Source of the DNA: a virus
Lineage: Duplodnaviria > Caudoviricetes
DNA length: 36,223 nucleotides
IMG/VR virus record: IMGVR_UViG_3300024287_000090
Span: 1 to 36,223 of that record
Direction: 5' to 3' (one strand)
Part shown: piece after piece, positions 1-36,223 of the stretch
Layout of the letters: every line of letters starts with the position of its first letter
Position numbering within the stretch: the stretch's first letter is position 1
The notes under the pieces: model-generated
What the model was told of the DNA's origin: nothing
The model's input: only the letters and a program-made list of their open reading frames with translations
Databases searched by the model: none
Made by a program: the position numbers and the translations under genes

Positions 1-126
1 TTGAATTCTGCAAGTTCCGGGAACGTATCGCAGAATATATCAGGTATGTAGTCAGGACTATCTGTAATAGGTGGCAAAGAGATCTTAGGCTTGACTCCTG
101 GCTTCGGTATCTCTGTTTTGGGTATA
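1..126. repeat. Terminal direct repeat, left copy (circular assembly overlap)
   Basis: 1-126 is identical to 36088-36213; bet ORF continues in frame across the join. Confidence 0.95.
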
Positions 127-848
127 GCAGCCACAGCATTATTGAAATCAGGGAGATCATCCCCATTAAGAATTTGATCCATCTTCTCTTTGTCACTTCG
201 TTTGCCTCCTGGACGATATGTGGCCTCTAGGACATCGAAGTCCTTTATAGATGTTGCATCTTTTGCAACCACTGGTCCTTGATTCGCTTGCTCCATTTCC
301 TCGGTCCCATATAATCCACCCAGATCATCAGGAAATGCCGTTCTGAGTGCTTGCATTTCAGCAACCTTGGCTATCATATGGTCAGGCATTTTCTGCCACA
401 TAGGATTCAATGACCCATCTTTATTCTTCGCTGCAAAAGCATTAAACCTAGCCACGGCCCATACTGGCTCTTTGAAGTCATGGCGTAATACTCCGACCTT
501 TGATGCCACTGGTGGCTTATCAACTAACCATGCATCTACCCATTTTCCGTCTTCCCCGCACCAATATGGACCGACACGTCCAGCATACTTACTGGTCCTA
601 TCAGCAATATAGCGAAATCCATCAATTGAAACCTCAATGGACATCTTCTGATCATATTGACGTGTTTCTTTATTGAAGAATGGACGCATAATACAATAGA
701 TGTGTCGTTTAAATGGGTCCAATCCCCTTGTCTTGCATATATTTATGAAAAACTTTAATTCATCGTCGCTTGCTCCCTTCGCTATTTGTTTTTTAATTAA
801 ATCTACTTGGTCGTTTGTGAATTCCATTTTAATTAATTCATTGCTCAT
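1..848 (-). CDS. bet: Phage single-strand annealing recombinase, Bet/Red-beta family (N-terminal part; continues at 36087 to 35931; 334 aa when joined)
   Basis: Not in ORF track. Manual translation from ATG 848: MSNELIKMEFTNDQVDLIKKQIAKGASDDELKFFINICKTRGLDPFKRHIYCI...SIDGFRYIADRT...MPDHMIAKVAEMQALRTAFPDDLGGLYGTEEM, typical Bet motifs; AGGAG RBS upstream. Confidence 0.92.
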   Translation of the reverse strand, partial: MSNELIKMEFTNDQVDLIKKQIAKGASDDELKFFINICKTRGLDPFKRHIYCIMRPFFNKETRQYDQKMSIEVSIDGFRYIADRTSKYAGRVGPYWCGEDGKWVDAWLVDKPPVASKVGVLRHDFKEPVWAVARFNAFAAKNKDGSLNPMWQKMPDHMIAKVAEMQALRTAFPDDLGGLYGTEEMEQANQGPVVAKDATSIKDFDVLEATYRPGGKRSDKEKMDQILNGDDLPDFNNAVAAIPKTEIPKPGVKPKISLPPITDSPDYIPDIFCDTFPELAEF

Positions 849-1003
849 TTAAGTTCTCCTATTAAAATCTTCCCATGCATGATCCTTAACTCATCTAAGT
901 CACCAGTGTGCACATCATCATCACTGCCCTCTGACACAAGCATAATTACCTCTGTTTTCTCATCATATTTCTTCAATTCATCAATTAATTCTTTAACTGT
1001 CAT
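845..1003 (-). CDS. Small hypothetical protein (MTVKELIDEL... family), 52 aa
   Basis: Manual translation; ATGA overlaps with both neighbours; N-terminus shared with 35336-35533. Confidence 0.8.
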   Translation of the reverse strand: MTVKELIDELKKYDEKTEVIMLVSEGSDDDVHTGDLDELRIMHGKILIGELK

Positions 1004-1494
1004 TCCGGTATCTCCATCCATTCGCCTACATGAGCAACCTTATCCCATGACCAATCACCCCTAAAGATGCATCCAATTCCATATACCCATTCACCAGTAG
1101 ACAATTTTGACCTAACTAAAACTTCTCTATTATGAGATGGTTTTTGAACCCTAGGTCTCCATGGTGATTCTTTTGTTTTTGCCTTATCGACCAAATCCCT
1201 CAAATGTATCATATAGTCATAATTTACATTCTCACCATGAACAAGTTGAAGCCTGCTATATAAAAAAGACAATAATTCTGACTCTTTCGATGGTTTAATT
1301 TGTTCTTTCTTCTTAGGTGGCTTTGGCATCGGCCGCCATTGTCTTTGATTGAAATGAAGAGCAATTTCTTGTTTGTTAAAAACCCAATCTTGCACCGTTC
1401 CCTCGTCGCCATCGGCATCAGCCCTAACTACTCTTTTCCCGAATGGCGGCCACGTTGACTCATCTTCTGTTATTGTTGTCCATTTTATTTTCAT
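1000..1494 (-). CDS. Hypothetical protein with two DUF551-like units
   Basis: KWTTITEDESTWPP...QWRPMPKPP and SPW...KP...EWMEIPE resemble DUF551 termini; paralog of 35530-35934. Confidence 0.75.
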   Translation of the reverse strand: MKIKWTTITEDESTWPPFGKRVVRADADGDEGTVQDWVFNKQEIALHFNQRQWRPMPKPPKKKEQIKPSKESELLSFLYSRLQLVHGENVNYDYMIHLRDLVDKAKTKESPWRPRVQKPSHNREVLVRSKLSTGEWVYGIGCIFRGDWSWDKVAHVGEWMEIPE

Positions 1495-1850
1495 TTTTTA
1501 TCCAAGTATTCTTGTATTGATTTCAAATTATGGATGTCATTCTCTATTTCTTCTTGTCGGTAATCTTTTATCTTTTCTACGTAATTTGAAAGTTCATTGA
1601 TCTTTTCAATAAATTCATCTAGAACCTCATCGATATCTCCATTTAAATCGTGTAACTCAGTAATTTTTTCTTTAAGGAATCTTTTCTTATCTGAAAAACT
1701 AAATTGATACTTAAGAAGAGACATTAGTCCAAACTCAAGACTAATTATTTCATCTTCCAATTTAGACTTTTTACCATCAGAATCTCTGAACTCTTTATCC
1801 TTAACTATTAAATCATTCATTATTTTATAAATTAATCTTCCACTATTCAT
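1491..1850 (-). CDS. Hypothetical coiled-coil protein
   Basis: 119 aa, E/K/L/I-rich; ATGA overlap with downstream gene. Confidence 0.75.
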   Translation of the reverse strand: MNSGRLIYKIMNDLIVKDKEFRDSDGKKSKLEDEIISLEFGLMSLLKYQFSFSDKKRFLKEKITELHDLNGDIDEVLDEFIEKINELSNYVEKIKDYRQEEIENDIHNLKSIQEYLDKK

Positions 1851-1936
1851 ATTATAAATCCCATCTCAATTATTATTACAAATAACAACATTACTGCGAC
1901 TGCGTCGAATAAGGTTAAATCATCTGTATTTTTCAT
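1847..1936 (-). CDS. Putative 29-aa membrane peptide
   Basis: MKNTDDLTLFDAVAVMLLFVIIIEMGFII; fills the gap, stop overlaps next ATG (ATGA). Confidence 0.45.
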   Translation of the reverse strand: MKNTDDLTLFDAVAVMLLFVIIIEMGFII

Positions 1937-2108
1937 TGGTTAAGTTGTACTTCATTGCCTCCACAGTGTCTGCGTTTAATTGCAACAAATAAACTGACTC
2001 TATAAAATATCTCCTTTGTTTTTTGAAATGTTTCTCAAGCATCTTGGCGATAATTAATGTATTCAAGAAAATTCCAAACAATATTACACAGTAAACAATC
2101 GTCTCCAT
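1920..2108 (-). CDS. Small membrane-anchored hypothetical protein
   Basis: Hydrophobic N-terminus; first gene after leftward promoter. Confidence 0.7.
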   Translation of the reverse strand: METIVYCVILFGIFLNTLIIAKMLEKHFKKQRRYFIESVYLLQLNADTVEAMKYNLTNEKYR

Positions 2109-2114
2109 TTTTTT

Positions 2115-2142
2115 ACTTTATCATTTGTGATGTTAATGTCAA
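2115..2142 (-). promoter_or_regulatory. Leftward sigma70-type promoter
   Basis: TTGACA-16 nt-TAAAGT with TG extension; ATG 6 nt downstream. Confidence 0.65.
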
Positions 2143-2160
2143 TAAAATTAATTAACTTAC

Positions 2161-2188
2161 TTGACATTTGATTCGATTGTGATAATTT
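2161..2188 (+). promoter_or_regulatory. Rightward sigma70-type promoter
   Basis: TTGACA-16 nt-TAATTT with TGTG extension; ATG (2196) 7 nt downstream. Confidence 0.65.
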
Positions 2189-2195
2189 GTTTTCA

Positions 2196-2426
2196 ATGAG
2201 GTCATTCAGAGAATTAGTTGATTTCTGCAGAAAACATGAACTTGATTTCAATGTGAAATTCTACAGGAGAGAGAACAAGGGTGTTTTTGATTTATGGGAT
2301 GTGTCAATTTCAAAGGATGAATTATTTCTTGATGACTCAAGTAGTAGCCTTAATTCATCGTGCCTTGTGGTCAAGGATAAATATAGAAAACACAAAAGAT
2401 ATAATGGAATAAAAAACAATGGATGA
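2196..2426 (+). CDS. Hypothetical protein
   Basis: ORF track 2187-2426; ATG 2196 fits the promoter position better. Confidence 0.7.
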   Translation: MRSFRELVDFCRKHELDFNVKFYRRENKGVFDLWDVSISKDELFLDDSSSSLNSSCLVVKDKYRKHKRYNGIKNNG

Positions 2427-2613
2427 GTTCATTAAATATGTGCAAGAGTGCAAGATATCCCATGCAGAACTTGCACGTCAATTAGGTTGCAGTACGGTGT
2501 ATATCCACCAGATTATGAATGGCAGAACTGATTATCCTCCTAGCGATAACTTTCGTAAAAAGTGCTACGAATGGATGAAGAAGTGCTGGGTGTGTGGGAA
2601 GAATAATGATTAA
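2419..2613 (+). CDS. Cro/XRE-like helix-turn-helix regulator
   Basis: ISHAELARQLGCSTVYIHQIMNGR matches HTH_3 pattern; 64 aa, no peptidase domain. Confidence 0.85.
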   Translation: MDEFIKYVQECKISHAELARQLGCSTVYIHQIMNGRTDYPPSDNFRKKCYEWMKKCWVCGKNND

Positions 2614-2977
2614 TTTCTCAAACAAGGGGAAAAAATACATGAAGGGTCCTGAGGCAATCACTATGACTGCAATTCGTGATTACTTGGACCATCTCCAATC
2701 CATGGGAAGGTGCATTTATAACCGTGTGAACAGTGGCAAGGTATTCACTGGAAACAGGGTATTCAATGGAGCCAAAGCTGGAACTGCTGACTTTGAGTGT
2801 GTATTCTATCCTAATGGCAGGCATGTATCCATAGAGGTTAAGTCAGATGAGGGTAAGCAATCTGAGGTTCAGAAAACCTATCAGAAAGACATTGAGTATA
2901 TGGGTGGAGTCTATGTGTTGGCTAGGTCGATATTGGATGTTGAGAAAAAGCTCAAAGCAGAAAAAATACTATTATGA
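2594..2977 (+). CDS. VRR-NUC domain nuclease (PD-(D/E)XK; possible Holliday-junction resolvase)
   Basis: GTADF...SIEVKSDEGKQSEVQK...GGVYVLARS motif; true start may be ATG 2606 or 2639. Confidence 0.85.
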   Translation: MGRIMINFSNKGKKYMKGPEAITMTAIRDYLDHLQSMGRCIYNRVNSGKVFTGNRVFNGAKAGTADFECVFYPNGRHVSIEVKSDEGKQSEVQKTYQKDIEYMGGVYVLARSILDVEKKLKAEKILL

Positions 2978-3393
2978 AGCTTAAAATTAAAAAGCTCATC
3001 CCTGATTTGGATTTGCGCTATCATAGTGATGGCGCCAGTGGAATTGATATTGTGTGCCCTTTCGATGTTGATGCGCAAAGATCTGATTTGGTATTTAAGG
3101 TTGGATGCGGTTTTTGCATCGAGATACCTGATGGTTATGAAGGTCAGATAAGGCCGCGATCGTCGTTATCTATGGATGGGTTTGATGTGGCTCTTGGAAC
3201 CATAGATTCCGATTACAGAGGAGAAGTTTCGGTTATTATCGCCAAGAATACAATTAGGAAATTCTCAATCAAGAAAGGCGAGCGCATCGCTCAATTGGTA
3301 ATATGTCCAGTGCAAAGATGTGAGATTGAAGTTGTAGACGAATTGTCGACAACTAAACGTGGAAATGGTGGATTCGGGAGCACGGGTAAATGA
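2974..3393 (+). CDS. dut: Trimeric dUTPase
   Basis: Five motifs present: ASGID, RPRSSL, GTIDSDYRGE, GERIAQL, RGNGGFGSTG. Confidence 0.97.
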   Translation: MKLKIKKLIPDLDLRYHSDGASGIDIVCPFDVDAQRSDLVFKVGCGFCIEIPDGYEGQIRPRSSLSMDGFDVALGTIDSDYRGEVSVIIAKNTIRKFSIKKGERIAQLVICPVQRCEIEVVDELSTTKRGNGGFGSTGK

Positions 3394-3665
3394 AACTTAT
3401 TGATGATATAAAGTCAATACTTAATAGTCTGCCTGAAAGTGTGACTGGATGGAATATTACAATCGACCCAGTTAGGTTTTGTGATATCTTATGTGAACTG
3501 GAAAGCGACAGATGGTTGCAGTCTGAACAGTATTACTATGACAAGTCACTTAATTTTGATCGATGCTCTCTGAGTAATTTTGTTCCGTTGAGTATATTTA
3601 CCCATTGTGACATCGCTCCTGGTGAGGTTAAAGCATATAAGAAACGCAATCCTGACTTACTATGA
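3390..3665 (+). CDS. Hypothetical protein
   Basis: 91 aa, ATGA overlap with dut. Confidence 0.7.
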   Translation: MKLIDDIKSILNSLPESVTGWNITIDPVRFCDILCELESDRWLQSEQYYYDKSLNFDRCSLSNFVPLSIFTHCDIAPGEVKAYKKRNPDLL

Positions 3666-3677
3666 AAAAAGGATAAA

Positions 3678-4037
3678 ATGATAAATAAAGTACTATTATT
3701 CGGAACTGTTGGTGACCATGTATGGGAAAATGCAACTCAGGGTGGTCAAAGAGTATTGAGCTTCTCCATTAAACAAGAGAGCTCTTACAAAGATAAGATG
3801 ACCAAAGAGATTAAGAAGTCACAGGCTTACTTTAATGTCAGCATGTTTAGCGAAGATGTTCAAGTGACTGCTGGTGACAACGTAATGCTCGAAGGTAAGC
3901 TTAACAATAAGAAGAACAAAGATGGCAAATATGAGCTATCGATTACGGCTTACAAGTTAGATGTGATTAAACAGCACACTGGTAATCATGGTGCGCCTAT
4001 TGTTGAAGACTTCAAGATTCAAGATATACCGTTTTAG
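3678..4037 (+). CDS. ssb: Single-stranded DNA-binding protein
   Basis: MINKVLLFGTVG N-terminus, OB-fold pattern, C-terminal DIPF tail. Confidence 0.92.
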   Translation: MINKVLLFGTVGDHVWENATQGGQRVLSFSIKQESSYKDKMTKEIKKSQAYFNVSMFSEDVQVTAGDNVMLEGKLNNKKNKDGKYELSITAYKLDVIKQHTGNHGAPIVEDFKIQDIPF

Positions 4038-4045
4038 GCGGTATT

Positions 4046-4114
4046 GCCAGATTAGCTCAAATGGTAGAGTCCCGTAGTATTGGGAGGTTGATGGTTCGAG
4101 TCCATTATCTGGCA
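4046..4114 (+). tRNA. tRNA-like gene or pseudo-tRNA with aberrant anticodon arm (Thr-like acceptor stem)
   Basis: Acceptor GCCAGAT/ATCTGGC-A, D arm GCTC-AAATGGTA-GAGT, T arm GATGG-TTCGAGT-CCATT; anticodon arm about 4 nt short; followed by TCA, not CCA. Confidence 0.7.
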
Positions 4115-4142
4115 TCAGGAGTTACATAACAAGGAGATAAGC

Positions 4143-4367
4143 ATGAGCGTATGGGTTTTATTGTTATTTTTTAAGTCTGTTTCGGGTAAAAATGAAGAAG
4201 TAAGAGTCCATGAATTAGGTGTGTATACTGTTGAGGCGAAATGCAAAAATGACATGAACGAGATATGGAGCAGGCAAAAAGAAGAACGTGAATATTTGAT
4301 GAACAGAAATGTGGCTCCTGAAGAGTATCTGATACCGAGATGTATCCACACTGAAAGATTAAAATGA
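4143..4367 (+). CDS. Small hypothetical protein with hydrophobic N-terminus and two Cys
   Basis: Strong AGGAG RBS; MSVWVLLLFF...C...C. Confidence 0.75.
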   Translation: MSVWVLLLFFKSVSGKNEEVRVHELGVYTVEAKCKNDMNEIWSRQKEEREYLMNRNVAPEEYLIPRCIHTERLK

Positions 4368-4696
4368 ACATACAGAAATTCAAATACAGAGCACCGCATC
4401 TTGTTGAACCATTGACTAAATGTATTCAATACTTGCAGTCAAAATGCGATAAACTTGAAGAAGAAGCGAAGAAGTTCACGCAACATATTCAAGATGACCC
4501 GTATAATTTCAATAATGATGTGCATGCTCGTAAGGCCAATGATAATATGATGAAGGTCAAAAGCCTTAAATTGCAAATGAAGCGGTTTAAAATTTGGCTA
4601 AACGAGTGTGAGAAGCAGAGCTGGTTTTATAAGTATAATCTCGATGAGAATGATTTATCTGAATTGTATCAATATAAGTTTACTGATTTATATTAA
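4364..4696 (+). CDS. Hypothetical helical protein
   Basis: 110 aa; ATGA overlap; last gene of rightward unit. Confidence 0.7.
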   Translation: MNIQKFKYRAPHLVEPLTKCIQYLQSKCDKLEEEAKKFTQHIQDDPYNFNNDVHARKANDNMMKVKSLKLQMKRFKIWLNECEKQSWFYKYNLDENDLSELYQYKFTDLY

Positions 4697-6674
4697 CTGT
4701 TGAACCAGGTCTATCGTCTGGGTTCCCTCTGTTCCCCATCATCTTCAATATCTCTTCTCTGAAAGTTGGATTAGTCATCGAAGTAAATAATCTAGACTTC
4801 ACTCCATCAATACCCATTGATTCTAATCCCTTGCCTAAGTATTGGCCTATTTGACCAGTAATTCCAGGCGCCTGTGCCATCTGTTGGATAATTGATGGAT
4901 TAGTCAGGAATTGGCTTGCAAAGTTATCTGGAGTCATTGCAGCTCCTTTCTTCTCTACTGCCTGTCCTGCCTTTCCTGCCCAGCTCATAGCCTGCGGAGC
5001 CATCCCAAGGAATGTTGAAACACTTGGATACGCATGACTAGCTGCTGCGTAACCTCCTCCAAAAACACTTCCAGCTCCTGCAACCATATTCATCATACTT
5101 TGCCCAGCTTGGACATTGCCAACTCTATTGGCGGCAACGGCAGCAGCCTGCTTTAATGTCCCGTTGTTTGCAATATCAACTCCAGTTCTGTTTTTAATCA
5201 TTTCCTCAGTAGCATCTCCAAGCCATGGTTTGGTCATTTGTACTTTTTGCTGAGCTTGTTTTTTTGCTTGCACCTGTGACTGTTGCGTTCCAGAGTTGAT
5301 TATTTTTGTTCCCTCATTCGGAGAGGTTAATGATGAATTAGCATTCATTTGATAAAAATTCCTTGCATCATTGTCAATTTGGGAAACAGGAGACCATCCC
5401 CTAACTGGTGGGCCATTTTGTTGCATCATTCTATTAATGGCTCCCTGTTGGATCTTTTTATGAAGGATGTCATTGGTATTTACCAAGTCATAATAGTGAG
5501 GATCGGTGTTCATGGTGTTTTCAAGCAATGGTGTATAAGCATCCGATGCGTTTTTTAATCCATTCACATAATAGGCAAGGTCTCTTTTATTGGTTATTCT
5601 TATAGCATCCCTTACAGAATCTCCTGGTTTCGGAGTGTAAAATCTATTGATGGCATTCTCTCTCAGTATAGGATCATCTGGGACTGGAACACCTCGTTTT
5701 TTAAGTCCTTCCGCAATGGCATCTCTGACTATTGACTGTTCTTCTGGCTTTAGATCGTCAAACATTCTATTAAGTGGGTCAACTCCCATTATATTTGAAA
5801 ATTTATCCCCCATGGAACCATGAATACTTTTGTCGGCAGTAAGACCCCTAACAGCATCATTCTCTGCTGTCTTAACTATTTCAGCCACCTGAGGGTTAAA
5901 AGACGACATTCTTGATGCATCAATGATTGACTTTAAATCACTCATCTTTTTAGATTCGGAAAAAAGAGATGGATTCTCTAATGTCTTTGGATTTGGTTTA
6001 ATGTGTTTTTCTATGAATGGAATTTTTCTCCCTATACTCCCAGCGGTTTCCATCGCTCCCTCGCTTAATTGTTGAGGTATTTGCATTGCCTTACCAATAT
6101 ATTGAGTAAGCTCTGGAAACTTGCTTCCGATATACGGCAACGCCTTATCGGCAATTGCGCCCGTAGCTGCACCTAAAACCCCACCGACACCTGCTCCTAT
6201 GCCTTTATCTCCCCAAGTATCTCCTTCAGCTCCAGATATCGCTGAATAAGCCGGCAATCCTAACTTGGCCAATGGTGACATTGCCACACCAAATGCGTTC
6301 CCTACTGTGTAGCTAATTGGATTGTCTTCGTGCTGTCTGTTGATGATCGATTGCACTTGCTGCGTATTGGTCTTAATGGGAGAGACAGAAGACAATAACT
6401 CAGCTGTTTTATCGGCAGTAATACCTTCAGTATACCCTAATCCTGCACTGGCCATCATATCTTTTAATCTTGACCATGTATCCTGAGGTTTTGGATCTAA
6501 TGTTGATGAGAATTTGGTTATTTCTTTCGGAGCAGCATACCCCTTCATGCTCTCCAATGTTTGTTCATCAATATTGCGAGCTAAATCATGAAGCTCATCG
6601 TAGGAAGAAGTTCCTGGTGATTTTCCATCTATTTCGTCAGCAAAATCGTGTAATTGTTGATAATCATTTGCCAT
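4680..6674 (-). CDS. Probable internal virion/DNA ejection protein
   Basis: 664 aa, Gly/Ala-rich hydrophobic stretches; last gene of podovirus-like tail module. Confidence 0.6.
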   Translation of the reverse strand: MANDYQQLHDFADEIDGKSPGTSSYDELHDLARNIDEQTLESMKGYAAPKEITKFSSTLDPKPQDTWSRLKDMMASAGLGYTEGITADKTAELLSSVSPIKTNTQQVQSIINRQHEDNPISYTVGNAFGVAMSPLAKLGLPAYSAISGAEGDTWGDKGIGAGVGGVLGAATGAIADKALPYIGSKFPELTQYIGKAMQIPQQLSEGAMETAGSIGRKIPFIEKHIKPNPKTLENPSLFSESKKMSDLKSIIDASRMSSFNPQVAEIVKTAENDAVRGLTADKSIHGSMGDKFSNIMGVDPLNRMFDDLKPEEQSIVRDAIAEGLKKRGVPVPDDPILRENAINRFYTPKPGDSVRDAIRITNKRDLAYYVNGLKNASDAYTPLLENTMNTDPHYYDLVNTNDILHKKIQQGAINRMMQQNGPPVRGWSPVSQIDNDARNFYQMNANSSLTSPNEGTKIINSGTQQSQVQAKKQAQQKVQMTKPWLGDATEEMIKNRTGVDIANNGTLKQAAAVAANRVGNVQAGQSMMNMVAGAGSVFGGGYAAASHAYPSVSTFLGMAPQAMSWAGKAGQAVEKKGAAMTPDNFASQFLTNPSIIQQMAQAPGITGQIGQYLGKGLESMGIDGVKSRLFTSMTNPTFREEILKMMGNRGNPDDRPGSTVNINQ

Positions 6675-8164
6675 TAATCACCCGCATAATGTTCAATTAT
6701 CTTTTTTGCTGCTGCCTTGTCTTGCTCAGAAGCCGATGGATCACTCAAAGCCTTCTCGGCCAGGTCTACTTTGTCTTTCTCTTCCATCATCTCAGCATTC
6801 ATTTTTGCTGCTCTTATTTTATTTTCAGGATTCTTGTTCAATAGCTTACTGTGCGTCAATGTCGCTTGCTTGATATTGGATTTAATGTACTCACGTGCAA
6901 CTTTGGCCATTTCTTTGCCATTTTCAAGAATGTGCTCTTTGATCCCAGGAGTATTAATGTATGCAGGATCTGATTTAACCTTTTGCCAAATATCTGCAAT
7001 GTTGCTTTTTAAAGTACTATATTTTGACTCTTCCGTAGCTGATACTGTTGGATTCCCACCAGTAACCATAGCTGCTAAGTCAGCAGCGGCAATATTATAA
7101 TCCTGAGGAGTCATCCCTTTTGGATTATTCATGATTTTTTCTAAGCGCTTATATCTTCCAATGGTGTTTTTGGCATTTCCTATGATTCCTCGTGCTGAAT
7201 CAGGATTAATTGATTTATTATATCTTTCCCATTCTTTTTCTTCATCTGCTGATTGCTTCTCTGACTTACCTTCAGCATGTTGTTCACGCGCAAGCTCCTG
7301 TCTCGCTCTCTCGTTTTCAATCCTGTCACGTTCATTTTGATTACGAGCCAGATCCATTTTCCTGTCCCATTCTTCTTTGCTTTTATTGAATTCAGAACCT
7401 GACTGACTCTGTTGCGCCATTGCTACATTCCTTCCTGCACTTAAATCTTGACCGATATTTTTATCTAAATCAGCCTTTAGTTTTTCTTGTTGAGAAAAAC
7501 TCATTTTATCAGCATTTGCAGCATAGGAATCGATATTTGAAATTATCTTCATCAATTCTTCTGGGTCTTGATTCATTTGTTTGGCATTTTGCTTGGCCAA
7601 CATTTTATAATGCTCAAGATGACTTAAGAAATTGGCCGCATTTTGTTTGGCTTTAGGAGAACCGGGAACGCTATCCATATATGTATTAAGTGTCGTCAAT
7701 CTCTTTTGAGCAGCATTGTTTTGCGATGTCTGGACATTGCCGTACATATCAAGCAATGTTTTATATTTATTTATTTTATCATCGTCTTGCTGACGTCTTT
7801 TGTCATAGATTAGCTTGTCCAGTTCGGCAGCAGGAGTCGGTCTTCCACCAGAGGCAATGGCCGCTAAATTACTGAACATCGAACGCGTACGCATATCGTT
7901 GTCTTCAGCAGAACGACGTGCTTGCTCTTCTGGTGATGGCCTACGATTGACCAGCTGTTGCAATGCCTGGAAATCAGGATTATCGAATATTGACTCCTGT
8001 TTCAGGAGGTCAGGAGGCAGCATTTGCGGTGGAACTGCCTGAGTATTGTCCTGTGGTGGAGTAGGCACAGGTGGCCCCATATTGGCAGCCGTTGCGGGAT
8101 CCTGAGCTATTAACTCATCTTCATCTTGAACAAATGGATTATAAAAAGACATTTTTATCCCCAA
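6674..8164 (-). CDS. Probable internal virion/ejection protein (helical, coiled coil)
   Basis: 496 aa, Q/E/K-rich; position; start may be ATG 8152. Confidence 0.6.
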   Translation of the reverse strand: MGIKMSFYNPFVQDEDELIAQDPATAANMGPPVPTPPQDNTQAVPPQMLPPDLLKQESIFDNPDFQALQQLVNRRPSPEEQARRSAEDNDMRTRSMFSNLAAIASGGRPTPAAELDKLIYDKRRQQDDDKINKYKTLLDMYGNVQTSQNNAAQKRLTTLNTYMDSVPGSPKAKQNAANFLSHLEHYKMLAKQNAKQMNQDPEELMKIISNIDSYAANADKMSFSQQEKLKADLDKNIGQDLSAGRNVAMAQQSQSGSEFNKSKEEWDRKMDLARNQNERDRIENERARQELAREQHAEGKSEKQSADEEKEWERYNKSINPDSARGIIGNAKNTIGRYKRLEKIMNNPKGMTPQDYNIAAADLAAMVTGGNPTVSATEESKYSTLKSNIADIWQKVKSDPAYINTPGIKEHILENGKEMAKVAREYIKSNIKQATLTHSKLLNKNPENKIRAAKMNAEMMEEKDKVDLAEKALSDPSASEQDKAAAKKIIEHYAGD

Positions 8165-9147
8165 TATCCCATGTAATCAGTCATATCTTCTTGTGATGGC
8201 ATATATCCACCATTTCCACCGCCAGAAAACATATTACGGCCGTTGCCCATCATTTCATAAAACTCACCACGCTGCTTACCGCCCTCTCCTCCGGCATTAG
8301 CGTAATCTTGAGTCTGACCGCCAAGGCTTGCATTGAGCAGATTCGATTTCGCATTTTGTTTCTGTAATGCAAAATTAGAAGCAGCCAACTTGTTCTGATC
8401 TTGACGACCAAGGTTGTACTGCTGCGCCTGGTTCCTGCCTTGGGAATTATATTGTTTAGCCGCATTTTGCATTTCAGCATTACGCTGGGCAGCTGCATTG
8501 CGCGCTTGAGTGTTGAACATATTGAAGCGATTAATAATGTCAGCATTTTGAGCAGCCAACCCTTGGTCTTGATTGCGTAGCGAGCTCAAACCCTGTGAGT
8601 AATCATTGGCCGATTGGAGTTTCTGCAAAGCTGAATTCTGTGCCGCCTGCAGGCCTCCCTGCATCGCATTATTGGCCGCTGCCTGATTCCCTTGCTGAGC
8701 CAATGCCATGGCCACCCCGCTGCCGCCAACGCCTCGAGCGCGAGCATTCATCATCGCTGCGTCACGGTTAGACTTCATGGCCTGATTGGCATTCATAATA
8801 GCTTGGGTTTGTCCTGCTTGATTTTCAGCTGCGGCATAACCATTACCCATGTCTTGCATCTTCATGAGCGCGGCTAATTGCGCTTCTCTGGTCCCATCTG
8901 GCAATGATACACCTTGATACTGTGCGGACTCTGGTGACCCATACAGGCTGGGATCATAACCCTGAAAGTCATACAGTGAATTACTGAACTGAGGACCATT
9001 GACATAATCGTAATCCGATAATCCTTGCTGGTACCTAGCTTGCGTATCAGCGCCACCAATGGCATTCATGATCCCGCTAACCAATGAACCGATATAAGGA
9101 ATACTTGCAGTTGCCTGGCTTAACCCAGGATACATATTAGTTGCCAT
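8155..9147 (-). CDS. Probable ejection/pilot protein (Q/N/A-rich)
   Basis: N-terminal GSLVSGIMNAIGG; ARARGVGGSG followed by QN-rich helices, typical of podoviral pilot proteins. Confidence 0.65.
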   Translation of the reverse strand: MATNMYPGLSQATASIPYIGSLVSGIMNAIGGADTQARYQQGLSDYDYVNGPQFSNSLYDFQGYDPSLYGSPESAQYQGVSLPDGTREAQLAALMKMQDMGNGYAAAENQAGQTQAIMNANQAMKSNRDAAMMNARARGVGGSGVAMALAQQGNQAAANNAMQGGLQAAQNSALQKLQSANDYSQGLSSLRNQDQGLAAQNADIINRFNMFNTQARNAAAQRNAEMQNAAKQYNSQGRNQAQQYNLGRQDQNKLAASNFALQKQNAKSNLLNASLGGQTQDYANAGGEGGKQRGEFYEMMGNGRNMFSGGGNGGYMPSQEDMTDYMGYWG

Positions 9148-9156
9148 AATTCACCT

Positions 9157-10422
9157 CTAAGGAGTTATTCCTAATCTTTTATATAATTGCTCTGGTGTTT
9201 CAATATTCCCTGCACCCAATATCGCATTCGCTGCAGAATTATTACCTATATTAATTGGCAATGGCGATCCCATTTGAGCGCTCTGACCTGCTTGACTGGC
9301 TAGCCAATCACTAATAGCCTCTTGACCATTATCTTTAGTGTAGGACGGCAAAGAGTAAGTACCTGCTCGACTATATACTGGTTTTTCTCCCAATACGTCC
9401 GCAATATTAGCCAAAGCCGAATAATCTTCATCGGTACCGACATTTCCAGTTGTAGCTCCGGCTTCATAATTGCTGATTGGGCTATATCCAAACATATCAG
9501 ATGCACTATAACCAGCAAGAGGCTTGCCATGCTGAGCTGCTGAAGCATTCGCCTGTTGTTTTGGCAGATACACATTGTCATACCATTGTTGATAAGCATT
9601 AGCATAACCCTTTTTGGCCCAATCTGCCTGAGCTTGTTTGCTTTTTAAAAGATTATCAACATCTGTGGTGTATTTATTCTTTTCAGTAGATAACTCATCT
9701 CCGACCGCTTTTCGTGATGATTCAACTTTGTCTTGGTCATATTTGGCCAATCCTTCTAATTGTGACTTGTCTTGACCAGTTTTTGATACAAAATCATTCA
9801 CATTGTTCCATAATTTAGGAGCACCCTGAGCATAGGTCGGATCAGCTCCCAAAAGACTGGTGTCAAGAGTTCTCAATCCTAATCCATAACCGCCTGCCTT
9901 GATTGCATCTTTAGCCAGGACATTCGTAGCTGTGTTTCTATTGGATAGTTGCTTAGCATCGGTGACATTGCCTGAACCATTAATGTCGTAATTGATGGTT
10001 GTCGGACCTGTGAAGGCTGGCTGTTGTAGGGTCTTTTTTAACTTATCAGTCGATCCCATACGAATCGCAGCGTCAATTTCATCTGGAGTCATGCTCTCGT
10101 ATGAGAAATTCTTAGTCGCAGTCCTAGTTGGGTCAGAAGCTTGATTCCATAATGTACCTTCTTTCCCAAGCAGACTATTTCCTTGGTCAATTGCTTTTTG
10201 TCCCATTGATGGATTAGCCGACAGGAAATCAGATATATTAGTCCAACTACCACTGCTGGTGCCATTTTGAGGCTGACCATTAGCTGATGTCCCAGAAGAA
10301 GCTACTTTTCCAGGTTCTGGACTAATCGTTTGTCCGCCACTAAAACTAGACACAGGTGCAGATTGCTGACCTTGTTGAGTCTGCTGTTGATTTTGTTCGT
10401 CGAGCGAACGCATGTAAGCCAT
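9157..10422 (-). CDS. Probable virion/ejection protein
   Basis: 421 aa, low-complexity Q/S/G N-terminus; position after tail genes. Confidence 0.55.
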   Translation of the reverse strand: MAYMRSLDEQNQQQTQQGQQSAPVSSFSGGQTISPEPGKVASSGTSANGQPQNGTSSGSWTNISDFLSANPSMGQKAIDQGNSLLGKEGTLWNQASDPTRTATKNFSYESMTPDEIDAAIRMGSTDKLKKTLQQPAFTGPTTINYDINGSGNVTDAKQLSNRNTATNVLAKDAIKAGGYGLGLRTLDTSLLGADPTYAQGAPKLWNNVNDFVSKTGQDKSQLEGLAKYDQDKVESSRKAVGDELSTEKNKYTTDVDNLLKSKQAQADWAKKGYANAYQQWYDNVYLPKQQANASAAQHGKPLAGYSASDMFGYSPISNYEAGATTGNVGTDEDYSALANIADVLGEKPVYSRAGTYSLPSYTKDNGQEAISDWLASQAGQSAQMGSPLPINIGNNSAANAILGAGNIETPEQLYKRLGITP

Positions 10423-10423
10423 A

Positions 10424-11251
10424 CTAACCTCCTATCAAGATATAGGTAACATTTGAAGTAATATCAGTATTTCCACCAAGATAAGTGACATTAAGCTGAA
10501 CTTCGTCTTCTCCGTTGCCGAGGAGGTTGAGCGCTCCACCACTGTTTTGATAGGCAATGAGCTCGACATAATCACCAGATTTTAGAGGAATAACTCTTGA
10601 TGCGCTAATGTCATAATTTCCAGTTCCGCTATTAATTAAAGATGTTGTCCCTAATCTTGAACCAGTCCCAGTTGTGACATTGTTTTTTGCCATGTAAAAC
10701 AAACGTTGACCAACTATATTGGCTGCAAATGAACCTGTATATTCAAAAAGATAATTACCACCATTGACACAGGTGATTCGTGTAGGATTAGTTGTTGAGC
10801 TCCAAGACAGACCACCTCCAGAAGAATATTGCGTGGTTGTCCATATTACCTTGGTCTCCATTGAATCATTAATAGATTGATTTGCATTACGAGTTAAGAA
10901 CAAATAAGAATCAGGTGATTTGAAATTGAAAGTAATTCCTAATTCATTGTTGCTCGACTTATAAACTAAGTTGTAAGAATCAATTAAATTACCTGGTTCC
11001 ATATAAATTGGATGAATTCCGATAGGACGTGAACCGCCGGTAAATGGATTGGCAATGACTAATTCAGTTCCATTTTTGAAGCTATTGGTTTTTATTTTGC
11101 AAAGAAAATTATCACCATACGTTAATTTTCCGAAAAGAGCCTGTGTAGCCTGCTCCATGAAATCATTGTAGGCAGTGAGCATGGGATCAACCCAAGATGG
11201 GGCGCCCTGAAGTTCTTCTTTAGCTACACGCTTTATATTGGTTAACTTCAT
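10424..11251 (-). CDS. Tail-associated protein with C1q/TNF-like beta-sandwich domain
   Basis: TRITCVNGGNYLF...VIPLKSGDYVELIAYQNSG resembles C1q-like domains of phage fibres. Confidence 0.6.
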   Translation of the reverse strand: MKLTNIKRVAKEELQGAPSWVDPMLTAYNDFMEQATQALFGKLTYGDNFLCKIKTNSFKNGTELVIANPFTGGSRPIGIHPIYMEPGNLIDSYNLVYKSSNNELGITFNFKSPDSYLFLTRNANQSINDSMETKVIWTTTQYSSGGGLSWSSTTNPTRITCVNGGNYLFEYTGSFAANIVGQRLFYMAKNNVTTGTGSRLGTTSLINSGTGNYDISASRVIPLKSGDYVELIAYQNSGGALNLLGNGEDEVQLNVTYLGGNTDITSNVTYILIGG

Positions 11252-13563
11252 GCTCGATGACTTCCTGTGCTGCGCTTGCTTAATCCCATACCCTTAATCT
11301 CAAAGCGACAACCAGCTGTTTGATTTTTTATTTGCACATACAATTGCCTGCTATATTGTTTGCCATCGTTATTAACAAAATCACCAATGTAAGTTCGGAC
11401 AATATTATTGTATTGATAAGAAGGAGAAGAAAAAGCCGACAATGTGAAATCATTAAGATATTCAGTAATCGGATTATTAAAAGCTGTCTGAGCAGCGCTG
11501 AAATATGATGAAATTGGCTGATCAAGCTTATCCAATTCATTGGCAAATCCGACATCGAAAGAATAAGCAAACATCGTTCCTAAATCGAATTGAACTTCGT
11601 CAAATTGCTTGTATTCAAAAGGATCACCTTCACTACGCAGATTATAAAGAACATCCATTTTAATATTGCGGTATAACTTATAATTTCCTGGAGCTAATCC
11701 AGATACAGTATTAAATGTATAAGTTATCCCGACAACGCTAATTAGATAATATTTATTGCCCGTTATTGAATCAAATATAATCCATCCTTTATCTGGAGTG
11801 CCATATAAAGAGTAGTTATAAGTCGTAGCGTCAACAAATGTTGCAGTTACGGAATTAGTACTGGGACTTACTGCCGATATAGTCAAAGTTCCTTCTGGAT
11901 CACAGAATTCCATTTCGGCAGGATATGTTCCCGATACAAAGTCAGCATATCCATTGCGCTGCTTAAGAACAGCGCCAACATTATTATTGAGGCCATAATA
12001 AATCCGGTCACCAAATATCGTAAAGCAATTCGCATTAAGATACCACCTCGTCCATGAATTGGTAAGATAATTGTATACATAACACAAACGCAGCGCTGAA
12101 TTATAAAGAGGACTATCAGGAAGGGTTTGTAGGCATAACACATAGTTGCGTTCGCTTTCATGTGCGACCGAAACCACATTGTCATGATTAACGCCTAGTT
12201 TCTGCAATTGCCTAACATCAGCAATTAAATCGAATTCAATTTGGCGACTTAATATCTGCACACCATTGTCAGAAACAGCGACTACGCCCTGGTTGGTCAA
12301 AGCAAAAGCCATGTTGTTAAGAACATAGACCGAGTCTCTGGACACAATGGATACCGTGTTGTCGAGTAAGCTGATCTGAAAATTAGTCAAATCAGTTCCA
12401 ACCATTCTCCAAACAGAATAGTCTTTAAAAATGATAACACTGTCCCGTAATGCGACAACCCGCTGAATAGTCTCGTTCTTTGGTCCAACAGGAAAATAAT
12501 TCACATAAGGAACATGTTCAGGTTGCTGGAACTTGCTAATAATCAAACTATGAGGGTCATCACTATCGCTTGAGGTGAATTTATCAAGCTGTGTTAGTGC
12601 TAATTGGGGCGCCCAGTACTTAAGCATCCCGGCTGAGCCAATAACAAACCAAGACGGATCACCGAATTGTCTGGACTCCAAGTATATCTTACCTGGTACA
12701 TCATTGAACCCAGATAAATAATAGGCATAAATTGTACTGTTACCAGTGTATTGATTAATTACTTTTACCAAAGAGCGCGCCGTAGCGTCGATATTCGTTG
12801 CAACAGTTCCACCTGTGGTCGCTAAAAATGTTCCTGTAGCGATGTTTTCTGCAGCAGTGCTGGCCGTATATGTAACGCCATTAATGGTAATTGTTTGCGT
12901 GTTCATGCCTGCATCAACGCCAACCATATTGATTTGCAGGCTTTGCTTTAATTTAGTGTATGCATAAACTACATGGTCTTTATATAAACACACATCCCTG
13001 CAGTAAGGAGGCTGAGTGTTCTCGTTCTCTGCACCTTCTTGAGTTGCATTTGTATAGAGAGCCGCTCCTAATAAGTCATCATCGGTTAGATCAATTGTAT
13101 TAGCAAATAATACCTTTTTAGTGATGATTTCGGCATTAGTAGGATTTCTTTCATAACAGAGGAATAATTCATCCCCGGGATCTCCAACGGATACTGGCTG
13201 TTGATGACTGCGATAAATCTGAAAGAAATGAGCTGTGGTTATACCAACCGGAATGAAAAATTGCAATTCTGTACTAACCGCACCACCACTGGTGTTACTA
13301 AATACAATTCTTTGCGATGGCGGACCATAGATGTAGTTATCATTTAAGTCTTTAATGCCCCAAACTAGCCGATAAGATACAGATGACTGGTCGGCCAACC
13401 ATGAACCACCGCCACCAGCTTGTACGGCCAAATCTAATCCGCGAGGAAGACCTGATTGAACGATTTGTGCAGTAGGATTCTGAATCTTTAAGACACCAAG
13501 ATTAGTGGTGATATAAGTATTACCGTTGTAATCCTGAAATCTAATGCGACGAGGCAATGCCAT
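11248..13563 (-). CDS. Tail nozzle/stabilisation protein (P22 gp10 / T7 gp12-like), C-terminal part
   Basis: ISKFQQPEHVP...ALRDSVIIFKDYSVW...LTNQGVVAVS...YVYNYLTNSWTRW beta-propeller pattern; downstream of adaptor. Confidence 0.75.
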   Translation of the reverse strand: MALPRRIRFQDYNGNTYITTNLGVLKIQNPTAQIVQSGLPRGLDLAVQAGGGGSWLADQSSVSYRLVWGIKDLNDNYIYGPPSQRIVFSNTSGGAVSTELQFFIPVGITTAHFFQIYRSHQQPVSVGDPGDELFLCYERNPTNAEIITKKVLFANTIDLTDDDLLGAALYTNATQEGAENENTQPPYCRDVCLYKDHVVYAYTKLKQSLQINMVGVDAGMNTQTITINGVTYTASTAAENIATGTFLATTGGTVATNIDATARSLVKVINQYTGNSTIYAYYLSGFNDVPGKIYLESRQFGDPSWFVIGSAGMLKYWAPQLALTQLDKFTSSDSDDPHSLIISKFQQPEHVPYVNYFPVGPKNETIQRVVALRDSVIIFKDYSVWRMVGTDLTNFQISLLDNTVSIVSRDSVYVLNNMAFALTNQGVVAVSDNGVQILSRQIEFDLIADVRQLQKLGVNHDNVVSVAHESERNYVLCLQTLPDSPLYNSALRLCYVYNYLTNSWTRWYLNANCFTIFGDRIYYGLNNNVGAVLKQRNGYADFVSGTYPAEMEFCDPEGTLTISAVSPSTNSVTATFVDATTYNYSLYGTPDKGWIIFDSITGNKYYLISVVGITYTFNTVSGLAPGNYKLYRNIKMDVLYNLRSEGDPFEYKQFDEVQFDLGTMFAYSFDVGFANELDKLDQPISSYFSAAQTAFNNPITEYLNDFTLSAFSSPSYQYNNIVRTYIGDFVNNDGKQYSRQLYVQIKNQTAGCRFEIKGMGLSKRSTGSHRA

Positions 13564-14966
13564 TATGTAGGCCCAACTATGTTGTATGACACATATCCGC
13601 CAGATCCATTACCACTGATATTGGCAATCGTCGTGACCTGAATAGTGGAGCGATTTATTTTACGAAGCGTCTTATCGTCAGCTACGTAGATAAAGTTGTT
13701 ATCACCCCATATCGCCGATGGAGAAGTGAAAGTAGCCGCCGAACCGATTCCATCATCATGACCAGAAACCCCAGGATTTCCAGCATAAAGCGTACTAGAA
13801 CCATCAGCCAACGAAACTTTCCTGATGACTTGATTACCTGTAGCAAGAAAGCTAGTTCTTCCATCGCACACATAAAGATATCCTTCTGCGACATCGCCCC
13901 ATATTCCATATAAATTGGAATAACGAGTAGTGGCTGCATTTCCGTTGGCGTAGCCAAAAGTATCCCATACCCCAGACCAATTCTGATCAACAACTCCTGT
14001 AGTCTTATTAACTCGGACTATTGACCATCCATCAGGATCGCCGCTAGTTGAAGCACCAATGGTTGCAAAATTAGTATGAGTAAAATAACAATAATCGTGA
14101 CCATCTGTCGTCCAACCACATGCGCCAGCGAAATTAAGTGTATGGCCTGCGTTTCCATAATAAGCTGGAGAGGTAACAGTGGTTACTGTCTGAGTGGCAA
14201 TTTCTATTTTTCTGAAATTACACGATATTCCTGGCAATCCAACTGGACCACCTTGAATATCAATTAGCCACAAATATGTACTATCCGAACAAATAGCCTG
14301 AACACTTCTAAACCTAGCCGCTCCTCCGACTCCATCTGCCGTACCGGTTGTTCCGATTAATCCTGCGAATGTAGTTGATGTTCCGGTAGTTTTATCTACT
14401 TTTCTGACAGTCGATGAACCAGAATCGGCAACATATAGTAAATTTCCCTGGATTGTAAACCCAAATGGACCTGAATACTGAGATACATAAGCCGAACCAT
14501 TCGCAGCCACTGGATAAGGATAAGAAAAATTAGTATTTGTTGCATTTCCTGAAAATACAGATATAAAATTATTCGCAACATCAAAAGTACTTATGGAATG
14601 CAGGCTTTGCGCTAAAGTCGGGTATTCCACATAATAGAACTTACTTCCATCCCAATACATATTCTTAATAAAAGCGCCCACGGATGAATTATGGTCAGCA
14701 AGGGTCCAAGTGCAATCTCCGCTCTCATAATATAATTTACTGTCGATATTCGCGAATAAAGTTCCATTCGAAACAAATAACTGAGTTGGTGTCGCCAGTG
14801 GCAAACCGGTATTGCACAGCGAAAATCCACGACGCCTGTCGATTTGATTCTCGCGCGTAATAACACATTCATCCGCTGCCAGAAGCGAACCATCTGGTGA
14901 ATTAAGGTTATTGGGATGACGATACAGCCCAATAGCCTTGGTGTTTGAATCAAAACCATCACTCAT
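13563..14966 (-). CDS. Nozzle N-terminal-like segment fused to NHL-repeat beta-propeller
   Basis: GLYRHPNNL..PDGSLLAADECVITRENQIDRRRGF start; repeated LYVAD...RKV...AG..G..DG.G.AA.F NHL motifs. Confidence 0.7.
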   Translation of the reverse strand: MSDGFDSNTKAIGLYRHPNNLNSPDGSLLAADECVITRENQIDRRRGFSLCNTGLPLATPTQLFVSNGTLFANIDSKLYYESGDCTWTLADHNSSVGAFIKNMYWDGSKFYYVEYPTLAQSLHSISTFDVANNFISVFSGNATNTNFSYPYPVAANGSAYVSQYSGPFGFTIQGNLLYVADSGSSTVRKVDKTTGTSTTFAGLIGTTGTADGVGGAARFRSVQAICSDSTYLWLIDIQGGPVGLPGISCNFRKIEIATQTVTTVTSPAYYGNAGHTLNFAGACGWTTDGHDYCYFTHTNFATIGASTSGDPDGWSIVRVNKTTGVVDQNWSGVWDTFGYANGNAATTRYSNLYGIWGDVAEGYLYVCDGRTSFLATGNQVIRKVSLADGSSTLYAGNPGVSGHDDGIGSAATFTSPSAIWGDNNFIYVADDKTLRKINRSTIQVTTIANISGNGSGGYVSYNIVGPT

Positions 14967-15925
14967 GGGAAGACGCCACGTCCTCTGCTGGTTCCAATAT
15001 TATTCATCAATGAATTATCCCATTGGCTTATTTTTTTATACTTAGACACGTATCGATTTCCGGGAGCAGATGATAGCATATTCTTAGCATTCAATACGAT
15101 TTGCTGTTGAATCTGCATCGCAGTTTGAATATCCATTTGCGAATTAGACAGAGAAAACATGGTTAATTCTTTTAATGCCGTGAATAAACCATAAGGAATA
15201 TCAGGATAAATCGTTTCATCAACCAAATTGACCCAATTTCCAGCCGTCAAGGTTTGAACTGAGGCAACTGGGAAAGTCTGCACATTGGCAGCTAAAGCCG
15301 TTGCTTGGATATTATTCTGCAAACGCTTAAATGGCGGAGTTGAGCTATAAAAGTCATGGAAACTAGAAGCAGTGAAGGTAGCGGGTGGCGTAGCCGTATA
15401 GGTTACCGCTCCTGTGGCATAGTTAACTGATTGTACTTGGGCAGCTTCTGATTTTTTGACCAGCTTCCCTGGCATGCGGAAGTAAACAAATCTTAAATTA
15501 TACGAGGTAGCAGTTCCTGCGTCAGGAGCAGGTATTAACGTCACACTGTTATGATCAAGATAACAATCTGTAGGGAAACCAGTGGTTCCATATCCATAAT
15601 AGCGCCGTTCGTTGATTTCGGCTCGTTCTAAGGGGATTTCTTCCTTGGTTACGGCATTAACGATCGTTACCGTGTCTATCTTCTGGTACATGGAATATTG
15701 AGGAAGCAAATAATCAGGCGTACCAGCAGTCATGGTGGTGTCGGTTTGGGTTCGATACCATCCTTCATCCATAGACAACAGAACTGGTGCTAATTTGCTA
15801 ACCAATTGTTCAGAGGCAATAGAAAGAATCTGAGCATCAGAATAAGTCAGTTGAGACGCAGGTATTTTAAGGTCTCTTTTAATGGCCAACAACAAATCAT
15901 CAGATGTTTCTACGCCAAATGACAT
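14963..15925 (-). CDS. Head-tail adaptor (P22 gp4 / T7 gp11-like)
   Basis: Helical N-terminus, YLLP...TLIPAPD...LRFVYFRMP pattern; directly upstream of nozzle. Confidence 0.7.
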   Translation of the reverse strand: MSFGVETSDDLLLAIKRDLKIPASQLTYSDAQILSIASEQLVSKLAPVLLSMDEGWYRTQTDTTMTAGTPDYLLPQYSMYQKIDTVTIVNAVTKEEIPLERAEINERRYYGYGTTGFPTDCYLDHNSVTLIPAPDAGTATSYNLRFVYFRMPGKLVKKSEAAQVQSVNYATGAVTYTATPPATFTASSFHDFYSSTPPFKRLQNNIQATALAANVQTFPVASVQTLTAGNWVNLVDETIYPDIPYGLFTALKELTMFSLSNSQMDIQTAMQIQQQIVLNAKNMLSSAPGNRYVSKYKKISQWDNSLMNNIGTSRGRGVFP

Positions 15926-15927
15926 TG

Positions 15928-16491
15928 TTAGAATCCTTTTTTACGAGAATACTTGGTTTTTCTCAGGGTTTGTTCAGGCATGGGCGAAGTTGTTCCTGAA
16001 CTTTTCTTGGTCACGTACAGATTGCCTTTTTCTTCGTTTCTCACCCGAGGACGGTACTTCATGTCTTCTTCATGTGCCGATTCCATTTGCCCTTCCAACA
16101 TTTTCGCAATGTCCGGGTTGGCAACATCAAAACCAGGGTCATCTTCGGCTTTATTCATGTCATGGACCACATGGTTCATGTCCAATGGCGCTTCTTGATG
16201 CACATCGCCTTCCGCCATATCCATGTTCTCTTCTTCTGGGTTCATCATGGATTCTTCCGCTTGCTCAGCCATGACTTCACCTGCATTAACATCGGGAAGT
16301 TTTTCGGCCATAACTTCGCCGTGTGGTGTTTGATGTTTCTCGATTTCAACTGATACTTCGGCTTCTGGATTTCCGCCCGAACGCATCGAGTTGTGATCTT
16401 CGAGTATTTTGTCGTCAAGCATAGAGATTAAGCTCTTAATTGCTGACAATTTTGATTTCATTTCTGGGTGTTCAGGATTCATGTATTTCAT
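15928..16491 (-). CDS. Acidic, Met-rich low-complexity hypothetical protein
   Basis: 187 aa; GAGG RBS; acidic core with basic C-terminus. Confidence 0.75.
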   Translation of the reverse strand: MKYMNPEHPEMKSKLSAIKSLISMLDDKILEDHNSMRSGGNPEAEVSVEIEKHQTPHGEVMAEKLPDVNAGEVMAEQAEESMMNPEEENMDMAEGDVHQEAPLDMNHVVHDMNKAEDDPGFDVANPDIAKMLEGQMESAHEEDMKYRPRVRNEEKGNLYVTKKSSGTTSPMPEQTLRKTKYSRKKGF

Positions 16492-16493
16492 AA

Positions 16494-16883
16494 TTACCTC
16501 TTAGTTGCTTCAATAGTTGCAACGCCAATTCCTACGCTTAAAAATATTCCGATACCAATTCCAATGGGTAATCCCCATTTAGACCAAAACTGGCTACCGT
16601 TCTGTATAACAGGAACCGCATCATTGTTGCGGTTGAATAACGAATCTCTTTGTTGTCTGAAATACAACATTTTCCATTCATTACGTTCAGTATTAAGTTC
16701 TCGCGCAAATCTACGCGATTCATCCCAATTCATCCACAACCCATCCATTGGAGGACTATGAATATCAACCAAATGAAATTCTCCAACCGCTTCCACAGGG
16801 AACGTTGCAGGTTGTTCAACTGGAAATGCCGGACTAATTACGATTAATTGGCTTACCAGATAAGTATGAAAAAACTTCATCAT
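16494..16883 (-). CDS. Membrane protein at spanin position in lysis cassette
   Basis: Signal-like N-terminus, C-terminal TM segment, overlaps upstream gene by 50 bp; no Cys. Confidence 0.5.
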   Translation of the reverse strand: MMKFFHTYLVSQLIVISPAFPVEQPATFPVEAVGEFHLVDIHSPPMDGLWMNWDESRRFARELNTERNEWKMLYFRQQRDSLFNRNNDAVPVIQNGSQFWSKWGLPIGIGIGIFLSVGIGVATIEATKR

Positions 16884-17079
16884 TATTTTTTAATTCTCTT
16901 GAGAAAATTTCATCAATATTCTTGTCAAAAATAATTAACGTATCTTTTTGTTTTTTGATAACATCATCTTGTAATTTTTTAATTCGTTCAGTTTCATTGA
17001 TTGTCGACCTTTTCTGACAGTAAATATAAGCAGACAGAACCGAAACCAATGAAATTAAACCACCAATTAAATAAGACAT
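16834..17079 (-). CDS. Putative i-spanin-like protein
   Basis: N-terminal TM followed by charged helix; after holin/endolysin. Confidence 0.5.
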   Translation of the reverse strand: MSYLIGGLISLVSVLSAYIYCQKRSTINETERIKKLQDDVIKKQKDTLIIFDKNIDEIFSRELKNNDEVFSYLSGKPINRN

Positions 17080-17080
17080 A

Positions 17081-17299
17081 TTATTTCAGAGCATCCGTTT
17101 TAACAACGCCGGTCTTATCGGCATCCTTAGCGAATAGCCCCATAAAGAATGCGCCGACTGCAGCTGTAATGATTTGAGCTCTTTGTGCATTGGATCCTGA
17201 CGCCAAAACATCAGATTGTGTGATGAGCCCTCCTAACAAAGCAAGGACTCCGAGCAATGTGGTTTTCCAATTTTTTAATCCATTTAAAAAAATATCCAT
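17081..17299 (-). CDS. Putative holin
   Basis: 72 aa, two TM segments, NWKTTLLG start and charged C-tail; next to endolysin. Confidence 0.75.
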   Translation of the reverse strand: MDIFLNGLKNWKTTLLGVLALLGGLITQSDVLASGSNAQRAQIITAAVGAFFMGLFAKDADKTGVVKTDALK

Positions 17300-17881
17300 T
17301 TAATCAACCTTTCTTAACCAGTTAAGTATGCCATTGGCAATCAGCGCTCCGTAAGCTTGAGCACCGTTGTTTTTAAGCCAATCTGCTTGTTCATTATTGC
17401 TTATAAACAATCCTTCTACAATAATAGAAGGACAATGTATTTTATCCAGGAAAAACAATCCTCTTTCATCTGCAATCGGACCATTATCTGTATAAATCAA
17501 TGGATTAATAGATTTAGTGAATCCATCCTTAAGATATTGGCAAATACTATCAGCTGAGGTTTTCGCGATGTATGATTTGGTCGTTTCTTTATATAAGACC
17601 TCACCGTAATGAGCGCTTTTATCTTCACTCGAATTCAAATGAATCTCCAGAGCTAAATCTGGCTGAGGATTCATGCTGTTAATAAGTTTAGTCTTGTAGA
17701 TTGAGTACTCAGTGTCATTTAGATTACCACAATCGACCAGAGTGCATGCATATCCATTATCCGCTAGTATCTCAAAACAAACGCGTGATGCCTGACGAGA
17801 CATTTCATACTCGTTGATGCCATAAAGTGTATTTGCAGCGCCACGGAATTTACTGCTGTGCGCTATGGATATGCAAATCAT
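17300..17881 (-). CDS. Endolysin, N-acetylmuramoyl-L-alanine amidase (Amidase_3)
   Basis: Zn/catalytic motifs IAHS, NEYE, EIHLNS, IIVEGLFISN; GGAGG RBS before ATG 17881. Confidence 0.9.
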   Translation of the reverse strand: MICISIAHSSKFRGAANTLYGINEYEMSRQASRVCFEILADNGYACTLVDCGNLNDTEYSIYKTKLINSMNPQPDLALEIHLNSSEDKSAHYGEVLYKETTKSYIAKTSADSICQYLKDGFTKSINPLIYTDNGPIADERGLFFLDKIHCPSIIVEGLFISNNEQADWLKNNGAQAYGALIANGILNWLRKVD

Positions 17882-18152
17882 TCTTAGCCTCCACAACAAC
17901 TACTCGTTCCCTTATGCGATTAATTTCATCCCAAATCTTGCTTACTGATTTGGTATGCTCTTCCACATTGACTACATTGCTGAATTTTAAATCTATTTCA
18001 TTTAATTTATGGTCCATCTTTTCAAGTTTGTCGGCAATCTTGGTGAATATTCCCTTGCCCATATGGATCAATGACCACACAAGAACGACAATCACACCCA
18101 CCAATATTTGACCTGGGACCCAATTAGATATCGCTGTTTCCATGTTATTCAC
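17850..18152 (-). CDS. Single-TM coiled-coil protein (possible holin/antiholin)
   Basis: One TM then coiled coil; immediately upstream of amidase. Confidence 0.55.
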   Translation of the reverse strand: MNNMETAISNWVPGQILVGVIVVLVWSLIHMGKGIFTKIADKLEKMDHKLNEIDLKFSNVVNVEEHTKSVSKIWDEINRIRERVVVVEAKNDLHIHSAQQ

Positions 18153-20158
18153 CTAATCACAACATTGCTAATATAACCACCAGGAGATTGGCTGCTGGTT
18201 CCAAGGTATAAATTACCAGAGCTCAACGGGGCAGTGAATGTTGTTGTTCCAGATAATGCCTTATTCACGATCTGTCCTGTCATCTTGTTGTTCCCATTGC
18301 TCCAATTGAATTGAATCTGTAACAATTCATAATTATTAAAGGTCGGAGACAGAGAAACTACATGCGCCGCATTATCTTTAAATCTAATTGCCGATGAACC
18401 GTTGTTTTCTTGGATGAAATTAGTTCCCGTGCTTCCCGACATCTGTGTCATTGAATTGGACGGAGACAATCTTGGCTGAGAAGAAGAGAATACAGGATAG
18501 AAATCAAAATTCAATTGACCAACATTGTAATTCATCAGAGATGATGGATACTGGAACTGCGTGCCAAGATACACTGTTGAATCACCACCTGTTGGATGAA
18601 TAGCGACTAATGGTTCTGCCGCTCTTTGCCCTGAATCACATATTTGACACCAGTAGACAATGATAGACTTAGTTGCATCAAGGGAAGAATTATTGTGAAC
18701 AAATGCATCAACACGATGAGTTCCAGCCCCAAATGCAGCCATTGTAAATGGAACATTAGAAATATATGGATCTGTCAATGTTCCTGTTCCACTTATAATA
18801 AAAGAAGAAAGGTCTATTGCGGTTGGAGTAGCACTCCATGTTGAACCACTGACCCAGTAATTAGTTGTGGTCTCATCGAATAAATACAAATAAGCTACAG
18901 CAGAATTTATTCCTCTCCAAACAACGGTAGCAGAACTAACTTGATTTTGAGATAATCCGAAATGGAACCATTTTGCAGATTCCAATGAACCATTATAAGG
19001 CATTGTTATTGCCTGACCATTGATCGCAGAATTAATGGAGTTAGCCTCGGAAGCAATACTCGCTCCAGCAGTAATAGTTAAATTGCTTACTCCGCCAGTT
19101 CCGTCAGTGATTGCCGTACTATACATCGTACATCCATACGATACATTACAAAGGACTCCTTTTTCATTCATCATTGGCCAGTCCCTAGTAAATGCCCATA
19201 TTCTTTTATTTATCGGAATAAATCCAAATGAATTATGTATAGTCGCTGTTGCTGGATAGGTTCCATCTGGTAATTGCATGCCAGATAATTTTTGAAATCT
19301 TTGAAGTATTGTCGCAGCACTAAGTATGGACTGATGACGCATAACTTCTATGATTTGTCCCTTAGTTAATGCCTTTCCGACCACACTGTCCGATAATCCT
19401 ATCCATAAATCGGTCGATGTATCAGTCGATATGTTTCCACTCCCCGTGGATGTTCCAACATTTCCAGAACCTGTGGTAACTGGACGTCCATTGAGATACA
19501 TCGTTAAAACTTTAGATGCACCATCATATGTGAATGTAAGCAGTAAGGTAGACATCTGAGTTACTAACTGAATACATGTGGCATTCGTAGTAACATGGTC
19601 AACCTCTACGTATAATCTGTAATTACCAGCTCCATCATCCTTAGTGTAGACTCTTAGGTTGTATTTGGTCAGAGCGGTGATATATCTTGCCCAAAAACTC
19701 TCTTCTGTTGCTAATACTCCAACCCTTATTAGCATTTCGTAAGTAACCGTGGATGAAGAAGTTAGAGCATGAGCAGCGTTATAAGCTAACTTATAATACT
19801 TTGTCGTCGAAAATGACTCGACACCTTTTCTGTACCCCGTACCAGCAAATCCACCGGTTGGGTATAAAGGAGTTTCTGTGCCTGTTGTTGGAGAACCTGT
19901 GTGGTTAGCAGTCCATCCCCCTGACCTTGACACCCAATTGCTGCCAGCAGTCAAATCATCTGCAACCAAATGGAGATCGGTATTCGCCGTATCGTCCAAT
20001 ACAATTCCATTTCCGGAATTAAGTGGAATAGTGGCTTTTATTGGCAATAATTGGCTGAAAGTAATAGGGATTCTAGATTTTTGTTCTTGGAATACCAAAT
20101 TACTAGCCGTATCTGGGATATTTGATGCCCCAGAATACCAACCATTTCCCTTATTCAC
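18149..20158 (-). CDS. LamG/concanavalin-A-like domain virion protein (fibre or head appendage)
   Basis: TVTYEMLIR...LTFTYDGASKVLTMYLNG...LWIG...GQIIEVM...LSAATI LamG pattern; S/T/G-rich. Confidence 0.75.
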   Translation of the reverse strand: MNKGNGWYSGASNIPDTASNLVFQEQKSRIPITFSQLLPIKATIPLNSGNGIVLDDTANTDLHLVADDLTAGSNWVSRSGGWTANHTGSPTTGTETPLYPTGGFAGTGYRKGVESFSTTKYYKLAYNAAHALTSSSTVTYEMLIRVGVLATEESFWARYITALTKYNLRVYTKDDGAGNYRLYVEVDHVTTNATCIQLVTQMSTLLLTFTYDGASKVLTMYLNGRPVTTGSGNVGTSTGSGNISTDTSTDLWIGLSDSVVGKALTKGQIIEVMRHQSILSAATILQRFQKLSGMQLPDGTYPATATIHNSFGFIPINKRIWAFTRDWPMMNEKGVLCNVSYGCTMYSTAITDGTGGVSNLTITAGASIASEANSINSAINGQAITMPYNGSLESAKWFHFGLSQNQVSSATVVWRGINSAVAYLYLFDETTTNYWVSGSTWSATPTAIDLSSFIISGTGTLTDPYISNVPFTMAAFGAGTHRVDAFVHNNSSLDATKSIIVYWCQICDSGQRAAEPLVAIHPTGGDSTVYLGTQFQYPSSLMNYNVGQLNFDFYPVFSSSQPRLSPSNSMTQMSGSTGTNFIQENNGSSAIRFKDNAAHVVSLSPTFNNYELLQIQFNWSNGNNKMTGQIVNKALSGTTTFTAPLSSGNLYLGTSSQSPGGYISNVVIR

Positions 20159-20589
20159 AGCAAAACCCTTGTGACTATGATCTTAGAAGTCAAAGTACCA
20201 ACTCCACTTGCCTTGTATGCAACTCTGAAAAATGGCATTCCAACCGTAATTTCATAAGGTCCAAGTTTCTGAGCTACACCTGCTCCGGCAACTAATGACT
20301 GAGTAAATGCCTTAGATGTTAGATAATATTCTGGAGGGCTATCGGAACTTGTTGTCAAAGTTGAATAATTAACAATAGGATAATCAAACCATTCACCGGC
20401 CGGGTCATTAACTAATCCTTGCTGAAACTTAAATTCAGCAGAAGTCAAACCTGCGCCAAGCGAGCTACTAATATAAACGCAATACTTATTCTTTTGACTA
20501 AATGGAACAATGGTGCTCCCAGCATAAGTAGTCGCAGAAGTCGTACTATTGAAAACTATGGTCGAATCATAAAAACCAGGTTGAGACAT
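20155..20589 (-). CDS. Probable virion structural protein (beta-rich)
   Basis: 144 aa directly after the capsid gene; GGAG RBS. Confidence 0.6.
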   Translation of the reverse strand: MSQPGFYDSTIVFNSTTSATTYAGSTIVPFSQKNKYCVYISSSLGAGLTSAEFKFQQGLVNDPAGEWFDYPIVNYSTLTTSSDSPPEYYLTSKAFTQSLVAGAGVAQKLGPYEITVGMPFFRVAYKASGVGTLTSKIIVTRVLL

Positions 20590-20619
20590 TTTTTCTCCCT
20601 GAAAATAAAATTAAATATA

Positions 20620-20645
20620 GAAAAAGGAGGGAATTTCACCCTCCT
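20620..20645 (-). terminator. Rho-independent terminator after major capsid gene
   Basis: AGGAGGG-TGAAATT-CCCTCCT followed by T-run on the minus strand. Confidence 0.85.
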
Positions 20646-20663
20646 AATTCTGATTAGTTATTA

Positions 20664-21890
20664 TTACGGAGTGTTGACGATGCCGGTGATAATAAAGTTA
20701 CCACCGATACGTTGACAGAACGGAGCATAGTCCGCCCATGACCGTAATTCGTATGCTGCTTGTTGAGGTAAGTGTATGAAATAATTACCAGGTTGTCCTG
20801 GGATCTCGAAGGTCGTATCGGTAGAGCCAATTCTCATCCACGACCCATCCTGGATAAGTCCGTATGCATAGCCTTCCCAGATAATATCGTGAACTTGTAT
20901 TTCAATGATACCACCAGCTCCATAAAATTTCAAGTTCTGAGTTCCACGTTCGATAATATTTGGTGAATAACTTTGATCGGCATGACGTACGCCACCCGCT
21001 TCAATAGTGTTTTCCAAATCAGCGAACGTTTTTGGATTCACATAGAGCTTGATTTTACCGCGTGCACCCTTAGGACGAGCTTGAGCGGCCGCACGAATCA
21101 CCTTTTCAAAGGTTAGAGTTGCCGCACCCGCACTATAACTGGTTGCCTTCCAAAGATTGTAAGTTCCCGCATCAATACCAAAGATCAAACCATTATTGGT
21201 TAAAATCTTATGGATTCCTGCGAATTCATTTCCAAAATTGTTCTCAAAATAAAGAACATCGGTGCCGACAATACCAGCACCTTCGCCTGCGCTTAGGGTA
21301 ATTGTACGATTGTCCAAATCAACTGAAACAATCGTTGCAATCTTCTTGAATACGCCAGCTGACGAGCGGATTTCAACTCGCATCGTTTCGGCACCTGTCC
21401 AAATTCCAGGTCCCCAGTTCGCAGTAAGCATATTCAATGTATCCACGGTGACCGTATCAACGGTACCTAGACCCATTTGGCCATACATCATCAAGGTTTC
21501 AAGCTTAATCATGTGCGAACTACGTACGAACTCGACCATAATCTGCGTCTCATTTTTGAACGCAGCCTTGGATGAAGCCGCACGAGATGCTGCCACATAG
21601 CTCATTTGATCGCGAAGGATTGACTGATAAGCGTCAACGTTCGCTTCTTTCCAGGTTCCAGCAACCGAAGTATTGAGATTCAATACTGATTGGCTAGAAG
21701 TCATCGAGAAAGACTGAGGATAAACCAAAGCGACAGGAACAAGATATTGTCTGCCAAGTCGTGCTTTTTGTTCAAAAGGAATATCTTCTGTCAGGATAAT
21801 GTCTTCAGGTTTGACCTTTACAACATTATCGCCATAGACGTATTTAAAATTACCATTTAAGGTTCCAAGCGTTTCAATAGGACCAGCCAT
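20664..21890 (-). CDS. Major capsid protein
   Basis: 408 aa, downstream of scaffold, strong RBS, followed by terminator; HK97-like spine helix and LYVNP motif. Confidence 0.85.
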   Translation of the reverse strand: MAGPIETLGTLNGNFKYVYGDNVVKVKPEDIILTEDIPFEQKARLGRQYLVPVALVYPQSFSMTSSQSVLNLNTSVAGTWKEANVDAYQSILRDQMSYVAASRAASSKAAFKNETQIMVEFVRSSHMIKLETLMMYGQMGLGTVDTVTVDTLNMLTANWGPGIWTGAETMRVEIRSSAGVFKKIATIVSVDLDNRTITLSAGEGAGIVGTDVLYFENNFGNEFAGIHKILTNNGLIFGIDAGTYNLWKATSYSAGAATLTFEKVIRAAAQARPKGARGKIKLYVNPKTFADLENTIEAGGVRHADQSYSPNIIERGTQNLKFYGAGGIIEIQVHDIIWEGYAYGLIQDGSWMRIGSTDTTFEIPGQPGNYFIHLPQQAAYELRSWADYAPFCQRIGGNFIITGIVNTP

Positions 21891-21903
21891 TTTTCATTTC
21901 TCC

Positions 21904-22386
21904 TTAGATTGTATTTCCATTGGGTAAATATTTAACGATAATTGGGAACGTATGAGTTACGCTTGCAAAATCTAACTGCAGAGTCGTACAGCTAACGACA
22001 AATGCAATATTTCCACTTGCAGTAACTCCGGTATTTGAATTTCCAGCCAACGTCACAACTCCAGCTGTCATTTGCGACGAAATAATACCCAAAGTTGGCA
22101 CTTGAATATCAACGATTCTTTTTGCCGTTGAAGTAAATATCAATATTCCAACTGTGGATGGCGCTGCATTGGAATCGAGAGTTCCAAAGTTTGCACCCGG
22201 ATCATCTGGTGTTGGCTGTCCTGAAGTTTCAGCATAGCAAATCACTCCCCCTGGCATATTGGTTCCGGTAGTGATATTAGCCGCAACAACATTTCCATTG
22301 AGAGTAATCATGCAGTCAACTTGCCTAACCCCGGTTTTTAATGACTCGAGATAAAGGTTATTTGAATATTTAACTGTATTTGCCAT
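21904..22386 (-). CDS. Virion protein paralog 3 (possible capsid decoration)
   Basis: QPTPDDPGANFGTLDSN motif; start at ATG 22386 gives 160 aa like its paralogs. Confidence 0.7.
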   Translation of the reverse strand: MANTVKYSNNLYLESLKTGVRQVDCMITLNGNVVAANITTGTNMPGGVICYAETSGQPTPDDPGANFGTLDSNAAPSTVGILIFTSTAKRIVDIQVPTLGIISSQMTAGVVTLAGNSNTGVTASGNIAFVVSCTTLQLDFASVTHTFPIIVKYLPNGNTI

Positions 22387-22394
22387 AAATATTC

Positions 22395-22877
22395 TTAACT
22401 CCCACTCACAGGTAGGCATAAGTATTGAATGACTACATTGAAGCTATGATTGGTAATTGATTTGTCTATTTCCAGACCAGAACAAGTGATCACCAAGGCA
22501 ATGTTTCCGCTAGCAGTTATTCCAGTGCTGGATAATCCAACTTTGGTTACTGAACCAGTAAACATTGTTCCAGATGAAATGCTTTGAAACGGAACATAGG
22601 CATCAATTATTCGACCAGCATTTCCAGTGAGAGCAAGAATGCCAATCGTGCTAGGATCCGTATTCGAATCCAAAGTTCCAAAGTTTGCTCCACTGTCTGC
22701 CGGTGTAGGTTGAGCTCCATTTTCGACATAAGGGATTACTCCCGTAGTGTCAGTTCCGGCCTTTATGGATGGCTCATTGGTGTTACCGTAGATTGTGATA
22801 TAAGCCACGATTTCACGCACAGCCAGTCTGGATGATTCAAAACCAGAACTATTTACGAATTCAATTGCTTGTGACAT
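22395..22877 (-). CDS. Virion protein paralog 2 (possible capsid decoration)
   Basis: QPTPADSGANFGTLDSN motif; AGGAG RBS. Confidence 0.7.
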   Translation of the reverse strand: MSQAIEFVNSSGFESSRLAVREIVAYITIYGNTNEPSIKAGTDTTGVIPYVENGAQPTPADSGANFGTLDSNTDPSTIGILALTGNAGRIIDAYVPFQSISSGTMFTGSVTKVGLSSTGITASGNIALVITCSGLEIDKSITNHSFNVVIQYLCLPVSGS

Positions 22878-22886
22878 TGAATTCTC

Positions 22887-23384
22887 CTAGCTCACATTCT
22901 GAGGAGTACAAACATAACGAACAATGACGTTGAAAGTCGTTGTATTTGTATTCGCATCACCATCGAGACCAGTGCAGCTAATTACCGCTGCGACATTCCC
23001 GCTCGCTGTCACACCCGTACTGGATGCACCAGCCAACGTCACAACTCCAGCTGTCATAGCTCCGCTTGAGATTGTTTCAGTTGGAACGTTAATGCTAACG
23101 ATTCTTAAGGCATTTCCTGTGGCTACAGTCGCGCCAGTAAGTATTAATAGTCCCACAGTTGTAGGTGCTGCGTTGGAATCCAATGTCCCAAAGTTTGCTC
23201 CAGAATCAACAGGAGTCGGCTGGACGTTAGTCTCAGCATACATTTTGATTGCTGTAACATCAGAATAAATAACTATATTCGCAGGAGTTGTATTGGCCTT
23301 AAATGTAACTAAAGCATTACACTCCCTGATTCTAAGACGTGATGCTTCTAATGAGGCATCACCAAATTCGACATCTGCTGCCAT
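22887..23384 (-). CDS. Virion protein paralog 1 (possible capsid decoration)
   Basis: QPTPVDSGANFGTLDSN motif; AGGAG RBS. Confidence 0.7.
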   Translation of the reverse strand: MAADVEFGDASLEASRLRIRECNALVTFKANTTPANIVIYSDVTAIKMYAETNVQPTPVDSGANFGTLDSNAAPTTVGLLILTGATVATGNALRIVSINVPTETISSGAMTAGVVTLAGASSTGVTASGNVAAVISCTGLDGDANTNTTTFNVIVRYVCTPQNVS

Positions 23385-23392
23385 TTTAGCTC

Positions 23393-24361
23393 CTAACGGG
23401 ATTTAATGAATTGTCGCCATTCCTGAGGCGTCATTTTTGCGGATGACGGCACAGGCGTGGAAGGTTTGTCAGTCTGAATCCTTTTAACAGGCTGACCCGG
23501 AGTTTTAACTTTATTAATTAATCTCTTTTGAATGGTCTTAATTACGCCTGTATCTTTTAACCATTCTTCCAAAAGATTGCCGTCAGGGTCTTTTTGGACT
23601 AATTCGTTAAGATACATCTTTAGACCACTACGTCTATTTTCCAGCATCTGCTCGGCAGCCGTCGCGAAATCCATGTCCACGCCTTTTTGGTTGCCAATTG
23701 CAATCAAGTTCGCCATCTCACGCAAATCCATCTTTGTGTAAGGTAGGTTACGACTTACAATCTGGGCCTTAAATTGCTGGTCATATTCATTCATGTGGTG
23801 CTGTTCGAGCATCTGCATGTAATGCTGCTGCTTAGCTTGTTCTTGCTGTTGAATCTGCTGTTTCAGACGTTCATTCTCTCTTTGAGCTTCGGTCATTTGC
23901 CGTTGCTCCGGAGACATTTGAAGTTCTTTTGTTTTCTGTTCAGCTATTTTAAGCAGGGCTTCTTCTATTTGTTGGTCATTAAACCGCAGCTTAAGGAATT
24001 TCTCAGGGTCATTGGCCTCACCGAATTTGTGCTCAAGTTGTTTGAGCATCTTTTCGTATTTAGCCTTCTCTTCGAAAGCCTGATGCATGCCTTTTTTGAC
24101 ATTAGGGAAATCTTTAACGATTTTCTCTAACTCAGTCGGGTCATACTCTTTATCGGCGAGCTTAATCTTCTGGATGGCTTTTTGAATCTGTTGCTGCTGC
24201 TTGGATTTACCATTTTGAACTGCTTCAACCGCATCACCCATGACATTTTTGTCAGGAGAAGATTCCGTGTTGTTACCATATGCGGCATAAATGTCAGAGT
24301 AGTCGTTTGTTTGCTGAATTTCTGGCGAAGAAGTATCAGTTTGGGTGGTATTTAAATCCAT
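23393..24361 (-). CDS. Capsid scaffolding protein
   Basis: Acidic N-terminus, long coiled coil, KMTPQEWRQF C-terminal helix; between portal and capsid genes. Confidence 0.8.
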   Translation of the reverse strand: MDLNTTQTDTSSPEIQQTNDYSDIYAAYGNNTESSPDKNVMGDAVEAVQNGKSKQQQQIQKAIQKIKLADKEYDPTELEKIVKDFPNVKKGMHQAFEEKAKYEKMLKQLEHKFGEANDPEKFLKLRFNDQQIEEALLKIAEQKTKELQMSPEQRQMTEAQRENERLKQQIQQQEQAKQQHYMQMLEQHHMNEYDQQFKAQIVSRNLPYTKMDLREMANLIAIGNQKGVDMDFATAAEQMLENRRSGLKMYLNELVQKDPDGNLLEEWLKDTGVIKTIQKRLINKVKTPGQPVKRIQTDKPSTPVPSSAKMTPQEWRQFIKSR

Positions 24362-24401
24362 AGTATGACATCACTGTCACACCAGTATGACATCAATGTC
24401 A
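24362..24401. repeat. Tandem 18-bp repeat, each copy with a TGACA-N4-TGTCA palindrome
   Basis: agtatgacatcactgtca (24362-24379) and agtatgacatcaatgtca (24384-24401), period 22. Confidence 0.85.
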
Positions 24402-24611
24402 ATAGTTTTTGAATGGAGGTGGTTTAACTTCTTTTGGTTTGTCTTGATGGGATGATATAAGAATTAGTTCATATTCATTTCCTGATGGTGATTTTTCAAT
24501 AAACCAACTAATCACATTGGTTTTTTTATCATCAGACGAAAGAATGTGGATATGTGTATTGTCTGGTATGCTTAAATCTACGAATAATCTACGGAGTTCC
24601 CCAACAGTCAT
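24399..24611 (-). CDS. Small hypothetical protein (MTVGEL... family)
   Basis: 70 aa; N-terminus like 845-1003 and 35336-35533. Confidence 0.7.
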   Translation of the reverse strand: MTVGELRRLFVDLSIPDNTHIHILSSDDKKTNVISWFIEKSPSGNEYELILISSHQDKPKEVKPPPFKNY

Positions 24612-24613
24612 AA

Positions 24614-24757
24614 TTATTTCTTTTTCTTTTTTTCTCCGGCCTGCGAATAAGCAATTGCCACGGCCTGTTTAACTGGTTTACCTGATTTTACTTCTGCTTT
24701 AACATTCTTGGCAAATCCTTTTTTAGTCTTTGCTGCTGCACCTTTTACTAATGGCAT
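24614..24757 (-). CDS. Small basic phage protein, 47 aa (MPL.KG...GKP.KQAVAIA family)
   Basis: Not in ORF track; MPLVKGAAAKTKKGFAKNVKAEVKSGKPVKQAVAIAYSQAGEKKKKK, a motif I recognise from phage head regions. Confidence 0.85.
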   Translation of the reverse strand: MPLVKGAAAKTKKGFAKNVKAEVKSGKPVKQAVAIAYSQAGEKKKKK

Positions 24758-24759
24758 AA

Positions 24760-24957
24760 TCATTCCCTTATTTTTGAACACTCAGAACGTTTACAAAAAT
24801 TATGATAAGTTTTTTCATCTTCGGATTCATCGTCTTTTGAAAATTGAACAGTATCACTATGAATGCAGTGATCGACAACTGTTCCTATCCCTTTCCACCC
24901 AGATATTGTCCTCGTTTTTAATCTTATTTTATCACCCTCTTGTAGTTCTCTTCTCAT
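24760..24957 (-). CDS. Small hypothetical protein (SH3/KOW-like pattern)
   Basis: LQEGDKIRLK...GIGTVV; ATGA overlap. Confidence 0.65.
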   Translation of the reverse strand: MRRELQEGDKIRLKTRTISGWKGIGTVVDHCIHSDTVQFSKDDESEDEKTYHNFCKRSECSKIRE

Positions 24958-25367
24958 GGCGTGAAAATCCTATCAACACTTGAATGGTCGACTAACTGAA
25001 TATGAATATATCCGCTCGTCAAACTATTGTCGCAGACATATAAATCAATCGTGTCAAGTAACCCACTCTGTGTCAAATAAGTATACAGCGAACCGTCAAA
25101 ATCATCCAAATCAAGCGCATCACCTGACTCATGCATTGATTCGAGATACGCATTGTTATCCTGAGTATTATTTGCATCTGCCATCCAACCCATTCTGATG
25201 CCAATTGGGTCGCGTGAATCTTCAATCAATGCTGCATTAAGTGCATCAAGTTTGGTTGCCCATGTTTCAAAATTGGCCAATGTTTCTGTGTCTACATCAT
25301 CGAGTTGTGGGTCAATGGCAAATATGTAGTTTTTAAGAGATGGAGATAGAGACATATAGTCAAGCAT
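24954..25367 (-). CDS. Hypothetical acidic protein
   Basis: 137 aa; TAATG coupling to portal. Confidence 0.75.
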   Translation of the reverse strand: MLDYMSLSPSLKNYIFAIDPQLDDVDTETLANFETWATKLDALNAALIEDSRDPIGIRMGWMADANNTQDNNAYLESMHESGDALDLDDFDGSLYTYLTQSGLLDTIDLYVCDNSLTSGYIHIQLVDHSSVDRIFTP

Positions 25368-27337
25368 TAGTGTGGCTCCATTGGTTGTGCTCCAGGTTGT
25401 GGTGATTGTCCTTGAATATGGCTAAGTTGCGGTGGGGGTCCTTGTGGTGGAGGGCCAGCCATAGACGGAGGTCCACCCTGCTGAGGAGGCGGTGTCATGT
25501 TCATTTGTGGTGGCTGTTGAATCATATTCCCCATTGCATCAAACTGAATCCCCTGTAATGCCATTTGGTGTTTCATAATGTGATTAAGCGCTATCTGGGT
25601 CATCTGTGGATTCATACGAACCTGAGGCGTATCGAGCACCGTCAAATGTTCTGAAATGTCCATTTCGTGTGGGTCGGTATTAAGCATGATCGGCTCTTGA
25701 CCGTTCATTAGCATTCTATTCTCTTCACGGATACGTTTCAGGCTTGATAAAGGTGCTTTAAGTAGTGGGTCAATGTTCCCGGTTTCACTTAGTGTGAGGT
25801 ATTCTTGTGGGGTAGTCAACATGCCTGCACCAAGTAATGCTTCTGCTTTCTCAAGCTTGCCAGTGACAGTTTGGCTGAATGGATCAACTACTTCGGCTCT
25901 CACACGAGCCAAACGCATCATGGTTTCGTTGTCCCACGCGAAGCTTTCTGCGATTTTATTTTCGCCAACAATTTGCGCCATTCTTTCAGTCGTCGCAAAC
26001 TTTTGAAGTAACTTAAGTATGAAGTTCCCAACATCTTCTGTGAAATTAACAACCGACATTTGGAAACCAGACATAAACTGAATTGCCATAGATTGGACAA
26101 TCGCAAGAGCGCGGCCGCTTTTAAGGTTTTCACTCGGATTTCCTCTCATGACGGAATTGATCCCCGTCAATTCTTCCATTAAGTTACTGATTAATTGCGG
26201 AACCTGCATGAGCTCAGGTGGAATATTAAGCAAGCTCAAAGCCTGTGGAGGCTCAGTACCTGGCGCATATTCAATTACATTTCGACCACCAGCTAAACTC
26301 GATGCACTGATGTCGCTTCCTCTTTGGACAACGATATCTCCAGCACCGTGAGCCGACACCTGAGTTGCGACACAAGTGAGTACAAGATTGTATAACATTT
26401 GCAGAGGTGCGATATCGTTAGAGGGAGTGTATCCATAACAAGTTCCAATACCTTCCATCGGCGTAACCCTGAAGACCGGGATACCATCGTAGGGATTAAC
26501 ATCATCGTAAAGCACACAATCATTACCAGCCATAATAACGTAACGACCATTAGGCAAAAAGTTGCTGCTGACAGGTTTATGAAACATCTTATAAACAAAG
26601 ATATCATCGGTCTCCATTGGGTCGAATACAAATAATGACTTCTGCATTCGGTCTTTTGACTCAATTTTAAGTATTTTATCGGCTAAGTCAGGATATTGTG
26701 CGGCCAAGGTGTATTTGTTTTGGAATTCCCTAACAATAACCCATTCCAAGTCTTCCCACTCTTCTTTCCCTTGGTCCCAGTAAACATCGAATGGTGAACG
26801 CGCACGAATCCGCACATCGCCTTGGGAGATAATGGTTGAGTCATCTTTAGGCACCCATGCTTCACCACTCATGGCATCCCATTCAACTGTGCAGAAACCC
26901 GTGCCGAAGATAAGACTGAACTCCCCAGCCTTCTTGATGTGTCGAGCAGCCTTTTGTGTCTTCATGATGTCTTCGATGACACTATCGAATAACATCGCTG
27001 CATCAAGGCTTGGTCCTTCACTATTGCCTGCCACTGCCTTAATAGCTGGAGGCTTAGCGAACATAAGATTAAGAATATGCTGAACGAAATTGCGGAATAA
27101 GTTCCCCTTAATTCTGAGATATTCGCCGTTGTCGCCACCCACAGCAAAGGAATCCCACACTGGGTAACCGTAAGCGAATGGGTCAATGTTATAATAGAGA
27201 CGATAATTGCGTCTAAACTGATGAATCATCCCATTACGATGAAGACCAGAGTTCCACTGAGTCACACGAGTTGCAATTTCTTCGGCAATCTTACTCGTCG
27301 ACATCGTTCCAAGATAGTCATCAAACGCTACATTCAT
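25367..27337 (-). CDS. Portal protein (P22-like podoviral type)
   Basis: 656 aa after TerL; SLIFGTGF, SPFDVYWD, ELTGINSVMRG..SGRAL patterns; Pro/Gln-rich tail. Confidence 0.88.
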   Translation of the reverse strand: MNVAFDDYLGTMSTSKIAEEIATRVTQWNSGLHRNGMIHQFRRNYRLYYNIDPFAYGYPVWDSFAVGGDNGEYLRIKGNLFRNFVQHILNLMFAKPPAIKAVAGNSEGPSLDAAMLFDSVIEDIMKTQKAARHIKKAGEFSLIFGTGFCTVEWDAMSGEAWVPKDDSTIISQGDVRIRARSPFDVYWDQGKEEWEDLEWVIVREFQNKYTLAAQYPDLADKILKIESKDRMQKSLFVFDPMETDDIFVYKMFHKPVSSNFLPNGRYVIMAGNDCVLYDDVNPYDGIPVFRVTPMEGIGTCYGYTPSNDIAPLQMLYNLVLTCVATQVSAHGAGDIVVQRGSDISASSLAGGRNVIEYAPGTEPPQALSLLNIPPELMQVPQLISNLMEELTGINSVMRGNPSENLKSGRALAIVQSMAIQFMSGFQMSVVNFTEDVGNFILKLLQKFATTERMAQIVGENKIAESFAWDNETMMRLARVRAEVVDPFSQTVTGKLEKAEALLGAGMLTTPQEYLTLSETGNIDPLLKAPLSSLKRIREENRMLMNGQEPIMLNTDPHEMDISEHLTVLDTPQVRMNPQMTQIALNHIMKHQMALQGIQFDAMGNMIQQPPQMNMTPPPQQGGPPSMAGPPPQGPPPQLSHIQGQSPQPGAQPMEPH

Positions 27338-27576
27338 TTTTTATCCTTGATTTCTGAATATGATTTATCTTGTTCAGATTTAAGTGAATTAAACAACAAT
27401 GGTGGGTCAATCATAATCCATTCAACTCCATCATCGCATTCTAGTTCTTTTATATTCTCAATTATTGCGTCATAAAGGAGAAATGAGTGTTTATGACGCT
27501 TATATAATCCGACCGCATAAATACCATTACCATTCCTTATGAAATACCAATTGTTTTCTTTTAATTTATCCTTCAA
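27334..27576 (-). CDS. Hypothetical protein (paralog of 30308-30583)
   Basis: 80 aa between TerL and portal with overlaps at both ends. Confidence 0.7.
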   Translation of the reverse strand: MKDKLKENNWYFIRNGNGIYAVGLYKRHKHSFLLYDAIIENIKELECDDGVEWIMIDPPLLFNSLKSEQDKSYSEIKDKK

Positions 27577-29027
27577 AACCTTCTCCCAAATACATTCTCA
27601 TAACCCTGCTTATCAGTTTCTTTCGGATTAATAAACTGTTTGTATTGGTCATATTGCGCTACGTATGGGTTGTGTTGATAATCGACAGTCCTGCAAAGAT
27701 AAATAAGAGCATCCACGCCATCAAGATGACCTGCCCCAGCAAGTCGTTCGTAGTCACTCCTTCTATTATTCCAAATACCCACGATAAGCTGATGAATAAG
27801 GTTATGGCAATTGGCATGTATTTTTATCCTGTTTTGCGCAAACATGTTACGGACTTTGTTTATGGCTGCTTCTTTGTCATATTTGTGAGCTGGTACGAAT
27901 GTAAGCTTATGGGTGATACTGAGATCTGTAATTTGTTGGAGGTCGTTGTCACATACTCGTATTTTGGGAGGTTTATTGTAATTTGATTCTTTTTCTTTGA
28001 CGAGTTTGGCGATTTCATCTGTTGTTTTATAGTTAATACATAACTCGTCTTCGATAACCACTGTAGCATTCTCAAAGTCGTAGTAACTAAACAAGACATG
28101 AGTGTTGTCAACAAGTCCAAGGTCCATAGCTGTATAGTTGTCATAATATTTTGGCCTAATCACACTATTCGATGGTTTTAGTGATAACATACTATCATTA
28201 TTGTCACCATTTAATGTCAAAACCTCATTAATGATATGTGTTTCTCGTTTAAATTCAGGGATAACTGACCTAGATGTCTCAACCACATCCTCACACATAT
28301 ACTCACGCTTAAACATCGTTGAGTCATAACCACCGCATTGCTTGGCGTACTCGTCAACCTGGTCAGATGTTAAGCGTGGGTTATCGTAGATGGTCTTGCG
28401 ATAGTAGGTATTGTTCTTCTTGCAGTCTATAACGAATTGGTAGAACTCATGTCCGAGTGATTCCGGCGTTGTTGATGTAAGGTACATCGAACCGGACACG
28501 CGCTGACACTGAGGAAGAAGAATATGGTTAACAACATATTCAGCATGAGACCAAAACCCCAATTCATCACATACGATAAGATGGGCAAAAGCACCACGAA
28601 GCTTATTGCCATGATCATCATCAGCACCCTCAACAACAATCGTAGATCCGTTAATAAAGTCAATGCTGTGTCCTTGGGTTTTCCATTGTGGCTTAACATG
28701 TTCAGGCACTCCTAATGTTAACATCTTGTAGGTTGGTATAATAATCTGCCTAGCTGACTCACGAGTTTGAGTAGCATAGACAATGCGACTATTTGGATGC
28801 TTAATGGCGTATTCCATGGCCAATGCAAGGAAGAACCAAGTCTTACCCCAGCCACGACCGCAGTGCAGCATGTTCTTGATATATTTTGATTTCTTGGTGA
28901 ATTGGAGATATTCTAACTGACCAGGATGAAGCAGGTAGGATAATTCACCACGTCTCCATAGTTCAGAGATGATGTGCTGATTGGTTAGGTTATTTAGATT
29001 CATCGTATGGATATGGCATACTACCAA
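27573..29027 (-). CDS. terL: Terminase large subunit
   Basis: Walker A CGRGWGKT, Walker B LIVCDE, LTSTTP motif III, nuclease DLG and HLDGVDAL; start may be ATG 29003. Confidence 0.95.
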   Translation of the reverse strand: MVVCHIHTMNLNNLTNQHIISELWRRGELSYLLHPGQLEYLQFTKKSKYIKNMLHCGRGWGKTWFFLALAMEYAIKHPNSRIVYATQTRESARQIIIPTYKMLTLGVPEHVKPQWKTQGHSIDFINGSTIVVEGADDDHGNKLRGAFAHLIVCDELGFWSHAEYVVNHILLPQCQRVSGSMYLTSTTPESLGHEFYQFVIDCKKNNTYYRKTIYDNPRLTSDQVDEYAKQCGGYDSTMFKREYMCEDVVETSRSVIPEFKRETHIINEVLTLNGDNNDSMLSLKPSNSVIRPKYYDNYTAMDLGLVDNTHVLFSYYDFENATVVIEDELCINYKTTDEIAKLVKEKESNYNKPPKIRVCDNDLQQITDLSITHKLTFVPAHKYDKEAAINKVRNMFAQNRIKIHANCHNLIHQLIVGIWNNRRSDYERLAGAGHLDGVDALIYLCRTVDYQHNPYVAQYDQYKQFINPKETDKQGYENVFGRRF

Positions 29028-29256
29028 TATTTACCATATTTAAATAGTCACTCAAACTTCCAGGATACTTGTTTCTTAACTTTTCCCTAACAGATCTGAT
29101 TAGTTTATGACTGTATTGTTTCCCGTACGTATCTCTGAACTCTCTTTTTAATTCCTTTGATGACATATCATGGATAACATCAGATGGTCGATTACCTGCC
29201 TTGGCTCTTATCTTTAAGAAACAATCGAATATGTCTTTCTCTTGTTCTGTCGTCAT
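28990..29256 (-). CDS. Hypothetical basic protein
   Basis: 88 aa ORF co-oriented with the operon. Confidence 0.65.
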   Translation of the reverse strand: MTTEQEKDIFDCFLKIRAKAGNRPSDVIHDMSSKELKREFRDTYGKQYSHKLIRSVREKLRNKYPGSLSDYLNMVNIGSMPYPYDESK

Positions 29257-29282
29257 AAATTCATCCGGTTACAGTTTGTAAC

Positions 29283-29447
29283 TCAATCCTTTTCAAAGTT
29301 ATTAATGGCAAGAGAAATAAAAACAAAAATAGCCAAGGCGTCACAAAAGCCATAATGGACGTACAATCTCCAAAACATAAATCCCAATATTGGAAACAGA
29401 AAAGCTATAAATTTTAAATTATCTCTTGTTTCGTAATCCATAGTCAT
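29283..29447 (-). CDS. Small two-TM membrane protein, 54 aa
   Basis: Not in ORF track; MTMDYETRDNLKFIAFLFPILGFMFWRLYVHYGFCDALAIFVFISLAINNFEKD; ATGA overlap. Confidence 0.65.
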   Translation of the reverse strand: MTMDYETRDNLKFIAFLFPILGFMFWRLYVHYGFCDALAIFVFISLAINNFEKD

Positions 29448-29635
29448 TCCTTAGGTGGCTCAGGCAACGGCATCCAATGGGTAACTCCTTCGACCTCTCT
29501 TGCACCAGCACTGGTATACTTACAGAAGTCATTTAATGTGTAAAATCCATATGCACCATAATTAACTTCAACTCCATCACTGAACAAAATCTCATCACAA
29601 TCAGGCAACCGTTCCTTAACCGATATCCAGCTCAT
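29444..29635 (-). CDS. DUF551-family protein
   Basis: [11 protein letters not shown]...[11 protein letters not shown]. Confidence 0.9.
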   Translation of the reverse strand: MSWISVKERLPDCDEILFSDGVEVNYGAYGFYTLNDFCKYTSAGAREVEGVTHWMPLPEPPKE

Positions 29636-29835
29636 TTATCCTCCGGAGGAGATGGCAACGGCATCCAGTGGGTGACATTTTCTACGTTTGTCGCTGTCTC
29701 CGTACTATACCATGAATCTCTATTGTCGTCGTAATAGGCAACAATACACATTAACATATTTTCATATAATACTAGATTGTTGGCATAGTCCTTATCGCCA
29801 GGCAATCGCTCGCTGCATTTAATCCACTCGCTCAT
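29632..29835 (-). CDS. DUF551-family protein
   Basis: [12 protein letters not shown]...[11 protein letters not shown]; start at ATG 29835. Confidence 0.9.
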
Positions 29836-30079
29836 AGGTCGCCTCGAATATGTCTGGCTTGCATGGGTACACTTCATTCTTCACTCCCTTGATGACATAG
29901 TCTCCGCGCTCTGCCCGCATATCTCCCTCTAATGTTTTAATTATGGCATAATCAAGCTTACGCCACTCGCCATAATTAGTGGCGATGCAATCTGTTACTC
30001 TGTCCATGTACCAGTCTGGCATACAGTCTATTCCTAATCGGAAAGCTTCAATTACGATAGGTTTTTTCATATATCTCAT
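29819..30079 (-). CDS. Conserved phage protein (KPIVIEA...TLEG...GDYVIKGV...YPCKPDIF family)
   Basis: Widespread phage motif recognised by eye; likely start ATG 30079. Confidence 0.85.
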
Positions 30080-30090
30080 ACTTAATCCAC

Positions 30091-30315
30091 TCACTCATCT
30101 TTCCACGCCATTCCCGTGCACCCACTTGATTTTTCAAGTATACGCAGCATTGTCTTAACCACACTGAGCTCATCTACCTCTGGTACATGTTCTTCTATTA
30201 TGTCTTTATAAATATGTATGGCTATCTCCCAGAGTTCACCACAATTATTATTCTCCCATGCTTGTCCTTGTTTTTTTATCAGTTTCATTGGCTCTGTCAT
30301 TTTATATTTACTCAT
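30091..30315 (-). CDS. Hypothetical protein
   Basis: 74 aa, overlaps upstream gene. Confidence 0.65.
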
Positions 30316-30583
30316 TAGCTGGTCCTCTCATGCACAAACCTCTTGCACATTCCAACGCATAAGATAATTGGTCAAAATCCATATCCTTAAACAGATTAAA
30401 CGCCAACTCAGGGTCAATCTCTACCCATTTACATCCATTCCCTTTTGCCACATCAACAGACCAAAACACATCATGAATTAAAATAAAATCACCTTCCTCA
30501 TAACGAGCAAATTCAAAACCATTATCTAGGTGTTCGCTTTTGATTAAATACCACCTCCCATCAATAAGCTCATGTCTTGTCAC
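30308..30583 (-). CDS. Hypothetical protein (paralog of 27334-27576)
   Basis: WYLI...G..W..IDP.L.FN..K shared motif. Confidence 0.7.
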   Translation of the reverse strand: MTRHELIDGRWYLIKSEHLDNGFEFARYEEGDFILIHDVFWSVDVAKGNGCKWVEIDPELAFNLFKDMDFDQLSYALECARGLCMRGPANE

Positions 30584-31133
30584 AATTAGCCTCCATTACT
30601 TCCAATACAATATCTGCATACTTAATGGCTGACTGTTCGTAGCTTTTCTTATTGCCGTAAGAACCATATTCTACACCCCACGCGTCAGACATTATCGTAC
30701 TCGGTTCATCCGATCCCATCATATGAGCATAATGAATTAATGACTGACCAAGATCGGACATCTCCAAAATTTCTTCTTTATTGCTTGGGATAAATCCATC
30801 GTCCAAACAACTAGCAATCCTTCTGTATTCGTTTCTAAGTAAATCCTTTAGCTTCGATTCAGTGCACGCTTGTATGTTTATGGTTATTATTTTTCTAAGA
30901 TCATTTTGGTCTTTTATGGATTTAATTAACTCTTTTAACTTGTATTTGAAATTATCAGCTCTCTCATTATCTAATCGATAACAAACATGATCGGCTAGCT
31001 TCAATAGCCATTCTGGACCTTCTATCTCGTATGCTGACTCCAGACGTAAGCATTCACATTGATATGTGCGAAGTAATCCATTATTGCCAGCAATATCCTT
31101 GGTTAGTTCTTTGCCACAATTAGAGCATTTCAT
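30570..31133 (-). CDS. Hypothetical protein with N-terminal Zn-ribbon-like motif
   Basis: MKCSNCG...YQCEC. Confidence 0.7.
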   Translation of the reverse strand: MKCSNCGKELTKDIAGNNGLLRTYQCECLRLESAYEIEGPEWLLKLADHVCYRLDNERADNFKYKLKELIKSIKDQNDLRKIITINIQACTESKLKDLLRNEYRRIASCLDDGFIPSNKEEILEMSDLGQSLIHYAHMMGSDEPSTIMSDAWGVEYGSYGNKKSYEQSAIKYADIVLEVMEANCDKT

Positions 31134-31140
31134 TAATACG

Positions 31141-31168
31141 ATGATATCAGATTATTTAATTAAGTAAA
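31141..31168 (-). promoter_or_regulatory. Internal promoter for 31133 gene
   Basis: TTTACT-16 nt-TATCAT with TG extension; ATG 7 nt downstream. Confidence 0.55.
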
Positions 31169-31187
31169 GAGATATTAAGGTGGGATT

Positions 31188-31451
31188 TTATTTGTGGGGT
31201 AGGTCTTTAATTCTTTTTTCCAAATCCTCATTGATTTCAACTATCTTACAGAAAAATTCATGAGTAGGCATGAGGCGTCTTGAATCATGCTTCTCTGGAT
31301 AAAGTATGTGCATCATCCTGCTAGCAGCCTCGGCTAATTCCCGGTAGCAATCTTTTTCGAGATATATGTAATTGTTTAGATCAAAACAATGCACGGGAGT
31401 AATTGCTTTCAGCCTGAGAAGTGACGCCATTTGTTGTGATTTACTCTCCAT
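31188..31451 (-). CDS. Hypothetical protein
   Basis: 87 aa; TAAGGA RBS. Confidence 0.7.
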   Translation of the reverse strand: MESKSQQMASLLRLKAITPVHCFDLNNYIYLEKDCYRELAEAASRMMHILYPEKHDSRRLMPTHEFFCKIVEINEDLEKRIKDLPHK

Positions 31452-31611
31452 TGGCTAAGTCCTTAATGAATTTTTCTTGATAATCAAAACAATCACTAAG
31501 GCCGACGGTCTCATAAGTATGGCCAATAATTGCCGTTCCTGATTTTACGTCATCAGAGGTCGAAACAATAATTTTACTGCCATTGGGTAGTTCAAATTTT
31601 TTATTTTCCAT
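31441..31611 (-). CDS. Hypothetical protein, 56 aa
   Basis: Not in ORF track; MENKKFELPNGSKIIV...FIKDLANGE; TAAGGA RBS. Confidence 0.7.
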   Translation of the reverse strand: MENKKFELPNGSKIIVSTSDDVKSGTAIIGHTYETVGLSDCFDYQEKFIKDLANGE

Positions 31612-31765
31612 TAGCCAGGTCCTTAATATTGAATTTCTTCATAGCGCATTTATCACAATAAAAAGCACAAGAAGCCCAAATCCAATCATCTACTCGATAT
31701 CGAGATTTATTTGAGTTGCATTCATAGCACTTAGGATTTACTTGATAAGTCTCTTGCGATTGCAC
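31601..31765 (-). CDS. Small zinc-finger-like protein, 54 aa
   Basis: Not in ORF track; GTG start with GGAG RBS inside terS 3' end; KCYEC...YCDKC...IKDLANGK. Confidence 0.65.
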   Translation of the reverse strand: MQSQETYQVNPKCYECNSNKSRYRVDDWIWASCAFYCDKCAMKKFNIKDLANGK

Positions 31766-32135
31766 TGAGTGTCTCCGTAGAGCATCCTTCTAACATACGA
31801 GCAGCAGCTGAATCGTTTTTGTTATCTTCTTCGTGTCTATCTTTGTACTCATCAGGAGCAGCATTCTTCAGCATAAATATAAGAGTTGCATCTGATGGTC
31901 TTTTAGGGTCATCCCTTGCTAATAATGACTTTCTCTCCCACGCAGCGGCTTTTCCACACTTAGCTCTTTTTTTAGCTGCGGAAAACTCTGGATGTACCTT
32001 GGCCCATTCGTTTAATGTATCTACACAAACATCTATTGAATCAGCGAATGAATTAAATCCTAATCCACTCCTTAGACACTTCACTATCTCTTCGCAATAC
32101 TCTTCTTTATATAAAGTTGGTCGTCCACCTGGCAT
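31731..32135 (-). CDS. terS: Terminase small subunit
   Basis: MPGGRPTLYKEEYCE...TLNEWAKVHPEFSAA...TLIFMLKN, typical TerS HTH; first late gene. Confidence 0.85.
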   Translation of the reverse strand: MPGGRPTLYKEEYCEEIVKCLRSGLGFNSFADSIDVCVDTLNEWAKVHPEFSAAKKRAKCGKAAAWERKSLLARDDPKRPSDATLIFMLKNAAPDEYKDRHEEDNKNDSAAARMLEGCSTETLSAIARDLSSKS

Positions 32136-32144
32136 AATAATGTT

Positions 32145-32173
32145 ATTTTAGCGATATTAATCGAATTAGTCAA
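32145..32173 (-). promoter_or_regulatory. Promoter of terS/late operon
   Basis: TTGACT-17 nt-TAAAAT; ATG 9 nt downstream. Confidence 0.7.
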
Positions 32174-32177
32174 TAAA

Positions 32178-32204
32178 GCAAAAAGGCCCCGAGAGTAGGA
32201 GCCT
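32178..32204 (-). terminator. Rho-independent terminator
   Basis: AGGCTCC-TACTCTC-GGGGCCT-TTTTGCTTT. Confidence 0.8.
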
Positions 32205-32226
32205 AATTGCCAACAGGAGATAAGCA
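32178..32226 (-). ncRNA. Candidate small RNA B (about 50 nt) with anti-Shine-Dalgarno 5' end
   Basis: Extended -10 TGTG-T-TATAGT at 32242-32232, then GCTTATCTCCTG..., then intrinsic terminator; no ORF. Confidence 0.45.
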
Positions 32227-32246
32227 AATAAACTATAACACATATA

Positions 32247-32273
32247 AACTAAAAGAGCTACACCATGTAGCCC
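32247..32273 (-). terminator. Rho-independent terminator
   Basis: GGGCTACA-TGG-TGTAGCTC-TTTTAGTTT. Confidence 0.75.
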
Positions 32274-32315
32274 AATTAGTATCTTGATAACAAGATATCC
32301 TAAATATTTATCATC
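32250..32315 (-). ncRNA. Candidate small RNA A (about 65 nt, two hairpins)
   Basis: TTGAAT-17 nt-TATGGT promoter (32350-32322), TATCTTG/CAAGATA hairpin, then terminator. Confidence 0.35.
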
Positions 32316-32424
32316 AAAATTACCATAGCATTCTTAAAAAAATCATTCAATTAATTTTATGTGCTCAAACTTGATTATGCCACATAAGAGATCAAAGTAT
32401 TTTATTTAAAATGTAATTGATTAG

Positions 32425-32452
32425 TTGACAAATATCATGTTTGTGATATTAA
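32425..32452 (+). promoter_or_regulatory. Rightward early promoter with overlapping palindromic operator
   Basis: TTGACA-16 nt-TATTAA(T); AATATCAT-GTTT-GTGATATT in the spacer. Confidence 0.7.
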
Positions 32453-32497
32453 TTATTTCATGGTTTGGCGATAAAGCCATCCGAACAATGAGATAAA

Positions 32498-32665
32498 ATG
32501 AACTACGTAGAAGTAACAGACATCAAAACAGGCAATGGAGTTATATACACCATAGGCAACAGAAATTCTGCGCCTAAACGAGAGCTTAATCATCAGATAA
32601 GCTTATTGGTCAGAAAAGGCTCTAAAAAAGAAGACATAAGAGTTCAACTTAAAACATGCAAATAG
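32498..32665 (+). CDS. Small hypothetical protein, 55 aa
   Basis: Not in ORF track; MNYVEVTDIKTGNGVIYTIGNRNSAPKRELNHQISLLVRKGSKKEDIRVQLKTCK. Confidence 0.65.
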   Translation: MNYVEVTDIKTGNGVIYTIGNRNSAPKRELNHQISLLVRKGSKKEDIRVQLKTCK

Positions 32666-32673
32666 GAGATGAA

Positions 32674-32856
32674 ATGGACATCAAACAAACCCTGAGAGAT
32701 TCATGTGAGCGAGCCTACAATGACCTGGTTCAAGCATATAAGGACGGTAAACCATATACCGAACTAGATAGGTTATCAGACCTTATAGATACCAGAGAGA
32801 GGATTTATTACAATTACATTAACTGCATTTCACAGGAGACAAGCAATGGAAACTAA
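32674..32856 (+). CDS. Hypothetical protein
   Basis: AGGAG RBS before ATG 32674 (ORF track starts 32656). Confidence 0.7.
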   Translation: MDIKQTLRDSCERAYNDLVQAYKDGKPYTELDRLSDLIDTRERIYYNYINCISQETSNGN

Positions 32857-33217
32857 ATCAATACAAATAAACAAAGTAAGCCTCAAGGCAGACCCAACTC
32901 AGCTATTAGAATACGTGTTCTACCTGAAAGCTCAAATGAAGCTATTAGAACAGGACCTCAAGGACAATGAAGAACTGGTTATGGCCATCATCGAGTCGAA
33001 CAATGGTTCAGTGTCCATGGAGAGCGAAGAGCTATCAGGCAAAGCAACCGTATGTACGACTAAAACGTACATTTACTCCGATTCAGTAAGTGAGCTCATA
33101 GCCAAAAAGAAAGTACTTGAGACCAAGATTAAAGCTAAACAGATAATCGAAATTGCCAATGGAGCTGAGGTTAAATCAGTCAAAAAACACATTCGTTACA
33201 ATGTGGAGTTCAAATGA
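32846..33217 (+). CDS. Hypothetical phage protein (coiled coil plus beta segment)
   Basis: 123 aa, AGGAG RBS. Confidence 0.75.
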   Translation: METKSIQINKVSLKADPTQLLEYVFYLKAQMKLLEQDLKDNEELVMAIIESNNGSVSMESEELSGKATVCTTKTYIYSDSVSELIAKKKVLETKIKAKQIIEIANGAEVKSVKKHIRYNVEFK

Positions 33218-33459
33218 GCGAAAACATAATAAAATCAAGCAAAAAAAGACCAGTTCATAATGTAACCAAGGAATTAGAGAACTTAGCATATAGATTAGGG
33301 ATACTAATGGAACCTTCGCAGACCATATCTATACCGATGGATTTATTTGATAGACTTCAAAAAGAGCAAGGAGAGCCATTCAGGGATGCATACGTATTCA
33401 AAACGAACAGAACCATTCTTACCGTAACCAGAGACCATGAGTTAATACACGGAGCTTAA
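33214..33459 (+). CDS. Hypothetical protein
   Basis: 81 aa; ATGA overlap. Confidence 0.7.
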   Translation: MSENIIKSSKKRPVHNVTKELENLAYRLGILMEPSQTISIPMDLFDRLQKEQGEPFRDAYVFKTNRTILTVTRDHELIHGA

Positions 33460-33657
33460 ATGAAACCATTAATATTATCTATTTTTATTCTTAATTGTAC
33501 GAATATAAAAGAAAACAAAATACATGTCATATGTGACACCTACAACTACATGTACGAAGCAGATGTTGAATCTATCAGAAGAGATGGCAAGTACTGGATA
33601 ATCGTAGTCGACAGTAAAACATCCATCCGTATCCAAGGAGACTGCATTGAAAAATAA
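33460..33657 (+). CDS. Putative small lipoprotein
   Basis: MKPLILSIFILNC: short signal followed by Cys (non-canonical lipobox); GGAG RBS. Confidence 0.55.
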   Translation: MKPLILSIFILNCTNIKENKIHVICDTYNYMYEADVESIRRDGKYWIIVVDSKTSIRIQGDCIEK

Positions 33658-33829
33658 AAAAAATAAAATCATTCAAATGAGAATGACTGAATCCATGGTT
33701 ATCTACCTCGATAGTCTTAACCTCATGTCTAGGTCAGAAGCCATAAGGCTAATAATCGAAGAGCATAGGTTAATAGAAGGTATGTCTTTGAAATCATTAG
33801 TAAAGTATTATTCTTCAAAAAAAGAATAG
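33647..33829 (+). CDS. Ribbon-helix-helix (CopG/Arc-like) DNA-binding protein
   Basis: IIQMRMTESMVIYLD...SRSEAIRLII; AGGAG RBS before TTG. Confidence 0.75.
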   Translation: MKNKKNKIIQMRMTESMVIYLDSLNLMSRSEAIRLIIEEHRLIEGMSLKSLVKYYSSKKE

Positions 33830-34090
33830 ACTCCCATCCTTACATCATACTCTGTGCTCTGTTTTTTTTTATTTTTATTTGTTTGTTTTATCGAAGAGCA
33901 AGAGTAAGTTAATACTTGATACAATCTAATAGGTCTTAATTAACAACCAAGATCAGTGGTATGCATAATGTACCTTACTAATATTCTTAGAAGTATCATA
34001 TTTTAAAGAAAAAAAAAAAAGTAAAATTAAAAAAACTTAAAATTTATCGAAAAGCTTGCAATTTTATATTTTAGGGGTAATGAGAATAAA

Positions 34091-34110
34091 TGTCACGCAT
34101 GTGATATTAT
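34091..34110 (+). promoter_or_regulatory. Extended -10 promoter with palindromic operator
   Basis: TGTCAC-GCAT-GTGATA overlapping TGTG-A-TATTAT. Confidence 0.6.
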
Positions 34111-34143
34111 GTCGCAGTGAACAACTTATTATGGGGAAGATGA

Positions 34144-34665
34144 ATGTCCAAAACTGTGGGTAGCAGTAAAGAAGACAAGGAATGGCTGAAGAAGGAACTG
34201 GGTAACCTCAAGATTATGTTTACGGGTGGGTTCAAGCTTGAAGAAGACTTAAAAGACAAGTACGCAGAGGCTCTGGGTGACCTCAGGGTTGATTATCTTA
34301 TTGAGCTGTTCACTCAGATGTGGTCATGGAAAACTAATCGTCTACCGACCATTGCGGAGATAAGAGACGAATACAGGAAAATTAACCTCAAACATAATCC
34401 TCCGCCAAAGGATGACCGAGACCCAACAAAACCTGTTGAGGTTACAAAATCGGATACGCAGCTAAGGGACACGGTAATGAACTGTATGTATCTGTACTAC
34501 AAGCATAGATTTGATTTCTTTTCTAATTCAGAGTTTGTCAAAGAGGCCTACAAGAAGATATTCGGCGATGAGCCTTATGATTTTAATAAGTTCAAGAGTA
34601 AGATTACGCAGGAAATGGTTTATAAGTATGTGGAGAGTAATGGACAGGTTAAACAAGCAGATTAA
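34144..34665 (+). CDS. Possible replicative helicase loader/inhibitor (G39P / lambda P-like)
   Basis: YAEALGDL...RLPTIAEIR motif; next to AT-rich intergenic region. Confidence 0.55.
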   Translation: MSKTVGSSKEDKEWLKKELGNLKIMFTGGFKLEEDLKDKYAEALGDLRVDYLIELFTQMWSWKTNRLPTIAEIRDEYRKINLKHNPPPKDDRDPTKPVEVTKSDTQLRDTVMNCMYLYYKHRFDFFSNSEFVKEAYKKIFGDEPYDFNKFKSKITQEMVYKYVESNGQVKQAD

Positions 34666-34964
34666 ATATTCTTCCTCTTGGCTTCCTTAATAATCCCCTT
34701 TACCACCGCATCGTAATCATCCTCGTTATCTAAATCAAAATCACCGTAAATCTCAGAATGATGCATCATCTCACCAAACATAGCTGTTGAGAGGAAGTCG
34801 ATAATCCCTTCCTTGAAGAACATATAGCCCCGGTTTTCTGTATTGAGATAAATGGGCCTGTCATATGCGTACTCATTCCACGCATCGACGATTGCTTGAC
34901 GCTCTTTAGAGGTTAGTTGTTTTGGTTGAAGGTCGGTTTCGTTGATGGTTAATTGTGTCATCAT
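34662..34964 (-). CDS. Hypothetical protein, own transcription unit
   Basis: TAAGGAG RBS and upstream promoter. Confidence 0.8.
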   Translation of the reverse strand: MMTQLTINETDLQPKQLTSKERQAIVDAWNEYAYDRPIYLNTENRGYMFFKEGIIDFLSTAMFGEMMHHSEIYGDFDLDNEDDYDAVVKGIIKEAKRKNI

Positions 34965-34983
34965 AATTATCTCCTTAAGACTA

Positions 34984-35011
34984 ATAATATCACAAAAGTG
35001 ATACTCGTCAA
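34984..35011 (-). promoter_or_regulatory. Promoter with perfect palindromic operator
   Basis: TTGACG-16 nt-TATTAT; TATCAC-N4-GTGATA at 34988-35003. Confidence 0.75.
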
Positions 35012-35020
35012 GAAGATTAA

Positions 35021-35326
35021 TTATAATTGTATCTTATCAGCCAAATCAGGATGAGTTTTTGATATCTCTTGTTTTAATTGTTCGGTTGTGAATTTAACTG
35101 TGTTTGTTTTCTTCTTGCGAGACCCTTTCTTTGGTCCAGGTTTCTTGCGTTCTTTAACGATAGCAACCTTTGCTCCTGACAGAGTTTCTCCTAATGAATT
35201 ATCAAGTTCTTCATCTGGTAAGTTTCTTTGGCGTAGATACTTCCATCTTAATTCTTCTACTTGCTCAACAAGAGCAAATAAATCTATTTGTATGCCTACG
35301 TCTTTTTGTTCAATTATTATTTTCAT
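35021..35326 (-). CDS. Hypothetical protein with basic AT-hook-like segment
   Basis: RKKPGPKKGSRKKK; TAAGGA RBS. Confidence 0.7.
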   Translation of the reverse strand: MKIIIEQKDVGIQIDLFALVEQVEELRWKYLRQRNLPDEELDNSLGETLSGAKVAIVKERKKPGPKKGSRKKKTNTVKFTTEQLKQEISKTHPDLADKIQL

Positions 35327-35335
35327 TTATTATCC

Positions 35336-35533
35336 TTAATTGTATATTTTTATATTAACGCATTTAATTTCTTTACGCATTTCGGTTTTCTGTGCTGAAT
35401 AATTAATGGATTCAATGTCGTATACATAAGACGGTTCATTAAATTCGTGATATCCAGAACTAGATGCCAAAACCATTACTTCGTTGTTACCATTGTACTT
35501 ACTGAGTTCCTCAATTAATTCTTTAACTGTCAT
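35336..35533 (-). CDS. Small hypothetical protein (MTVKELIEEL... family)
   Basis: Start at ATG 35533 by ATGA overlap and paralogy with 845-1003. Confidence 0.8.
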   Translation of the reverse strand: MTVKELIEELSKYNGNNEVMVLASSSGYHEFNEPSYVYDIESINYSAQKTEMRKEIKCVNIKIYN

Positions 35534-35934
35534 TCCGGGATCTCCATCCATTCTTGCCATGAGTTAAAATCAATCTCGGTAATTCCTGGAATATTGTTGT
35601 AACCAATCATTTCATAGCAATAGATACCTCTAATCTTGCCGTTGCCTCTTACGATAAAATATGATCCTAACTTCGGTTTTATGCTTGTTGACTTCCATGG
35701 TGATTTCTTCACCTTCTTCTTCGGTGGCTTAGGCATTGGACGCCATTGGATTCCTATCGCTTCGTATGGAAATTTGCAAAACCTATTGCCAAATATCTCC
35801 ATAATTCTATCGTCACGACATCTCTCCCACCAACAGGACTGAAATGATTTTTTACTATTATTGGCGATGAAATCTTTTTGCTCAGGTGGCCACGTGCTCT
35901 CATCTTCTGTTATTGTTGTCCATTTTATTTTCAT
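35530..35934 (-). CDS. Hypothetical protein with two DUF551-like units
   Basis: Paralog of 1000-1494 with identical termini. Confidence 0.75.
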   Translation of the reverse strand: MKIKWTTITEDESTWPPEQKDFIANNSKKSFQSCWWERCRDDRIMEIFGNRFCKFPYEAIGIQWRPMPKPPKKKVKKSPWKSTSIKPKLGSYFIVRGNGKIRGIYCYEMIGYNNIPGITEIDFNSWQEWMEIPE

Positions 35935-36223
35935 GCGTTCACCATGAAACTCTGTTTCGATAATTCCTCTGTCAGATTCTTAATCCAGTCTCGTGCTTCT
36001 TTTGTCTTAACCTTGTCAATCAACTCAGCCAATCCCTTAAATGCCCTATCTGTTTGCTCTTTGGTGAGTTCACAAATTCGTAGGCCATTGAATTCTGCAA
36101 GTTCCGGGAACGTATCGCAGAATATATCAGGTATGTAGTCAGGACTATCTGTAATAGGTGGCAAAGAGATCTTAGGCTTGACTCCTGGCTTCGGTATCTC
36201 TGTTTTGGGTATAACAACCACAA
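35931..36223 (-). CDS. bet: C-terminal part of Bet recombinase (continues from 1-848)
   Basis: Same reading frame across the circular join. Confidence 0.85.
   Translation of the reverse strand, partial: VVVIPKTEIPKPGVKPKISLPPITDSPDYIPDIFCDTFPELAEFNGLRICELTKEQTDRAFKGLAELIDKVKTKEARDWIKNLTEELSKQSFMVNA
36088..36213. repeat. Terminal direct repeat, right copy
   Basis: Identical to 1-126. Confidence 0.95.

Follow-up and report, generated by a model that had tools for sequence, protein, structure and literature searches.

A predicted small RNA upstream of terS in an uncultured phage, with a 5' seed complementary to ribosome-binding sites of the phage's own genes

The intergenic DNA directly upstream of terS in an uncultured phage raises the question of whether it encodes a small regulatory RNA and, if so, with whose messages that RNA would pair. 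An earlier note, made from the letters alone, had read it as an sRNA whose 5' end is antisense to ribosome-binding sites (RBSs) of the phage's own genes. The window, that is, the whole stretch of 36,223 nt that was analysed, is a circular genome in which positions 36088-36222 repeat 1-135. According to a scan of 53 ORFs with PHROGs-based families, the genes for packaging and for the virion are read leftward, beginning with terS at 32135, and the rest of the genome carries small non-structural genes together with a RecT-like annealase, an HTH protein, a dUTPase and an SSB. No integrase and no antirepressor was matched among these 53 ORFs, and a search of cultured phages for a close relative returned chance matches only. 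Some peculiarities of the gene layout are recorded here in their own right. Upstream of the major capsid gene, three paralogues of about 165 codons stand in tandem (21904-23384); a distant relative (G001) has a single homologue. Two small-gene pairs with duplicated N-termini (845-1494 and 35336-35934) flank the RecT-like gene. An AT-rich non-coding stretch with long A/T runs (33830-34140), ahead of gene 34144, is a candidate replication origin.

On the minus strand upstream of terS, a promoter and a terminator form a unit that is real as a sequence element; the RNA itself is predicted. Its parts are as follows.

32178..32225, minus strand: predicted sRNA of about 46-50 nt (about 48), +1 at G32225 and 3' end at about 32176-32180, both ends predicted
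32232..32242, minus strand: extended -10 promoter TGTG-T-TATAGT with a poor -35, unchanged in the listed differences of relatives
32212..32225, minus strand: 14-nt single-stranded 5' seed with the anti-SD core UCUCCU, from folding and relatives
32184..32204, minus strand: intrinsic terminator stem-loop with a U-rich tail, whose outer stem can extend to 32211-32177

From the promoter motif and the terminator we infer transcription, and from the usual spacing rule (6-nt spacing, 7 nt after the -10) a start at G32225. The consensus promoter scanner omits this promoter because its -35 position is poor. The terminator stem has 7 bp, 5 of them G-C, and a loop of 7 nt; the strong-terminator scan of the genome found three, two of which are this terminator and a hairpin upstream of the unit. 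The RNA folds better than expected (z = -3.5 to -3.8; 0/200 shuffles equally good), and all 14 positions of the seed are unpaired in the predicted fold, each with a probability of at least 0.93. Thus the extended -10 and the strong terminator that the earlier note had seen are present, at 32242-32232 and 32204-32184 respectively. Its description of the unit as 50 nt long and ORF-less holds in practice rather than literally: a 47-codon TTG ORF (32227-32084) runs across the same DNA, yet its start codon precedes the predicted +1, it passes the terminator and it is shifted out of frame by two 1-nt deletions in one relative. The plus strand over 32178-32225 has no gene or gene start. Rfam recognised no family at the gathering threshold, the best score over 31900-32600 being STnc70 with 23.5 bits versus 40. 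By its motifs and conservation, the unit has the layout of a trans-acting bacterial-type sRNA, with a promoter of its own, an unpaired seed, an intrinsic terminator and no ORF.

Two further elements on the same strand frame the unit.

32248..32280, core 32273-32255, minus strand: upstream terminator-like hairpin; the conserved island of the relatives stops at 32281
32145..32173, minus strand: separate sigma-70-type promoter for terS, 10/12; relatives align to 32147

The upstream hairpin likely ends leftward early transcription and insulates the sRNA unit. terS begins about 40 nt past the sRNA terminator in the same direction. With a +1 at 32138, transcription from its own promoter would start 3 nt from the ATG; terS looks near-leaderless, the sole gene that does.

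A genome scan with the seed on both strands pointed to the phage's own RBSs. After its own template, the best sites were the RBSs of genes 4143 and 32846, followed by a third site at -17.2 away from any start. The sites at gene starts that deserve attention are given below, with energies in kcal/mol.

4128..4142, plus strand: target 1, RBS of gene 4143 (74 aa); duplex -19.8, with accessibility -15.1
32832..32844, plus strand: target 2, RBS of gene 32846 (123 aa); duplex -18.8, with accessibility -15.5
32661..32672, plus strand: target 3, RBS of a 60-aa gene starting at 32674; duplex -15.2, with accessibility -14.1
855..863, minus strand: weaker candidate target at the RBS of the RecT/Bet-like annealase, which starts at 848; 9 pairs in a row, with accessibility -12.7
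34967..34975, minus strand: match at gene 34964; duplex -12.4, with accessibility -10.7, SD-level pairing

At target 1, 11 contiguous pairs are followed by a 1-nt bulge and 4 more pairs, reaching the base that precedes the ATG. At target 2, 12/13 positions pair, covering the SD and the spacer up to two bases before the start codon; this site lies inside the last codons of gene 32674. Target 3 has 12 contiguous pairs, 2 of them G-U. The underlying identities had been noticed before, 12 nt with the RBS of gene 4143 and 14/15 with that of gene 32846, and we found both, at 4132-4143 and 32832-32846. The claim that the 5' end is antisense to them needs trimming: with a start at G32225, the RNA holds 11/12 of the matching bases for 4143 and 12/13 for 32846. 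The proposed third partner fared less well. A 9-nt match at the RBS of gene 34964 exists (34975-34967), but it is no special target; it represents ordinary SD similarity, because -12.4 lies within one standard deviation of foreign AGGAG starts. Gene 32674, which is in the same operon as 32846, appears from the sequence to be the better third target. The proteins of 4143 and 32846 belong to phage families without a name, and an assignment of gene 4143 to DUF1482 was rejected (score only 0.75). Directly upstream of gene 4143, at 4046-4114, there is a tRNA-like element that Rfam scores at 44.7 bits and ARAGORN misses; its anticodon arm is apparently shortened, and a role in processing or as a decoy is conceivable.

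Because pairing with SD sites is expected of every anti-SD sequence, our controls retained the anti-SD core. The most informative quantity was the energy of the second-best start. A value of -18.8 or lower was reached in 0/400 and 0/400 flank shuffles (64 starts), by 0/96 seeds built from real foreign AGGAG RBSs of other loci, and by 4/2500 random-flank seeds, which were run on 53 starts containing GGA or GAG. A single target as good as the best one was less rare (1/400 and 5/400 shuffles; 21/2500 random-flank seeds). Turning the comparison around, we paired the seed with foreign AGGAG starts (n = 122), which gave a mean energy of -10.5 with a standard deviation of 2.0. None of the 122 reached -17, versus 2/10 of the phage's own AGGAG starts at -18.8 or lower (Fisher p = 0.005). 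Four of the 122 foreign starts reached -15, a tail that overlaps the third and fourth targets (-15), so that only two targets stand out from the nulls. For these two, 4143 and 32846, the matches exceed general SD similarity, since controls that keep the core rarely or never equal them; the shuffled-control comparison of seed against phage starts that the earlier note had proposed as a check came out in favour of both.

The preference also has a direction. When 64 starts were ranked with accessibility included, the top four were all non-structural (32846, 4143, 32674 and the RecT-like gene), and the 6 non-structural AGGAG starts bound better than the 4 late ones (exact Mann-Whitney p = 0.019), the set of starts and the early and late labels being our own choice. 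The four late AGGAG genes ranged from -9.2 to -5.1 with accessibility, and before accessibility the duplex of late gene 10422 (-15.2) was at the level of the third and fourth targets. These comparisons bear on an alternative in which a genuine, PreS- or VpdS-like RNA acts mainly on host mRNAs, the two phage matches being secondary or incidental. Phage sRNAs in print often act on the host, in the accessible parts of PMC12197685 and 10.1101/2024.10.31.621285, and, with thousands of host starts on offer, an anti-SD seed would be expected to find strong partners. On the other hand, two near-perfect matches among just 64 phage starts exceed the nulls, and this excess indicates selection on the phage's own RBSs. 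We therefore regard a mainly host-directed RNA as improbable.

We then asked whether the unit is conserved. Two related contigs from one soil metagenome (run X2) cover it and keep 32147-32281. Past 32281, at the border of the upstream hairpin, neither aligns any longer, and one of the two diverges below 32147 as well, where 142 extra bases stand ahead of terS. In the predicted transcript there are five listed differences, at 32193, 32195 and 32196 plus 1-nt deletions at 32191 and 32197, all in the terminator loop. Outside the RNA, the differences fall at 32228 and 32230 (positions -3 and -5) and at 32245. Neither of the two contigs has a listed difference in the seed, the stem arms or the -10; differences near the ends of pieces escape listing (3/6 in one contig, 4/7 in the other), and the seed lies more than 50 bases from any end. 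Seed and 5' arm together (28 nt) are free of listed changes, versus 11/116 in terS on the same contig. Measured against coding divergence, this conservation has p of about 0.06, weak on its own, for the 14 seed nt in two contigs and about 0.004 for the 28 nt. The changes at -3 and -5 would mark the limit of constraint, a pattern that fits a functional RNA with its start at G32225 and does not fit a decaying RBS on the plus strand. All three copies have an identical seed, and the target-site differences in the X2 relatives lie mostly too close to piece ends for listing.

The relatives differ in other ways too. The loose end of the 142-base insert (32143-32147) consists of a -10, six bases, an ATG and an open frame; from this arrangement, the insert is a probable leaderless inserted gene. 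Around 32455-32659 and 32455-32832, relatives are without gene 32498 or replace it, and one perhaps also 32674. Alignment with them picks up again at RBS sites or immediately ahead of these (32832-32834), a cassette-like gain and loss of early genes. The alignment from another run (X3) spans only 32255-32548, outside the seed, and a further run (X1) yielded no coverage.

Beyond these contigs, the unit is hard to trace. The distant relative G001 (terL 58%) has no sRNA unit. Proteins P0002, P0003 and P0005 are evidence of close relatives on long contigs. The exact unit pattern had 0 matches in viral contigs, and the promoter-plus-stem pattern had 2 matches in metagenomes, the phage's own contig and a chance bacterial one (L012). 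Among the 35 viral matches to the promoter-plus-seed pattern, the seed-hairpin-U-tract layout was absent by our reading of the folds and protein homology was lacking, and none of the 3 viral and 18 genome matches to the terminator pattern was homologous. Gene 32846 was in 0/109 stretches of viral contigs and terL in 0/25 GTDB genomes; loci sharing only terS were remote, and the upstream DNA of 9 of them has nothing similar.

Another view of the locus gives a role to the two terminators alone, which would insulate the early operons from the late ones; the AGGAG on the plus strand would be what is left of a lost gene's RBS, or would resemble an SD by chance. The double terminator does stand at the early/late boundary, the -35 of the sRNA promoter is poor, and phage genes are gained and lost at RBS boundaries, as where the relatives' alignments resume at 32832-32834. 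Nevertheless, the plus strand has AAA instead of an ATG in register and then an immediate stop. The -10 and the seed between the terminators are conserved while the loop, positions -3 and -5 and the flank vary, and seeds made from real RBSs gave two such partners in 0/96 cases. The remnant RBS, which the earlier note had raised against its own proposal, fails for these reasons: no start codon in register, an immediate stop, and a unit conserved unlike its flank. Overall, we think this view quite unlikely.

The position of the unit, directly upstream of terS and co-directional with it, suggests another alternative, a late-operon leader like lambda pR'-6S-tR', in which an antiterminator extends transcription into terS and the seed match is a side effect. 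Lambda 6S, too, is a short terminated transcript (predicted here) that heads the late region, in the same position and antiterminated by Q, as far as the available part of 10.1101/2024.10.31.621285 describes it. By contrast, a second promoter (10/12, 32173-32145) follows the terminator here, and in one relative 142 extra bases separate it from terS. The 53 ORFs scanned included no match to an antiterminator (Q-type) family and no recognisable Q-like gene, which is weak evidence, many of them being unannotated. A 6S-like leader would also leave the RBS matches unexplained. Such a leader can coexist with a trans-acting sRNA; as the explanation of the locus, we consider it to have only a slim chance.

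The reading that we favour, with fair but not high confidence, is that the unit encodes a trans-acting sRNA repressing a few of the phage's own genes. It retains part of the earlier proposal of an anti-SD sRNA: the stand-alone unit, the exposed seed, the partners among the phage's own non-structural RBSs and the conservation stand, and the 34964 target does not. In bacteria, seed-type sRNAs that pair with the SD block 30S entry. Host RNA polymerase would make the RNA of about 48 nt with a free 5' seed, and in the cell the seed is predicted to pair over the SD and spacer of 32846, 4143 and probably 32674. Covered in this way, these sites would be closed to 30S entry and ribosomes would be kept off. 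The bases on either side of the anti-SD core would confer the specificity (about -19 versus about -10 kcal/mol for an average AGGAG start), and therefore ordinary SD-led late genes would escape. This replaces the idea that leaderless genes escape: only terS looks near-leaderless, and the late AGGAG genes merely have no extended match. Ribosomes translating the frame in which target 2 is embedded could dislodge the RNA there. Since that site is in the last codons of 32674, silencing of 32674 would stop ribosomes from clearing the 32846 site.

The operon with two of the targets offers a further hint about how the RNA might act.

32425..32451, plus strand: operon promoter (targets 2 and 3) with an overlapping TATCA-N6-TGATA palindrome

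This palindrome, found at 32433-32448, 34091-34106 and 34988-35003, overlaps three promoter-like sites, has weaker half-sites at 2110-2180 and is absent from the sRNA promoter. Judged from its placement, it is a probable repressor operator. (Gene 33647 as a ribbon-helix-helix protein, a guess from likeness, was rejected, a single-sequence model giving all helix.) Since the sRNA promoter has no palindrome of the 32498-33829 operon, a second, RNA-level layer may exist: a protein repressor would shut the promoter of that operon and the sRNA would silence leftover or leaky mRNA. The distribution of the palindrome thus suggests a double shut-off by repressor plus RNA. That the silencing occurs at the early-to-late switch is a guess; it might fall late in infection or in a carrier state.

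Several small phage RNAs are similar in part. P22 sar, lambda OOP and aQ lower phage gene expression by pairing, in the account given by the accessible part of PMC12197685; they overlap their targets in cis, whereas the partners predicted here are 0.45, 0.6 and 8 kb off on the circle. VpdS, PreS (LPR1) and 24B_1 are short phage RNAs acting in trans with seed pairing, of which VpdS affects phage and host mRNAs and 24B_1 is a proposed repressor of d_ant (available portions of PMC12197685 and 10.1101/2024.10.31.621285). By contrast with these Hfq-linked and largely host-directed RNAs, this one has the phage's own RBSs as its likelier partners on the present evidence. In the main texts of the open-access literature we found no stand-alone multi-target anti-RBS phage sRNA; a supplement of PMC12197685, which tabulates 38 phage sRNAs yet to be described, could affect how new this RNA is. 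The nearest precedent is C4 of P1/P7 (RF01695), which acts in trans on the phage's own mRNA, partly covers RBSs and draws specificity from flanking bases (accessible part of PMC5320573). C4 is about 77 nt long with three stem-loops, is cut by RNase P from a precursor and pairs through two loops, a' and b'; its target is an antirepressor operon, a function matched by none of the 53 ORFs scanned here. Here, on the other hand, a primary RNA of about 48 nt is predicted, with one 5' seed and one terminator, and the RBSs are in separate operons. The C4 covariance model gave 0 matches in the genome at E <= 10 and none at the gathering score. The sRNA is thus predicted to work like P1 C4 and, by model and structure, is not a member of the C4 family.

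The start-associated sequences (SAS) of Cluster K mycobacteriophages are a possible analogue. An SAS is an extended RBS common to non-structural genes, whose role is left open in the accessible parts of PMC3203893, PMC7302621, PMC11373665 and PMC12699233; four phages have one reversed copy away from gene starts (accessible part of PMC3203893). A hairpin can carry the reversed copy.

29835..29920 of the Anaya locus (L093): conserved Cluster K hairpin, also in L094 and L097-L104

In Anaya and Angelica, the reversed SAS is fully unpaired in the loop of this hairpin, after a terminator and ahead of the last genes of the genome, and the region is common to 165 records. A hypothetical CDS is annotated over the hairpin in Angelica and others. 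Among 9 aligned phages, 4 have an exact anti-SAS loop, 4 a variant with central mismatches and 1 an unrelated loop; in the stretches of Pixie and TM4 that were examined, there was no reversed copy. Where the loop differs, in Tierra and SirPhilip, the SAS is unchanged (2/2 tested; no covariation). The loop varies while the SAS stays, and therefore the analogy is suggestive and no proof. The two systems also differ in design, with 10-19 near-identical copies and display in a loop for the SAS versus 2-3 loose copies and a 5' seed here. At least ten near-identical extended RBS copies define the SAS pattern, compared with two close copies among 10 AGGAG starts in our phage. The one reversed non-start copy of that pattern is found here, at 32213-32225, reversed with respect to its own promoter and terminator. 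SASs have been proposed as possible protein or RNA sites (accessible part of PMC3203893), and one could imagine that the RBS extension shared here is an SAS-like protein-binding tag, with the 32215 copy serving as a decoy in the sense direction, as RNA or DNA. The promoter and the terminator face the opposite way, and on the plus strand a U-tract is absent and promoter matches are weak, which makes a decoy very improbable.

A bolder and less probable reading takes the private SD extensions as barcodes, a set of genes in separate operons being silenced by one tiny RNA whose start coincides exactly with the complement of the barcode. On this reading, which we advance only tentatively, the unit would be among the smallest forms of a widespread unpublished strategy, for which a 14-nt seed on a terminator would suffice and which would also explain the SAS of actinophages. 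The finding bears on the published open question of the role of shared extended RBS motifs, with a mixed outcome when that link was checked. A 48-nt RNA choosing its own RBSs through the bases that flank the SD would be about the smallest possible design for a regulator. The timing of phage genes is mostly ascribed to transcription factors, and such an sRNA would add an RNA layer across operons.
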